The notes under the pieces: model-generated | Seen by the model: the letters and a program-made list of their open reading frames with translations, nothing else | The model's database searches: none | Told to the model about the DNA's origin: nothing | Position numbers and translations under genes: made by a program | Shown: piece after piece, positions 1 to 64,000 of the stretch | How positions within the stretch are numbered: the first letter of the stretch is position 1 | Layout of the letters: every line of letters starts with the position of its first letter | Origin: Candidatus Heimdallarchaeota archaeon | GTDB taxonomy: Archaea > Asgardarchaeota > Heimdallarchaeia > Heimdallarchaeales > Heimdallarchaeaceae | NCBI GenBank assembly: GCA_021399345.1 | Contig: JAAFKI010000045.1 | Location: 191,965-255,964, forward strand | DNA: 64,000 nt | Direction: 5' to 3'

Positions 1-1
1 T

Positions 2-97
2 ATAATAGAGACTTCAGATGGAACAATTGCTATAGAGAAAATTATGGACATTGTCTGGGAAAGAGTTTTGTTTCTTGAAAATAAGGTAAAGGAGTAA
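2..97 (+). CDS. 3' end of a CDS truncated by the window edge (IIETSDGTIAIEKIMDIVWERVLFLENKVKE*)
   Basis: Open frame from the window start to TAA at 95-97, convergent with pheT; product unknown. Confidence 0.4.
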   Translation: MIETSDGTIAIEKIMDIVWERVLFLENKVKE

Positions 98-106
98 AAA
101 GCTATT

Positions 107-1801
107 TTAGTCTGTGCTTTTAACTTTGCATTTCAAACTAGGAATAAGTGGTAATTCTATTTCAAAACCGACTACAGGAACCCAAATCTGATTATTCTCA
201 AGTATACTTGGATGAATTTCTCCTATAATTCCACATACTTTGTTCTCTATTATTATCCGCCCACATCTTCCTTCAGTAAATGAAGGATGATTGACTTGTT
301 TTATTTCATAGTCAGTATCTAATAAAGATAAAAGTTGATTCAATCTTTTATGGGTATCTTCAAAACTAGCTTCTGCGTCAGCACAGAGAAAAGCGGCATT
401 ACTTTGTGTGATAACCTTTTTGTCTATTAATTTTACAATTTCTCCTACTTCAAAAAGCATCTGCGGGTAAGTTTCATGTGTATTCTTAGAAAGAACATTA
501 ATTAAAAGTGGATATATCATTTTACGCATAACACTATAAGTAGATGTAACAGGATTCTCAATTTTTACATAATTTTGTTTGTCAATATTTACTCTAGTAG
601 TTAAAATTTCAGGATCAGTAAGAATGTTTGTAAGTACCTCAGTTCCTCCAGCACCTACAAGTATATTTCGTACCAAATTCTCGCTTTCAGTTTCAGGTAA
701 AAGCCCCCCAGTAGTTAGAACCTTCCATTTTGTTGGACCAATTTTGTTATAGTCTAAAGCGATTGCTAACTCCTCAGCTATATCGACCCAGTGGAGAATA
801 TCTTTTCTGTAAGGAGGAATTTCAATGGTTAAAATATTGTTATCAATTGAATTGCAATTGAATCTTCTTTTTACAACTAACTTTGCAGCATCTTTTGGTT
901 TCATTTCTGTTCCAAGATATTTGTTTACTACATCTAGATTAATCTCAATCTCCTCTTTATCAAAAAGGGGAGTTATCACACTCCTTGTGTAAATATCTGG
1001 CGGGTATTCTATTTTAACACTATAAATTTCAGCACCATGAGTTACTAAAACCTGACATAATATGTTCAAAACCACATTAACTGTTTCAAAATTGGTTCCA
1101 GTTACTTCTATTAAACTGCCAGTAGTTTCTTCTGTAATTTTACCTACGTCATTGCTGTTAATTACTGGTGGTAAGGATAAAGTTGTACCATCTGCAGAAA
1201 GAAGAATCGGATAGTGACCATATTCTTTAACGATATGTCCAAATTCCTTTCCCTTTTCATGTTCTTCCAATATTCTTTCTAAAGACATCTTTTCTGTAGA
1301 TTCAAGTGGGATAAATTCATGGGTTTCCTCTATCACTTTGTATTCAATTGGACTCTTTATCATCGAGAGATTATAGAAACCTATAGAAGACCTTTTTCTT
1401 CGTCTCCCATAGGAGTAATCAATTTTTTCTGAGAGTTGCATAATTTGTTTGATATAATAATCTGTTAGGGAGATGTTTTTTGCAACTGCACAAGCTATGT
1501 ATGGTCTTGTAGAAGCTAACTGTGAATCTACTTTCACCACATAACCACTTTCTTTCACCTCATATTCTGGGATACCACTCTCTTCCTCAAGAATGCCTTT
1601 TATCTCTCTTATCATTCCCTCTGGTGACCAAAGATCTGGTCGATTACTGGTTTTAATGTCAATCACAAGCATATCTTCTTCTTCGATGTATTGATCAATT
1701 TCTGATTTAGTATACGAAAGTAAATCTTCTAATTGCTCAATTGATAATTGCTTACCTAACATTTCTTGCATTTTTTTGTAACTTGCTTTTATTGATACCA
1801 T
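107..1801 (-). CDS. pheT: Phenylalanine--tRNA ligase beta subunit (archaeal/eukaryotic type)
   Basis: NRPDL motif, B3/4 region (LSLPPVINS), B5 motif PPYRKDILHWVDIAEE; directly downstream of pheS. Confidence 0.95.
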   Translation of the reverse strand: MVSIKASYKKMQEMLGKQLSIEQLEDLLSYTKSEIDQYIEEEDMLVIDIKTSNRPDLWSPEGMIREIKGILEEESGIPEYEVKESGYVVKVDSQLASTRPYIACAVAKNISLTDYYIKQIMQLSEKIDYSYGRRRKRSSIGFYNLSMIKSPIEYKVIEETHEFIPLESTEKMSLERILEEHEKGKEFGHIVKEYGHYPILLSADGTTLSLPPVINSNDVGKITEETTGSLIEVTGTNFETVNVVLNILCQVLVTHGAEIYSVKIEYPPDIYTRSVITPLFDKEEIEINLDVVNKYLGTEMKPKDAAKLVVKRRFNCNSIDNNILTIEIPPYRKDILHWVDIAEELAIALDYNKIGPTKWKVLTTGGLLPETESENLVRNILVGAGGTEVLTNILTDPEILTTRVNIDKQNYVKIENPVTSTYSVMRKMIYPLLINVLSKNTHETYPQMLFEVGEIVKLIDKKVITQSNAAFLCADAEASFEDTHKRLNQLLSLLDTDYEIKQVNHPSFTEGRCGRIIIENKVCGIIGEIHPSILENNQIWVPVVGFEIELPLIPSLKCKVKSTD

Positions 1802-1805
1802 CTGT

Positions 1806-3302
1806 TTAACCTCTCGACATCTTAGCTGTTCTCAACCAGTCAAACTTATGACTGAATAGTTCCCTTATGTCCGTAATTCCATTTTTAACCATAAACAGTC
1901 TTTCTATCCCTAAACCCCAAGCTATAACAGGTGCTTCAATTCCAAAGGGTTTTGTTACTTCAGGTCTGAAAATCCCTGCACCTCCAAATTCAATCCAACC
2001 TAGGTTTGGATCAAGAACATCAAGTTCTACAGAAGGTTCTGTAAAAGGGTAATAATCAGGCTTAAATTTAAAATTCTCATTTTCAGCTATATCCACTGCA
2101 AATGCCTTTAAAATCCCTAATAAATCTCTAAATGTTATAGATGGATCCACAACAATTCCTTCAACTTGAGTAAATTCAGAGAGATGTGTTGCATCTACGG
2201 TATCAGGCCTATAACAACGAGATATTGAAAAATATTTAGATGGAACTTCTAAGTCTACTAAGGTTCTTGCACTAACAGATGTTCCATGAGCACGTAGAAC
2301 TAGTTGAGCACTTTTTAATGGGTCCCACTTATATCGCCAACCCTTGCTTCCAGTATCATAACCATTTTCATGAGCTTTTTTCACATTTTCTACATAATCT
2401 GCTTTTGGTAATTTGCCTCGTTTTGGGTTTGATACCTGATATACATCAGACCACTCTCTTGCTGAATGATTTTGAGCTTGAAATAAAGCATCAAAGTTCC
2501 AAAATTCTAATTCAACTATTGGACCTCTCATCTCCTTAAAACCGAGAGCACACAGTTTTTGCTTAACTTCATCGAGAAACTCAGCATATGGTTGTTTTCT
2601 CCCACCATAAAAAGTAGGGGGGGCGGCCTTTAGATTATATTCCCTTAGTCTTGTATCTCGCCAAGAACCATTTCTAATCATTTCAGGAGTTAATCTACTT
2701 ACTTCGTTCATTTTTTGAATGGATGAAGATACTTTCTTGTAAGGAATTAGAATTTCCAAAAGAATATCTTTAGCTTCTTCCAAAGAAGCTAAATTTCTTT
2801 GAAGTAATATTTCGTTGAAATCACTTGTGTCTACTGTTTCGCCCGATAAAAGTTGTTCTAAGATTATCTGAAGATCTTTGTTAACTTCTTTTTTCTTGTC
2901 GATTATGCTAATTTGACCCTTGTCTATCTTAATCAAGCCTTGTTTTTTCAAAAGACCAACGCCAGCGTTCATCTCTTTGTTATCTGTTTTAACTAATTTT
3001 GAAAGGTCAGCAAAAGAAACGCTCACTTTCTCTTTAAGAATCTTAGTAATTCGCCTTTCTACTAATTGATTTTCAGCAGCTTCTTTTCCGTTATTTGTAA
3101 GAGATATTTGATGACTTACAATTTCAAGACGAGAAATTAATTCATTGGCAACTAGAAAACCGAGATAATATTCCAATTTTCCACGATCTAATTTTGTTTG
3201 TTTCTCTAATTCTCTGATTGAAATATTGTCATTTTCATCAATTATCTGATAAATCTTTGCTGCTTCAGAAGGCAAAGATATTTTCTTCTCTGAATTACTC
3301 AT
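1806..3302 (-). CDS. pheS: Phenylalanine--tRNA ligase alpha subunit
   Basis: FWNFDALF, YRPDTVDATHLSEFTQVEG, YYPFTEPS, WGLGIERL class II motifs; N-terminal wHTH extension. Confidence 0.97.
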   Translation of the reverse strand: MSNSEKKISLPSEAAKIYQIIDENDNISIRELEKQTKLDRGKLEYYLGFLVANELISRLEIVSHQISLTNNGKEAAENQLVERRITKILKEKVSVSFADLSKLVKTDNKEMNAGVGLLKKQGLIKIDKGQISIIDKKKEVNKDLQIILEQLLSGETVDTSDFNEILLQRNLASLEEAKDILLEILIPYKKVSSSIQKMNEVSRLTPEMIRNGSWRDTRLREYNLKAAPPTFYGGRKQPYAEFLDEVKQKLCALGFKEMRGPIVELEFWNFDALFQAQNHSAREWSDVYQVSNPKRGKLPKADYVENVKKAHENGYDTGSKGWRYKWDPLKSAQLVLRAHGTSVSARTLVDLEVPSKYFSISRCYRPDTVDATHLSEFTQVEGIVVDPSITFRDLLGILKAFAVDIAENENFKFKPDYYPFTEPSVELDVLDPNLGWIEFGGAGIFRPEVTKPFGIEAPVIAWGLGIERLFMVKNGITDIRELFSHKFDWLRTAKMSRG

Positions 3303-3493
3303 TGTTCACATTTCCTAACGCCATAGTTTAAAAAAATAGTTACTACTAACTTAGTTATAACTGAAGGATTAGAGGGAGTTAATGAAATTCCAAGTCACGT
3401 TACGCCCCATTCAGGTTTTTGTAATATAAAAACTAAAAATTATTTAAAACTTTCGAGGTCAAGCATAGAGATTCAAATGTCTTTGGAGGTCTT

Positions 3494-3976
3494 TTAATAG
3501 TTGAAATCCTCATCTTCATCGAGATTGTCGACCTTGTCTTCATCATCTTCATCGAAATCTTCATCTTCAGTTTCTTCGTGGAAGCTATCAAGAACATCAT
3601 TATAATCCATTAGACTATCTAAATCATCTTCAGCTCCAATCTCTAATTCCAATATCCATCCATTTTCATAGGGGCTTTCATTCAATATTTCAGGATCTTG
3701 CCTTATTTCCATATTTATTTCATCGATTGTTCCACTAATTGGTGCGTGAATATTTAACGTATCTTCAATAGAATCTATCGAGACGATTTCTTCATCCTTT
3801 TCAACAAATATTCCTTTTTCAGGTAAACTAATCGATATGATATCATCAAGTACATATTGTCCATAATCAGTTAAGCCTATTCTAAAGACGCCTCTACCTC
3901 TATCTTCTACCCACACAGAAGTAGAATAGTACAAGTGGCTTTCTGGGAATACGAAGTTTCGTTTCATTTCAGTCAA
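3494..3976 (-). CDS. Glycine cleavage H-like (lipoyl-domain) protein lacking the lipoyl-lysine, with acidic tail
   Basis: RIGLTDYGQ, APISGTI, NESPYENGWI motifs of GcvH; canonical ESVK reads DSIE. Confidence 0.85.
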   Translation of the reverse strand: MTEMKRNFVFPESHLYYSTSVWVEDRGRGVFRIGLTDYGQYVLDDIISISLPEKGIFVEKDEEIVSIDSIEDTLNIHAPISGTIDEINMEIRQDPEILNESPYENGWILELEIGAEDDLDSLMDYNDVLDSFHEETEDEDFDEDDEDKVDNLDEDEDFNY

Positions 3977-4089
3977 GTCAATCGTTTCTAATCCATTTTT
4001 GAAGTTTTCCTTATTTATCTTTTTTCAAGAACTCAAAACAATGATTATAAAACATCAAAAAATAAGAGAAAAAGAGGTTATGAGAAGAT

Positions 4090-7000
4090 TTATCTTAATC
4101 TCATTCTCAACAAGTATTTTTCATCAATCATATTGAATAATGTTGATAGTGTTTCTTCTAATGGAGTTTTGTTGAAGTATTCAAGTGCTACACTAATTGT
4201 AACTTCTTTATAATCTTTGATAAAATTGAATATCTTCTGACCAAAAGAATTAAGCTTTTGAACGTCTTTTTCTTTTAAGGTATTTATGGATAGAGGATGT
4301 AATGTCCAGATAAAGAGCTCCTCACTAAGAGTATCAATAATTTGTCTAGAATTATTAGTAAACTCATCTGTTACACCACCCCAATCATGTAAGACTGATT
4401 TGAATCGTTTCTCAAACCATTCAACAAAACCAGCGAGACCAGTTTCTACATCAATCGAAACCTCACTTGTACTGAAGAGATAAGCACAAATACAATCTTT
4501 TGAAGCACTAGATACTACAAATTGACCATAGTCAAGCTTTTTTATAGCACCAGTTTGCCCACCACTTATTTCACTCCCCATACCAGCTACTGCTTGAAGG
4601 AAGCCAGTTACTAGTGAAGAATCAACAGTAATCTCACCACCGAGATCCCATTCATAGATAGGTAGTCCTGATTCAGTGTGAACTATTATGACTTTTCTCA
4701 AAGAAAGAACACTAGTTAAGATTTTGGAGATTTTATCTAGATACTTCCTCTTACCCTCTTTCTTCCTCTGCTTCCTGGGTCTAACTATTGTAAATTGAAT
4801 GATTATTATTGCAATTACTATGAGTGCTATAGCAACTATTCCAATAATCATGTAGAGTGTGTATTCTCTAAAGAAATAGGTTAAAAGTGCTACAAATGTT
4901 GGGTTCGCAACTACTGTTTGATTTTCAGCAGATGATTGTGCTACTATAACGTATTGATTAGTTCCTCCGGGGGCGTATGTTACAAAATAAGAAATGTTTG
5001 TTACATGCCACGGAATATAAACTTCATATGTTGCTATGAAACCCCCTGAACCATTTGGAGTTAATTGAACTAGTTCCCAATAGGTTACTATTGTTCCATT
5101 AGCGTAAGTAAAAGTATAAGTAATATTTACAGAATCACTATAAGGTGTAGGAGCTACATGTATAATTGCATCAGAGCCTTCTGCCATTATTTCTGCAGTT
5201 AGGTTTTCTACTAAAACTACAAATTCTATTGTTTCAAGTTGTCTGATATCACCTTCTACAATTATATCTATATCGTAATCCCTAGCAGGAGGGAAAGTTA
5301 TTCGAATGATAATGGTTTGTGATTGATAGCCATATTTTGAGAACGTGATTTCAAGTATGTAAACTGTTCCAACAGCTACTGAAGGGTCTACATTGAACGA
5401 TACTATGTAATAATCACCAAATGTTGTATTTGTGATAGAATTAAAGTAATCATCTATCTCTAGGGAACTGTTATCTTGAGCAAATAATGCACTTACTAAA
5501 GCTGAGTCAATGCTTATATTTCCTCCAACTACATCTCTAAAGTCAAATGATAAATCTATTTCTTCACTTGCATATTCAGTAGTATTCACATCACCAGCGT
5601 TTATTATTAAATCCGTCACTCTTTCTTCTATTGTAATCAAAATTTGTATCATTTGTGGCGCATAACCAGGTTTGATAATCGTGATATTCAGGTAAAACGT
5701 TCCTACAGAGTATATTGGATTAATCGTAATGGTGGTTATATTATCAGCAAAAGTGTCTCCGAAGGTTACAGAAATGTTTCCATCAATAAAGATGTCAGGG
5801 GTTGTTATGTTATCCCCAAGTATGTCATCCCAATAAAGAACTTCTACTATTGTTCCTTCACCAAAGTATATTGTAATGTCTTGATCTGCACTATCTACTA
5901 ATTGTGAATCTGTGTTAATTGAAATCACTTGAATTTCGAAGAACATGCTTGCTGATTCATACCCTGTCCTTCCGATAGTAATTGTGATATTTATTCCTGG
6001 CATGGTATAATCATTATTAATGAAAGATACATTATACTGACCGCCACCAAGAAAATCAGTATCTACATAAGTAATCAGCATAGTTGCATTACTTGTAACT
6101 ATTACAAACAACCCATCACCACCAATTTGATTGATGTCTTCAGAATGGGTGGTATCTTCAAAATAAACAACAATAGAAGTTACATAACCCACATATACTT
6201 CAGTTGGTACCAAAACGTCTGTTAAACTTGTTTCAATAGTTAAAACACTTAAACTTCCTAATTGATAACTTGTTACAGCTTCATAATTTGTTAAATCTAT
6301 GTCAATATAGATATCAAATGAACTAACAGATGGATTGTTATTGGTCACTGTTACAAAATAAGTATCACCTACTCTATTGATATTGACGATAATGTTTGAT
6401 TCGCTTGCTGATCCTGAATAGGATGCTGTGATCAAAGCTGTTGAATGATTTGTATCCAGATATCTAAATGAAAAAACAGCATCATGATAAACATAGATTG
6501 TAGTAGCATCACCTGTTTTCTCAATAGATGTTTTAGGAGCTGTTATCTCGAAAGTATAGACATCTGAGACATATGCAGCAGAATAACTTGCCCGATAGTT
6601 ATTCAAATAGATGGAAATTTCGACAGAATAAAAGCCTGTATACAGATTATTCGTTGATGTACTAATATTGAGAACCCATTGTTCTGTTTGGTTGTCAAAA
6701 GTATAATCAACTGGAGAAGAAAGTGGAAAATCTGTTCCGTTAGTTATGGTCACAGTCATATCATTAGGAGCCAGACTCAAATTTGCAGATGCCGTTACAT
6801 CATACAGATTCATATAATATGATACATTGTTTGTATAATTCGTTTGATAATTTGTATATTTAGGAACAAGAACTAGTTCATAGAAAACAGTTAGTGTAAA
6901 ACTTGTTGAGTTATTCTCAAGGAAAGCACCTGTACCAAGAAAATCAACTGTGTAAGTACCAACATCTATGTTTGCATCAATTAATATTGAAGTATTATAA

Positions 7001-9090
7001 TCAGGAGCATAATCATTGAAAACATCATTCTTATTCCAAGTAGCATTATTAACTGTATAAGATACAGTAGCAGAAGGTATTAGATTTTTAGTTCCAATTG
7101 TATATGGCTCACTAATATTGTAATATGAACCTCTGACTAAAATTGAATCTAACCCTTTTCTTGTAATATCAGTTGTAATCCAATTATCATTTGAAGGTTC
7201 TTCTTCCCACTCTAAAACTAATTCTGTTTGTGTTTGTACTACTATTCTTTGTGAATAAAAACCTACTTCTGTACCATTTTGCCACATTACAGCAGCAGTC
7301 CAGAAACCTGGTAAATCAGACCCACTTGCTGAAGGATCAAAATGAATCTCAGGAGTATAGAAACCAGCACTTACTTGAGTTATTCCAGACAGACTATAAG
7401 ATGTTGTATCAGTGTAGATTAGATTTGCTGGTAAGGAACTCTTCAAAGGAATTATATTTCCATTAATATCATATAATGTATAATTCAAGCTTCCAGTTAT
7501 CTCGTTGTAAGGAGTTCCTCCTCCATCTCCTTGTACTAGAGTATTAGCAACTATTTTGGATCCAACATACCCTGTTGAATCAGTAGCTCCTCCTACCCAA
7601 TATCCAAGGAAAAATCTTTCTGATGGAGTAATATCATCCAATAGTTCTAAATTACTTAGATAATTCGGACTCGTTGTTATTAATAACCAGTTGCCTGCAG
7701 AATCATTTGAGCCAAGGTTTAATTCATAACCATTTACTTCCCTTGAACCTGGCATTGTATTAGTATCATTATAATAGAAAGTGAAACTACTGTGCCAATC
7801 ATCTGGTGTATAAATTAGCTGATTTCTATCTAGATTTGTATAAGGAGATATATCAACTGCTGATGTTGACCATGTCAGATTCCAAGTAGCACTGTAGCTC
7901 CAGTAAGTGGAGTTTGTTACATCGAATAACGAACTAGCACTGAGTGTTTGTTTGAATGTATAAGAATTCGCTAATGTAATTTGAACAGAAGTATTGGATG
8001 TTATTGTATGCAAACCTGATGTGGAAATGCTTGATGAAAAAGAAGAAACAGAATTTGAATTGTCTCTCAAATCAATCGCTTCTGGATCAGTAAATTTGTA
8101 AGCTGTTCCATTACTAAAAGATGGTAATAATTGTGGGATTAGATTATAATCGTAATTTACTATTTGCGTCCATGAAGAAGATCCATAGCTTTTTCTGAAG
8201 GAGTTTCCACCTAAATCGCCTCCTAGTTTTTTATGCCATGCAAAATGTTTGTATGTACCAGGATCGCCTGTATCAACAACAGATAAGTTAGCTACAATAA
8301 AATACTCTCCTTTCAATAATACAACATCTGTAAAATTATAGAAATGAATATTGTCGATTGAACTACTTGGTAGTATATTAGCACTATTATATGGATCATT
8401 AATATCACTGGATAGTATATCACTCATATTTGGTTCAAAAGGTGATGATGTTTCAGCACTAACCAATAACAAATCTAATGCATATATTCCCCAAGGCCCT
8501 AAATTGACTTGGTCTAAATAGATTTTTGCTCCTGTAAAATATGCGTAATCCCATTTTATCTCAAACCCTTGTGCAACTTGTATATTATCATAATAGGATA
8601 ACTGATCCACTAAATAATCTGTACTATTTTCAATTTGATAATAATCTTGAACTGCTTCAATTTTTTGTATTCCAAACTTCAAATCATCAGAAGTATAACT
8701 AGTTGGTTCTGTAATTGTAAAGCCATCTGTTATTGTATTAGATATCTGTGAATATTCAAGATCTAAAACATCATTATGAGTTACTCCTATAATATCATCA
8801 ACTGCAAAATTGCTACCCGGATTTGAATCACCTTGAACAGGATCGTAGTCAAATCCCACTTCTTCAGGACGTATAACTTTCTTTGTAATTGGGTCTACTA
8901 TGATTATTTCTGTTTCCACTCTAGTATTACTCTGAGATGAATCATCACTAAACCAAGGATTGTTTCCTAAAGAAGTTGACGCTGCATAAATCTGCGGAAC
9001 TGGTGAAAACATAACTAAAATAAGCACATAAAATGCTAATGAGTATACTGTAAACCTTCTAAGTTTACGTAAATGAGAAGGAAGCTTCAT
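4090..9090 (-). CDS. Large single-pass membrane protein: signal peptide, beta-rich extracellular region, TM helix, cytoplasmic longin-like + winged-helix domains
   Basis: Hydrophobic N-terminus; T/S/N-rich ectodomain with many NxS/T sequons; TM YMIIGIVAIALIVIAIIIIQF followed by RPRKQRKK; longin-type KVIIVHTESGLPIY...DSSLVTGFLQAV...DWGG. Confidence 0.8.
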   Translation of the reverse strand: MKLPSHLRKLRRFTVYSLAFYVLILVMFSPVPQIYAASTSLGNNPWFSDDSSQSNTRVETEIIIVDPITKKVIRPEEVGFDYDPVQGDSNPGSNFAVDDIIGVTHNDVLDLEYSQISNTITDGFTITEPTSYTSDDLKFGIQKIEAVQDYYQIENSTDYLVDQLSYYDNIQVAQGFEIKWDYAYFTGAKIYLDQVNLGPWGIYALDLLLVSAETSSPFEPNMSDILSSDINDPYNSANILPSSSIDNIHFYNFTDVVLLKGEYFIVANLSVVDTGDPGTYKHFAWHKKLGGDLGGNSFRKSYGSSSWTQIVNYDYNLIPQLLPSFSNGTAYKFTDPEAIDLRDNSNSVSSFSSSISTSGLHTITSNTSVQITLANSYTFKQTLSASSLFDVTNSTYWSYSATWNLTWSTSAVDISPYTNLDRNQLIYTPDDWHSSFTFYYNDTNTMPGSREVNGYELNLGSNDSAGNWLLITTSPNYLSNLELLDDITPSERFFLGYWVGGATDSTGYVGSKIVANTLVQGDGGGTPYNEITGSLNYTLYDINGNIIPLKSSLPANLIYTDTTSYSLSGITQVSAGFYTPEIHFDPSASGSDLPGFWTAAVMWQNGTEVGFYSQRIVVQTQTELVLEWEEEPSNDNWITTDITRKGLDSILVRGSYYNISEPYTIGTKNLIPSATVSYTVNNATWNKNDVFNDYAPDYNTSILIDANIDVGTYTVDFLGTGAFLENNSTSFTLTVFYELVLVPKYTNYQTNYTNNVSYYMNLYDVTASANLSLAPNDMTVTITNGTDFPLSSPVDYTFDNQTEQWVLNISTSTNNLYTGFYSVEISIYLNNYRASYSAAYVSDVYTFEITAPKTSIEKTGDATTIYVYHDAVFSFRYLDTNHSTALITASYSGSASESNIIVNINRVGDTYFVTVTNNNPSVSSFDIYIDIDLTNYEAVTSYQLGSLSVLTIETSLTDVLVPTEVYVGYVTSIVVYFEDTTHSEDINQIGGDGLFVIVTSNATMLITYVDTDFLGGGQYNVSFINNDYTMPGINITITIGRTGYESASMFFEIQVISINTDSQLVDSADQDITIYFGEGTIVEVLYWDDILGDNITTPDIFIDGNISVTFGDTFADNITTITINPIYSVGTFYLNITIIKPGYAPQMIQILITIEERVTDLIINAGDVNTTEYASEEIDLSFDFRDVVGGNISIDSALVSALFAQDNSSLEIDDYFNSITNTTFGDYYIVSFNVDPSVAVGTVYILEITFSKYGYQSQTIIIRITFPPARDYDIDIIVEGDIRQLETIEFVVLVENLTAEIMAEGSDAIIHVAPTPYSDSVNITYTFTYANGTIVTYWELVQLTPNGSGGFIATYEVYIPWHVTNISYFVTYAPGGTNQYVIVAQSSAENQTVVANPTFVALLTYFFREYTLYMIIGIVAIALIVIAIIIIQFTIVRPRKQRKKEGKRKYLDKISKILTSVLSLRKVIIVHTESGLPIYEWDLGGEITVDSSLVTGFLQAVAGMGSEISGGQTGAIKKLDYGQFVVSSASKDCICAYLFSTSEVSIDVETGLAGFVEWFEKRFKSVLHDWGGVTDEFTNNSRQIIDTLSEELFIWTLHPLSINTLKEKDVQKLNSFGQKIFNFIKDYKEVTISVALEYFNKTPLEETLSTLFNMIDEKYLLRMRLR

Positions 9091-9154
9091 TATAATTAGT
9101 ACTTTATATTGGCTTTAAAAAATCCTTCGAAAAAGGCTGTCTTATTTCCATAGT

Positions 9155-10705
9155 CTATTTGGTGGTTTCCTTATTATTGTCGGTTTCAATCCCCGGAAAT
9201 ATACCTAAGATTCTTCTAAATCCAGAAGGAACATTTATTTCCGATACAACCATTGCACCTTCTGTAGATATATCTATTAAGTTGAAACTATTTTCAGATG
9301 AGGCAGTGTGTTGAGATGAAAGGGTGTTGCAGTTAACAAAAGCTGTTTTTTCGACTCTTGTACAGAATGCTCTTCCCAAATGACCACTAAGTGCAAGATT
9401 TACTCCCGTATCAGAGAGCAATCGTAAAACATCCCCAGCATCTTCAAGAGCAGAAGTTTCTCTTGTTCCTGGAATTGGTATAAGATGATGATGCATAACA
9501 ACGGTGTGGAATTTATCTCGAGATTGTTGTCTAGTATGATAGACATATGCCTCAAGTCTATGTTGAGTTGTTCTGCCAACTACACCTATTTCTGTTTCAG
9601 GTGCTGATGTGTTCAGGACATAAAATAGCGAATTATTTTTCTCTATTGTGTTTTCGATATCAAAATACTTATGTAGTAATGTTTCACCAAAACCTCTCAA
9701 ATCATTAGGTCCAGGACAAAATATTAACTTGTCTGAATATGGTAAAAAAGCTTCAACAGCTGATTCGTAATCAGAAGTTCTCCCTTTTGAGGTCATATTT
9801 CCACAATGAAGAATTAAATCGGGATTGGTAATATTGATCAAATTTATTCCTTTCTGAAACAGTTCTTTTTGATTATTACCAGCTCCAAAATCTGTACCAG
9901 CAATTTGGGCTAGTCTGAGCCATATTCCACCTGTTGAATCTACCATTCTAAATCGTCTGGTTATGGTCTTTAATTCATTCCTGATTGTATCGCCATTTGT
10001 TTTCATTATCTTAACTTTAACTTCTTTTTCGGGAGTTATTTCCACATAGTTGAATGATCTTGAACCCCCACTACGAGTCTTGTAACTAGAAACACTTCCA
10101 GCCGAAATTATAATAGTATCTTCTACTTTGTAGACATTAGGATGATGTTTGTGACCTGTGAAAACTGCATCAACGTTATGATCTAATAGAACTGAAAGCA
10201 TATCGCCTGCATCAACAGCGTTTGACCTTTCCCTTCCTGTTTTGGGAATTGGTAATATATGGTGATGAAATCCTACAAGCTTTATCTTCGCATCTCCATA
10301 CTTCATAAGTATCTTTTTTGTATAGTCAAGAGCTTCTCTTCCGAATCTCCCCCCATCTCTATCAGGTATACAAGAATCCAAACCTATGAAAAGAATATCT
10401 TCAGAATATTCTCGAAATTCTCTAGGTCCAATCTTTTTCTCCCATACTTCAAATCCACCAGACCGAGAATCATGGTTACCAATAATCCAATAAATCTTAG
10501 GCGAAATGATTTCTCTCCGCAATGTATCAGCTAGTTCATATTCGTCAATTAACCCATCCTGTGTTAGATCACCTGAAAATACCGCAAAATCGTGTGGAGT
10601 CTTGTTTATTACAGAAACTGCTTCATCATAATTACTTCTAATGAATTGGGCACGTGGAGTGAAGTGTATATCACTGAAATGAACTATTTTTACAGATTTA
10701 TCCAT
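9155..10705 (-). CDS. Tandem calcineurin-like metallophosphoesterase (second domain degenerate)
   Basis: Domain 1: SDIH, SGD, GNHD, HHH, GHKH; domain 2: AGTD, GNMT, GPND, HHH, GHLG; start placed at MDKS. Confidence 0.85.
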   Translation of the reverse strand: MDKSVKIVHFSDIHFTPRAQFIRSNYDEAVSVINKTPHDFAVFSGDLTQDGLIDEYELADTLRREIISPKIYWIIGNHDSRSGGFEVWEKKIGPREFREYSEDILFIGLDSCIPDRDGGRFGREALDYTKKILMKYGDAKIKLVGFHHHILPIPKTGRERSNAVDAGDMLSVLLDHNVDAVFTGHKHHPNVYKVEDTIIISAGSVSSYKTRSGGSRSFNYVEITPEKEVKVKIMKTNGDTIRNELKTITRRFRMVDSTGGIWLRLAQIAGTDFGAGNNQKELFQKGINLINITNPDLILHCGNMTSKGRTSDYESAVEAFLPYSDKLIFCPGPNDLRGFGETLLHKYFDIENTIEKNNSLFYVLNTSAPETEIGVVGRTTQHRLEAYVYHTRQQSRDKFHTVVMHHHLIPIPGTRETSALEDAGDVLRLLSDTGVNLALSGHLGRAFCTRVEKTAFVNCNTLSSQHTASSENSFNLIDISTEGAMVVSEINVPSGFRRILGIFPGIETDNNKETTK

Positions 10706-10806
10706 CAAGAACAGTAATGATTGAAGGGTAATTATCTTTATCGCTTGTCTTAACTTTGATTGCACTTTACAAAATCTTTAATTTCTGAGTAGCGTAGATA
10801 ATCTAG

Positions 10807-11190
10807 ATGACACTTAGAACCTACGAAATTGACGACCCAGTTTCGAGTGTGATGACCAAAGGAGTTCTTTTTGTAAAATCTTCAAAGAATCTATCTGAAA
10901 CTGCTTCTATCATGGCAGATTTCGATGTGGGATCCTTGTTAGTAGGAGATAATGGAAATGCGGTTGGTATCGTAACAAGTAAAGATATCATCAAAGTAAT
11001 TTCTGAAGAAAAAGAATTGAAGAAAATAAAAGTTAGAGATATTATGCAAACGCCATTAATAAAAATCAATGCACATGAAACTATTTCTTCAGCACTTATA
11101 AAAATGAAAGAACAAAAAATTAACCATCTAATAGTTGTAGATGGAGATAAAATAATCGGAATGATAAATCCTCTAAACTTGTTGATTTAA
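10807..11190 (+). CDS. CBS domain pair protein
   Basis: VSSVMT, VGSLLV, GIVTSKDI, KVRDIM, HLIVVD motifs. Confidence 0.9.
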   Translation: MTLRTYEIDDPVSSVMTKGVLFVKSSKNLSETASIMADFDVGSLLVGDNGNAVGIVTSKDIIKVISEEKELKKIKVRDIMQTPLIKINAHETISSALIKMKEQKINHLIVVDGDKIIGMINPLNLLI

Positions 11191-11262
11191 TAGAAAAAGA
11201 CTAAATTACTAGGGGTAAGTTTTTCAGTAGGTTTTTGTTTGTTCTATTATACAATTTAGAAA

Positions 11263-12366
11263 GTGAGTTTTTTGAGTGAAAAAGAAGAATCTTTCTCTCC
11301 TGATTCAGTAAGAAAGAAACAGAAATTAAAAACGATTCTTACAATGATTGGAGAAAGTCTTGACTCATATTTTAAATCACAAATTTTAGAAACAAAAGGT
11401 GAGTTACCTTCTTTGATATCTATAAAAGAAGTAAACACAATAGAAAAAAATACCTCAAAATCCAAAGTTCATTTTGTCACATACTACTTGAATACCGATG
11501 TTGGTGAACAATCAATCAATCTAGTTGTTAAGTTTTCAGCTGACGAAATAAGATATAATAAAGAGATAAAAAATTACGAAACAATCTCAAAAGCTGCTGA
11601 AAGATTTCCAGGCATTTATATTCCTAAGATAGTCTATAAGAGTCACCCAAATAGGAGTATTATCTACGAAGGTATAACAGGGAAGAGTTTTAGGGAAACA
11701 AGTATTGATAAGAATTTTAAATATCAATTAGCTGGTCAAACCTTAGCTGCAATCCACGGAACAGAGACTGATAAATTTGTTACTGAACCCTATAAGAAAT
11801 TGATACTATATCTTTTATCTACTCTAAAAGATTCAGATTTAGAAGAAGAGATATTAGAAGCAATGCTCCCCTCATTTCACTCATTAGAGAAATCACTAGG
11901 TTCAACATTGATTCATGGAGATTTTCATCAAGGGAATCTGCTCTTTTCTTCAGAAGCTACTTCACCAGTAAGTGAAATGATAGAAGAGTTTCCACCAAGG
12001 ATAAAAGTATACATTATTGATCCAGAATTTGTTATGTCAGGTAGAGATAGAGCAGAAGATATTGGAACTTTTTTTGCTAAACCATTAATTAAGGAATTTC
12101 AAAAATATGGTACATTTGATGAAACAAAAAAGGACATTAGTGCATTCATTAAGGGATATGATTTTGCACTTTCAAAGATGGAATCCAAATATGCTCTTCA
12201 AGATCTTTACTCTGGGGGCTTAACAATCGACTTTCACGTATCTTCCTATATTCTATATAATATCAGTGAAAGGATTGAAAACAATAAAAGTAAACTTGAA
12301 GATGAAGATATGCAGAATAAAATCAATCTTCTTCGAAAAATATTGACTGATAAACTAGTCGAATAG
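11263..12366 (+). CDS. Aminoglycoside-phosphotransferase/choline-kinase-like phosphotransferase
   Basis: LVVK, Brenner motif HGDFHQGN, IIDPE. Confidence 0.75.
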   Translation: MSFLSEKEESFSPDSVRKKQKLKTILTMIGESLDSYFKSQILETKGELPSLISIKEVNTIEKNTSKSKVHFVTYYLNTDVGEQSINLVVKFSADEIRYNKEIKNYETISKAAERFPGIYIPKIVYKSHPNRSIIYEGITGKSFRETSIDKNFKYQLAGQTLAAIHGTETDKFVTEPYKKLILYLLSTLKDSDLEEEILEAMLPSFHSLEKSLGSTLIHGDFHQGNLLFSSEATSPVSEMIEEFPPRIKVYIIDPEFVMSGRDRAEDIGTFFAKPLIKEFQKYGTFDETKKDISAFIKGYDFALSKMESKYALQDLYSGGLTIDFHVSSYILYNISERIENNKSKLEDEDMQNKINLLRKILTDKLVE

Positions 12367-12386
12367 ATCGATGGGATTCATTTATT

Positions 12387-12845
12387 CTATTTTATGAATG
12401 TTTTAGACAAAGCCCATTTTGTTCTAATGAAATTTAAAAGCTCGAAATATAATTTACTTTCAGAGGTTGATATTAGCTCCAAACCATTAGTTGATGGATT
12501 ATACGAAACAACCACAAAGTATGTTTCTCCTTGATAATTAACTTCTACTAGAGCTGTTATTCCATCTAGAGCAGAAAGATCTCCGAGGATTAAACTGATG
12601 CTATGAAGAGTGTTGATTATTTCCAGCATGTCTCTTCCAGAAATCTGTTCAAGAATTATCATATCAGATTTAAATTTACCAATTCCTGTTGAGTCTGCAA
12701 ACATTGCATCTAACTCTGTTTTTTTATCTTCAGGTATGAATTCAAACTCTATTTGTATTGTTTGTACATTCCCAAGATAGTTGATTCTTTGCAACTGATT
12801 TGCTAGATGGTATATTTCAGGAGAGCTTTCAACTTTGTGACTCAC
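12387..12845 (-). CDS. Hypothetical protein
   Basis: 152-aa ORF preceded by a GAGGT Shine-Dalgarno-like site. Confidence 0.6.
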   Translation of the reverse strand: MSHKVESSPEIYHLANQLQRINYLGNVQTIQIEFEFIPEDKKTELDAMFADSTGIGKFKSDMIILEQISGRDMLEIINTLHSISLILGDLSALDGITALVEVNYQGETYFVVVSYNPSTNGLELISTSESKLYFELLNFIRTKWALSKTFIK

Positions 12846-13064
12846 AATAACCTCACTAAGAAATACATATGCCTATTTGACCATTATAAGCTTTATTATG
12901 ATTTGTTCGAAAATTAGAACTAATTAAGTGTATTACCATAGAAAAGCTATGTGTTTAAATAGCAATTTAATCATATTTCCTCCAGAAGAAAAATTACTCG
13001 GCACATATTAGTTCGGTATTATGAGAAAAATATCTAAGAATATAAGTAAAACACAGAATACTCT

Positions 13065-13130
13065 ATCGCGGATAAATTCCCTAGAAACTTTCTAGCAATC
13101 GCGGATAAAATACTGAGATTGCTTTTATAA
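13065..13130 (+). promoter_or_regulatory. Putative operator/promoter: two ATCGCGGATAAA direct repeats flanking the palindrome CTAGAAA-C-TTTCTAG, then a TATA-like TTTATAA
   Basis: Repeats at 13065-13076 and 13098-13109; palindrome at 13081-13095; lies upstream of a wHTH regulator. Confidence 0.55.
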
Positions 13131-13175
13131 GAGTAACATATCCGTATTACTTACATAGCAAGGGGATAAACAAAA

Positions 13176-13391
13176 ATGGCAGATGAAGAAATACCAGTTT
13201 CGGGAAAAAAGCTTCTTTCTATTTTGGAAAAAAAGGGACCATTAACTCAAAAGCAACTAATTAAAGCTTCTGCGATCCCTGCAAGAACTGCAAGATACGC
13301 TCTAAGAAGATTAATAGAGTTAGGGTTAATAATTAAAAGAAGTAATTTAAACGATATGAGGTCAGTATTCTACTTTATTGTGGATAACTAA
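13176..13391 (+). CDS. Small winged-helix (MarR/Lrs14-like) DNA-binding protein
   Basis: GPLTQKQL...RTARYALRRLIELGLI...DMRSVFY. Confidence 0.8.
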   Translation: MADEEIPVSGKKLLSILEKKGPLTQKQLIKASAIPARTARYALRRLIELGLIIKRSNLNDMRSVFYFIVDN

Positions 13392-13518
13392 GCCCTTTTT
13401 TCCTTTTTCCATCTTTTATTTTTCGCTTTTTCAAAGTTAAAATATATACGATTTTCACGATTATTTTTTAGGTTTCCTTATCAACAAAGTTTTTTTATTT
13501 TAAACTATTACTAATCAT

Positions 13519-14544
13519 ATGGATAACGTAATTTGTGACTTGGCAATTATTGGTTCAGGTTTAACTGGCTTATCTGCGGCAATTGCTGCTTATTGTAAAA
13601 ATCCAGATATAACGATTAAACTATTTGGTATTCCATTTGATTCAAGTACTGCTAAAAAGGGAGAAATCGAAAATATACCTGGTACAAGTAAAGTAGTTGG
13701 TGTAGATTTCATCCAGCAACTTATTGAACAAGTGCAGAGTCTTAACACAGAATTTGTCCATGACAAGATTACTTCTGAACACGTGGAAGGAATCCCTCAT
13801 GAAGATATCTCTTCTGAAATAAAACAAGATTTTCCAATATTAGATATTACAAATGAGATAGTTAAATCGATATCTAAAAGTGAAAAAGGATTCAAAATTA
13901 TTACTGAGCAACAATCTATTGAAACTAAAACAGTTATTGTCTCAACTGGTCTTCCTGAGCTTGAACACACAATTAAGGGAGAGGATGAATTTGTTAACAA
14001 GGGTGTATCTCACTGTGCAGTATGTGATGGTGCTCTCTTTCGTGGGAGGAAAGTTGTTATAATAGGCATAGGGAACTTTGTTGCAAGGGGAGCTCTATTT
14101 CTGCGCAAATATTGTAAAAAAATAACACTTCTATGCCCAAATGATAATTTAGGTTGTGATAAAAGATTCTTAAAGAAATTGAATGCATCACCGAATATTA
14201 AAATAAAAAATAGTATTGATCTTGACAGTATAGAAATTTATGGAAATCAAACTGTTGAAGGGTTAAAATATCAAGAAGAAAGTGAGATAAAAGAACTGTC
14301 AATAAATGGTGTTTTTATAGAGTTAAAGGATAAACCTGATTTGTCAATATTGGGGGATCTGAATATTGAAGAAACAGAAGAAGGATTCATTAAAACTCAA
14401 GCGAATAATTCAACAAATTTAAAAGGATTATTTGCCGCAGGAACAATTCGAGGAGAGATGGATTATATTCCAATTCTAATGGGAGATGGATATAAAACTG
14501 GAATTTATGCTATCAATTATCTTGAATCTAACAAGAAAGATTAG
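13519..14544 (+). CDS. Thioredoxin-reductase-like flavoprotein (atypical NADPH site)
   Basis: GSGLTG FAD motif; GEDEFVNKGVSHCAVCDG CxxC; TNLKGLFAAG. Confidence 0.85.
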   Translation: MDNVICDLAIIGSGLTGLSAAIAAYCKNPDITIKLFGIPFDSSTAKKGEIENIPGTSKVVGVDFIQQLIEQVQSLNTEFVHDKITSEHVEGIPHEDISSEIKQDFPILDITNEIVKSISKSEKGFKIITEQQSIETKTVIVSTGLPELEHTIKGEDEFVNKGVSHCAVCDGALFRGRKVVIIGIGNFVARGALFLRKYCKKITLLCPNDNLGCDKRFLKKLNASPNIKIKNSIDLDSIEIYGNQTVEGLKYQEESEIKELSINGVFIELKDKPDLSILGDLNIEETEEGFIKTQANNSTNLKGLFAAGTIRGEMDYIPILMGDGYKTGIYAINYLESNKKD

Positions 14545-14588
14545 CATTCTGGGAATTCTTTTTATATTCTGTTTCACACATCATAGTT

Positions 14589-15239
14589 GTGAAATTAGCA
14601 TTTGTTTTCGCTCACCCTGATGATGAAGCTTTGAGTTCAGGTGGAACCATTGCTAAATATACTACTTTGGGACATGAAGTTAGTACTTTGTGTTTATCAT
14701 CAGATTCCGTGCGAAAAGAGGAGTACTTTAACGCAACCAAGATACTAGGAGTTCAAAAGCCTATAATTTTTGATTATCCAAATGTAGAAAGTAAAAAACA
14801 AGAGATAACAAAAGATTTCATTGATTATTTACTCAATTTTAGGCCAGAAATCGTTGTCACTCATCTAGAAAATGATTATCACATCGACCATAGAGCAACT
14901 TACAGCATTGTTTTGGAAGGAATCGAATGGGCAGCTCATGAAACACAGCATAAGAACCCTCATCTTGTAAATAAATTATATGTTGTTGAAACTACAATCT
15001 TGATTCCAAATCCACATATTTTAGTTGATATTAGTGATTATTATGATCAAAAAGAAGAAGCAATAAAATGCTATAAATCACAGCTTTCCAAAGGAGGGGA
15101 TAATTTCTACATTAATTTTCATAAAAATAGAACACAGATGAGGGGAGCTCAAGCTTCAACAAAACATGCAGAGGCATTTCTTAAAGTTTCATTAAAGCAA
15201 AACAGCCCTTTTTATGAAAAGAAGCATTCAGAGCTTTAA
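14589..15239 (+). CDS. PIG-L family deacetylase, probable BshB
   Basis: AHPDDE, HIDH, KEEAIKCYKSQ, AEAF motifs; bshA and bshC are in the same window. Confidence 0.8.
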   Translation: MKLAFVFAHPDDEALSSGGTIAKYTTLGHEVSTLCLSSDSVRKEEYFNATKILGVQKPIIFDYPNVESKKQEITKDFIDYLLNFRPEIVVTHLENDYHIDHRATYSIVLEGIEWAAHETQHKNPHLVNKLYVVETTILIPNPHILVDISDYYDQKEEAIKCYKSQLSKGGDNFYINFHKNRTQMRGAQASTKHAEAFLKVSLKQNSPFYEKKHSEL

Positions 15240-15273
15240 ACTGGTTGATTCAGGGAGAGAAATAAAAAAGATT

Positions 15274-15349
15274 TGGCGAGCCAGAACGGATTCGAACCGT
15301 CGACCAACTGCTCCGCAGGCAGCCATTCTATCCACTGAACTACTGGCTC
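15274..15349 (-). tRNA. tRNA-Arg(GCG), CCA encoded
   Basis: Acceptor GAGCCAG/CTGGCTC; anticodon arm GCTGC-CTGCGGA-GCAGT; TTCGAAT T-loop. Confidence 0.95.
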
Positions 15350-15421
15350 ATTTTATAGCTAAATCTAAACTGTTGTTTTCTAATACCCTCTCCTCTTTAT
15401 ATTTTTCGATTAAATATTAGT

Positions 15422-15787
15422 TCAAGTAAGATAGTTAATGTTCTTATATCTTTCAATAATCTTTTTGTTAATATCAGCTTGTTCTTTTTTGTGATAAAAA
15501 TCCCAAACATTTATTTCCTTTATCTGACCAGCTTCTAAAATAGTCATTTTTGCAGGTCTAAGATTTTTTTCTGAATCAATTACTATTTTGGCTTCATCTT
15601 CAAGCTCTTCCAACCTTATGTTGATTTTAAGATAGTGCTCAAAAAGATGATAATCATTCCATAGCAATTTAATCAATTCTTCTACTGAAATCTGACCCTT
15701 TTTTGTAGTAATAGTATGTAAATGCTGCTCGATAGTTTTCTTTGCAATATCCTTAGATTCCTTGGTATATCCCCAAAAGCTAGACAT
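15422..15787 (-). CDS. Hypothetical protein (possible winged helix)
   Basis: 121-aa ATG ORF. Confidence 0.55.
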   Translation of the reverse strand: MSSFWGYTKESKDIAKKTIEQHLHTITTKKGQISVEELIKLLWNDYHLFEHYLKINIRLEELEDEAKIVIDSEKNLRPAKMTILEAGQIKEINVWDFYHKKEQADINKKIIERYKNINYLT

Positions 15788-15970
15788 ATCACTTTCATCA
15801 ATCTCAGTCTATCAAACCTATTTAAGCTCCACAAAAAATTATTCTTTGAAAACTATGGTTTGAAACCTTTAAATCAATAAATGGCACTTATTGCATGTGA
15901 AGTTTTATTAATGACGTGTTTGGTTTAAGTGTATACTGCTTGAAATTTAATAATTTCTGAGGTGAATTAA

Positions 15971-17173
15971 ATTACTGACATTACAGATAATCATAGAATT
16001 AAGGAGTTACTGAAGAGAATAAAGAACATGAGAAGAATTGGATTAGATACATATATGCTACCAATCCAAGGTGCTGCTTCAAGCAAAGTGCTTATCGATG
16101 GTCAAGAATATTTAATGCTTGGTTCTTATAGTTACTTAGGACTCATAACCCATCCAGATATAATTCAAGCAGGTCATGAAGCTTTAGATAAATATGGTAC
16201 TGGAGCGGGAGGGGTTAGATTATTAACAGGAACTACAGATTTACATCGTTCACTGGAGAAAAAAATTGCTAGTTTTAAGAGGACTGAAGATGCTTTAGTT
16301 CTGAGCAGCGGTTACGTAACAAATATGACAGTAATATCAACCTTGTTTGGGAAGGATGATTTGGTTGTAATTGACAAATATGATCATCAAAGTATTTATG
16401 ATGGTTGTATTCTTTCAAAATCAGATTGGAAAAGGTTCAATCATAATGATATGGATGATTTATCGAGGGTTCTTGAAGAGAATAGAGAAAACTATAAACG
16501 TGTGATAGTTATTGTTGATGGAGTTTATAGTATGGATGGAGACATAGCTCGAATGCCTGAGATTATCGAAATAGCAAAACAATATGATTCTTCAACAATG
16601 GTAGATGAAGCTCATTCAATTGGAACAGTGGGCCCAAATGGAAGAGGAGTTGATGACTATTTTGATCTTGAACCTGGTGCTGTCGATATCTACATGGGAA
16701 CTTTAAGCAAAGCAATTCCATCAATTGGAGGGTATATTGCTGCGAAAAAGGATGTGATTACTTATTTGAAATTCACTTCCAATGCGTTTATTTTTAGTGC
16801 AGCTCTTCCACCAGTTTCAACAGCAGTCGCTCTCAAAGCACTTGAGATTATTGAAACAGACAAAGATCGTATAAAATCCCTACAGAAAAACTATACTAAG
16901 TTCATTAATGGTGTTAAGGGAATAGGTTATGACACATTAAAGAGCAAGGACACACCAATTGTTCCTGTTGTAATTGGAGATGATGTTAAAACATTTCGCT
17001 TTGCTAAGCAAATGAAAAAGGAAGGAATTTTAGTTCCACCAATTGTATTTCCTGCAGTTCCTAGAGACAAAGGAAGATTAAGATGTTGTGTTATGGCAAC
17101 CCATACTGAAGAGGAAATCGATTATATTATAGAAACCATGGAAAAAATAGGTAAAAGCCTAAAAGTTATCTAA
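15971..17173 (+). CDS. PLP-dependent alpha-oxoamine synthase (BioF/KBL/serine palmitoyltransferase family)
   Basis: SYSYLGL, DHQSI, DGVYSMDG, DEAHS, GTLSK. The frame is open back to ATT at 15971, after a GAGGTGA SD; the first ATG is at 16028. Confidence 0.85.
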   Translation: MTDITDNHRIKELLKRIKNMRRIGLDTYMLPIQGAASSKVLIDGQEYLMLGSYSYLGLITHPDIIQAGHEALDKYGTGAGGVRLLTGTTDLHRSLEKKIASFKRTEDALVLSSGYVTNMTVISTLFGKDDLVVIDKYDHQSIYDGCILSKSDWKRFNHNDMDDLSRVLEENRENYKRVIVIVDGVYSMDGDIARMPEIIEIAKQYDSSTMVDEAHSIGTVGPNGRGVDDYFDLEPGAVDIYMGTLSKAIPSIGGYIAAKKDVITYLKFTSNAFIFSAALPPVSTAVALKALEIIETDKDRIKSLQKNYTKFINGVKGIGYDTLKSKDTPIVPVVIGDDVKTFRFAKQMKKEGILVPPIVFPAVPRDKGRLRCCVMATHTEEEIDYIIETMEKIGKSLKVI

Positions 17174-17237
17174 ATTCTCATTTAGTAATTAGGAACTTTA
17201 ACAGTTACATTTATCTACATTGAGCATATTTTCTAGA

Positions 17238-17565
17238 TGGACGAAGCGAAAGGGCAACTTTCGGCATATTGCTGAGGAACCTCCTGACTCCGAAAAACGA
17301 TGTGGATGCAAATCCACCATATGAGAATATGGCTCTTGGAACAGAAACGAACGCCCCATTTTCGTAAACAATGATGCGATAAATAGAGTGGTAACATTTC
17401 TAGAAGTAAATTGCTGAGAAGAAATTGGGATACGATGAAACGGCCAAACATTGTGGAGCAAGCTTAAGTAGAGTTCATATGAACTGGGTAAAGCGCTTAG
17501 ATGAATGTTGCCAGGAAGATCCTAAAGGCTTCCGAACAGAATCAGGGGTATTTCTGCATCGTCCA
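17238..17565 (+). ncRNA. rnpB: RNase P RNA
   Basis: P1 TGGACGA/TCGTCCA; P4 GAGGAACCTCCTGA pairs with AACAGAATCAGGGGTAT; ACAGAAAC and TGAAACGGC conserved regions; GAGCAAG; GC-richer island followed by a T-tract. Confidence 0.9.
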
Positions 17566-17663
17566 ACAAATTTCTTTTTTTTTAGATGCTGAAAATTGCT
17601 TACAGTAAGTTTATTAAACCTCTTCTAAGATGTTACTTCGAATAAAAAAATAGACGTGTATAA

Positions 17664-19424
17664 ATGCTTAGGAGGTTATCGAACAGTAGCATTCTATCTA
17701 TACTTGTAGGATTTTCCCTTTTTATTACAATATTAAATCCTGCATCTAATATAGCGATAGCTATGAAACCTCCTATAGGGGACAATTCTCAAATTATTTA
17801 TCAGAGCTATGAAAATGCTACTTTCATTTTTTATCCATATTTTGAAGAAATAACAAGAGGAGAGGATGACCTCAATCTAACCATGAAATTCTGTTATGAG
17901 AATATTACTTTGATTCCAGATTCAAACATTTATTATAATATTACAAACATACTGGATGAAAAAATTTTCGAAGAGAAAGTATGGGTTAATACAACTGCAG
18001 AATTTAATCGTACAATTCCATGGCAGACATTTAATGGTCAAGATGATGGAAACTATACAATCACTGCTGTTGCGAATAGTACTACAACTACATCTTATAA
18101 CATTACAACTTATTTTACTCTCATAGTTCCTGATTTTGGACAAGTAAGGATGTTCTTTCCATCAAATCCTGCATTTCTTATTAGGAATCAAGATAATCAA
18201 GTTTCATGTGTTATTTCGAATGTAGGTGGAACTACAGTAACTAATGTCTCAGTAACTAATGAAATTACAAAAACTGGAACAGTTGGTTCAATTACAAGAT
18301 CTTATTCTATTTACAATTTAGAAATAGCTGAAGGAGCATTCCACGAAGATATAATAGGTTTTTATCCAGATACTTATCTCTATCAAAAACACTCTTTCAC
18401 TATCACTTATCGAACAATAGGTGATCCAGAGACGCTTAGAGTGTATCTTAGTGACCCCATTAAAATAATTGTGATGCCCGATATTGTCGTTGAAAATTTT
18501 CAGTTACCAATAAATGTGACCATGGGAGAGAAATATATTATTACGACTAATATAAATAACAGTGAAGAAGAATCACTAATTATTATTCCAAAGATTGTTT
18601 GTGATCAAATCAGTTTTTATGATGAATCTGCTATATCAATTCCAAAAGGTAATAATATAATCTCTATTTCAGGAACTCCTCTAGTAGATGGAGCATCTTC
18701 ACTCTACTTTGGTTTTGATTTAGAATGGACTACTGTTTCTGAAACAAAGTGGTATTCTATCTTACTTTTTACACAGTATCAACTTATATATATCATTCCA
18801 CTAGAAATCCCCCCCATTATTCTACATCCTGGTGTATTTTTTGGTATTGTTTTTTCATCTCTTTTCATAGGATTAGCTTACTTTTCAAGAGATATTATAC
18901 TTGGTATTGCTAGAAGAACTAGAACAACAAGTTCTCGGATTTTCCCTGAAGTTTCTTATCCTTTGGAAACAGTAATTCTTGATGGTTCAAATATTGCTTG
19001 GGAAGAGAAGAACGACTCTAACAAACCACAAATTAACAACATTGAATCCATGATTAACCGATTGAGTAGAGCCAATTTTAAGAAAATTATAACTGTAGCG
19101 GACGCAGCATTACGCTATCAGATAGATGAACAAAAAAGATTAGACAGATTAGTTAAGGAAGGAGCTATGAAAATGTTACCCGCAAGAGTTGATGGAGACA
19201 AGTTCATTCTAAGGATAGCAGAAGAGGAAAATGCTATGATTGTAAGTAATGATATGTTTAAGGAATTCAGAGAATCAACTCCCTGGATTGATGAAAGAAG
19301 GATCCCTTACACTATTTTAGATGGAGAAGTATACTTGCACCCAACTTCAGTTCTTCCCTCAATTGAAATAGGTAGTAAAGAGAATAAAGAGAGAAAAGAA
19401 AACGATAATACCTTTGAAACTTAA
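17664..19424 (+). CDS. Single-pass membrane protein with extracellular Ig-like region and cytoplasmic Zc3h12a/NYN-type PIN ribonuclease domain
   Basis: Signal peptide; NxT-rich beta region; TM GVFFGIVFSSLFIGLAYF; VILDGSNIAW...VADAAL...DGDKFIL...IVSNDMFKEF. Confidence 0.85.
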   Translation: MLRRLSNSSILSILVGFSLFITILNPASNIAIAMKPPIGDNSQIIYQSYENATFIFYPYFEEITRGEDDLNLTMKFCYENITLIPDSNIYYNITNILDEKIFEEKVWVNTTAEFNRTIPWQTFNGQDDGNYTITAVANSTTTTSYNITTYFTLIVPDFGQVRMFFPSNPAFLIRNQDNQVSCVISNVGGTTVTNVSVTNEITKTGTVGSITRSYSIYNLEIAEGAFHEDIIGFYPDTYLYQKHSFTITYRTIGDPETLRVYLSDPIKIIVMPDIVVENFQLPINVTMGEKYIITTNINNSEEESLIIIPKIVCDQISFYDESAISIPKGNNIISISGTPLVDGASSLYFGFDLEWTTVSETKWYSILLFTQYQLIYIIPLEIPPIILHPGVFFGIVFSSLFIGLAYFSRDIILGIARRTRTTSSRIFPEVSYPLETVILDGSNIAWEEKNDSNKPQINNIESMINRLSRANFKKIITVADAALRYQIDEQKRLDRLVKEGAMKMLPARVDGDKFILRIAEEENAMIVSNDMFKEFRESTPWIDERRIPYTILDGEVYLHPTSVLPSIEIGSKENKERKENDNTFET

Positions 19425-19495
19425 TTTTCTATAACAAAAATCTGATAAAACCAAGTCATTATAAAGTACTATGATTATATAATTTTGATAATACT

Positions 19496-20212
19496 ATGAA
19501 TATGGACCAAGGATATCAAGATTTTTCTAACTTGAAAACAGGTTATAATGATAACATAAAGTTAGAAAATCTTCCAAAGGATTATTTCTATAGTACAGAA
19601 TATGATTACATGACGCTACCAGAGGTCCAGTTATTATTAACTTTGTCAGATTCGAATATCGCCTACAGTTTTTCAGGATTAAGAAAAACAACACTGCTGC
19701 ATCAACATCAACTGGCTAAGGCTCTAAAGAGATTAATTGATAGAAACTATCTATCCAAAAGAGACAATGGTACATATGAAACAACTAATACTGGTAGCAG
19801 ATATACAACAGAATTAATCAAAGATCTAATCAGTAATAAAGCAGTAAATATTCAGAATAATAGCTTTTACTCTCAGTGGAAAGAAATTCATCTAATTCCA
19901 CCTCTAAAATCTGAATTATTAGTATCAGTTTTTGAAAAAAGATGGTTTGGAGGTTTTAGATTCCTATTCAAAAGAGAAAACAGAGATGGAACTGAGCTAT
20001 GCTGGGAAGATAATGACAGTAATAGAGTCTACTTGTATATTCAAAGAAGAGGTTCAATCAAATTTGAATATAGAGCTACTGTTCCTAGTTACAGTAAAAT
20101 GGAAGAAGCTACAAACTGGATAAGTAATGAAATTCTAAATCTAGGTGAAGTTAATATAGAAATTGAAGATTATGAAATTGTTGACGATTTTGAGAAAAAT
20201 ACATACAATTAG
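19496..20212 (+). CDS. Winged-helix domain protein
   Basis: SFSGLRKTTLLHQHQLAKALKRLIDRNYLSKRDNGTYETT. Confidence 0.65.
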   Translation: MNMDQGYQDFSNLKTGYNDNIKLENLPKDYFYSTEYDYMTLPEVQLLLTLSDSNIAYSFSGLRKTTLLHQHQLAKALKRLIDRNYLSKRDNGTYETTNTGSRYTTELIKDLISNKAVNIQNNSFYSQWKEIHLIPPLKSELLVSVFEKRWFGGFRFLFKRENRDGTELCWEDNDSNRVYLYIQRRGSIKFEYRATVPSYSKMEEATNWISNEILNLGEVNIEIEDYEIVDDFEKNTYN

Positions 20213-20275
20213 GTAAATCATTCATAGAACGCTAAATATTTAAACAAAATAAAGAAAAAATAATGAGGAATTAAA

Positions 20276-20941
20276 ATGAATAATCCGAATTTTAATGGAA
20301 TGGGAAATAATAATCCATTTATGGATCCCAAGCACGGAACAACAACTGTTTCTGTAAGATTTAAAGGAGGAACAGTTGTAGCGGCAGATAGAAGAGCTTC
20401 TATGGGCAGTTTTATTGCTTCAAAGAAAGCTCAAAAAGTCCATGAACTTAATGAATTCACTGTTGCCACAATTGCTGGGTTGGTTTCAGATGCTCAATAT
20501 CTGGTTCATCTGACAAGAGCTAATCTCAACCTATTCGAACTTGGTAGAGGATATGCTCCTACTACAAAAATGGCAGGTAATCTATTAGCCTCTATCATGT
20601 ATGAACAATATAGGGCATATTTTCCATATTATGTCTCTATGATTGTTGCAGGTTTGGATAAAGATGGTCCTCATATCTATACTTTGGATATGGCAGGTGG
20701 AATCACAGAAGAAGACTTTGCTTCCACTGGTTCAGGTTCTCTAGTTGCCTATGGTGTTCTAGAATCAACCTGGAAAGATGGACTGACTGAAGCTGAAGGA
20801 CTCAAAGTTACAATAACTGCTTTGGCTACAGCTATTAGTAGAGATGCAGCAACAGGTGATGGAATGGATGTTCTAGTAGTGAACAAAAAAGGTGTCAAAA
20901 GGATGGCATCTGATGAAGTAAAAGGTTACTTGGAGGCATAA
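20276..20941 (+). CDS. psmB: Proteasome beta subunit
   Basis: Propeptide then HG|TTT; Thr1/Asp17/Lys33 intact; STGSGS; RDAATG. Confidence 0.95.
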   Translation: MNNPNFNGMGNNNPFMDPKHGTTTVSVRFKGGTVVAADRRASMGSFIASKKAQKVHELNEFTVATIAGLVSDAQYLVHLTRANLNLFELGRGYAPTTKMAGNLLASIMYEQYRAYFPYYVSMIVAGLDKDGPHIYTLDMAGGITEEDFASTGSGSLVAYGVLESTWKDGLTEAEGLKVTITALATAISRDAATGDGMDVLVVNKKGVKRMASDEVKGYLEA

Positions 20942-20945
20942 GAAA

Positions 20946-21602
20946 ATGTTAGGACCACAATCAATGGGTTACGATAGATCACCTTTAATGTACTCTCCTG
21001 AAGGGCGTATCATTCAAACAGAATATGCTAGAGAATCAGTTAGAAGAGGAAGTATAGCAATAGGAATTAAAAGTAAACACGGTGTTGTTTTAGCTGGATT
21101 GTTAAGAGTAGTGGATCTTAATGAACCTGATTTGAAAATCCATAAAATCTCTAATACTATTCAAGCAATTTTCGCAGGTGTTGCTGCTGATGGTCGTATT
21201 TTGATAAATCGAGCTCGCCTTGAAGCAGAAATATTCAAGCTAACATATGCTGTTCCAATGGATGTCAGAGGTTTAGCTGTTAAGACTGGCGACTATGTCC
21301 AGATGTTTACTCAACAAGGTGGATTAAGGCCTTTTGGAGTTGGAATGTTGTATGGAGGACTAGACGATACTGGATCAAGTTTACAATTTGTAGATCCTGG
21401 TGGTGGAGTAGTCTCTTGTAAAGCAAAAGCTATGGGTGAAGGAGATTCTGAAGCTATTGCTTATCTAAAGGAAAAATATTCTGATGAATTAACAACCGAT
21501 GAAATGATTCAAATAGCTAAAGACGCTATTCACAAAGCTGCTAGAGATGTAGAATTAACAGATGACAACATAGCTATTGAAATTATGCCTTATGAGGCAT
21601 AA
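20946..21602 (+). CDS. psmA: Proteasome alpha subunit (divergent)
   Basis: GYDR...YSPEGRIIQTEYA; TQQGGLRPFGV; DPGG. Confidence 0.92.
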   Translation: MLGPQSMGYDRSPLMYSPEGRIIQTEYARESVRRGSIAIGIKSKHGVVLAGLLRVVDLNEPDLKIHKISNTIQAIFAGVAADGRILINRARLEAEIFKLTYAVPMDVRGLAVKTGDYVQMFTQQGGLRPFGVGMLYGGLDDTGSSLQFVDPGGGVVSCKAKAMGEGDSEAIAYLKEKYSDELTTDEMIQIAKDAIHKAARDVELTDDNIAIEIMPYEA

Positions 21603-21656
21603 TCTATCTTTTTCTATTTATTTACGCCAAATTTATATTCGCAAAACTTTATTTTT

Positions 21657-22685
21657 GTGAAGAGGATTATGAAAGTTTTTCTGTCAAAAGCTATTAGAGT
21701 AAACGGAAAAGATTGGAAATTAGCTTGTGATAGTACTAACTCACAACACTATCCTCTCGTTTTTTATAGTCATGCTCATTCAGACCATATCCCAAGAAAA
21801 TTACCAAAAACAGATATAATAACATCACCCGTAACAAAGATTCTATTGAAGAATTTTGTGTCAAATTTTGATGATGGAAATTTCTTCGATTCTTACTCTA
21901 TTGATGATGTTACTTTCAAACAAAAATCCAGCGGCCATATTGTGGGCTCTACTGCATTGAAAATTGAATCTTCTGAAGGAAAACTAGTTTATACAGGAGA
22001 TGTTTCAATACGAGATAAGGGATTCTTAGAACCTTTTTCACCAGAAAAGTGTGATATCTTAATCATTGAAAGTACATTTGGTTCGCCAGATTACGTCTTT
22101 CCATCTTATGATGGTGTTATAAAGGAAGCACAAGAACAAATATCCCATTATTTGGATAACAATATCCCCGTAGTTTTGATGGGTTATGCCCTAGGAAAAG
22201 CACAAATGTTGTATAATGCTTTTTCCCATCTTTCTGAAAATATAGTTATGCATGGAGCTAATTTCAAGATTAATTCCCTACTTCTAGCTGAGAAAATTAA
22301 GGGAGCCATAACTGCAATGGATTATATCGAAGCAAAAGAATCTAATTTCCTTGGACAATCTAATAAATGGATTCTTTTTACACCTCTGAAATCTGGGCGA
22401 GATTTCTTTTTTTCTTATTTGAAGAAAAAATATAACGCGAAATTGTTTGCATTCAGTGGTTGGGCAATATCAAGCAGCTATAAATTCAGAATGTCAGTTG
22501 ATCATAGTTATCCTATAAGTGACCACGCTGATTACAATGAATTATTAGAGATTTGCAAAAAAAGCAACCCAAATCAGATTTATACAATCTATGGACATAC
22601 AACAAGATTTGCAGCAGAGTTAATAAAACATGGATTTAACGCAATACCCCTTTCTAAGCAGACTATACTAGATTCATTCTTCTAG
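21657..22685 (+). CDS. MBL-fold beta-CASP nuclease with C-terminal PIP box
   Basis: SHAHSDH, GHIVGS, YTGD, IESTFG, GYALGKAQ, SDHADY; terminal QTILDSFF. Confidence 0.88.
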   Translation: MKRIMKVFLSKAIRVNGKDWKLACDSTNSQHYPLVFYSHAHSDHIPRKLPKTDIITSPVTKILLKNFVSNFDDGNFFDSYSIDDVTFKQKSSGHIVGSTALKIESSEGKLVYTGDVSIRDKGFLEPFSPEKCDILIIESTFGSPDYVFPSYDGVIKEAQEQISHYLDNNIPVVLMGYALGKAQMLYNAFSHLSENIVMHGANFKINSLLLAEKIKGAITAMDYIEAKESNFLGQSNKWILFTPLKSGRDFFFSYLKKKYNAKLFAFSGWAISSSYKFRMSVDHSYPISDHADYNELLEICKKSNPNQIYTIYGHTTRFAAELIKHGFNAIPLSKQTILDSFF

Positions 22686-22692
22686 ATATTAA

Positions 22693-23058
22693 TTAACTTG
22701 CAATTAAATCTTCAATTCTCCTTTCTTTATAGAGTATTTCATTCAAATGTACAACCATTATTGGGATATCTCGTCTTGCGAGGAAATCCCTTGCATTAGA
22801 ACTAATAGAATTACAGATTAAAACCAACTTCTTCAGATTTAGTGAAATAATTATTTGTTCCAATTGGAGTAATTTGTTTGTAGGAATTGTACGTTTCCAA
22901 TTCATTGTCACGATACCAATATCGTGACTTTCGAGATAGAAATCTATCACATATTTCCTTCTACCAAGCTTAAAAGCAGCATTTTCTCTAACTGGTACAT
23001 TTCTTGATTCTAATTCATTTCTAAGCACATGATTTATGATAGATTCTTCACTATTCAT
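22693..23058 (-). CDS. Small restriction-endonuclease-like (Mrr-type fold) protein
   Basis: IDFYL...NWKRTI...LVLICNSISSNARDF pattern; start placed at MNSEE. Confidence 0.5.
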   Translation of the reverse strand: MNSEESIINHVLRNELESRNVPVRENAAFKLGRRKYVIDFYLESHDIGIVTMNWKRTIPTNKLLQLEQIIISLNLKKLVLICNSISSNARDFLARRDIPIMVVHLNEILYKERRIEDLIAS

Positions 23059-23202
23059 TAGAAGAAAGAAAGAGACTTTATTAAAAACAAGGGTTAATAT
23101 CAGCATAATATACTGGAAACATCTAAGAACGCAATGTATTGACAAAAATCATGAAACTAGGAAATTTGAAAAAATGTAAAAAGAGAGTTTTTGGCTAAAA
23201 AC

Positions 23203-25752
23203 TCAACTGAAAATGTACTTCATGTCCCTTATATTGGAAATACGCATAAGTATCCTATCGAAAAACGAAATATGTTTCTTTACCATAAACTTAGGTGTAT
23301 CTGTGTAAATATAGATATAATCAATTTTCTTTCTTTCAATTTCAAATTCTTTATCTTTGATTTTATAGGCTACTTTGTCATCTTTTAAGCTAGTTAATAT
23401 GCAAGCAATTCCTGTTTCAATTTCCTCTTTCGTAAAGAGAACAACAGATTTTCCTATGGTTGATTCTATAAGTCCTGTTTGATTTTCCTTTTTATCATAG
23501 TTTAATCGTACTAATACAGGTGGTAAATCAATAATAATTTCTTTACCATTCAATTCAAATGTTTTCATTTTTCCATTATCATCTGTTTTCAGAGTAATTG
23601 AGGAAGAAGCGAGATTATTTTCAAATGAGAAATTCTCCAATACCGCTTTTCTATCTAATCCGTCATTGTAACTAAATATTTCCTTACCAACAAAATCTAC
23701 GAGATATGATATTGGTTTACCTGTATAATCTCTTTCAAATGTTTTCAAAGGATTGTCTGTCTGTTGAAAAGTAAAAGTTGGTTGTTGAGTTTTTTCATCT
23801 TTCTGCCATGAAATCAATTTACCTATTTTTCCATTTTTTAAGACATACTTGTCATTTACTATAGCATCATGTATAACATAATCTGTAAAGAGTATTTTTT
23901 TAGCTTCATCCTTTGTTTGAATATTCAATAAAAGAGGTCTAACAATGGTATTACTTATTTCAATGTCAGTCACTTCACCTTCAATACAATCATCAAAAAC
24001 ACGGTCATATGCAACGACATATCTCCCCTTTAGCATTGAAATCAAGTCGTTCATTCTTGTGATCTCTAGAAATGATTCTACTCCTTTTTCCCCGTGATAT
24101 TCAGTATATCTCTCAGAAATAAGTTTGGAGAATTCTTCTCTCTTATTACTCAATTTCTTAATCGATTTTTTTCTTATGAAATTTGGAAGAATAAACCAAA
24201 AGGGTAATAGTGCGCCCTTAACTGGAGAATAATCATCACTTATAACAGCAACTATCCTGTATGCAGTTCGGGGATGAGACATGAACATATTGGCTATCAT
24301 ATCCCACCTACCAGGTCTGTAAAGATGTCTGTAAAGTTTCATTGCAGCTTCACCTTGGAATCTTTGTTTTTCTTCAGGAGTAAATTCTCTACCAGTCAAC
24401 AATTGGACATTTAAACCAAAATCTCCAGCTATGCCTTGATAAAAACCCTCAAGTTTATACAATACTTGAGCAAGTTCCGTACCATAACCTGCTTTCTTTG
24501 CTTGTAAATCGGCATCACCTTCCATGATTCTAACGAAAATATAGAGAACGACAATTATTCCATAACTAATTAAGAAATACAATCCAAATGGGATAAGACC
24601 TTTCACTGCAGCATAATCTAGTGTTGTAGCGGGTAGTAGGAATCCCTTTTTGATAATCATCTCTATCCAAGCTAGTAATTGTAACCAGACAATATGAGCT
24701 CGCTTATTATGGGCTAACTCATGTGCAACGATTCCGCGTATATCGTCATCGCTAAATTCATCTAAACTAGAAGATATTAGTGCAACTCTTTGATCAAAAA
24801 GAGGACCATATGCCATTGCATTCAAAATAGGCGCTTGAACAAAACCTACTTTGAGTTTTTTATTAATCCCTAAACGAACTCTAACTTCTTCAACAATCTT
24901 TAGAACTCGTTTATCATCAGTAGGTTTAATTCCCAGCAAAAATGTGAGCAACCAACCTGAAATGAAATACATAAAAATTGAAAGAAGGATAACTATCTCC
25001 CAGGGTCCAAGAGAAAGGAAAATAGTACGCTGTACTATAGGAGAATCTGTTTTTACTAACCCCCCTAGATGATTACCTACACTAGGTAAAAGAGTACTAC
25101 CGCTAATTGTGAAGAAATTAGATAATGTAAAAGAATATAAACCGATGTAATTCCAGGTAAGGTTATCAAATCCTGGAATTAATTTACCAACACCATAGAG
25201 TGCCACATATGCTAAAGCAAAAAGTGTCAAGTATAAAATTTGAGGTGACATTAAGCGACTAACAAGTACGAATTTTTTACCAAAGAATATCAAGGCAAGA
25301 ATTATGAAAACATAAATCATAAGGTTATAAGCCCAACCTGTAAACAACTCGTTTTTTTCACCAGTAACAAGTTCCCATATTTTATCTCCAACAGTCCCAA
25401 CTAGAAAAACAAAGTAAGTTACAACTGAAATAATCATCATTTCCCGCCAAACTGGAGATTCTCTTAAAATATATGTTTGATAAACAGCTAAAACAAATAA
25501 TCCTAAAGCAATAGCTATTAACCAATTGCTAAGAAAGATTAACACCAAACCGAAAGTTAAAGCTATAAATGCCAACATGAGATTTTCAGAAGTTGTTCCA
25601 TGCCTTACTTTAGTAACAATTTCTGAAATTAGAAAAACTAACCCTAACAACGCTATGAGGATACCTATACCTATATTGGGATCATTTTTGATTAATCCCC
25701 ATAACAGATTCCAATAATCGATAAGTGACATATTATCAGTGGCTTTGAACAT
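23203..25752 (-). CDS. M48 (HtpX-like) zinc metalloprotease, polytopic, with long C-terminal beta-rich extension
   Basis: Multiple TM helices; LNAMA; HELAH; EGDAD; SHP. Confidence 0.85.
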   Translation of the reverse strand: MFKATDNMSLIDYWNLLWGLIKNDPNIGIGILIALLGLVFLISEIVTKVRHGTTSENLMLAFIALTFGLVLIFLSNWLIAIALGLFVLAVYQTYILRESPVWREMMIISVVTYFVFLVGTVGDKIWELVTGEKNELFTGWAYNLMIYVFIILALIFFGKKFVLVSRLMSPQILYLTLFALAYVALYGVGKLIPGFDNLTWNYIGLYSFTLSNFFTISGSTLLPSVGNHLGGLVKTDSPIVQRTIFLSLGPWEIVILLSIFMYFISGWLLTFLLGIKPTDDKRVLKIVEEVRVRLGINKKLKVGFVQAPILNAMAYGPLFDQRVALISSSLDEFSDDDIRGIVAHELAHNKRAHIVWLQLLAWIEMIIKKGFLLPATTLDYAAVKGLIPFGLYFLISYGIIVVLYIFVRIMEGDADLQAKKAGYGTELAQVLYKLEGFYQGIAGDFGLNVQLLTGREFTPEEKQRFQGEAAMKLYRHLYRPGRWDMIANMFMSHPRTAYRIVAVISDDYSPVKGALLPFWFILPNFIRKKSIKKLSNKREEFSKLISERYTEYHGEKGVESFLEITRMNDLISMLKGRYVVAYDRVFDDCIEGEVTDIEISNTIVRPLLLNIQTKDEAKKILFTDYVIHDAIVNDKYVLKNGKIGKLISWQKDEKTQQPTFTFQQTDNPLKTFERDYTGKPISYLVDFVGKEIFSYNDGLDRKAVLENFSFENNLASSSITLKTDDNGKMKTFELNGKEIIIDLPPVLVRLNYDKKENQTGLIESTIGKSVVLFTKEEIETGIACILTSLKDDKVAYKIKDKEFEIERKKIDYIYIYTDTPKFMVKKHISFFDRILMRISNIRDMKYIFS

Positions 25753-25788
25753 AAAATATATTTAAAGCCTTTGTCTTCTGAAAAACTT

Positions 25789-26400
25789 CTAAGATATTGG
25801 AACTTGACGAATCACATTCTTATATAATAAATCATTAGTAGCTCTTTCTGCATCATTTTCAGTTAATTTCATCAATTTTACTATATCACTTAGAGTAGCT
25901 GACCCCTTGTATTTCAATAAAGAGATCACCTTTTGTTGCTGATTACTAAATTTATTACCGATATCTCTATTAATAATCTGAGGATTAAGCTCTAGCTTGG
26001 AATAAGACAGATTTGCTATTGGAATACTATACTTCTTAAGCTGAGTGTCTACATATTCAGTCATATTAGCAAAATGTTCTACCCTACCTCTCCAATCCTT
26101 CAATTCATCTGCAAAACGGGAATGAAACTCATTCTGAATTTTATGTAGATCCTGTCTAACAGTTGTGTCATCATCGCTGTTATCGATACAAGCAACAGTT
26201 ACTGTTTGATTAGACGTTTTATATATGAATTTGTAACTAGTTGTTTGCAAGAAATCGCAACCCCCATCGACATTTTGTGCAAAAATCTCAATTGCACTGA
26301 GAAAACTAGTAATGAGGTTTTCATCATGTTCTATGCTACCGTACTTACGATGAAAGAGACATTCTCCTGTATCTTTAGCAATCCAAATATTATGAAGCAT
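25789..26400 (-). CDS. Soluble longin-like + winged-helix protein
   Basis: NIWIAKDTGECLFHRKY...DENLITSFLSAI...DWRG; C-terminal QQKVISLL...TLSDIVKLM; start placed at MLHN. Confidence 0.75.
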   Translation of the reverse strand: MLHNIWIAKDTGECLFHRKYGSIEHDENLITSFLSAIEIFAQNVDGGCDFLQTTSYKFIYKTSNQTVTVACIDNSDDDTTVRQDLHKIQNEFHSRFADELKDWRGRVEHFANMTEYVDTQLKKYSIPIANLSYSKLELNPQIINRDIGNKFSNQQQKVISLLKYKGSATLSDIVKLMKLTENDAERATNDLLYKNVIRQVPIS

Positions 26401-26550
26401 AGAGTTCAAGAAATTAAAATCGCTTGAACACAAAAACTCACATAATACATGGGTATTTTCACATGCACACTAAAATAAATTGAAAAGTGAATTAGAAATC
26501 TTTAAACAACTGAATTTCAGGAAATTGACTATTTAAATTTGTTTTACCTC

Positions 26551-27015
26551 TTATCCTAAATCAAAATCACTTTTTTTTACAAGAGTAAAACCACATCGAC
26601 CACACTTTAAGATATAAGAATCGTCTTTTGTTCCTCGCCCAGCATGCTTTAAGTTATATCTACAGTTTGGACACAAAATATCACCAGGTTCAAGGGATAA
26701 AATTCTATCCATTTCTAGAGTGAAGTGATGTTGTTGTTCTATAATCTCAGATGTTGAAGACAAATAATATCCTTCAGAATATTTGGAAATAATAATTGTA
26801 TCTCCACTCTTTACTGGATATTCGTTAAACCATTCATCAAGTCCAGTTAAATGGTTAGCCTCAGTAATATGGCTTCCGTAGGTATCATTATATGATTCTA
26901 TAAAAAAAAGAATCCCTTCTTTAGGAAACATTTTTCTATCTTTTTCTGGAATAATGATTACATCACTTTTAACTTCATCATTAGATAGATGCTGAATTAT
27001 GAATCCTACATGCAT
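26551..27015 (-). CDS. Hypothetical protein with C-terminal zinc ribbon
   Basis: CPNC...CGRC; GAGGT SD. Confidence 0.7.
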   Translation of the reverse strand: MHVGFIIQHLSNDEVKSDVIIIPEKDRKMFPKEGILFFIESYNDTYGSHITEANHLTGLDEWFNEYPVKSGDTIIISKYSEGYYLSSTSEIIEQQHHFTLEMDRILSLEPGDILCPNCRYNLKHAGRGTKDDSYILKCGRCGFTLVKKSDFDLG

Positions 27016-27116
27016 CGATTGAACCTCATTGGGGAATTCTTGTTTATAGAAAATGATCTAATAAATAAGTAAGAGATAAGCGTTTATCTCTTTTTCGACA
27101 AATTAGCAGTAAATCA

Positions 27117-28043
27117 TTAAGATAATTCTTTCTGTAAATCCAAGAATTCTTGTGGAACAATAGTTTTCATTGGTTTAGGAGCCACTTCAAATGAAATATC
27201 AGTCGCAGCAAAATTGACGATTTCACCTTCAACTTCCACTGGTAAGCCTTTTTCCAATTTTAAACTAATTTTCTTAGCTCTAATGTACTCAACACCTTTT
27301 GTACCTATGTGTTTTCCTGATTTTAAAATATTCAATAAGTAAAATTGTCTCGTTTTTTTGAGGTTAAATGCATAACATACTGCAAAGTCCTTAAAGAAGT
27401 GATAATTACCTGGAAGAATCTGAAATCCACTACCAAAACGACTACCTACACCAGCAGCAATTATAACTAGTTTTCCTTCCAATTCATCTTGATCATCAAT
27501 TTTTATCACACAATTAACTAAACGATATTGTAGTAATTTTTTTACTGCAAGATAATAATATTTCACAAAACCCCTTAACCATTTGGCTTCTGTAAAAGAT
27601 GCAACTGAAACAGTTGCTCCAACACCAGTATCAACAATATTAACAAAATATCTTTGATCTTCATCGGCTTTTGCTATACCAACAGTTAAATCACAGGTTG
27701 AACCTTTTTCAAGGATATCCAGACTCTTGTGATAATTATCATCAAATTTGATACCCCTTGCAAAATCGTTACCATTTCCGAGGGGGAGCAATGCAAACGT
27801 AGCATTTAAACCATATAATCCATTTGCTACTTCATTTACAGTACCATCGCCACCAGTAGCCACAACAACGTCAAATTCTTCACCTCTTGATTTGGCGATT
27901 TCGATGGCATGATTAGGTTCTTTTGTCATTTCAACAGTATAATTCAAGCCACGTTTAACTATTTCTTCTTCAACTTCTGGCCACATCTCCCCTATATCGC
28001 CATTTCTAGCCTTAGGATTTACAATAAAAAGATATGAGGTCAT
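27117..28043 (-). CDS. Diacylglycerol/sphingosine kinase family lipid kinase (DagK/YegS-like)
   Basis: IVNP, GGDGTVNEV, PLGNGNDFAR, EVEGE. Confidence 0.9.
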   Translation of the reverse strand: MTSYLFIVNPKARNGDIGEMWPEVEEEIVKRGLNYTVEMTKEPNHAIEIAKSRGEEFDVVVATGGDGTVNEVANGLYGLNATFALLPLGNGNDFARGIKFDDNYHKSLDILEKGSTCDLTVGIAKADEDQRYFVNIVDTGVGATVSVASFTEAKWLRGFVKYYYLAVKKLLQYRLVNCVIKIDDQDELEGKLVIIAAGVGSRFGSGFQILPGNYHFFKDFAVCYAFNLKKTRQFYLLNILKSGKHIGTKGVEYIRAKKISLKLEKGLPVEVEGEIVNFAATDISFEVAPKPMKTIVPQEFLDLQKELS

Positions 28044-28093
28044 AATATTTTAGATTTTTTGCATGTATTTAAACTTTCAGCCAAAAGGAAAAA

Positions 28094-28184
28094 TGGAGCC
28101 CTGAGGGGGATTTGAACCCCCGTTCTGCGACTTTCTCGACTTTGTTACGAGATCGCCGCTCTAGCCAGGCTGAGCTATCGGGGC
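28094..28184 (-). tRNA. tRNA-Thr(CGT) with 13-nt intron at 37/38 (28133-28145), CCA encoded
   Basis: GCGAT-CTCGTA[ACAAAGTCGAGAA]A-GTCGC; CTCG/CGAG helix at the splice junction; U73 discriminator. Confidence 0.9.
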
Positions 28185-28302
28185 TTGTTGTTGCATTTTA
28201 TAACTTTTCAATTTATTTTTTTTTCTGTATTCTTTAGCGACCAAAGTCATATTGAGGACAATAAAGATATTACTAAAAGAAAATCAACAGGTGTTTTTAG
28301 AA

Positions 28303-29547
28303 TTAATCAAGTGGGAAAGCTGCATATCCTCTAAATTCAATCCAATCTCTTAGTTGATTCTCAATTATTTCTTGTACAGTATCCTGGTCAAGATTTGTTG
28401 CCATTTCTTCATCTTGCGTCAGTACTGCCATTATATAGATATCCCCACTGAAATGCAAGTCTCTTAAAATAAATATCTCATTGGTATCATCTTCAAGAGT
28501 ATACCTACGTATTCGTAAAAATGGTTCGCGAATATTCACTATCGTTTCAATGGCCTCATAATATGCATTGTGTGCAATATCTACATACTGATCACCTGTT
28601 GTGTATTGAGCAAAACAGACATTACTTCTTGAATCATAAAGACCAAAGAAATCAGCATTTAGCTGCTCTGCAACTTTTTGAGATGCTTCTTGAGTACCTT
28701 GTTCAATTAAGGAAATTCCCCTAAATATGTGAGAAAAGGCCCCAAGAATTGACGAACGTATCTTTACACTTGTTCTGAAAAAGTCTTTTGCAGGATTGAA
28801 AAAAGAACAGTTTTTTGACATATACTCAATTATTGAACCAAAAATTTCAGTGCTTTTCTCGTCTATTTCATAATCAGGATCAGATTTATGGAAAAATATT
28901 TTCCAAGGAACTTTAAGTTTTAGAGCATTTGCTACATTAGTTATTTGCTTCAGATACTCAAAACTCTCTTCAAACCTATCTTTAGCTTGCACATCAATAA
29001 CGAATATAATAACATCAGTTCCAATGAAATATTGTTGAGGATTGTTCAAATAGTCTTCACGGTATATACTTTGTCCACCTAATTCATGCATGTGAATATC
29101 CATTCCAAAAACCTCGATTTTGCTTCTTAATAATCCTCTTGTAGGAGTAAGAGCATATAATTTTTGGAATAACAATGACAAGGCTCCTCTGTGCTTTAAT
29201 GCAATTGAAAGAGAAGTTTTTCCTGCATTATCGATCCCTACCATGATTATCTTTGCACCTGAAGTAACTTTTTCAGTTTCTTCTAAAGATACTAAACGAC
29301 TCGCCGCTATCCAGCTATTTACTCTTTCTTTTGGAATCTTTTTAACCATTTTATCATATTGTTCATTCCATTTGTTTGCAAGATCTTCAATGGTTTCTAA
29401 TCCTAATTCTTTAAGAAACTTTGATTCATCTTCAGAAATATCTAATAGAGCTTGAACTGGAAAATTTTTGATATTCTTTTGCTTTTGGTACTCTTCTTTT
29501 AGAAGCTTCTCTTTTAATTCAACCATGGTTTTCTTCTCCGGAGACAT
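28303..29547 (-). CDS. Rag/Arf-like small GTPase with N-terminal HhH-like domain and C-terminal roadblock/longin-like region
   Basis: G1 GIDNAGKT, G2 TPT, G3 ELGGQ, G4 HKSD, G5 TSV. Confidence 0.85.
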   Translation of the reverse strand: MSPEKKTMVELKEKLLKEEYQKQKNIKNFPVQALLDISEDESKFLKELGLETIEDLANKWNEQYDKMVKKIPKERVNSWIAASRLVSLEETEKVTSGAKIIMVGIDNAGKTSLSIALKHRGALSLLFQKLYALTPTRGLLRSKIEVFGMDIHMHELGGQSIYREDYLNNPQQYFIGTDVIIFVIDVQAKDRFEESFEYLKQITNVANALKLKVPWKIFFHKSDPDYEIDEKSTEIFGSIIEYMSKNCSFFNPAKDFFRTSVKIRSSILGAFSHIFRGISLIEQGTQEASQKVAEQLNADFFGLYDSRSNVCFAQYTTGDQYVDIAHNAYYEAIETIVNIREPFLRIRRYTLEDDTNEIFILRDLHFSGDIYIMAVLTQDEEMATNLDQDTVQEIIENQLRDWIEFRGYAAFPLD

Positions 29548-29704
29548 CTCACGATTTTAAACTGAGCTACGTTAACATAGTTGTATCTCATTCAAATAAG
29601 TATTTTGCTAATGTTGCATCAACAGTATTTTATTCTTCTTTGCAGAAATAAAGTTTAAAAAGGCAAAAGCTAGCGCTTAATAAACCCTTATGGAGTAGAC
29701 TCAA

Positions 29705-31741
29705 GTGCGAACACATAATCTTAGAAAACTAATGGTCGTATCTATATATATTCTCAGCTTAGTTACAGCAAGTTTTGTAGGTATATCATTCACTACTGCA
29801 ACTATTGATGAAAACAGAAATCCAACATATTCTCCTCTAGTCGACATATTGCTATATAATAACACTCCACCCATTATTGATGGAGATTTAGAAAGCTATG
29901 CCGGAGAGTGGGAAAACGCCACAATACAAGAAAATAGTTTTGGAGTTGGACCAAGTAGAATAACTATAACAATTCGTGTTCAAACAAATGTAACTCACTT
30001 ATTCATGGGTATTAGTTATGTTAGTAGCATCTTTGTTCCAATAAATGCAACAATTCCAGTTGGTGATTCCTACAATAATGAATCCCATACTTGGTATGCT
30101 ATTATATTTGATAACAACTTTGATGAAAGAATTGGATATAGTAATGATGCCGCAGACGATGTTGCTTTAATCAATTATAGACAAGAGGGAGCACAAGATG
30201 CGTACATAAATGGTACAGCAACAAATTCATTGGTATTGGATTTAAATATGACAGGACAAGAAAATACTGTTTCTGCATTAACTACTGAACTGGATGATTT
30301 TAACGACTATATTGTTTCATATGAAGTTGTTAAAGAACTTGATTCACAAGATACTATTGGAAAAGACATCTCAGTAAAGGAAGGGGAACCCCTACGATAC
30401 ATGTTTATCATACATCAAAACGACACAGCATTATACAATCATACCATTATAAATAATAAAATTACAGCATGGAATACAATCAGGCTAGAAACTGTCCATG
30501 ACTATTTTTCATACGTAGATGATCCTTCAGAAATTAACATTCTAGTATATATTTCAGATTCTTCTAGCACAGTAGAAAGAAATCTCACTAATATAGCAAC
30601 ACTAATTCGAGCTTATGGTTTTAATGAATCAGTAAAGAAGGCTTCAGAAGGTTTTGTAATTACTTATGACAGAATGAAAGATATGGATTTGGTCATTCTA
30701 GTTGGTTCTCATATTGATTTAACAAAGGATGAAATTGATGATACGAGATATTATGTAGCTTCAGGAGGAAGTTTGTATATTCTTGGAGATACAACTAATC
30801 ATGATAGTAAAATAAATGATCTACTAAGTAACTTCGGTTTCCAAACATACAATGACACACTTTATTCAAAAGACATTGGTATCAATTCAACAATTGAAAT
30901 CGATGTGAACGCCATAATCAATCTTCCTTACTTTACTGAAACAAATATACTAACAAATCAATCAATTAATACAATAGAATATCAAGGATCAGCCATTATA
31001 TTTGATGATGATAATGGAACTCTTATCTTGGGTGAGGGATACTATCAATTCCAGGAAGGAGACCTTTATGCTTCAATAAACAAATCTGGTGAGTTTTATA
31101 TTGATCAAGTGAAAGATGGTGTTTTCAACAGTTCAGAGGATATTTCTTTGAATAGCTCTGCATCAATTCAGGCAGCTTTAGAATTGCAAAGAGGTGGAAA
31201 GCTTTTAGCATTTGCTTCAGCTGATATTTTCAATTCAACTAATATTCTTAAAGCTGATAACAAATATCTATTCCTAAGACAAATTCAATGGTTACTTAAT
31301 CTACAACATCAAATCTCATATGACAACTTCGTTGTAGATGATTTGACTATATTCGAAGGGGATAACATTACTGCAAGTATCACTGTTAGAGGAGACGAAA
31401 ACAGTACAATAGCAGATGTTCAAGTTTGGATTGTTGTGCTAGAATTGAAAGTAGATACTAACAAATCACTTCTAATCAATTCTGGTGATGGTATAAACTT
31501 CAATGGAAGAATTGTTCCAGATTCAAGTATTAAAACTCAGTTTATCGATGTTTCAATTCGTATGCATAAGAGAGGGTATGGTTACAATGAAACCAATCTA
31601 GTTGAAGTTTTCATGGAGCCAGTTCTCAATACAAGCATCAGGATTGATATCATAGCTCTGATCATATTTATCACATCTATTGGTCTCGCTGTTATCGGTG
31701 GTTTGGCTATAAAAAGATTTAAAATTATTAAAGAAGAGTAA
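29705..31741 (+). CDS. Secreted, C-terminally anchored protein with DOMON/CBM9-like and GIFT (GldG/IFT52/OST48-like) domains
   Basis: Signal peptide; PIIDG...EW; DLVIL...EIDDTRYYVASGGSLYILGD...NDLLSNFG; C-terminal TM. Confidence 0.6.
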   Translation: MRTHNLRKLMVVSIYILSLVTASFVGISFTTATIDENRNPTYSPLVDILLYNNTPPIIDGDLESYAGEWENATIQENSFGVGPSRITITIRVQTNVTHLFMGISYVSSIFVPINATIPVGDSYNNESHTWYAIIFDNNFDERIGYSNDAADDVALINYRQEGAQDAYINGTATNSLVLDLNMTGQENTVSALTTELDDFNDYIVSYEVVKELDSQDTIGKDISVKEGEPLRYMFIIHQNDTALYNHTIINNKITAWNTIRLETVHDYFSYVDDPSEINILVYISDSSSTVERNLTNIATLIRAYGFNESVKKASEGFVITYDRMKDMDLVILVGSHIDLTKDEIDDTRYYVASGGSLYILGDTTNHDSKINDLLSNFGFQTYNDTLYSKDIGINSTIEIDVNAIINLPYFTETNILTNQSINTIEYQGSAIIFDDDNGTLILGEGYYQFQEGDLYASINKSGEFYIDQVKDGVFNSSEDISLNSSASIQAALELQRGGKLLAFASADIFNSTNILKADNKYLFLRQIQWLLNLQHQISYDNFVVDDLTIFEGDNITASITVRGDENSTIADVQVWIVVLELKVDTNKSLLINSGDGINFNGRIVPDSSIKTQFIDVSIRMHKRGYGYNETNLVEVFMEPVLNTSIRIDIIALIIFITSIGLAVIGGLAIKRFKIIKEE

Positions 31742-31824
31742 TCGCTTCTTCTCTTTTTATTTTATATTCCTTGAAAAAATCTTATTACTGTGTTCATTAA
31801 TATTTATCTGAAGTTGATAATTTT

Positions 31825-32547
31825 ATGATAACTCTGGCGATATTTTCAGATGTACATTCTAACTTAGAAGCTCTAAATATTGTTACAGACCATATTAAAG
31901 ACTCATCTCCAGATATTATTATCTACCTTGGAGACACTGTTGGTTATGGTCCCAATCCAAAGGAATGTATAGAAATTGTGGAAAACCTGGCTCAGATCCA
32001 TGTTGTTGGAAATCACGATTACGCCATCTGGAAAGATAATTTCAAATATTTCAACCCATTACCAAAAAAATCGCTTTTGTGGACTAAAAATCTACTTTCT
32101 GATAGGGAAAAACAACTCCTAGGGTCTCACCCATTCTTTTCTATTTTTCCATTTTTTATCACTGAAGGAAATGCAATGTTTGTACATGGGTCTCCAAGAA
32201 GACCTTTACGAGACTATGTTTCTCCAGATTTACCAGCATGGTCATATAACATGTTTTTTGAGATTACGAGGGAGTTTACTGAAATAGATTTTCTATTTTT
32301 AGGTCATACTCACAAACCTTTACATATTGTCAATGAAGGAAAACATCTCTTGAATCCAGGATCAGTGGGACAACCAAGAGACAATGATCCAAGAGCATCA
32401 TATTTGACATTTAAAATTGATGAAGAAACTAAGGGGTTCGAATATGAACACATAAGACTTGAATATGATGTTGAACTTACTTGTAACAAGATGGAAGAGC
32501 TAGGGTTTCATCACTTTCTAATAAACCGTCTTAAAAAAGGGATATAA
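31825..32547 (+). CDS. Metallophosphoesterase (YfcE/MJ0912-like)
   Basis: SDVHSN, LGDTVGYGP, GNHD, HGSP, GHTH, NPGSVGQPRD. Confidence 0.9.
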   Translation: MITLAIFSDVHSNLEALNIVTDHIKDSSPDIIIYLGDTVGYGPNPKECIEIVENLAQIHVVGNHDYAIWKDNFKYFNPLPKKSLLWTKNLLSDREKQLLGSHPFFSIFPFFITEGNAMFVHGSPRRPLRDYVSPDLPAWSYNMFFEITREFTEIDFLFLGHTHKPLHIVNEGKHLLNPGSVGQPRDNDPRASYLTFKIDEETKGFEYEHIRLEYDVELTCNKMEELGFHHFLINRLKKGI

Positions 32548-32549
32548 TT

Positions 32550-33704
32550 TCATTCAGAATTTTCTAAAGATAATTCTTTTTCCTCACCAATTACTTCTGT
32601 CTTTTTCTCTTTTAGGAAAATGGAAGATAAAGCAGCAATTGAAAGTGTGAGACCTGTGCCAATTGAAGTTTGAAAGATTATTGTTGCACCTGCAACTATT
32701 GGGGATATACTTAATCCTTTAAAGAGAGTTTGAGTAGTTATGGTCCCTGTTCCTAAACCTGCAGGTACGAAAGTTAAAAGTCCAACAAGCAAGGTAATTG
32801 ATGTAACTGAAGCTGCATTTACTAATGAAATATTTCCTCCAAATGCCATTAGTGTGAATTTTAGCGAATAGAATTCTAATATCCAACGAAATACAGTAGT
32901 AACAACAACCATAGTTGCAATCATTTTTTTTGTGTAAAGGAGTTTAAGTGAGTTATAATAATCATCTAAAGCAGTAACAACTTTATTTTCCAACCAAGTT
33001 TTACCTTTTGTTGAAATTTTTCCTGTAATTTTAACTATTATTCTTAGAACTAATCTTCCAACTGGAGGAAAGAAAAGTATGAATGTTAGAATCACTGTAC
33101 CAACAATTGCAATATAAAAGACAATCTGGATTGCTAATTGGATATTGCCAGTTAATCCAGATGACAAGAATTCCCAGATAGAAATTTTCTGTTTTATGTA
33201 GTAAAATGATGATTGCACCTGAAGAAGTGCACTCTTTTGTTCAATATAATTGATAATCTCAGGAACAGTTACTCCAAGCGCGATAATGAAGAAGACAAGT
33301 ACTACAAACATGTCTACTATTCTAAAAAAAGCAAGCGCTGCAAGAGAAGAGGAGCGAGGAACATCTAATGAACGTTTGTTTATCTCAACACTAGCAATTT
33401 CTCCTGTTTTAAAAGGTCCAAGAACACTAAAACCGTACCCAACGAAATATGGAATGAGAAACTTAACGAATTTAAGATCAGGAGATGAAGGTTTGATTAG
33501 GATATAGAAGCGATATGCTTTAACTATTGCACTGATAATCATAAAGAGCAGAGCAAGTATAAGGAGATAAAAAACAGCAGTTTTGTAAAGACTAAATGAA
33601 CCTTTAATATCTAAAGTAAGAAAAAAATACAACAAGGTTCCTGCCATTATTGCAATTACTAAAAAACGAAAAATATACTTACGTATTGATACTTTCAACC
33701 TCAT
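32550..33704 (-). CDS. Flippase-like (UPF0104/LPG-synthase TM) membrane protein
   Basis: Polytopic; GPFKTGE, FRIVD, VPAGLG motifs. Confidence 0.8.
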   Translation of the reverse strand: MRLKVSIRKYIFRFLVIAIMAGTLLYFFLTLDIKGSFSLYKTAVFYLLILALLFMIISAIVKAYRFYILIKPSSPDLKFVKFLIPYFVGYGFSVLGPFKTGEIASVEINKRSLDVPRSSSLAALAFFRIVDMFVVLVFFIIALGVTVPEIINYIEQKSALLQVQSSFYYIKQKISIWEFLSSGLTGNIQLAIQIVFYIAIVGTVILTFILFFPPVGRLVLRIIVKITGKISTKGKTWLENKVVTALDDYYNSLKLLYTKKMIATMVVVTTVFRWILEFYSLKFTLMAFGGNISLVNAASVTSITLLVGLLTFVPAGLGTGTITTQTLFKGLSISPIVAGATIIFQTSIGTGLTLSIAALSSIFLKEKKTEVIGEEKELSLENSE

Positions 33705-33788
33705 TAGTGAATCCCTACAAATAACACAAAATAGAAATAAAGTCTAGAATTCATTTCAGAAGAGAAAGAAAATAGAACAGAGAAGGTT

Positions 33789-33953
33789 TTATACAGCCTC
33801 TGCGCCGCCTTCATCTGACCATTCGTATGTGCATTCTTTGCAGACATTTTTCTTTTTATAGACTGGTTGATGATTAAAATACGCAATTGCTTTAGACTTA
33901 TCCTCTACTTGTTTTAGATTCCTACTGTGACACTTGGGGCACTCTTTAGCCAT
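33789..33953 (-). CDS. Small zinc-ribbon protein, 54 aa, absent from the ORF track (MAKECPKCHSRNLKQVEDKSKAIAYFNHQPVYKKKNVCKECTYEWSDEGGAEAV)
   Basis: ATG preceded by an AAGGTGA SD; CPKC...CKEC-TYEW. Confidence 0.8.
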   Translation of the reverse strand: MAKECPKCHSRNLKQVEDKSKAIAYFNHQPVYKKKNVCKECTYEWSDEGGAEAV

Positions 33954-34236
33954 TTCTTTTTTTCACCTTTAGAATATTGTTTCTTGTGATTTCATTAAGT
34001 GGTTTACATTTAAAAAATTTGTGTAAGAATCAATATAAAACGAGATAAAAAGTCACTTTTTCAAATAAAAATGAAGAAAAAGCAGACACGCAGGTCCTTA
34101 TCATCATCTAGAAATAAATAATGCAAAAAATTTAGCAATATCCGTAAAATTATGCATCTTAATTCACCATATTAGTAATAGATTTAATGAAATACGATAT
34201 AAAAATTGTTAAGAATAGTCATTTTAATTTTAAAAT

Positions 34237-35859
34237 ATGGGAACACTAGGTGACCTATATGAGAAATTTACTAGGAATGCATCTGATTTACCAGACATCA
34301 ATTATTTCTATGGAAATGTACCTAAAACGATAGATGATGCAATCAGCTTAGCTAAAGAATCATCTGAAATTAAAATCGATTCCAACAAAATAGTTGAATT
34401 AAAACGTATTCTTAAGAATTATCACAAAGATTTAGGTTTACTAACTGAGAAAGTTAGTCGCAATATAGATTTGATTCATCAAGGAATAGTTTTAGGAGGA
34501 CAACAAGCTACAATTTTTGGAGGTTCAGGAATTATTGGAAATAAAATTGCTACAGTCACTGCAATTTCAGACATTAGCAAAGAAAAAGGTCATTATCTAG
34601 TTCCTATGTTTCTGGTTAATACTCATGATAGCATTCAGCCAGAGATTTCAACTATTCATCTTCCCAATAATCAATCATCGATAAGTAAATCAATTTTCTT
34701 ACCTGATGCAATAGATGGACTAGTTTCAAGCCAAATCTTAGCTAACCAGTATGAATGGATGGAAGAGAGTCTTTCAATAATAAAGAACATATTCAATGAA
34801 TTTAGAACATCAATAGAAAAAGACTTTCATAAAATATTCACAGAGAAAGTAGACCATATTCTCACATTTATTAGAGAGACGTATAGGACTTCGAAAGACA
34901 TAGGTGAGTGGATCACTCTATTATGGGGAATCCAAGCTAATATAATAAATGATTGGGGTGTCATTTTCTTCCCTTCCTCTCATCCTGAAATCAGGAAGTT
35001 AACAACAGATGGTTACAAACCTTTTCTTGAAAAAAGAGTGGAATATATTAAGGCATTCAATGAAGCATCAGAGAAAATAGAGGAATTAGGATATCAAACT
35101 ACTACAGCAAAAAAAGCAGAAACCTTTTCTCCTTTCTTCTATGAATGTCCAAATGATGGCTACAGACTTAATCTTCTATGTAAAGAAGAAAATGGTGTGT
35201 TATCATTCAGCGGGGAATGTCCTCTAGATGAGGAAAAATATTCATTTGATATTGATAAGAATAATATTGATCTTTCTTCTCTTTCTTTAAATCTAGTTCC
35301 TAGATTAGATACTAATCAAGCTCTCCTTCAAGCTATAATGCCTGTGTATGTCAGAGTTTCGGGACCAGGAGAAATCAACTATAATGCTCAAGTAATTCCA
35401 GCAATAAGAAAGATTGGTCTGAAATTCCCAATTTTTGTAAAATATACAAGAATATTATATAATACTCCTTGGATTGAAAATCTAATTCATGAAATAGAAG
35501 ATGAATCAATTTCTCTATTTTCAGGAGATTTTTTTAAAACACTTGGAAGTTTATCTAAAGCAAGAAGAAAGGGAGAAAGAGAACAGCTGTCTTTGGAATC
35601 AGAACACTTAGCTGATATTATAAAAACAAAGATGTCAGAAGTAATTAAACACTCAGATAGACCAAATAGTATAATTGAAAGATACAAATCCTGGCAATTT
35701 GGCATGTATGATGAATTTCATAAGTGGCAAGAAGTAAGTTGGCCTTGGTTCATCATGGCAAGTGTAACTGGGTTAGGAGATTACCTAGCATCATATAGAC
35801 GTTATTATAGCAAAGATTCGCCTATAGGAGGAATAGGTTATATTAATGCTAGATTATAG
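34237..35859 (+). CDS. bshC: Bacillithiol biosynthesis cysteine-adding enzyme BshC-like
   Basis: GGQQATIFGG, K, THD, P...VSGPGEINY motifs; overlaps convergent bshA. Confidence 0.75.
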   Translation: MGTLGDLYEKFTRNASDLPDINYFYGNVPKTIDDAISLAKESSEIKIDSNKIVELKRILKNYHKDLGLLTEKVSRNIDLIHQGIVLGGQQATIFGGSGIIGNKIATVTAISDISKEKGHYLVPMFLVNTHDSIQPEISTIHLPNNQSSISKSIFLPDAIDGLVSSQILANQYEWMEESLSIIKNIFNEFRTSIEKDFHKIFTEKVDHILTFIRETYRTSKDIGEWITLLWGIQANIINDWGVIFFPSSHPEIRKLTTDGYKPFLEKRVEYIKAFNEASEKIEELGYQTTTAKKAETFSPFFYECPNDGYRLNLLCKEENGVLSFSGECPLDEEKYSFDIDKNNIDLSSLSLNLVPRLDTNQALLQAIMPVYVRVSGPGEINYNAQVIPAIRKIGLKFPIFVKYTRILYNTPWIENLIHEIEDESISLFSGDFFKTLGSLSKARRKGEREQLSLESEHLADIIKTKMSEVIKHSDRPNSIIERYKSWQFGMYDEFHKWQEVSWPWFIMASVTGLGDYLASYRRYYSKDSPIGGIGYINARL

Positions 35860-36975
35860 ATTTTCCAGAACTTTGTTATACCACTTAATGTATTTATCTG
35901 CAATTTTTCCAGCTTCAAATTTATCAATGACCTTTTGTCTCCCTTTTGCACCCATCTGCCTTACACGTTGAGGATCATCTAATAATTCAAGCATATAATT
36001 CACCAATGATTCACTGTTTCCAAGCTCATAGACATAACCATTTACTTCGTGGTCAATTACTTCTGGAATCCCTCCAACTTTAGGTGCTATTACTGGAATT
36101 TCACAGGACATAGATTCAGCAATAGTTAACCCGAAGCTTTCGTTTGTACTTGCTGATAATAGAGCTGAAGCGCAGTTATAAATTGGAGCGATTGAAACTC
36201 TAACTCCTTGAAAGGTAACATTATCCCTTATTCCCAACTTACTAGCTATCTCCTCACATTTCTTTCTTTCAGGTCCTTCTCCCACCATTATTAATCCTGT
36301 GTCTGGATGTTCTTTGACAACTTTAGCGAATGCCTCTACAATAAATGGGGCATTTTTAACAGGTCTGAAATTTGAAACGTGTACAAAGTTTTTCTCATGT
36401 TGAATTCTAAAATCACATAGTTTAGTGTCTATTCTCTTATATTTTTCAATGTCAATGGGATTATATAAAACTTCAATTTCTTTATTGTGAGAAAATTTTT
36501 CTTCCATTTCGCTTTTCATATATTCTGAAACAGTTGATAAACCATCAATATTATCAAAAACATGGGAAATAACCGGATTATATGCAGGATCGACTCCCAA
36601 AGTATGAATATCAGAACCATGAGCTGTAATTGCGACAGGAACACCAGAAATCTGTTTTGCTAAATATGCTGAAACTCCTGCAGGAATAGCATAATGAATG
36701 TGCAGCAAATCCAGATCAGATTTTTCTGCTATACGAGCAAGTTTTGATCCAGCTAATATTGTATATGGCGCTCCTATATCTTTGAATAGGGGATATGATA
36801 TAATATCTACAAGGTCAAGTGTTATATTGGGATGTCTAGAAGTTCTTAGCAAGAAAGGTGTATCATAACTTATCAAATGTATATCATGGCCTTTTTTAGC
36901 TAACTCAATTGCTAATTGTGTAGCAACAATACCAGATCCACCTACAGTTGGGAAACAGTTAATTCCTATTTTCAT
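35854..36975 (-). CDS. bshA: N-acetyl-alpha-D-glucosaminyl L-malate synthase (GT4)
   Basis: MKIGINCFPTVGGSGIVAT, YPLF, HIHYAIP, HGSD, HVSNFRPVK, ESFGL. Confidence 0.9.
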   Translation of the reverse strand: MKIGINCFPTVGGSGIVATQLAIELAKKGHDIHLISYDTPFLLRTSRHPNITLDLVDIISYPLFKDIGAPYTILAGSKLARIAEKSDLDLLHIHYAIPAGVSAYLAKQISGVPVAITAHGSDIHTLGVDPAYNPVISHVFDNIDGLSTVSEYMKSEMEEKFSHNKEIEVLYNPIDIEKYKRIDTKLCDFRIQHEKNFVHVSNFRPVKNAPFIVEAFAKVVKEHPDTGLIMVGEGPERKKCEEIASKLGIRDNVTFQGVRVSIAPIYNCASALLSASTNESFGLTIAESMSCEIPVIAPKVGGIPEVIDHEVNGYVYELGNSESLVNYMLELLDDPQRVRQMGAKGRQKVIDKFEAGKIADKYIKWYNKVLENL

Positions 36976-37045
36976 AACACTTTTCAATAAAATCACTTAT
37001 TAAAAAAAATATTGTAACTGAACACTTTCTACCAGACTAAAATAA

Positions 37046-37594
37046 TCATTCAGGATATAGTTTATTCATTATTTTTCTTTGTATTTCAATAATATCACTG
37101 CTATTACTAGATTTGGAGTAACTTTCAAGATAGATTCTGTTAATCTTATAGAATTCTTTTCCCCACTCTACAAGAGATAATATGGCCAAACTTTGTTCTT
37201 TAGCTCCCAAAATAAACAAAGCTGCAGCTAATGCTTCTAAAGTACTTAATTTAGAGGGAACACCATAGTTGTTTGGATTGGCTGCAATAAGAAAAGGTAA
37301 AGCCCTTCCAGTTCCTTTCTCAAGAGCTTTACTCCCGCCTTTTATGTTGTTCCATGAGCAATCAACCCCCACAACACCGTTTTTCTTAGCCAAATCCAAA
37401 TCAGCTGGAGAAAGAGCATATTCAGCAAATGGAGTTAAAACAATAAGCTTTGAATGAATTTTTCCAACGGAAATAGGTTTAGCTTTCTTGAATTTTAGTA
37501 CTCTAATAGCGGTACACATTTTTGGGTTACAAGTTTTGAAATTACTAATATAAACAGGAATTTGAATAACGGGATTTTTTTTCATTTCTACCAC
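37046..37594 (-). CDS. tsr3: SSU rRNA aminocarboxypropyltransferase
   Basis: CNPKMCTA, LSPAD, DCSW, RALPFLIAANPNNYG, LSTLEALAAAL. Confidence 0.92.
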   Translation of the reverse strand: MVEMKKNPVIQIPVYISNFKTCNPKMCTAIRVLKFKKAKPISVGKIHSKLIVLTPFAEYALSPADLDLAKKNGVVGVDCSWNNIKGGSKALEKGTGRALPFLIAANPNNYGVPSKLSTLEALAAALFILGAKEQSLAILSLVEWGKEFYKINRIYLESYSKSSNSSDIIEIQRKIMNKLYPE

Positions 37595-37621
37595 ATTATT
37601 AGGTGAGATTTAAGAGAAGAT

Positions 37622-37698
37622 TGGCGACCCCGACGCGATTCGAACGCGCGACCCCCAGCTTAGGAGGCTGGTGCTCTATCCAGCTGAGCTACGGGGTC
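37622..37698 (-). tRNA. tRNA-Arg(CCT), CCA encoded
   Basis: Acceptor GACCCCG/CGGGGTC; CCAGC-CTCCTAA-GCTGG. Confidence 0.95.
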
Positions 37699-37816
37699 TT
37701 TGTTTCTTGATTGAATCTTCTTTTTATTAATTTTATTGATAACAGAAATAAAAATCCTATCTTAATGAACAAAAAAAATTGCTTTGAAAGAAGAATTAAA
37801 AGAAAATCTTTTTTCA

Positions 37817-38521
37817 TCATGTAGCAAAGGGATCATATGCTTCTACTTGTTTTTTAAGTTCCTCTATTTTCTTTGTGATGGTTTGTATATCTTCTTTTAA
37901 TTTTAATTCTTTAAACATATCAAGAGCATCTTCATAAGATCTGAGAGCGATTTGAATTCCTTCAGGTGTCTTCTTCTTTAATTCCTTCTCTGAGTTTGAA
38001 ACATGCATATTAGCGATTCTTATCATCAAATCTTTTTTTGCTTTGGCATTTTCTAATTTTATAGTTACTTCCAAAGCATCTCTCAGAAATTGAACTTTCT
38101 TGTTCGAATCTTTTTCCTTTTCTGCAAGTTCGTTATACAGATCAATACTTTCCTGAAATTTTTCTTTTGCTAATTTAATATTCCTTCCTAACAGACAATC
38201 TCCAGCGATTTCTAGAGCTTTAGCTTTCTCATCTAATTTTTTTAGTTTGGAGAGATTAGATTCAATTATTTGAATACTAAAATTACATGCCATATTACCT
38301 ATATCTCTGAAAATGACAGCCCTGTTCATAGTATTTTTATCTTTTTTCCAACAATCAGCAGCTCTATACGCAAAATAAATAGCTTCTTCGAGTTCACCAT
38401 TTTGAATGGCTAGAGTAATGAGATGCTCAAATGTTCGAGCAGCATCTTTGAAACGATTTGCTTTATAGTTAGCATTGGCTTCATCTATTAGAATGTTCAT
38501 TTTTATATCTGGGTCTGACAT
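37817..38521 (-). CDS. TPR/alpha-SNAP-like helical repeat protein
   Basis: A..Y...FKDAA, RAADCW, AGDC, YEDAL helical repeat pattern. Confidence 0.6.
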   Translation of the reverse strand: MSDPDIKMNILIDEANANYKANRFKDAARTFEHLITLAIQNGELEEAIYFAYRAADCWKKDKNTMNRAVIFRDIGNMACNFSIQIIESNLSKLKKLDEKAKALEIAGDCLLGRNIKLAKEKFQESIDLYNELAEKEKDSNKKVQFLRDALEVTIKLENAKAKKDLMIRIANMHVSNSEKELKKKTPEGIQIALRSYEDALDMFKELKLKEDIQTITKKIEELKKQVEAYDPFAT

Positions 38522-38654
38522 GTATCTCTAAAGCTATTTTGTGAATCTAATTCTTATTTCTTTTGGAAGTTATCATTACAAATAAAATTGTTGTTTTTCT
38601 GCAATCGATTGGTTTTTTAACAAGAATCACATTGATAGAATACCAGAATGTTAA

Positions 38655-39077
38655 GTGTTCAAAATGCAAATCTTCACAAAAATAATTCGTTTTCAAACAG
38701 AAGGAGAAATTGACATAGTAGATCTAACTCAAGATTTTGAAGCAATATTAGCAGAATCAAAAATAGAAAATGGAATTCTAAGTGCCAATGTTATAGGGTC
38801 TACTGGAGCTTTAACCGCAATAGAGTATGAAAGAGGGGTTTTGGACGATTTTAAACAGATTCTACAGAAATTGGTACCAAAGGGAGCTGGGTATAAACAT
38901 GATTTAATTGACTCAAATGCTCATTCTCATCTTCGAGCTTCATTAATAGGCCCGAGCATCTCATTCTCAATACAAGAAAAGCGATTACAACTAGGAACAT
39001 GGCAACAACCTGTTTTTGTATGTCTAGATATAGGACCTCGTTCTAGAAAAGTTGCAGTTACAGTAGTTGGAGAATAG
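38655..39077 (+). CDS. YjbQ/UPF0047 family protein
   Basis: GSTGAL...E, NAHSHLRASLIG, LGTWQ. Confidence 0.9.
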   Translation: MFKMQIFTKIIRFQTEGEIDIVDLTQDFEAILAESKIENGILSANVIGSTGALTAIEYERGVLDDFKQILQKLVPKGAGYKHDLIDSNAHSHLRASLIGPSISFSIQEKRLQLGTWQQPVFVCLDIGPRSRKVAVTVVGE

Positions 39078-39081
39078 AATT

Positions 39082-39330
39082 ATGATAACAGAATATTACG
39101 TCGTAAGATGTAGTAATTTATCTTGCGGAAAATTCAGTTATTGCAAAGCGATTCAAAAAACTAAAATGTGTCCTTACTGCGAGCGCAGAATCAATCTTAG
39201 TAAAGTTGAGAAAATAGCGGTTGAGACCAATTCTCAAGCTAGAAAACTTGTACAAGAATTTAACAAGAAACTTGGAGAATTAAAAGAACCTAGTTGGTAT
39301 AAGGAAGGCAAGGAAAAACAGACCCGATAA
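39082..39330 (+). CDS. DUF1922-like zinc-ribbon protein
   Basis: YYVVRC...CG, TKMCPYC. Confidence 0.7.
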   Translation: MITEYYVVRCSNLSCGKFSYCKAIQKTKMCPYCERRINLSKVEKIAVETNSQARKLVQEFNKKLGELKEPSWYKEGKEKQTR

Positions 39331-39412
39331 ACAGAGAGAAAATTGGGATTTTCTTCTTTAAAATGTTAGAGAGAGTTACAAAACGTTTTTTTACTAATTG
39401 CCCAAAAGATAA

Positions 39413-41680
39413 ATGATGTTATTTTCTAAAGAGATTGCTGAGCTACTAAGTGATTCACCGTTCAAACAGTTTGTTCTAATGGAATTAGAACGTGAAAGAA
39501 TTTACCAATCTTTTGTGCAAATAGATGATTTGGATGAAATAAGTCAAGTTTGGCTAGATTTTTCTCAATTCTGTGCAAACACTCTTTCGAATGTTTCATC
39601 ACTATCTAACCTACTTTATAGTCGTTATCTGGATGAATGGACAAGAGATCAAACTCAAATTAAAAAAGATAAAGAAAGAAAGAAAATCATCACTCAAAAA
39701 TTAGAAGATTTGCAAGAATTTCAGATGGAATTAGCAATTTTAATGATTGTATATGCGGATATCGTTAATACAGGTATATTTAGTTCTCAACCATCTCCTG
39801 TTTATTGTACATCATTTATTGAGGGTTATAGAATACTAAACACAATTTCTCAGACATATTTTGATTCATCTCATCCAAGAGCATCAAACATAGAAGAAGT
39901 AATGTTAACTTTTCTCTTACTTAACCAAAAAAAACAAATTATACAACTTTTAGAAGAATCACCAAATGGATATAGCAAGGAAAAATTGATTGAGGAAAAG
40001 GGTGCTTATGAACTAATAATGGCAGAATTTGATGTCACCTTCACTGCACAATTTCTAAAAAGACTGGGAAAAGATTGGTGGTGGAAAGATTCAATAGCTA
40101 CACATTTTGCTTTTGAAAGAAGCCTAAGCCATCTTGAGGTAGCACTAGATTATTATAAACAAATACCTGAAGATCCAGAATTAAAAGGAAGTCAAATTGA
40201 AACAAGTCATATCTCTTTAAATCAAGCTCAAAGAAATAAAGAGCTTATTGACCATTATCTCAGATTGAGTTTTGAAGCAGCTAAAAGTGATAGTTTCATT
40301 GCAAGTGTTGAATATCTGAATCTCGTTCTAGGGCTAGAGGAAGAAGCTTTGAAAATCTTAGACTCCGATGTGGAAACGAATGAAAGAACTGTTAAATTGA
40401 AAGAAACTATCAAAAAAGAAGAAGTAATACATGGTTTCTTTCATGGAATTGCAGAGCTTGCTGCTAAAACTTCAATGTTGTACAATATAATTGCTGATGA
40501 GAAGAAAGAAGAAATTCAGAGCATCGTAGAACAAATAGAAGAAATAGTAAATAAACCAGGTTTAAAGGTAAATATCAATTATGTAAGTAGTCTCCCATTT
40601 GTTTACCTAAACTTTGTTCAAGAGTTAAAAATTGCTTTACTTGAAAATATAAACTTCAAAGATGCAATGGGAAAAGCAGAACAAAACCTAGTTCGTTTTA
40701 TTGAGAGATTAGAATACACAATCAACGATATCTCTACTCAATTGATAGAAATAGAAAAAGCAGATACAAAAATAAAATCTGAAGATATACAACCTTTACT
40801 AGAAAATATAGAAACGATAAAAATATCAGCTTATTTCCTTCCTAAAACAGAAAAGAAAGTTTACATTGTGAAAGACATTGAATGTCTTGAGTATTTAGCC
40901 AACTCTGTGTATTTAGAACAAAATCTCGTTGAAAAAGAAAAAAATGAGGTTTTGGATATTATATATCATGCTAAAGCTCATTATTATTCAACAAAAGCAC
41001 TAGAAATATCTCAATTGAGCAGTGAATCAAACATAAATAAGGAATGGGTAGAACACAGGTATAGTCAAACATTCATTCAAGGGCAGGACGTAGAATTACG
41101 TTTATTTGAACTATCCAGACAGTATCTGTTTTTAAATACAGTAATAGATAAAATAGCTAAAGGATATAGATACTCACTTTCTGCAGAAGATTCTATGAAG
41201 GAAAATTATTTTACAATTATAAATCACAACTTCAATCATTTTGTTCTATTTGACATAATTAACAAACGAATTGCTGAAAACTGCTCAGAACTATTAAATC
41301 ATAAAAAAATGTTTGATTTAAAGGATTCAAATATCAACTGGAATGCAATTGAAATTAAGAAAATATTATCTTTTGCTTTAACCGATTTCTTAGAAGCAAC
41401 AAAGAAAGCAATCTTTGGAATTGGTGCAGATACCAATAAGGAAAATTACAAAGCTGCCTCTCACTTCAACGATGGAGCAAAGGCAGCAAAAGAAGCAAGT
41501 GATCATTTACAATCTGTTGCACAATTTGATTCAACCTTTGCACAACTAGCGAAATCAGCTTATGAATATAGTATTTTACTAAAAGAGCTAGAAAGAAAAA
41601 CAAGAGAAAATGAGAAATTACAAAAACTGCCTATTGATGAGTTATTCAATGTTCTCAAACAACTTACTTTTCTTTCCTAA
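39413..41680 (+). CDS. Large alpha-helical hypothetical protein
   Basis: 755-aa ORF, E/L/K-rich helical pattern. Confidence 0.7.
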   Translation: MMLFSKEIAELLSDSPFKQFVLMELERERIYQSFVQIDDLDEISQVWLDFSQFCANTLSNVSSLSNLLYSRYLDEWTRDQTQIKKDKERKKIITQKLEDLQEFQMELAILMIVYADIVNTGIFSSQPSPVYCTSFIEGYRILNTISQTYFDSSHPRASNIEEVMLTFLLLNQKKQIIQLLEESPNGYSKEKLIEEKGAYELIMAEFDVTFTAQFLKRLGKDWWWKDSIATHFAFERSLSHLEVALDYYKQIPEDPELKGSQIETSHISLNQAQRNKELIDHYLRLSFEAAKSDSFIASVEYLNLVLGLEEEALKILDSDVETNERTVKLKETIKKEEVIHGFFHGIAELAAKTSMLYNIIADEKKEEIQSIVEQIEEIVNKPGLKVNINYVSSLPFVYLNFVQELKIALLENINFKDAMGKAEQNLVRFIERLEYTINDISTQLIEIEKADTKIKSEDIQPLLENIETIKISAYFLPKTEKKVYIVKDIECLEYLANSVYLEQNLVEKEKNEVLDIIYHAKAHYYSTKALEISQLSSESNINKEWVEHRYSQTFIQGQDVELRLFELSRQYLFLNTVIDKIAKGYRYSLSAEDSMKENYFTIINHNFNHFVLFDIINKRIAENCSELLNHKKMFDLKDSNINWNAIEIKKILSFALTDFLEATKKAIFGIGADTNKENYKAASHFNDGAKAAKEASDHLQSVAQFDSTFAQLAKSAYEYSILLKELERKTRENEKLQKLPIDELFNVLKQLTFLS

Positions 41681-41722
41681 GATGACAGCGAATCTTTTTT
41701 AAATTAGTAAAATTAGCCTTTC

Positions 41723-42586
41723 TTGATGAAAACAATTCCTTCTGAGGAAGAACTTTTTGAAAGAATCGACAGAGTTTATTCTGAATTACAAGAGCTACGT
41801 GGAATTCCAGATATGGAATATGATCAATATTATATCTCAAAAGCATCCAGTATGGAAAGGGCTCTTCTTGAAAACCCAGAGGACTATAATGGGAAGAGAA
41901 TTATTTTTCTAGGAGATATGGATCTTTCATCATTACCAATAGGGGTTCTTTCAAAGCCAAAGGATTTGGCTATTTTAGATATTGATAAACGAATCCCTGA
42001 AATTGTTTTTAACATGAAAGTTAAACAAAAGATTAAAACTATACGATATGTTAATCATGATATTCGAGTTAGAATGATAATTATTTTGAAAGATCAATTT
42101 GATTATATTTTTGTTGAACCCCCGATGACAGAAGAAGGTTTAGAGGTCGGTTTATCAAGAGCTGTGCAATGTGCCAATAAAGAATCTTCATCAAGAATCT
42201 TTCTATCTTTTGATATCGAAAGTGAAAAAGAGGATATTTTGGAAAAACTAGTAGATAAAATGAATTTGGAGATAGTAGAAAAGAAAAAAGATTTCAATAG
42301 ATATGAATACAATACTCCTCTGAACAAAACAGTTTCAGACTTATATAGCATTAAAGTTAAATCAAATTCTAAAGAAACTATAGCAAATCACTACTATGGG
42401 CCAATGTATTATAGAGAAAGTAATAGTCAATTACAAATATATTTGTGCAAAACAATATGTGGAGAAAGCTTCAATGTAGGATCTGAGGGTGAGTTCAATT
42501 CAATTGATGAACTAGAAAACAAGGGATGTCCAAAATGTAATCATAAAGGTCCTTTCTTATATAATTCAAGTATAAAGCTTGAATAG
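41723..42586 (+). CDS. BpsA/DUF43-like (branched-chain polyamine synthase family) protein with C-terminal zinc ribbon
   Basis: YDQ, FLGDMDLSS, DIDKR, EPPMT...SRA; CKTIC...CPKC. Confidence 0.7.
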   Translation: MMKTIPSEEELFERIDRVYSELQELRGIPDMEYDQYYISKASSMERALLENPEDYNGKRIIFLGDMDLSSLPIGVLSKPKDLAILDIDKRIPEIVFNMKVKQKIKTIRYVNHDIRVRMIIILKDQFDYIFVEPPMTEEGLEVGLSRAVQCANKESSSRIFLSFDIESEKEDILEKLVDKMNLEIVEKKKDFNRYEYNTPLNKTVSDLYSIKVKSNSKETIANHYYGPMYYRESNSQLQIYLCKTICGESFNVGSEGEFNSIDELENKGCPKCNHKGPFLYNSSIKLE

Positions 42587-42615
42587 AAAAACTAAATCAA
42601 GAGTCAAGTGATTGT

Positions 42616-42972
42616 ATGTCAAAACCATCTAACAAGATTACAATGTGTGCATTGTGTGATAAGAAGCTTGAATTGAATAGTCAAATCCTTCTTAATGGGT
42701 GCCCTTACTGTGGATCCTTTAAGTTTAAAACATATAGAGAAATGTCTACTGATCAAAAGAAAGAAGAAGAACTTGAACTTATTGTAGAAAAAGAGATTCA
42801 CCAAACCGATATAAAAGAGGGGGTTGAAGAGATCAGACTTACAAGTGATGGAGTATTTGAAGTAGATATTGAAAAATTGCTTTCAGATAGTGATGATAAC
42901 AAGCCAATAATAAGTAGGAATAAAGATGGTTCTTACTATATTAAATTTCAAACAGAAGAGGAAGAAAAATAA
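42616..42972 (+). CDS. OapC/DUF2072-like zinc-ribbon protein
   Basis: CALC...LLNGCPYCGSFKF...EEIRL..DGVFEVDIEKLL...DGSYYI. Confidence 0.75.
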   Translation: MSKPSNKITMCALCDKKLELNSQILLNGCPYCGSFKFKTYREMSTDQKKEEELELIVEKEIHQTDIKEGVEEIRLTSDGVFEVDIEKLLSDSDDNKPIISRNKDGSYYIKFQTEEEEK

Positions 42973-43042
42973 CTTTTAAAAACCTCTCACTTGTCAAAAG
43001 ATTTTAAATTAACTGATTATTAATGGGGCAGAGGTAACTTAT

Positions 43043-43921
43043 TTGTCTTCTAAAGAACAAAGGGCTAAGGAAAAGAGGATAACGGATGGTGTTAAAGAGA
43101 TTCTTGAATTTAGAGGATTTCAAATTAAAAATACCAAAGAAGATGACGATTTCCTAGACATTTATGCTGATAAAATTTCTGAAGAAAAAGAAAAGATAAC
43201 TGCAATTGCACGATTTCCTAAAAATCCTCAAATTGGAGTAAAACTAATTAGACTTTTAGGAAAACTACAAGAGGAAGAAAAGCTTGGTGAAGCCCTCCTT
43301 ATTGCAGAATCACCTTTAACTCATTATGCAAAGAAAGAGTCAGTTAAACTGGGTATTGAAATTATAAGTAGTAATAATCCACTGTTTAACATCTTTGATC
43401 ATAATATAGTTCGTCAACATATTAAGCTTAAATCACCAGAAATAAAGTACTTCTTAGAGAGATACCAGATTGAAAAAAATCAAATACCTAAAATCCTAGA
43501 AAGTGATGCTGCTGTAAAAGCTATTCAAGCAAAACCTGGTGATGTTATCAAAATCGTTCGAAATCCAGATATGGGAGAAAATGGATCTTATTATAGAGTC
43601 GTTATAAAGTCAACATCGAGACTTCGTTTAGTAGAAACAGGAACTATTAAAAAGAAAACAACAAGAAAAATCCCTCCAAAAAAGCCTAAAGAAACACCTG
43701 AAAAACCAGTTGAAGATAAACCAAAAACAGCACCAAGTAAGACAGCTGATAAAACAAAGAAAGTACCAAGCAAGACAGCTGATAAAACAAAGAAAGTACC
43801 AAGCAAGACAGCCGCAAAAACAAAGAAAGTACCAAGTAAGACAGCCGCAAAACCAAAGAAAACACCAAGTAAGACAGCTACAAAATCTAAAGCGACAACC
43901 TCAAAAAAATCAGCTAAATAA
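43043..43921 (+). CDS. rpo5: RNA polymerase subunit Rpo5/RPB5-like with eukaryote-type N-terminal domain and repetitive basic C-terminal tail
   Basis: C-domain FNIFDH...IPKILESD...AKPGDVIKIVR...YYRVV; N-domain RGF...FPKNPQIGVK...LTHYAK. Confidence 0.85.
   Translation: MSSKEQRAKEKRITDGVKEILEFRGFQIKNTKEDDDFLDIYADKISEEKEKITAIARFPKNPQIGVKLIRLLGKLQEEEKLGEALLIAESPLTHYAKKESVKLGIEIISSNNPLFNIFDHNIVRQHIKLKSPEIKYFLERYQIEKNQIPKILESDAAVKAIQAKPGDVIKIVRNPDMGENGSYYRVVIKSTSRLRLVETGTIKKKTTRKIPPKKPKETPEKPVEDKPKTAPSKTADKTKKVPSKTADKTKKVPSKTAAKTKKVPSKTAAKPKKTPSKTATKSKATTSKKSAK
43732..43885 (+). repeat. 33-bp coding tandem repeat, about 4.7 copies (PSKTA[D/A]K[T/P]KK[V/T])
   Basis: Units starting accaag(t/c)aagacagc at 43732, 43765, 43798, 43831, 43864. 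Confidence 0.95.
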
Positions 43922-43954
43922 TTTCTTAAAATTTCAAAATCATGAGGGTTCAAA

Positions 43955-44881
43955 ATGATAACTTTCCTATCTGGAGGAACAGGAACCCCAAAACTAATTC
44001 AAGGTTTTAGAAGTAATATTCCAGAAGAACAAATATCTATAATTGCCAATTCTGCAGATAATTTCTGGGTGTATGGTTTATATGTTTCTCCAGATATTGA
44101 TACAATTCTTTATCTCTTCAGTAACATATTAGATACCGAAAAATACTGGGGTGTAATAAATGAAACTTACAACACTCTAGACTTTTTAAACAGATATGGG
44201 GTAAACACTTGGTTCCAGTTAGGAGACAAAGACTTAGGAATGCATATTTTTCGGACAAATGAGATGCAAAAGGGAATAAGTCAATCTGTTATAATTGATA
44301 ATTTCAGAGAGAAACTAGGCATTGGAGCTAAGATTTTTCCTAGTTCAGAAAATCATATTGAAACACGCATTATTACCGAGGATGATAGAGATATTCACTT
44401 TCAAGAGTTTTGGGTGAAAAACAAAGGAGAAATCGAAATTAAAGATGTATATGTTAAAGAACTTGAGAAAGCAATAGTTCCAAACCTAGCTCTAGATGAA
44501 TTAGATACTTCAGAAATAATAGTAATTGGTCCTAGTAACCCAATCACCAGCATTGGACCCATTGTTGATATTAAACCCATTAGAAAAATACTTGAAAAAA
44601 ACAGAAACAAATGTATAGCTATAAGTCCAATTATAGGTGAAGCACCTGTTAGTGGACCAACAGGTAAGTTGATGAAAACCAAAGGTCTTGAGATATCTCC
44701 AGTAGGTATAGCAAAACTGTATAAAGACATATGTAGCACAATAATAATTCATGAAACAGATAGGAATTATACAGAGGAAATTGAAAAAGAAACAGGTTTA
44801 GAAGTTCTTACACAAAATATTCTCTTTAGAGATGTATTTATCTCCAAGAAGCTTTCCTCTTTCATTCTAAATAGGAGATAG
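43955..44881 (+). CDS. cofD: 2-phospho-L-lactate transferase (F420 biosynthesis)
   Basis: LSGGTGTPK, SPDIDT, WFQLGDKD, HFQEFWV, GPSNPITSIGP, SGP. Confidence 0.95.
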   Translation: MITFLSGGTGTPKLIQGFRSNIPEEQISIIANSADNFWVYGLYVSPDIDTILYLFSNILDTEKYWGVINETYNTLDFLNRYGVNTWFQLGDKDLGMHIFRTNEMQKGISQSVIIDNFREKLGIGAKIFPSSENHIETRIITEDDRDIHFQEFWVKNKGEIEIKDVYVKELEKAIVPNLALDELDTSEIIVIGPSNPITSIGPIVDIKPIRKILEKNRNKCIAISPIIGEAPVSGPTGKLMKTKGLEISPVGIAKLYKDICSTIIIHETDRNYTEEIEKETGLEVLTQNILFRDVFISKKLSSFILNRR

Positions 44882-44885
44882 ATCG

Positions 44886-45041
44886 ATGATTAATCTTGAT
44901 TTCAAGTTTAGACGACCAATTGTTCAATCTGCCTTAGCTGGTATATCAAACAGAATTTTTTGCCAAGAAATTCTGAGATATGGTGCTGGTATGGCAGTAT
45001 CTGTTGTTAGATCATTGATTCGAGATTCAAAGTTTATTTAA
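44886..45041 (+). pseudogene. Internally deleted remnant of a Dus-like (MJ0144-family) TIM-barrel flavoprotein
   Basis: MINLDFKFRRPIVQSALAGISNRIFCQEILRYGAGMAVSVVRSLIRDSKFI*: a Dus N-terminal motif joined to a C-terminal-like VSVxR motif. Confidence 0.55.
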
Positions 45042-45064
45042 AGATTATACCGGACAGAAAAACC

Positions 45065-45685
45065 ATGGAAGCAATAATAATTCCTTATAGAGGAACTGCG
45101 AGTGATAAGAGCAGATTAAGGTCTGATCTAAAGGAAACTTCTGTTGGAAAACTTCTAAATTATATGACTCAGAATCTTATAAATGAGGTATCTAAGATTG
45201 AATCAGATGTTCACTTATACATATTAACAAAGAAAAATAATCTTAGCTTTTCAGGAAACTTTACTGTTCTGTTAGATAATGGGGATGAATTAAATGAATC
45301 ACTTACTAATGCTTTCAAAGAAATAAAAGAGAATATTATCACTATAGTTATGGCTGATTTACCTCTGATTAAATCTGAAGAAATTCAGAAAATTCTACAT
45401 AAATACAAGACTGAGAAAAAAATATTACTTGGTCCAACGCTGGATAATGGAACAAGCATATTAACTTTCAATAAGAATAACTCTTTTCCATTGGTCTTTG
45501 GAAAGAATTCAGCCTTAAGATTTAGAGATGTTTTTGAAAAAGAAGCTATATCTTATGAAATCTTAGAAAATAAGGATGTTTACAGAGATATAGACAAATT
45601 TAAGGATTTGATAGAAATAATGGAAAATAATTCTATTCCAGAAAATATAAAACAAATAATTAAGGAATGTGTAGATTTTGAATGA
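45065..45685 (+). CDS. cofC: 2-phospho-L-lactate/PEP guanylyltransferase (F420 biosynthesis), divergent
   Basis: IIPY, KSRL, LNESL, MADLPL, DNGT, FGKNS, DIDKFKDL; near cofD. Confidence 0.8.
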   Translation: MEAIIIPYRGTASDKSRLRSDLKETSVGKLLNYMTQNLINEVSKIESDVHLYILTKKNNLSFSGNFTVLLDNGDELNESLTNAFKEIKENIITIVMADLPLIKSEEIQKILHKYKTEKKILLGPTLDNGTSILTFNKNNSFPLVFGKNSALRFRDVFEKEAISYEILENKDVYRDIDKFKDLIEIMENNSIPENIKQIIKECVDFE

Positions 45686-46823
45686 AAAAGTAGACAGAAT
45701 TCAAGCGATTTTAGATAAACATAATGTTGATGGATGGATAGTTTTCTGCCATCATTCTCATGATATTCATCAAAAATATTTACATGAAAAATGGATCTCA
45801 TCAGCTACTTTGACTCTTATACCAAAAACAGGAAGACCCTCTGTTATCACATCAAGAATGGAAGAAATGCTTGTAGATGAAAAAACCTATGATATTAAAG
45901 CTTACAAGCAAGGGAATGAATTTACAGAATTGGTAGGTAAACTATTCAAAGATATTTCAGATAACTCAATAATTGCACTTAATTTTGTTGAAGAGAAAGA
46001 AGTGTTTGCGAAACTAAATTACGATATTTTAACGAGTGGAGCTTTCAAAGCTCTAACTGGTCAGAACAAAAACCTGAATTATATTTCAGCTAAAGAAATC
46101 ATTTATGATATAAGAGCTGTCAAAACCAAGAAAGAAATTGAAAATCATAAAATTTCAGCTAAACTTGCAGAAGAGTTGATGGAAAATGTTGTTGAACCAT
46201 TGATTAAAACCGGCATGATGGAAAAGGAGTTAGCAGCACTAATCGAATTTGAATGTAATAAAAGAGGTGGAGTAGCCTTTGAACCTATAGTAGCCTCAGG
46301 TCCTAATGCAGCTATACCTCACCATAAAGCGGGAACTGGTAAAATTAAAGAAAATCAAGTTCTTCTAATCGATTATGGAGTTGCTTATGATATGTCCAAT
46401 TCTGATATTACACATACATACTGGATTGGTAGCAATCCGAACGAAGAAGTTCTTAGAGCTTATGAAGCAGTTCACGAAGCAAAGGAAGCAGCTTATACTA
46501 TAATCAAAGCAGGAATTCCTTCAGATATCGTTGAAAAAGCTGTAAGAGACAAATTTGAAGAATTTGGTTATGACCATGAAAAGTTATACATTCATTCTAC
46601 AGGACATCCAATTGGTATTGAAACTCATGATATCGGCGTAGGTATTAGTAAGTCGTATCCTGAGAGACCAGCTCAAAACTTACTAGAGAATTCAGTAATT
46701 ACTGTAGAACCAGGGTTATACTTTGCTGGTGAATTTGGCGTACGTCTAGAAGATGATTGTATTGTGACAAAAGAGGGAGTAATAAGACTTTCAAACACAC
46801 CAAAAGATATCGTGTGTTTATGA
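45678..46823 (+). CDS. Xaa-Pro aminopeptidase (M24B)
   Basis: RAVKT, IPHH, IDYG, SDIT, HSTGH.IG.ETHD, TVEPG, RLEDD. Confidence 0.92.
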   Translation: MNEKVDRIQAILDKHNVDGWIVFCHHSHDIHQKYLHEKWISSATLTLIPKTGRPSVITSRMEEMLVDEKTYDIKAYKQGNEFTELVGKLFKDISDNSIIALNFVEEKEVFAKLNYDILTSGAFKALTGQNKNLNYISAKEIIYDIRAVKTKKEIENHKISAKLAEELMENVVEPLIKTGMMEKELAALIEFECNKRGGVAFEPIVASGPNAAIPHHKAGTGKIKENQVLLIDYGVAYDMSNSDITHTYWIGSNPNEEVLRAYEAVHEAKEAAYTIIKAGIPSDIVEKAVRDKFEEFGYDHEKLYIHSTGHPIGIETHDIGVGISKSYPERPAQNLLENSVITVEPGLYFAGEFGVRLEDDCIVTKEGVIRLSNTPKDIVCL

Positions 46824-46844
46824 AGTTTTGTCTTTTTATCTTTT

Positions 46845-47912
46845 CTAAGGTTTCTCATAACCCCAACGATCGATTGTTTCATGCCATTTTGAGTAGATGA
46901 GTTCTTTATCTTTCTTCGAAATTTTGTAATCCCCTACTTTATAATCATTTAGGGAATCCAAATAAATTTGAATTTTATCTCTTATTAGTTCAAAATCTCC
47001 CAAATTAAGTTGATCAAATATTTTTACTAATTCTCCCATTGGGTTCGAAATTAGATTTTCGTATTTAACTTCTATTAATTGTTCTTTGGGAATAGAATCA
47101 AAGTCTTGGTAGTATTTTTCATACATCTCTAAATACAAATCGAAAATAAAATCTTCCAGCTCATATTCTGGTTTTTGTAGCCAGAACAAGTGAGTATTAG
47201 TTTTATGGAGTTTAACGGTTGAAAAGAAGACTTTGTATGGATTTCTGTAAATATTGATAAATTTAGCATTAGGAAAGATTTCTAAGACAAGCTTAACTCT
47301 ATGAGTATCCAGAGGATTTTTGAGTAAAAGCTGTTTTCCTCCTTCTTTTAATGTTAATTTTTTTAGATAAAACAAGAAGGTTTCTTTCCATTTATTAATT
47401 TCAGTTTCAGTAGCTTTCTCGAATGTACCGTACTTAAGATATCGTTCTCTGTTTCTTGGAAAAAACAAACCAGTTTGTGGAGAAAGCAAGCAAAGATCAA
47501 CTATAGGAAAATCATGCTCTTGAGGTGTGGTTATATCCATGGACATATTGTCCATGGGTCTAGTTTCAGGAATAAGGGGTTTCATTAGTGATGAAATTAA
47601 CTTGAAACTACCTAGCATTAGATGAGGAAATGTAGCTTCAATTAAATCCGAGTAGCCATATTTTTCATCAAGAAGTAAAAGATTTTGTAAATGAGTAGTT
47701 CCTGTCCGCCAATGACCGATTATGAAAATGGGGTCTTCCTTGATTCCTGTTTTTCTGACCTTTCGATTAAATCTTAAATGTTCATAGATGGTTAGAGGAG
47801 TAAATAAAGCTGTAACTAATGTTATTGCAAGAGTTCTTGGAATATACTTCCAACTGATGTTGAATTTATTTTCCCAGAGTAATTTTAACCACACTTTTAG
47901 ACTAGCACCCAT
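46845..47912 (-). CDS. PAPS-dependent sulfotransferase family protein
   Basis: IIGHWRTGTTHL PSB loop, RPMDNM, LKNP, YRNP..F.S, YENL. Confidence 0.85.
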   Translation of the reverse strand: MGASLKVWLKLLWENKFNISWKYIPRTLAITLVTALFTPLTIYEHLRFNRKVRKTGIKEDPIFIIGHWRTGTTHLQNLLLLDEKYGYSDLIEATFPHLMLGSFKLISSLMKPLIPETRPMDNMSMDITTPQEHDFPIVDLCLLSPQTGLFFPRNRERYLKYGTFEKATETEINKWKETFLFYLKKLTLKEGGKQLLLKNPLDTHRVKLVLEIFPNAKFINIYRNPYKVFFSTVKLHKTNTHLFWLQKPEYELEDFIFDLYLEMYEKYYQDFDSIPKEQLIEVKYENLISNPMGELVKIFDQLNLGDFELIRDKIQIYLDSLNDYKVGDYKISKKDKELIYSKWHETIDRWGYEKP

Positions 47913-48021
47913 AATGAAAATTTAAATCACGACCTAAATTTGGAAATCCTTGTTTCGAGTTTCTTATTTTTTAGGCTTAATAAACCTTATTAGATGACCA
48001 TTTGACCCACATATTTCTAAA

Positions 48022-48046
48022 GATTGCCATAAGTCAATTGGCAATC
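48022..48046. promoter_or_regulatory. Inverted repeat GATTGCCA-N9-TGGCAATC between the divergent sulfotransferase and oapA-like genes
   Basis: Perfect 8-bp arms read directly. Confidence 0.4.
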
Positions 48047-48120
48047 GTAATACGACCGTGTGATGTCCATAATATTTCTTTTTAAGTTAACCAGAGAGTA
48101 AGCTTGTTCAGGTGAAATAA

Positions 48121-48735
48121 TTGTCATGGAGATTATGGCTAAAATCAAAGCCAAAATCAATTAATTTGGGATTCTACGGTGAAGTAAATGCAGGTAAGAC
48201 CACTCTCGCAAACAAAATTGGTGTGGATTGGGCTGATCAGGAAGTTGGGATTGTAAGTGAAATTCCACACGAAACAAGAACAATTCAAAAGCTTGAGAAA
48301 GTTAACTTCTCATCTAGTGGAACTACCTTGGATCTTACATTAATCGATATGCCTGGTATAGCATCCTCAGTAAATCCAAAGGAGTTCATGAAACATGGAC
48401 TTACAGCTGGAGAAGCAATGCAAAGAGCTAAAGAGGCAACTAGAGGAATAGTGGAAGCAATAAAGTTCCTTGAAAATGTAGATGTAGCTCTAGTAGTTAT
48501 CGATGCAGCAAAATCACCGTTTGATCAGGTAAACTTTACCATTATAGGTAATTTGGAGCACCAAAAGAAACCATTCATACTAGTTCCAAATAAAATTGAT
48601 TTACCTGATGTAGACATTCGAGAAGTTAAAGATGCGTTCAGCGAGTATCATGTCATCCCCGTATCTGCGTTACAGGGTTATGGTATAGAACAATTATATG
48701 ATAAAATAGCCGAATTGGCTAGGAAGGTAAGGTGA
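48121..48735 (+). CDS. Era-like GTP-binding protein OapA
   Basis: GEVNAGKTTLAN, IPHETR, DMPG, RAKEATRG, NKID, SAL; AGGTGA SD. Confidence 0.85.
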   Translation: MSWRLWLKSKPKSINLGFYGEVNAGKTTLANKIGVDWADQEVGIVSEIPHETRTIQKLEKVNFSSSGTTLDLTLIDMPGIASSVNPKEFMKHGLTAGEAMQRAKEATRGIVEAIKFLENVDVALVVIDAAKSPFDQVNFTIIGNLEHQKKPFILVPNKIDLPDVDIREVKDAFSEYHVIPVSALQGYGIEQLYDKIAELARKVR

Positions 48736-49091
48736 AGAAAATGAAGTATAGAGTAGATTTTATACCTTTTTCTGAGACTGATGATCTATCATCTGAAGAA
48801 AAAATCAGTTACATCTTATCCAAAGTAATGAGGAACAGCATATTGGTTCTTGAAGATGGACTTTCTCACAGTGAAGAGCTCAATCTTATCTCAAGAACAA
48901 TGAATAAAATTGATTACGGAAACTTTGTAGGTATCAAGATGTTCTCATTTGAGAGCGGAGAAGACTTTAAATGGACAAAACTTTTTGGTAAAGGAACCAA
49001 GAACAAAGGATTTACAGTAGTAGCACCAAATGATGCAGTGTCAGTAATTAAAGATAAAAGAGGTATCTTATCCATAAGAATTAGTGGATAG
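48732..49091 (+). CDS. OapB/DUF2073-like protein
   Basis: EKI..IL..V, ILVLEDGL..EE..LI..TM..ID, FTVVAP; overlaps oapA. Confidence 0.8.
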   Translation: MKKMKYRVDFIPFSETDDLSSEEKISYILSKVMRNSILVLEDGLSHSEELNLISRTMNKIDYGNFVGIKMFSFESGEDFKWTKLFGKGTKNKGFTVVAPNDAVSVIKDKRGILSIRISG

Positions 49092-49101
49092 ATACTTAAC
49101 A

Positions 49102-49596
49102 TTAAACTGCTAAATTTGCTAAAACTTCCTCAAATGTTTTCTCAATGGAAACATCTGTGGAGACAACTCTAACAAGATCTTTACCATATAGTTGCATCAT
49201 GTCGGTCAAAATAATTTCCATTATTTCTGCTTCGATGTTCTCATCAATCTTTGAATCGCTGTAAGAACGTAACATCAGTCTCTGTCGAAGGTTACGAATT
49301 GAACAACGAAATACGATGCATTTTGATACAACAAGGGGAGGGAGTCGCGCTACATGACCATCAATAATAAGTGGGAAGGGAGAGGTATTTTTCTCTATTA
49401 ATTGAGCAAGCTCGGTATTCAGCTTATCATCATCTATTACATAACTTCCTCTTTTTTCATCATAAAATTCGTAAAGTTTCCTATATTCGACAAGCTTTCC
49501 AATATTTATTACTGTATAACCTTCAGCTTCTAGAAGATCAGCAATAGTAGTCTTACCAGTTCCAGGAGTTCCTGTTAGAACTATAGCTTGTTTCAT
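49102..49596 (-). CDS. AK6/Fap7-like adenylate kinase
   Basis: TGTPGTGKTT, DGH, RL..RSY...KIDENIEAE. Confidence 0.9.
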   Translation of the reverse strand: MKQAIVLTGTPGTGKTTIADLLEAEGYTVINIGKLVEYRKLYEFYDEKRGSYVIDDDKLNTELAQLIEKNTSPFPLIIDGHVARLPPLVVSKCIVFRCSIRNLRQRLMLRSYSDSKIDENIEAEIMEIILTDMMQLYGKDLVRVVSTDVSIEKTFEEVLANLAV

Positions 49597-49651
49597 TGGG
49601 ATATAGATTGTAAATGTGATTAAAAGCATTTACAAAAGAAAGATTTGTGTT

Positions 49652-49698
49652 TTTTCTGAATTTTCGGAAAATTCGGAAAATGTATATGTGTTCGAACA
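49652..49698. promoter_or_regulatory. Near-perfect 14-bp inverted repeat plus 10-bp palindrome TGTTCGAACA upstream of the AbrB-arsM operon
   Basis: TTTTCTGAATTTTC-G-GAAAATTCGGAAAA at 49652-49680; TGTTCGAACA at 49689-49698. Confidence 0.55.
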
Positions 49699-49712
49699 TA
49701 TGATATTCTTAG

Positions 49713-50003
49713 GTGCTAAAAGTGAGTGATAAAGGACAAAGTGCAGATTGTTGCAGTTCTAGCAGTGAAGGTTTAGGGTGTTGTCATGTTGAAGGTGTTG
49801 TTCATTTAGACGGTAGAGGACAAATTGTACTTCCTAAAAACCTGAGAGATAAGATGAATTTGAAAGAAGGGGACAAGCTTGTAGTCATAAGTATGAATGA
49901 TAAAGGAAAGATTGCAAGTATTTCATTAATGAAATCCAACAGATTTGATGGTATGGTTAAATTGTCACTCAGACCTATAATGAAAGAAATAATGGAAGAT
50001 TAA
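49713..50003 (+). CDS. AbrB/MazE-type DNA-binding protein with CC motifs (HgcC-like)
   Basis: CC...[32 protein letters not shown]. Confidence 0.8.
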
Positions 50004-50013
50004 GGTGATAAAT

Positions 50014-50964
50014 ATGGCGAATATAGAAAAACAAACTGTTAGAAAAGTTGTTAGAGATCGATATGGCGATGTAGCAAAAAAGAATCTTGAATCTCAAACC
50101 CAAGAGACAAAACCTAGACAATCCTCTTGTTGTGGTAGTGATGCAGAAACTAAACCTCAAGATACAAAAGAAACGCAAGATTCTTCTTGTTGTGGAACTC
50201 CCTCAGTTGAAGAAGTGAGTAAAGCTATTGGATACTCTTTAGAAGAATTAGCTGAAATTCCGGAAGCATCCAATATGGGATTGGGGTGCGGTAATCCTAC
50301 AGCTATTGCAGAAATGAAAGAAGGAGAAGTTGTTTTAGATCTTGGATCAGGAGGAGGACTGGATTGTTTCCTTTCATCTAAGAAAGTAGGATTAACAGGT
50401 AAAGTTATTGGAGTTGATATGACACCAGACATGATTGACTTAGCTAGAGAAAATGCTCGCAAATATGATTATACTAATGTTGAATTTAGACTTGGTGAAA
50501 TTGAAAATCTGCCTGTTGCAGATAATTCTGTTGATGTTATCATCTCCAATTGTGTTATCAATCTATCTCCTGAAAAACAAAGAGTGTTTGATGAAGCATT
50601 CAGAGTTCTGAAACCTGGAGGAAGATTATCTATTTCAGATATAGTACTTCTCAAAGAACTACCAGATTCAATAAGAAACAATGAAGACTTATTAGCAGGA
50701 TGTGTAGCAGGAGCGGAACTAAAAGATAAGTATCTAGAACTCATTAAAAAAGCTGGTTTTGAAAAATTACAAGTTGTAGATAAATCTTCAGGTCTTCTAG
50801 TAGAAAAAGAGTTTGAGGAAGGTATCGATTCGGAACAAGGAGAAAAAGTTCTAGTGATTGACGGACAGCCTATTGATATAGAAGACTATCAAGATATAAA
50901 AGAGGATTTGGATAGTATTGGAGATTCTATCCAAAGCATTACAATTACAGCTTTCAAACCATAA
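50014..50964 (+). CDS. arsM: Arsenite methyltransferase
   Basis: [38 protein letters not shown]. Confidence 0.92.
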
Positions 50965-50973
50965 GATTGAGGT

Positions 50974-51708
50974 TCATTTAAGAATCTCTTCTGACATCTT
51001 TTTTTTACCAAAAACAGCTTTCCAAATTTTCATCTTCTTTGCTTCTCCAGAGCGTATTTTTTGGAAATTCTCTTTTTGTCTACTAAGCATAATCAGTGAT
51101 ATTCCTATTAGAAGTAATCCTAGAGATAACGGACAAGGAGCCCAAGGCATCAACATGTAAATAGGTAGAAATAAACCTATAACACCTACTAAAGCTGTAA
51201 CCACAATATAGGTGATCGAAGAATAACCAATAATAGTTATAATAACTGGCCAGAGAACAATCCAAAATCCGAGTAAAATAGGGTTAGCGAAAATCAGTGA
51301 AGCCAAAACTACGGTGATTCCTTTCCCCCCAGCAGATAAAAGATAAAGAGGCCAATTATGTCCTAGAATAGCACCCATTCCTGCAACAGTCAAACATAAA
51401 CACCATCGAATGTCAATGAATGGATATATTAGTATGTGACCACCATTTTTTGAGAAATAAAGAATGTTTGCTAGAAAGTAGGGGAGGATAACTGCTGTGA
51501 CTGATCTACTCACATCTAAAAATCCTGCAAAATATGCCCATCTAGAAGATTTAGTTGCTCTGTAAACATTACGTCCGCCTACATTTCCTGAACCAATTTT
51601 TCTTATGTCGTCTCCTGTTTTAAGTTTTGTAACTATCCAACTAAAAGGAATTGATCCGATTAAATATGAACTCAAGAAAACTAGGATATATACAATTGAA
51701 ACGTGCAT
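50974..51708 (-). CDS. plsY: PlsY-family glycerol-3-phosphate acyltransferase-like membrane protein
   Basis: YLIGSIP, DIRKIGSGNVGGRN, GHNWP, GGKG, ENF..I..GE. Confidence 0.8.
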   Translation of the reverse strand: MHVSIVYILVFLSSYLIGSIPFSWIVTKLKTGDDIRKIGSGNVGGRNVYRATKSSRWAYFAGFLDVSRSVTAVILPYFLANILYFSKNGGHILIYPFIDIRWCLCLTVAGMGAILGHNWPLYLLSAGGKGITVVLASLIFANPILLGFWIVLWPVIITIIGYSSITYIVVTALVGVIGLFLPIYMLMPWAPCPLSLGLLLIGISLIMLSRQKENFQKIRSGEAKKMKIWKAVFGKKKMSEEILK

Positions 51709-51786
51709 AACTTCGAAATTGTTCTAACTTGAATAAAAGATTTATGCGTAAGCAAATTTTTATACATCTAATTTTCCCTTAAACCA

Positions 51787-53172
51787 ATGAACAAAGATAT
51801 CTCCCCAAATATATTTCGGGCATATGATATAAGAGGAATTTACAATAAGGATATCTCTCCACCTATAATGTATAAAATAGGTTTAGCCTTTGGAACATAT
51901 GTTAAAAATACATTAAAGGGCAAAGAAGTTGTTGTGGGTAATGAAATACGACAATCTAGTATTCCATTAGTTTATTCTTTTATTTCTGGAGTAACAGCTA
52001 CTGGAATTGATGTAGTTTACGTAGGTACAACAGCATTCGGTCAAACCCTTTATGCGGGGTGGTTTTTAGAAAAGACAGCAACAGCGTTTGTAACTGCAAG
52101 TCATCTTCCACCTGAATGGAATGGAATAAAATTCTATCATTCAGACGGTGTTGGCTTCTCGGAAGAAGAATTAATGAAGATTAGAGATATAACTATAGAT
52201 GCAAAATATTCTATGGTGGAATGGGGAGAAATTGGATGTTCAATTCCCTATGAAATTAAGGAAAAATATGAGAAGTTCTTCAAACAAAAATTCATTTTTA
52301 CAGAAAAAATGAAAGTTGCATTAGATTGTGGAGGTGGTAGTACCACATTATCAGCTCCAGAAATTTTTTCATCTTTGGGAATTGAGATTACAAAAATCTA
52401 TTGTGAAACTGACCCTACTTTCTCAGGAAGACCATCTGATCCTAAACCAAAAAATCTAACTGAATTGGTTAAAGCTGTTACAAATAATGGATGTAATTTT
52501 GGCGTAGCATTTGATGGAGATGGAGATAGAGCTGTAATAGTAGATGATTTGGGAAGAATTCTCTCGGCAGATCAAACAGGAATAATTATTGGTCAGTATG
52601 GTTTATCTAAGAAAGAAGGGACAATTATTGCAAACGTAGAATGTTCAAAATCTGTAGCCGAACAACTTGAACCTTTAGGTTATCGAGTAAAACAGATTCC
52701 TGTTGGGCACACCTTTTTGACAATCGAAGCAAAAAACGAAAAATCTCCCTTGGGTGTTGAATCTAGTGGTCATATTATTTTACCTGAATATTTCCTCTTT
52801 GATGATGCACTTGTCACACCCCTTAAGATTGCAGAAATACTTAATAGAGAAAAGATAAGATTGTCAACTTTAGTGGATAAAATTCCAACGTATCCCCTAA
52901 GAAAGGAAGAAATTCATTGCGAAGATGATATCAAATTTGCTGCAGTAGATTTACTAAAGAAGAAATTGCTATCAAAATATGAGGATATTAATACTATGGA
53001 TGGGATTAGAATCAACTTGAAAGAAGGCTGGGTTCTAATTAGACCATCTAACACATCACCTGTAATTAGAATGACAATTGAAGCAGATAATGAGGAAACA
53101 ATAGAAGAACTAGCAATTGAATTTAAAGGAAAACTTATGGAATCAATAATTGAGATTCAAGCACGAAGGTGA
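51787..53172 (+). CDS. Phosphomannomutase/phosphoglucomutase
   Basis: FRAYDIRG, TASH, FDGDGDR, GVESSGH, RPSNT. Confidence 0.93.
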   Translation: MNKDISPNIFRAYDIRGIYNKDISPPIMYKIGLAFGTYVKNTLKGKEVVVGNEIRQSSIPLVYSFISGVTATGIDVVYVGTTAFGQTLYAGWFLEKTATAFVTASHLPPEWNGIKFYHSDGVGFSEEELMKIRDITIDAKYSMVEWGEIGCSIPYEIKEKYEKFFKQKFIFTEKMKVALDCGGGSTTLSAPEIFSSLGIEITKIYCETDPTFSGRPSDPKPKNLTELVKAVTNNGCNFGVAFDGDGDRAVIVDDLGRILSADQTGIIIGQYGLSKKEGTIIANVECSKSVAEQLEPLGYRVKQIPVGHTFLTIEAKNEKSPLGVESSGHIILPEYFLFDDALVTPLKIAEILNREKIRLSTLVDKIPTYPLRKEEIHCEDDIKFAAVDLLKKKLLSKYEDINTMDGIRINLKEGWVLIRPSNTSPVIRMTIEADNEETIEELAIEFKGKLMESIIEIQARR

Positions 53173-53176
53173 AAAA

Positions 53177-53617
53177 ATGGCTCTTCCAGATTTAGAATTC
53201 TATTGTCCATATACGGACAATTGTTATGAATGCTGTTTAGAAACAGAAATGCCCCTAGGAGAAAAAGACATAACAAGAATTGAAAAATTAGGATTCCAAA
53301 TTGATGAGTTTCTAGTAGAAAAGGAAGGATTTATGGTTTTAAGAAACATAGATAACCAATGTTTCTTTCTAAAAGATAAAAGATGTTCTATCTATGAGGA
53401 TAGACCAGAAGGATGTAGATACTATCCTTTGATTTACGACCTTGAAACAGATGAATTTGTTATTGATAATTTATGTACTCATTTTCATGATTTTAATCCA
53501 AGTATCTATCAACCACTTCATGAACCCATCAGATATTTTATTTACATGCTTTTAAGTGAAAAAGAGATACGACTTGAAAAAACAAGAGAGGAAGAAAGAA
53601 GAAGAGATGAAATTTAG
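53177..53617 (+). CDS. YkgJ (CxxCxxCC) cysteine-cluster protein
   Basis: C...NCYECC, CFFL..RCSIYEDRPEGCRYYP. Confidence 0.88.
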   Translation: MALPDLEFYCPYTDNCYECCLETEMPLGEKDITRIEKLGFQIDEFLVEKEGFMVLRNIDNQCFFLKDKRCSIYEDRPEGCRYYPLIYDLETDEFVIDNLCTHFHDFNPSIYQPLHEPIRYFIYMLLSEKEIRLEKTREEERRRDEI

Positions 53618-53683
53618 ACTAACCGTGGAATTTATCCTCCAACAGCTTCGACAGAAAATAAAAGGAGAAGAGTTGGAAAATAT

Positions 53684-54610
53684 TCACAAATCTTCTATTT
53701 TATGCCATAATTTGATTAGATCTTTAGAGCCGCCAACAAAACCTGTTCTTTGATGTAGATAGTGCATTGATGTAAGTTTGTTTACGTCTAAGGGTTTTAT
53801 ATCCTTATACCTAATTTCGTGTCCATCGGCAGTTATGTAGAATCCTTCTCCATTAACTTTAGACAAAATATAAAGATAAGGAACAATTTCATAACAGAAC
53901 CTAAGTTTAGGTGCAAAGTAACCAAAAACACCTGTTTTTTCAAAAACATTATTCATGTCTTGGACCATACAGCCACCATATCTGTTCTTTCCTTTAATAT
54001 CTAGTGCGTCAACGAAAAGTTTCTGCTTTGCTGAATGGTCATTATACTTCCCTCCAAGTCCGAACACTGGATTTTTACTGGGGCTAATATTTAAAGTATC
54101 TCTTACTACTCGAAACGACTCTCCATCATGAATAAATTGAATGAACCCTAGATCTGTCGCTAAATCAAATCGCAAAAATAATGTGTAACTTACTGTTAAA
54201 GCAGCAATAGTATACCCCTCTTGATCAATTACATTAACAATTGCTCCTGGACTTCGTGTCCTAACAATAGAAGAACCATCAATAAAATCACCTAAAATAA
54301 TAAATTCACCTGTTCCTTCCATTATATTATTTTCATCTGTTTCTTCACCTAATAAGAGAGAGTAAAGATTATTGGGAATTCTTTGCATAAATAGTTCCTG
54401 TGTGGCAACATCTAGGCTTAGCTGTTCATCTCCAGATACATTAATGATACCAGAATAATCATCTTCTCCTAGAAGAAATGTTAGAATTTGTTTTGGTACA
54501 TCCAAACTTATATTGATAATCTCTCTCAGTATTTCTCTGAGAGATTCAGGTTGAATTTCCTCAAGATATGCTTCTAGTGTATGATATTTTATTACAGACA
54601 TTTTTTTCAA
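53684..54610 (-). CDS. Class I fructose-1,6-bisphosphatase (divergent)
   Basis: NVSGDEQLSLDV, GEE, DFIDGSS, RYGGCMVQD, KLRFCYE. Confidence 0.75.
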   Translation of the reverse strand: MKKMSVIKYHTLEAYLEEIQPESLREILREIINISLDVPKQILTFLLGEDDYSGIINVSGDEQLSLDVATQELFMQRIPNNLYSLLLGEETDENNIMEGTGEFIILGDFIDGSSIVRTRSPGAIVNVIDQEGYTIAALTVSYTLFLRFDLATDLGFIQFIHDGESFRVVRDTLNISPSKNPVFGLGGKYNDHSAKQKLFVDALDIKGKNRYGGCMVQDMNNVFEKTGVFGYFAPKLRFCYEIVPYLYILSKVNGEGFYITADGHEIRYKDIKPLDVNKLTSMHYLHQRTGFVGGSKDLIKLWHKIEDL

Positions 54611-54613
54611 ATC

Positions 54614-55786
54614 CTAGTATGTATTTGTTAGAAAATTATCTAACATATATTTAAGGCAAAGAGTTGCAGTATTTTCCATTTTCAAGGCTTTGATAAAATC
54701 GTTCATATCTGATTCAGCTTTCACAATTATTGCTTGTTTGGTGGTCTCACTAATATTTTCAACGTCTTCAAAAAATTCTTTCCAAGCGTACTTAGAATTC
54801 TTTGCGAATGTTTTATGTTCGTCTACATCGGGTTTCCCATATTTATCTAACACCCAAGCACGTATTTTGGCTAATAGTTCAGGTTCACGTTCTTTGAGAA
54901 TATCTTGTACTAGTCTTTGCCAAAAAGTACCTATATTCCCTTTTGTTATAATTCCATGTGGAAAGGTTGAAGCTATTACCTCAACAGGGGTGCCTGTGAT
55001 TCCATGCTGGGCTATTCTAGTGCTTATTCCCAATTTCTTGAATTCATTTACTATCTCAACAGTTCTCTGAACATTAATCCCTAGCTGTGGAACGACTTTA
55101 CCTTCAGTATCAACACTTACACCATGTGTGGAGCCATTTGCTATTGCTAGATAATCTATTATGACGTCATTCTTAATTAAAGATGAAACATAGTGAACAG
55201 CTTCTTCAACTGTTGTAAACTCTGTAATTCCAATTTCCCCAACTTCTCCTTCAAGCCCATATGGTTTTTCACCCATCATTTCTTTAAGGAACTCAAATAA
55301 TACAAGACCTTTTGATAAAATATTGCTCAATTGACCATTTACTGTATTTTCATCTCTGTTAAAGAGAAAAGATGTATCTATGGCGTAACCAGTAAATCCT
55401 GCTTCAACTCGAGCTTTGATTTCTTTTATTAGATTAGCTGTTTCTTCATCAGTACCTTTCTTTAAGGTTAAATGATCAGCATGTAATGAATAGGCAAACC
55501 ATTTCTCTTTTTCTGCTGCAGCTTTACAGCGTTGAGCAAATTTCTCTGGAGTATAGCCAGTGTATCCTCCACTGAGTGACATTTCACTTAAAGCTAGTTC
55601 AAATATAACTACAGATTTTGATTGCTTTGCAGCTCTCAATATTCCACTGATAACTTCCTCAGTAGCACGAGGATTTATTGCAGCAATAATGGTTTCTACT
55701 CCCTCAACACCCTTAGCAATATAACTCAATGGCAAAGGATTCCGAGGCGTTTCAAAATAAGCGATAACTTCATTTTCAGAATTCAT
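54614..55786 (-). CDS. Class II fructose-bisphosphate aldolase
   Basis: HADH, EGEVGEIG, AIANGSTHG, AQHGITG, KGNIGT. Confidence 0.88.
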   Translation of the reverse strand: MNSENEVIAYFETPRNPLPLSYIAKGVEGVETIIAAINPRATEEVISGILRAAKQSKSVVIFELALSEMSLSGGYTGYTPEKFAQRCKAAAEKEKWFAYSLHADHLTLKKGTDEETANLIKEIKARVEAGFTGYAIDTSFLFNRDENTVNGQLSNILSKGLVLFEFLKEMMGEKPYGLEGEVGEIGITEFTTVEEAVHYVSSLIKNDVIIDYLAIANGSTHGVSVDTEGKVVPQLGINVQRTVEIVNEFKKLGISTRIAQHGITGTPVEVIASTFPHGIITKGNIGTFWQRLVQDILKEREPELLAKIRAWVLDKYGKPDVDEHKTFAKNSKYAWKEFFEDVENISETTKQAIIVKAESDMNDFIKALKMENTATLCLKYMLDNFLTNTY

Positions 55787-55919
55787 CTAACTACCCGTGG
55801 AACAATTGAATGATGGGTATTAAGAATTTATTTGTGTATCATTAGAGTAAAATTATACATATTCGAAACAAATAGTAGAATTTTATAAGTAGTCATTACA
55901 TTATATTTAATAGAATCAA

Positions 55920-57710
55920 ATGTCTCTGGAGAAAATCTATAAGAGTATGTTTTTGCTGACTATATTACTTGGCATAGGTTTTCATAGTCCCTCAACTGCA
56001 ATTTTTGGAGAAGGTCCTAATGTTCAAACAAATGATTTCACAATGATAACAAAACCTCAAACATTTTTGATACAAAGTGATCCAATTCACATTACCAATG
56101 ATAATGACTTTTTAGTCTTCCCAGGAAGTGGAACAAAAACAGATCCCTATAGGTTAGAGAACTACAATATATCCTCTGAAATTCAAAATTTCGGAATGAA
56201 CATCAGCGATACAACTAAGTATTTTGTTATTCAGAACTGCTTCATTAAAGTTAAACAAGTAGGGATATGGATATCATGGATTTCCCATGGTACAGCAGAA
56301 ATAAAAAATAATACTTGTATTGGACATGACACCTATGGTATAGACCTCTGGGATGCGCCGGGAACGTTAATAGATAATAATTCTCTTACTTCTAATAATA
56401 TAAACGGGATAAATTGTATAGACTCAGATGATGTAACTATTTCGAATAATATACTTTCTCTAAATGAAGAAAATGGTGTTTCTATCCGATTTAGTGATGA
56501 TATTACTATCTCCAATAATATTTGTGAGCAAAACCAAGTTGGAATAGAGGTGTATTTTAGCCGTATTCCAATCTTAGAACAGAATTATTGTTTTGATAAC
56601 AAAAAATCAGGAATTTATCTTTGGGAGATTAATACGGGTGACATTAAACAAAATCAACTTTATGGAAATTTAGGTCCAGCCTTTCATTTTAAGGATTCAG
56701 AAGTTGTTCATCTCAAAGAAAATGAAGTAATAAACAACACGATAGGATTCTATTTGGATGAATCACATTATTTTGATATCTATAATAACAGTATTTCAAA
56801 CAATAAAAATAAAGGAATCTACTTATTTAACTCAAACGAATGTAAAATAACCTACAATTTTATAGAACTTAATACTGGATATGGTATAATGTTAAATTAC
56901 TCCTCAAGTAATTTGATTCATCACAATAATTTTATTCAAAATAATCTTGGGGGATTAAGCCAAGCATATTCAAAAGATGGAATCAATAATTTCTGGTATG
57001 AGGATGAAATGGATAAAGGTAATTTCTGGAATGAGTGGTTGGGAACTGGTGATTATTTTATTGAGGGGTTCTGGGGAGAATTTGATTTGTACCCACTAGA
57101 AGAGCCTGTAAAAATACCACGAATTGAAATAGAAGAACAAAATTGGTATTTTTATATAATAGTCATTATACTTCCATTAGGAGTTCTGATCTATATTATT
57201 TCATTTTTCAGTAAAAAACGGAGAGTTGGGTTCGCTCATTACACAAAGGAAACATCAGACTATATCTATTTTAAAAGAAAAATTGCTTACAGCAAAGAAG
57301 TTGGGGTCGGACTATTTCGATTTGGAATGAAAGGAGGAGAAGTTGTTAAAGCAGATCTAGAATCCTTTGACGTAAACTTGGATGAATTCATAGGTTTCTG
57401 CTATGTTACAGTTGGTCAAGGTCATAGATATGAAACTGGTGTTTATGGACCGCTTCCAGCACCTTCAATCATCGGTCACAGCATGATAATTTTTACATTC
57501 TGGGGCAAAGATGATGTGCAATCAGATCCACGATTCAAAGGCAAACAATACTATCTAGTATCCGTGATTTTTCCAGAAAATAAAACAGAACACCTGATAA
57601 AAAATGATGTCATGAATAAGAGATTTCGTACCTACATCAAGAAATTCAAGTATCCAAATAGGTTGTCATCAGAAGAACTGAATTTCTTCAAAGAGATAGT
57701 GTTTATCTGA
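55920..57710 (+). CDS. Membrane protein: NosD-like parallel beta-helix ectodomain, TM helix, cytoplasmic alpha/beta domain
   Basis: GSGTKTDPY; repeated I.NN....N..GI; GNFW; DLYPL; TM WYFYIIVIILPLGVLIYIISFF-SKKRR. Confidence 0.8.
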   Translation: MSLEKIYKSMFLLTILLGIGFHSPSTAIFGEGPNVQTNDFTMITKPQTFLIQSDPIHITNDNDFLVFPGSGTKTDPYRLENYNISSEIQNFGMNISDTTKYFVIQNCFIKVKQVGIWISWISHGTAEIKNNTCIGHDTYGIDLWDAPGTLIDNNSLTSNNINGINCIDSDDVTISNNILSLNEENGVSIRFSDDITISNNICEQNQVGIEVYFSRIPILEQNYCFDNKKSGIYLWEINTGDIKQNQLYGNLGPAFHFKDSEVVHLKENEVINNTIGFYLDESHYFDIYNNSISNNKNKGIYLFNSNECKITYNFIELNTGYGIMLNYSSSNLIHHNNFIQNNLGGLSQAYSKDGINNFWYEDEMDKGNFWNEWLGTGDYFIEGFWGEFDLYPLEEPVKIPRIEIEEQNWYFYIIVIILPLGVLIYIISFFSKKRRVGFAHYTKETSDYIYFKRKIAYSKEVGVGLFRFGMKGGEVVKADLESFDVNLDEFIGFCYVTVGQGHRYETGVYGPLPAPSIIGHSMIIFTFWGKDDVQSDPRFKGKQYYLVSVIFPENKTEHLIKNDVMNKRFRTYIKKFKYPNRLSSEELNFFKEIVFI

Positions 57711-57850
57711 CTAATAGAACCTATGAGTTGGGGAATTGTTTTTGTAGGACTACAAAAAAGCGAGGTCTAGGCATTTTTTTGAAATTCCACATACTTTTTA
57801 TTTTAGAATGTTTTTGTTGTCTTAGGTTAAGTTTCAAAGCAAGTGATTTT

Positions 57851-58852
57851 ATGAAATATAGAAAAGTTGGAAAATCAGGATTAAAAGTTAGTGAAATTTC
57901 CTTAGGTTCATGGCTAACATATGGCGGATCAGTAGAAAATGAAGTAGCAAAAAAATGTATGACTACTGCAATTGAAAATGGTATTAATTTTATAGATTCA
58001 GCTGAAATTTATGCAAAGGGAGGAGCAGAAATGGTAATAGCTGATTTCCTCGCTGAAGAAACTTTCAATAGAAAAGATCTAGTCATTTCTAGTAAAGTCT
58101 TCTGGGCAATGAACGATTATGATGTTAATGATTGGGGATTAAGTCGTAAGAATATCATGAATGCAATCGAAGGTACTCTTGATAGATTGAATATGGATTA
58201 CATTGACATTTACTTCATGCACAGATATGATTACATGACTCCTCTAAGAGAAACTGTAGAAATTCTAGATGACTTGATAAGAGATGGCAAAGTTAGATAC
58301 TGGGGAACTTCCGTATGGACCGCTGCACAGTTAGAAAGAGCAAACGCAATTGCTAAAGATATTAGAGCACATAAACCTGTTGTTGAACAGCCCCTATACA
58401 ATATGTTGGTAAGATACATAGAAATGGAAATCATGTCTGTAGCTAAAACTCATGGAATGGGATTCACAGTTTGGTCTCCTCTAGCTCAGGGTCTATTAAC
58501 TGGAAAATATAATGATGGTATTCCAGAAGGTAGCAGAGCTGATAAATCAGAATTTCTGAAGAAAAATCTTACTGAGGAGACAATTGAAAAAGTGAAAAAA
58601 CTGGGTGAAATTGCTTCTTCGCTTGAAATAACAATTGGTCAATTAGCTCTTGCCTGGATTCTACGACGACCAGAAATCTCTTCAGCCATAATTGGAGCCA
58701 CTAAACCAGAACATGTTATTGAAAATGTGAAAGCTTCAGATGTAGAACTATCAAAGGATACACTTTCTCAGATAGAAGAAATATTGGATAATGAGCCAGA
58801 GTGGCCTTTAACTTACAAGCCAAATTACTATTATAAGGATAAAATGAGATAG
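57851..58852 (+). CDS. Aldo/keto reductase (Kv-beta/AKR6-like)
   Basis: SGLKVSEISLGSW, DSAEIY, SSKVFW, HRYD, WSPLAQGLLTGKY. Confidence 0.92.
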   Translation: MKYRKVGKSGLKVSEISLGSWLTYGGSVENEVAKKCMTTAIENGINFIDSAEIYAKGGAEMVIADFLAEETFNRKDLVISSKVFWAMNDYDVNDWGLSRKNIMNAIEGTLDRLNMDYIDIYFMHRYDYMTPLRETVEILDDLIRDGKVRYWGTSVWTAAQLERANAIAKDIRAHKPVVEQPLYNMLVRYIEMEIMSVAKTHGMGFTVWSPLAQGLLTGKYNDGIPEGSRADKSEFLKKNLTEETIEKVKKLGEIASSLEITIGQLALAWILRRPEISSAIIGATKPEHVIENVKASDVELSKDTLSQIEEILDNEPEWPLTYKPNYYYKDKMR

Positions 58853-58956
58853 TTATCTTCTCTTTTTTTCCAACAATTTCTTTCTTCTTAATTATGAACG
58901 TTTAAATATCAGATATTGCAATTATACTCCAGTTTGTTTAATTCAGAGGGGAGAAT

Positions 58957-61900
58957 TTGAGCAAAAACGGAAGTAAATTTATATTTCCTAGATTTTTTAT
59001 AGTTAATATGAGAAGAATCCTAGCTTTCACAATTTCAGTTTTATTCTTAGTAAGCAGTATTTCTTACAATAGTAGTGGATTAAATGAGTATCAACCAGAT
59101 TTCACTACATCGAATTTACCTTCAACTGAAATAGGATTATTGGAAGGGGAATCAACTAATCATATCAATCAATTTACTACAGATATTGAATTGAAAACTT
59201 TCTCATCTTCATCAGATCATTATTACACTGAACCAATTACATTATTCATAGACGACAATATTTTACCTGAAACTGTAGGGGGTATTCTGGATATTAGTTT
59301 TTATGATAACACTGATCCAGAAGCACCAGTTTATTTAGGAAGCAGTAAATGGAATGAAAAAGAGGCAAGATGGGAATTAACTGTAACATTTGATAAACCC
59401 GGAATAAAAGCTATAACAGCAGACATAACAACAACTGGGGGGTATACAACTCAAACTTCATCACTAGTACAAATAAATGATGAAATAAATGGAATAGATG
59501 GGGATTATTATTCAGCAGTATTTGGTAGCGATACAATCTGGGAAATTGGAAATGAGGGAACTTCAGGTCATTTTGAAGATCATGCATATGAAATTTGGTT
59601 AGGTATAGATGCTGAAATTCAATTAGACGTACAACTTCATGAAATTACAAAAGCTTATTATGATTCATCTACTGCTAAATGGCACCCAACAAAAGAATCA
59701 GTAGTAAGGCTCACAGCTGAAGCATATAGAATCCATGGGATTATTTATCATGAATCTTTTGGAAATATCTTCAAGTTTCAAGTGAGTGATATAGAAGCAG
59801 ATGATTATGTTAGCCTTGGAAAAGCTGAGTACAGATGGTTTGGAGATAGCAACGACGATTATGTTTACATACATAATAAAGAAACTACTTTTTCTGGTAG
59901 TTATTGTATTGGAATGAAGATAGATATTGATTTGGACCTTTCGGCTTGGACAGATGATGGCAAATCATGGAGTACAGGAAGTTACGATTATCGCTGGTTA
60001 TATTTTGGTTTTAAAGCACAAGCTAGCGATTTAACTGTTGTTGCATCAGCTATTGCTGATGAATATCACTTGCTAGTATATGATAGAGAACCACCTTCAA
60101 TGAATGGACCTGTGGTAGACGATATAAGATATTATTATGGTGGATTACATGTTACAAATCCTGAATATCTTAAAAACAGTGTTAAATTTAGAGCTGATTT
60201 CACTCCAATGGCAGGGATGCCTAGTACAGGTACTCATGAATATCGTTGGAGACTTGATTTAGGTACATGGAGTGCATGGATAGCAACAACTAATACCTAC
60301 GCTGTAAGCCCCTATTTTAATAAAGGTAGTTCTGGAACTTCAATGGTTACGGTTGAAGTGAGGGATACATATTACTATAATACACGTGATTATGCTGAGC
60401 AATTCAATTGGGATTATACAGACTCAATTTCAAGTGTTAATTATGATAATTTGGTGAAATCAAGCTCATCTTCGTTAGATGATATCACTTCGGGAACTTT
60501 ACAGTTATCACAAAATTACGCGAATCCAACTGACAGTGGCTGTGGAGTTGACAGATCAGAGGATATTTGGAAATACATAGACATCAATAATAATTGGCAA
60601 ACAATTGGTGTGGGGGATGTGATTATTAACTGGAATGTAGATAACTTACCTGATGCAGATCCAGGTTATCAATTGAGTTATTATACTGAGGATAGACTTG
60701 GCAATGGAGACACAAATACAGCAATTTGGGTTAAGACAAACAACAAGGGGCCAGTCTTAAATACTGCCTCAACACGTTTAAGTAAATCGTATACTGTGGG
60801 AAATACAATCTATGTTGATGATACAACAGATTGGACTGTTTATGCATATGACAATGTGGGAACATATGAAAGAGATGATGGGATTCAGAGCATGTATGTT
60901 AGAATTTGGACTGATATCGCATATCCTCTTGTTTATGAAATTCATTATGAAGATACAGTAACAGGTTTTACGTACGCTTATACATCAGGTGGTCATAAGG
61001 TTTACACTCTAACTCTTACTGATCTTTTTGATCTCCCTGCTTTGACTGGTATTCACAATAAACAAATCTATCTCGATTTCAAAATCTATGATGGTTTAGG
61101 TGCTGAATCAACATTTATGCGATATGGTGTAGAGATAAGGATGGATTATAGTGCAGAGCATCATGGTGCAAGTTTAGAGTTGTCTAATGTTAGTCCAACT
61201 TATACATATCTAAGTGTAACCTATATTAGTGGAATTACACGATTGGCTGTTACAGGCAATGACCCAGACATAAGTGATTATGAATGGTTTGTGGGTTCTA
61301 CTTCTTTAGCAATTACTAACAGCAATTATTACGACTTAAACAGTGAAACACTTGTAGATGGTAATAGTTACAATTTCAAAGTTAAAGTAACGGATATATT
61401 TGGTAACACCTTTACTTCAGCTATAACACAACAATACACAGCAGATAATACGATCCCAGAAGTTAATATCACAAGCATATTTGATTATAATCTGCTAAAG
61501 GGGACAGTATCACTGGAGTGGACAACCGAATTTACTGATATTCAGGATGCCTTCTGGCAATATCGATTTTGGAATGGCACAAATTGGATAGATTGGCAAA
61601 ATATAACTGATTCAGATAGTGACTTTTACAATCCATTACTTTGGGATACATACGTTTTACCAGAATACTCAACTTATGAAATTCAGATAAAAATTGTTGA
61701 TAAAGTTAGTTTAACCGCTACAGATGTAGTTGGGCAAATTACCATAGATAATGTTAGCCCTACAATTTTAGAAATTCCTGATAATTTAGCCTATGAATTA
61801 GGTTCAGTTAATAATATACTTTCATTCAATGTAACTGATCTAAATCCTTCATTTTATAGTGTTTATAGAGAAAATGTTTTCTTATATGATAACAATTGGA

Positions 61901-62943
61901 CAAATATCGATTTGATAGAAATAGATGTAGATGGTTTAGACGTAGGTATCTACTACTACTATCTTGTATTTCATGATAGCTTTGAAAATAACATAACAAC
62001 AAGTGAAATATCTGTTACTGTAGAAGATACAACTCCTCCAATAGTAACTGAACCTGCTGATTATAGCTATGTTGTCGGTAGTACTGGTAATACGATAGAA
62101 TGGACTGCAACTGACTTAAAACCCTCGAGCTATTCTATTTATCTCAATGATTCTTACTTATATGGTGGAGCTTGGTTTAGTGGTGAGGTAATAGTAGTAA
62201 ATGTAGATGGTTTAAGTGTTGGTACATATTCTTATCGAATTATTTTCTATGATCTGCACAGTAATTCGTTGTCTAATATAGTAAATGTAACTGTTATAGC
62301 AGATGGTTCAAATCCGTTTCTAGCTGAACAAGAAGACATTATCTATGAGTTGGGTGATGTTGGAAATGAAATTGTTTGGAATGCAAATGATGTGAATCCA
62401 GACACATATATTTTGTACATTAATGATGTGCTTGATGTGTCCGATACTTGGACTAATGAAAATGTAATTTCTGTTAACGTAGACGGACTTGATACAGGAG
62501 AATATCTTTACAGAATTGAATTCTATGATCAATATGATAACATGGTTTATGATGAAGTTCTTGTAGTAGTTGAAGATACTACTATTCCAGAAATAATAGG
62601 ACCATTCGATAAGAACTACGAAGAGGGGAGTTCAGGGAACACAATAAGTTGGAGTGTTTTGGATTTAAAACCAAACGAGTATATTCTCTATATTAACAGT
62701 ACCTTGAACAAAACAGGAACATGGTCCAATTCAGAAGCACTAGTATTCAACATCGATGGTCTTTCTCCTGGAACGTATAATTATACATTAGTTGTCTTTG
62801 ATACAAGTGGAAATTATGCTTCTGATGAAGCTTTCATAACTGTTACGGCAAAAACAAAAAGAACCTCAGGATATAGCATTATTCTAGCTCTAATGACTAT
62901 TTCAGTAACCGTGTTCACAATACGCAAGAAAAGAAGATACTAA
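58957..62943 (+). CDS. Large cell-surface protein with four C-terminal Ig-like repeats and a CTERM-type anchor
   Basis: Signal peptide; about 90-aa repeats (D..P....P.D..Y..G..GN.I.W...D..P..Y...VDGL..G.Y.Y); SGY-TM-RKKRR terminus. Confidence 0.85.
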   Translation: MSKNGSKFIFPRFFIVNMRRILAFTISVLFLVSSISYNSSGLNEYQPDFTTSNLPSTEIGLLEGESTNHINQFTTDIELKTFSSSSDHYYTEPITLFIDDNILPETVGGILDISFYDNTDPEAPVYLGSSKWNEKEARWELTVTFDKPGIKAITADITTTGGYTTQTSSLVQINDEINGIDGDYYSAVFGSDTIWEIGNEGTSGHFEDHAYEIWLGIDAEIQLDVQLHEITKAYYDSSTAKWHPTKESVVRLTAEAYRIHGIIYHESFGNIFKFQVSDIEADDYVSLGKAEYRWFGDSNDDYVYIHNKETTFSGSYCIGMKIDIDLDLSAWTDDGKSWSTGSYDYRWLYFGFKAQASDLTVVASAIADEYHLLVYDREPPSMNGPVVDDIRYYYGGLHVTNPEYLKNSVKFRADFTPMAGMPSTGTHEYRWRLDLGTWSAWIATTNTYAVSPYFNKGSSGTSMVTVEVRDTYYYNTRDYAEQFNWDYTDSISSVNYDNLVKSSSSSLDDITSGTLQLSQNYANPTDSGCGVDRSEDIWKYIDINNNWQTIGVGDVIINWNVDNLPDADPGYQLSYYTEDRLGNGDTNTAIWVKTNNKGPVLNTASTRLSKSYTVGNTIYVDDTTDWTVYAYDNVGTYERDDGIQSMYVRIWTDIAYPLVYEIHYEDTVTGFTYAYTSGGHKVYTLTLTDLFDLPALTGIHNKQIYLDFKIYDGLGAESTFMRYGVEIRMDYSAEHHGASLELSNVSPTYTYLSVTYISGITRLAVTGNDPDISDYEWFVGSTSLAITNSNYYDLNSETLVDGNSYNFKVKVTDIFGNTFTSAITQQYTADNTIPEVNITSIFDYNLLKGTVSLEWTTEFTDIQDAFWQYRFWNGTNWIDWQNITDSDSDFYNPLLWDTYVLPEYSTYEIQIKIVDKVSLTATDVVGQITIDNVSPTILEIPDNLAYELGSVNNILSFNVTDLNPSFYSVYRENVFLYDNNWTNIDLIEIDVDGLDVGIYYYYLVFHDSFENNITTSEISVTVEDTTPPIVTEPADYSYVVGSTGNTIEWTATDLKPSSYSIYLNDSYLYGGAWFSGEVIVVNVDGLSVGTYSYRIIFYDLHSNSLSNIVNVTVIADGSNPFLAEQEDIIYELGDVGNEIVWNANDVNPDTYILYINDVLDVSDTWTNENVISVNVDGLDTGEYLYRIEFYDQYDNMVYDEVLVVVEDTTIPEIIGPFDKNYEEGSSGNTISWSVLDLKPNEYILYINSTLNKTGTWSNSEALVFNIDGLSPGTYNYTLVVFDTSGNYASDEAFITVTAKTKRTSGYSIILALMTISVTVFTIRKKRRY

Positions 62944-62998
62944 TCTTTTTTTCTCAAAACTCTTTTATAATTACTTCAATTTACAGATTCATTGATTA

Positions 62999-63874
62999 GT
63001 GATTAAAATGGTTCTTTTATTTGGTAATAGACCTTTTGAATTTTCAGATTTTTTCGCGTTATTTCAAGATGGACAATTTGATATGTCTAAGCTTGATTAT
63101 ATCCAGATTGTAAACAAAAATATTGAAGCAGGTTTCAAACATATTGAAATAACAGGAGATCTAGTGTATGTTCTACCTGGAATTTTATCATCTAAAACAA
63201 TTTCAAAGCTTATTGAACTTAAAGACGAGAAGGGAATCACATTTTCTGTCCACTTACCTTTATGGGCAATTGAACCCGCAGCATTTTCTCCCCATATTCG
63301 AGAGGCATCTGTTAAAAGCTTTGTTGATGTCATCGAATTGACTAAACCATTAGACCCTTTATGTTGGGTTTTGCATCCAACAGGAGCTTTAACAGTTGAA
63401 TTCATGAACATGAATCTGCCAGAATTCGCTCAAGAAATGATGATGCAGCAATTCACTTCTTATGCGACAAATACCATAAAGGAAACTTTAGAACGGACAA
63501 ATATTCCTTCAAGAAAACTTGCTGTGGAAAACATAGAATATCCATTTGACCTAATGTATCCAATAATTCAACAAATGGATTTGAGTATCTGTTTTGATAC
63601 GGGTCATTTATTAGCAGGATTTTCAGGTCAAATTTCCATTATGGAATTCATAGACAAGTATTATGATAGAATAATTGAACTTCATTTACATGATGGAAAG
63701 TTCCCCAGAATTGATCATAAACCTCTTGGAGAGTATGACCTACCTGTTAGAGAATTACTGCTGAAACTTCTTGAAAAGAATTTTGCTGGACCACTAATAT
63801 ATGAACTTAATTTGCAGGAAGCCATTCAGTCGATGGATTATATTAAAAACAATATTCCTGAAGCACTGGTTTAG
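62999..63874 (+). CDS. AP-endonuclease-2/TIM-barrel metal hydrolase (CbiR-like)
   Basis: SVHLP, VLHP, AVEN, CFDTGH, HLHDG, DH, YEL. Confidence 0.75.
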   Translation: MIKMVLLFGNRPFEFSDFFALFQDGQFDMSKLDYIQIVNKNIEAGFKHIEITGDLVYVLPGILSSKTISKLIELKDEKGITFSVHLPLWAIEPAAFSPHIREASVKSFVDVIELTKPLDPLCWVLHPTGALTVEFMNMNLPEFAQEMMMQQFTSYATNTIKETLERTNIPSRKLAVENIEYPFDLMYPIIQQMDLSICFDTGHLLAGFSGQISIMEFIDKYYDRIIELHLHDGKFPRIDHKPLGEYDLPVRELLLKLLEKNFAGPLIYELNLQEAIQSMDYIKNNIPEALV

Positions 63875-63932
63875 CTTGCTCTAAAATCTAACAAATGTAA
63901 AAACTTATTTGGTTCATATATTATTGATAATT

Positions 63933-64000
63933 ATGGCACTTGTGATTTCCACAGAACTAAATGTTGGTTATGATAAATTCAAAGAAGTAGAAAAAGCTAC
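63933..64000 (+). CDS. 5' end of a CDS truncated by the window edge (MALVISTELNVGYDKFKEVEKA...)
   Basis: ATG with open frame to the window end. Confidence 0.35.
   Translation, partial: MALVISTELNVGYDKFKEVEKA

Follow-up and report, generated by a model that had tools for sequence, protein, structure and literature searches.

The 64,000-nucleotide stretch of Heimdallarchaeota DNA analysed here (the window) encodes a protein of 586 amino acids in which a Regnase-type RNase domain very probably lies in the cytoplasm behind a large, receptor-like ectodomain. Heimdallarchaeia are the archaeal group nearest to eukaryotes, and the catalytic domain was no less conserved than the products of the neighbouring proteasome genes. 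Eukaryotic Regnase-type NYN RNases are soluble and regulate mRNA decay as well as antiviral defence, while we know of essentially no studies on their prokaryotic relatives. A first inspection of the DNA without database searches (the sequence-only reading) knew of no characterised protein with this architecture. Our literature searches combining NYN, Zc3h12a or Regnase with Asgard, Heimdallarchaeota or membrane-anchored archaeal RNases agree with that statement, as no description of an Ig-TM-NYN protein was found.

Architecture and topology

The open reading frame was taken from the ORF list and its translation (Table 1), and a homologue search yielded approximately 65 full-length homologues. 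We assigned the topology by hydropathy, the positive-inside rule and the asymmetry of N-x-S/T sequons. On these grounds the product can be described with high confidence as a single-pass type I surface glycoprotein with a C-terminal NYN domain in the cytoplasm. Every element of the layout proposed in the sequence-only reading is retained: a signal peptide, an ectodomain rich in sequons, a single TM helix and an NYN domain facing the cytoplasm. In a Pfam search at E values up to 1, PF11977 was the sole match above threshold; WxLIP_HBD, TRAP_beta and CARDB stayed below their thresholds.

Table 1. Features of the gene for the Ig-TM-NYN protein and of its upstream region (positions in the window; aa, amino acids)
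Feature	Position (nt)	Strand	Basis
TATA-like box TTTATTAAA, ~45 nt upstream of the ATG	17610..17618	+	read from sequence
Whole gene, predicted type I membrane protein P0001	17664..19424 (stop codon included)	+	ORF list, translation
Predicted Sec-type signal peptide, aa 1-33	17664..17762	+	hydropathy; AF2 helix 3-24, then disorder 25-48
Ig-like beta-sandwich domain 1, aa 51-155	17814..18128	+	AF2 models
Ig-like domain 2, CARDB-like, aa 160-271	18141..18476	+	sub-threshold Pfam, Atlas structural matches
Ig-like domain 3, aa 273-379	18480..18800	+	AF2
Predicted transmembrane helix, aa 389-410	18828..18893	+	Kyte-Doolittle peak 1.98; AF2 helix 389-419
Basic juxtamembrane linker, aa 411-434, net charge +4	18894..18965	+	charge count; AF2 pLDDT <50 at 413-429
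Predicted cytoplasmic Zc3h12a-type NYN (PIN-like) domain, putative endoribonuclease, aa 435-560	18966..19343	+	Pfam PF11977, profile alignment
C-terminal tail, variable, disordered, charged, aa 561-586	19344..19421	+	AF2 pLDDT <50 at 566-586; mean identity 0.26

In the signal peptide a basic n-region (MLRRL) was followed by a hydrophobic core and an A-x-A-like end, with cleavage predicted between IAIA and the following M, and this pattern was kept across 32 homologues. The hydrophobic residues of the TM helix agree in position with the helix proposed earlier (about 18830-18885). The helix ends in an interfacial motif, YFSRD, in which Y406 was invariant and F407, S408, R409 and D410 were each present in at least 90% of the sequences. 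The 17 residues that follow carry a net charge of +4, as expected for an inside flank. As the linker comprises only about 25 residues, the RNase domain should sit near the membrane.

The ectodomain contained 12 N-x-S/T sequons, whereas 4.6 ± 1.9 were expected from 5000 shuffles (P ~2e-4), and the cytoplasmic part contained one. This asymmetry recurred in 32 of 32 homologues, which carry 9-17 sequons on the outer side and 0-2 on the inner side. Eight sequon positions were kept in at least 22 of the 32. Hydropathy, the inside flank and the sequons, which are enriched, asymmetric and conserved, all point to a type I single-pass glycoprotein, with cleavage and glycosylation as predictions.

The NYN domain

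The match to Pfam PF11977 (RNase_Zc3h12a) covered aa 434-553 with 66.2 bits, against a cut-off of 23, and an E value of 3.5e-18. PF11977 was likewise matched by all 34 members of the family alignment. The family profile could be aligned over the whole NYN domain to the solved structures of ZC3H12C (E 8.8e-8), ZC3H12B, KHNYN and ZC3H12A (range 8.8e-8 to 1.5e-4), its closest solved relatives. The earlier assignment to the Zc3h12a type is thus supported. In the AF2 model, alternating beta and alpha elements extended over residues 436-558 with pLDDT values of about 80-86; in fold searches with the whole model, matches to the Ig domains prevailed.

The acidic catalytic set named in the sequence-only reading (DGSN, DGD, VSND) was found at residues 440-443, 510-512 and 527-530. 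The landmarks of the domain are D440-G-S-N443, D480 (in DAALRYQ), D510-G-D512, S528-N-D530 and E534. D440, N443, D512, N529 and D530 were invariant in 34 family members, whose overall identity falls to 21%. The catalytic set of Regnase-1, which we take to be D141, N144, D225, D226, S242, D244 and D248, was compared with these residues by profile alignment. D440 and N443 correspond to D141 and N144, D512 to D226, S528 and D530 to S242 and D244, and E534 to D248. D225 has no direct equivalent: G511 occupies its position, and D510 lies one residue earlier. D480 is an additional invariant acidic residue. No cysteine occurs in the cytoplasmic part of the window protein or of 31 of 32 homologues, and Pfam gave no match for a CCCH zinc finger after the NYN domain. 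Judged by its sequence, the protein is not a Regnase proper.

Conservation of the domain was high, with a mean pairwise identity of 0.82-0.84. The dN/dS ratio was 0.03-0.04 in two pairs, each comparing the window gene with a close relative, and purifying selection on the NYN domain is very strong. Between genera it was 79-84% identical, compared with 58-69% for the adjacent proteasome subunits. It might be thought that so conserved a domain, lacking the canonical Regnase position D225 in place, serves as a platform for binding RNA or protein, or cuts DNA. Conservation of its surface far exceeds what an active site needs and could reflect binding to a conserved machine. We nevertheless consider a role other than RNA cleavage very improbable, because all other metal-binding residues are invariant across approximately 80% sequence divergence, together with D480, and such invariance is typical of active PIN-like nucleases.

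The ectodomain

The ectodomain (about aa 51-379) was all-beta and comprised three beta-sandwich domains in two AF2 models. The pLDDT was 79.8 for the whole protein; the ectodomain alone was modelled with a pLDDT of 92.8 and a pTM of 0.80, i.e. as a confident, rigid unit of three domains. Domain 1 possesses an invariant R65-G66 pair within a TRGEDDL motif and conserved sequons at N80, N92 and N138; its top structural match was the MG2 domain of alpha2-macroglobulin (Z 12.0, rmsd 2.3 over 95 residues). Domain 2 carries the motif NxGG..xxNV, in which N186 and G188 are invariant. Pfam matches to CARDB were below the cut-off in 7 of 34 members (best E 2e-4) and TRAP_beta was sub-threshold in 6 of 34. 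The Atlas structural matches of domain 2 were CARDB/NPCBM_assoc/COG1361 proteins (TM 0.53), so that the similarity is clear at the level of the fold. Domain 3 ends with a conserved strand, LEWxTVSETKWYS, and evolves fastest of the domains, with a mean pairwise identity of 0.35 and a dN/dS of 0.44-0.51 against the two closest relatives, L011 and L013.

Across the Ig domains dN/dS was 0.24-0.51 in the two pairs formed by the window gene and a close relative. In a third close pair, L011 and L013, a value of 2.4 was obtained for domain 2, resting on a very small dS. The ectodomain is itself under purifying selection, yet evolves approximately ten times faster than the NYN domain.

Foldseek with the whole model, VIA-align against 48,161 chains and Atlas structure and feature searches gave generic Ig, MG, CARDB and S-layer-type matches and no specific fold match for the ectodomain; none of these fold and structure searches identified a recognisable ligand site. 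A relationship to TRAP was considered and dropped, TRAP-beta (Z 9.1) being one among many tied rows. A generic Ig array of this kind may be purely structural, which speaks against gating of the RNase by the ectodomain.

Genomic distribution and neighbourhood

The gene is the sole PF11977 gene of its genome. The full architecture was present in 39 of the 46 genomes of the GTDB order (26/30, 1/1, 2/3 and 10/12 in its four families), mostly in one copy; in other words it is a single-copy core gene of the order. This conservation in relatives also removes the earlier concern that the fusion could be an assembly chimera.

In the window the gene is surrounded by rnpB, a gene for a wHTH protein, genes for proteasome subunits and a gene for an RMMBL nuclease, with rnpB located 102 nt upstream on the same strand. 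A survey of the synteny with rnpB and psmB had been suggested in the sequence-only reading. The adjacency to rnpB was kept in four genera of Heimdallarchaeaceae and was absent at 13 of 13 loci of the other three families; the synteny thus holds within the family but not across the order. A wHTH gene and psmB/psmA near the locus were common to families f1 and f2, while f3 and f4 shared a weakly PIN_12-like protein of 605 aa and an AlaX-like gene. The locus of genus g13 carried an alkaline phosphatase gene and a glycerate-kinase-like gene. A comparison of the neighbourhoods in the four families revealed no partner gene conserved throughout the order that might indicate a pathway, a point against the mechanism proposed below.

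An oligo-T run (17571-17583) follows rnpB and precedes the TATA-like box, which is probably the gene's own promoter. RNA contigs from four metatranscriptomes covered rnpB (17240-17551) and ended before the TATA-like box; one further contig of low depth, 94% identical, lay inside the ectodomain region (18347-18495). Co-transcription with rnpB was considered and set aside, the contigs at this junction covering rnpB only, although contigs cannot prove absence.

The position of rnpB invites the idea that the NYN domain works with RNase P RNA, either as a PRORP-like enzyme or as an accessory factor in tRNA processing. PRORP and PF11977 belong to the same PIN-like group (PMC5499597), and weak PRORP matches were found in 2 of 34 family members. 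Nevertheless we regard this as the least probable of the alternatives considered. The adjacency is confined to one family, the oligo-T run and the TATA-like box separate the two genes, and the RNA contigs stop at the 3' end of rnpB. The window protein lacks a match to PF16953 and possesses neither a PPR nor a zinc module, and a membrane tether would make little sense in a general tRNA-processing enzyme.

Neither does the genomic setting favour an antiviral system, an option raised in the sequence-only reading. In this scenario the protein would be a sensor for antiviral defence or abortive infection: its ectodomain would respond to an attaching virus or a damaged envelope, upon which the NYN domain would break down RNA of the cell or the virus. 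The gene is single-copy, nearly universal in the order and embedded in a stable neighbourhood of housekeeping genes instead of a variable island or other defence context. The protein matched no model of PADLOC-DB 2.0, and defence effectors are usually far less conserved than its NYN domain. These findings make a defence function improbable, despite the raised dN/dS of the ectodomain, the discussion of NYN domains as effectors of conflict systems in the comparative-genomics literature, and the C-terminal, effector-like position of PF11977 behind STAND/AAA_16 NTPase regions (sub-threshold in Pfam) in the Asgard proteins P0104 and P0160.

Membrane-linked NYN proteins in other archaea

PF11977 domains are linked to membranes in several other archaeal proteins. 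In Promethearchaeota the domain follows a PQQ-type beta-propeller ectodomain and a TM helix (P0216), and in Thermofilaceae it follows an unrelated ectodomain of about 200 aa and a TM helix (P0112). P0166, P0146 and P0101 carry it on a bare N-terminal TM anchor, this TM-NYN form being about 200 aa long, and P0223 of Hodarchaeales possesses a two-TM hairpin. In a tree of NYN domains the propeller, ectodomain, bare-TM and two-TM forms all fell outside the Ig-TM-NYN clade and hence represent independent fusions. Such repeated tethering suggests a general principle and not a one-off event. A homologue search restricted to the NYN region gave only proteins of the Heimdall group. Short NYN ORFs of about 170-200 aa from another Asgard family, which match from model position 409, were considered as TM-anchored forms and rejected, since L032, the one sequence covered by the TM check, had no N-terminal TM helix.

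The fusion of NYN domains to diverse ectodomains and anchors indicates that the link to the membrane is important and that the ectodomain can be exchanged as a module. The bare TM-NYN forms imply that tethering alone can suffice, an observation that speaks against gating.

The same proteins bear on the strongest rival to a receptor-like role, namely a constitutive housekeeping RNase whose ectodomain is a structural anchor embedded in the envelope or S-layer and conveys no signal, comparable to RNase Y or RNase E. In favour of this, the bare TM-NYN proteins of other archaea show that tethering itself is selected, the gene belongs to the single-copy core set and has housekeeping genes as neighbours, its NYN domain is extremely conserved, and the ectodomain most resembles surface proteins of the CARDB/COG1361 S-layer family. 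However, a mere anchor would not require that purifying selection maintain 350 residues, some of them invariant, and keep glycosylation sites conserved. It also leaves unexplained why NYN domains have been fused repeatedly and independently to varied large ectodomains, among them a beta-propeller, a fold that typically binds ligands. We consider a housekeeping anchor a serious possibility, albeit the less favoured one.

Proposed function

The most likely function of the protein would be metal-dependent cleavage of RNA that comes near the membrane, by an NYN endoribonuclease held in the cytoplasm approximately 25 residues from the inner membrane face. That it is an active RNase at the membrane seems probable from the domain assignment and the conserved residues. 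The best candidates for substrates would be mRNAs under translation on membrane-bound ribosomes, because the protein lacks an RNA-binding specificity domain and its location would define what it cuts.

How could the ectodomain influence the RNase? Since a single TM helix cannot relay a conformational change, lateral clustering or positioning by the ectodomain would be the most likely means of control. This would follow the logic of IRE1 and of single-pass receptor kinases, minus the kinase. The full mechanism, an RNase gated by its ectodomain, is plausible, although we would stop slightly short of giving it an even chance. RNase activity, substrate class and outside-in control are all things that we infer.

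The IRE1-like receptor RNase of the sequence-only reading survives in part. Its architecture and the intact catalytic residues stand, but the ectodomain proved to be a generic Ig array of the CARDB/macroglobulin type, in which no ligand site could be recognised. In the most far-reaching version the protein would be a kinase-less archaeal counterpart of IRE1/RIDD, present in the nearest prokaryotic relatives of eukaryotes, whose glycosylated Ig-like ectodomain senses envelope state, secretory load or an external ligand, clusters the protein and so activates the cutting of mRNAs on membrane-bound ribosomes. We regard this as speculative and rather unlikely. If true, the control of membrane-located mRNA decay from outside would predate eukaryotes, and ER-associated decay of the Regnase type might have had its forerunner here.

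To our knowledge archaea possess neither RNase E nor RNase Y. If membrane-proximal mRNAs are cut, the protein would represent a new organisation of archaeal RNA decay. Were its activity gated from outside as well, it would count as the first single-pass receptor RNase beyond the IRE1/RNase L family and would bear on the origin of ER-linked mRNA surveillance.

Comparison with known systems

The ectodomain shares a common Ig-like beta-sandwich fold with CARDB/NPCBM_assoc/COG1361 proteins of the S-layer family and with macroglobulin (MG) domains. These proteins, in contrast to the window protein, lack a cytoplasmic enzyme domain, and the likeness, confined to the fold, says nothing about function. 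The other membrane-linked PF11977 proteins of archaea, all uncharacterised, likewise hold the NYN domain on the cytoplasmic side of their anchor but have a non-homologous ectodomain or none.

A general RNA-cleaving enzyme at the cytoplasmic face of the membrane, as predicted here, is also found in bacterial RNase Y and RNase E and in the PIN.COG4956 group. These differ in possessing HD, RNase E/G or VapC-type PIN nucleases and N-terminal anchors, and in lacking a large glycosylated ectodomain. PIN.COG4956 proteins, with four TM helices followed by PIN and TRAM, show that TM-anchored PIN-like domains are known, though uncharacterised (PMC5499597).

On paper the window protein resembles IRE1, in that a sensor domain on the far side of the membrane is joined by a single TM helix to an endoribonuclease in the cytoplasm. 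It possesses neither a kinase domain nor a KEN/RNase L-type nuclease, and the folds of the ectodomains are unrelated; the likeness is one of analogy and not of homology.

Nearest among the known systems are the eukaryotic proteins Regnase-1/MCPIP1 (ZC3H12A), ZC3H12B-D, KHNYN and N4BP1, which share PF11977 and the order of catalytic motifs (DGSN, D, SND, acidic residue). These are soluble, and in them a CCCH zinc finger or a KH or UBA-type module accompanies the NYN domain; the window protein lacks all of these. Instead it has three Ig-like domains preceded by a signal peptide and followed by a TM helix, and it differs from Regnase-1 in G511 at the position of D225 and in the extra invariant D480. 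Regnase-1 acts on translating mRNAs at the surface of the ER, and in this respect it comes conceptually near to an RNase held at the membrane.

Architecture of the NYN protein

The NYN gene encodes a protein, P0001, with two hydrophobic stretches in its hydropathy profile, the N-terminal residues 5-33 and residues 389-410 (nt 18828-18893). The latter matches the transmembrane (TM) helix which the sequence-only reading had placed at about 18830-18885. At the N-terminus a basic n-region precedes a hydrophobic core of 13-18 residues, which gives way to small residues (IAIA, then M). Since 32 homologues share this arrangement, it resembles a Sec-type signal peptide. The net charge is -1 before the TM helix and +4 in the 17 residues after it. 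N-x-S/T sequons are concentrated in the ectodomain, which has 12 of them (4.6 ± 1.9 in shuffles, P about 2e-4), and the cytoplasmic part has one. In 32/32 homologues there were 9-17 outside and 0-2 inside, with a similar Asn content on either side. Eight sequon positions were conserved in at least 22 of the 32, and N80, N92, N138 and N194 in at least 30. The ORF, the signal peptide, the sequon-rich ectodomain and the TM helix proposed earlier are thus confirmed by ORF, hydropathy, flanking charge and sequon statistics, and the ectodomain is large, conserved and probably glycosylated.

An AlphaFold2 model based on a 32-sequence alignment (pLDDT 79.8) starts with a helix at the N-terminus and a disordered spacer. 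Three beta-sandwich domains follow (Ig1-Ig3; about 51-155, 160-271 and 273-379), then a long TM helix (389-419) and a basic linker modelled as disordered (413-429), and the chain ends in an alpha/beta domain (436-558) and a disordered tail; the ectodomain had already been described as beta-rich. Folded alone, the ectodomain gave a model of such high confidence (pLDDT 92.8, pTM 0.80) that there is probably little flexibility between the three Ig-like domains. The best structural match was the MG2 domain of alpha2-macroglobulin (Z 12.0, rmsd 2.3, 95 residues). Further matches were likewise generic: MG arrays of complement and TEP, Ig domains of transglutaminases and glycosidases, PapD/ASH domains and archaeal S-layer and fusexin domains, with TRAP-beta in one of many tied rows. 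Searches of the Atlas by structure and by feature returned surface proteins of the CARDB/NPCBM_assoc/COG1361 S-layer families (TM up to 0.53, feature score 0.86), and Pfam matches on domain 2 (CARDB in 7/34 members, TRAP_beta in 6/34) were below threshold. Since all these matches are generic, the modelled ectodomain is best described as a typical archaeal surface Ig array whose fold is uninformative about a ligand.

The cytoplasmic domain belongs to PF11977, the Zc3h12a-like NYN domain (residues 434-553, 66.2 bits, cut-off 23, E 3.5e-18). The closest solved sequences were all eukaryotic NYN domains of the Zc3h12a type (KHNYN, ZC3H12C, ZC3H12B and ZC3H12A), and the alignment of the family profile with ZC3H12C (E 8.8e-8) spanned the whole domain. 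D440-G-S-N443 aligns with the DGSN motif of Regnase-type enzymes (Regnase-1 D141, N144), D512 with D226, S528-N-D530 with S242 and D244, and E534 with D248. The position of Regnase-1 D225 is occupied by G511, with D510 one residue earlier, and one more aspartate, D480 within a DAALRYQ motif, is invariant in the archaeal family. D440, N443, D480, D512, N529 and D530 were invariant in 34/34 members at an overall identity down to 21-25%. The Regnase-type domain with its acidic set was therefore correctly recognised from the sequence alone, and a non-catalytic role for P0001 is improbable.

Other membrane-linked NYN proteins

Several of the remoter PF11977 proteins are also linked to the membrane, each by a different construction. 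P0216 from Promethearchaeota has a signal peptide, a PQQ-type beta-propeller and a TM helix before the NYN domain; in P0112 and P0215 from Thermofilaceae the propeller is replaced by an unrelated ectodomain of ~200 aa. P0166, P0146 and P0101 (~200 aa) carry a single N-terminal TM helix directly before the NYN domain, P0223 from Hodarchaeales a two-TM hairpin with a weak Prok-RING match, and P0145 is a multi-TM form. In a FastTree phylogeny of 167 NYN domains, a poorly resolved tree with few columns, the Ig-TM-NYN proteins grouped in a single clade of 49 rows with a local support of 94, in which the non-TM rows were truncated ORFs, and the remaining membrane-linked forms fell outside it. The ectodomains are non-homologous, which is sufficient by itself to indicate that these architectures arose as independent fusions. 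Soluble PF11977 proteins include forms with the NYN domain C-terminal to STAND/AAA_16-like NTPase regions. Two such proteins of ~900 aa from other Asgard genomes, P0104 and P0160, combine a C-terminal NYN domain with sub-threshold STAND/AAA_16 NTPase matches, an architecture that is by analogy conflict-system-like.

Distribution and selection

The 66 homologues retrieved by a word-indexed search are full length with few exceptions. Where they carry a name it is Heimdallarchaeota or Heimdallarchaeaceae, and Candidatus Heimdallarchaeum aukensis is one of them. When 1.84 billion representatives were searched exhaustively with HMMER, about 30 remoter clusters (26-37% identity) were gained, with Heimdallarchaeota LC_2 and a Kariarchaeaceae MAG among the named members; where these sequences are complete, they retain the whole architecture, from the signal peptide through the ectodomain and TM helix to the NYN domain. 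When the full-length profile was run against 400 Asgard genomes, it matched 39/46 genomes of the order Heimdallarchaeales (26/30, 1/1, 2/3 and 10/12 in families f1 to f4), in most cases with one copy and at a completeness below 90%; beyond the order, matches were confined to the NYN part. In the window's genome (3.27 Mb, 88.6% complete) PF11977 is represented by a single gene. These results identify the fusion as a single-copy core gene of the whole order rather than an assembly chimera.

The NYN domain has a mean pairwise identity of 0.82-0.84, the three Ig domains reach 0.35-0.46 and the TM helix 0.43. In comparisons of the window with each of its two closest relatives, L011 and L013, synonymous sites are not saturated (dS about 0.2-0.3); there dN/dS was 0.03-0.04 in the NYN domain and 0.24-0.51 in the Ig domains. 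L011 and L013 compared with each other gave 0.14 for Ig3 and 2.4 for Ig2 (dN 0.064, dS 0.027); as dS is merely 0.027, the latter is not taken as positive selection and may stem from noise, from recombination or from diversifying selection acting locally. The ectodomain behaves like an exposed surface protein still under purifying selection. The NYN domain is 79-84% identical to its counterparts in Heimdallarchaeum and a second genus, the adjacent proteasome alpha and beta subunits 58-69%. That constraint extends across the entire surface of the NYN domain suggests macromolecular partners or substrates which are themselves conserved.

Genomic context

Features of the window in the region of the NYN gene
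Feature	Position	Strand	Remarks
PIG-L family deacetylase	14589-15239	+	flanks region
tRNA gene	15277-15349	-	
Alpha-oxoamine-synthase (AONS)-type class I/II aminotransferase	16028-17173	+	flanks region
Archaeal RNase P RNA (rnpB)	17242-17561	+	RF00373, 151.8 bits; 102 nt upstream of NYN gene, same strand
Oligo-T run	17571-17583		between rnpB and NYN-gene ATG; read from sequence
TATA-like TTTATTAAA	17610-17618		between rnpB and NYN-gene ATG; read from sequence
NYN gene (P0001)	17664-19424	+	586 aa; ORF list and translation
wHTH-like gene	19496-20212	+	238 aa; weak winged-helix match (SarA/Rot-like; PADLOC WH_III-A, AbiEi-like)
Metallo-beta-lactamase-fold protein with RMMBL RNA-specificity domain	21657-22685	+	directly 3' of psmB/psmA, co-oriented with NYN gene
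tRNA match	28097-28184	-	88 nt, above usual length; may contain an intron

In the window's genus the gene order is AONS-like aminotransferase, rnpB, NYN gene, wHTH-like gene, psmB, psmA and RMMBL nuclease. RNA-processing and proteasome genes are linked in archaea, and this cluster recalls that linkage. Most of this order is kept in three more genera of the family, one of them lacking the aminotransferase; in Heimdallarchaeum the wHTH gene is also inverted. The suggested synteny with rnpB and psmB thus holds in four genera, but rnpB was near the NYN gene in 0/13 loci from the order's other three families, and no conserved neighbour was found in the loci compared across the order. A role linked to RNase P, which the adjacency might bring to mind, is accordingly given a small chance. 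RNA contigs of four metatranscriptomes covered rnpB only. We take rnpB and the NYN gene to be neighbours through inherited gene order, each transcribed separately, and not to form a functional operon. The near-identical rnpB contigs came from marine-sediment or vent metatranscriptomes, one having adapter sequence at 17253 and 17545.

Families f1 and f2 share the wHTH-like gene beside the NYN gene; the C-terminal half of its product has no recognised domain. In several f3 and f4 genomes the NYN gene lies beside the gene for a conserved protein of ~605 aa that matches PIN_12 weakly (L022:5020-6837, L025:8862-10670, L026:2142-3959 and related loci) and an AlaX-like (tRNA_SAD) gene. The antiviral function once considered for P0001 is unlikely; there was no PADLOC match for the protein and no defence-island context at the locus.

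Possible function and comparison with known systems

With its catalytic residues in place ~25 residues below the membrane, the NYN domain, together with the ectodomain and core-gene status, points to an endoribonuclease that would act on membrane-proximal RNA. Since P0001 has no RNA-binding specificity module, location would be the likeliest source of specificity, and mRNAs on membrane-bound ribosomes would then be the leading candidate substrates. Whether the ectodomain controls the enzyme is a matter of balance. Its maintenance by selection and the repeated fusion of NYN domains to differing ectodomains, typical of modular receptors, argue for such control; given the single TM helix, clustering would be its expected means. 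The generic, S-layer-like fold and the existence of bare TM-NYN forms weigh against it and would fit a constitutive, membrane-anchored RNase, which we consider somewhat less likely; an RNase gated by its ectodomain is our tentative preference, though short of an even chance.

No description of P0001 was found in the literature on NYN/Regnase-type RNases in Asgard and other archaea, in agreement with the earlier statement that no characterised protein of this architecture is known. A survey of the PIN-like superfamily gives the function of PF11977 in bacteria as unknown and counts only 23 archaeal sequences; its only TM-linked PIN domains are an unrelated VapC-type group (PMC5499597). P0001 is not PRORP. 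It shares its type of catalytic domain with Regnase, but its cytoplasmic part has neither a CCCH finger nor a cysteine, so it is not a member of the ZC3H12 family in the narrow sense. The likeness to IRE1 holds for the general layout: the two proteins resemble each other solely in outline, not by descent.
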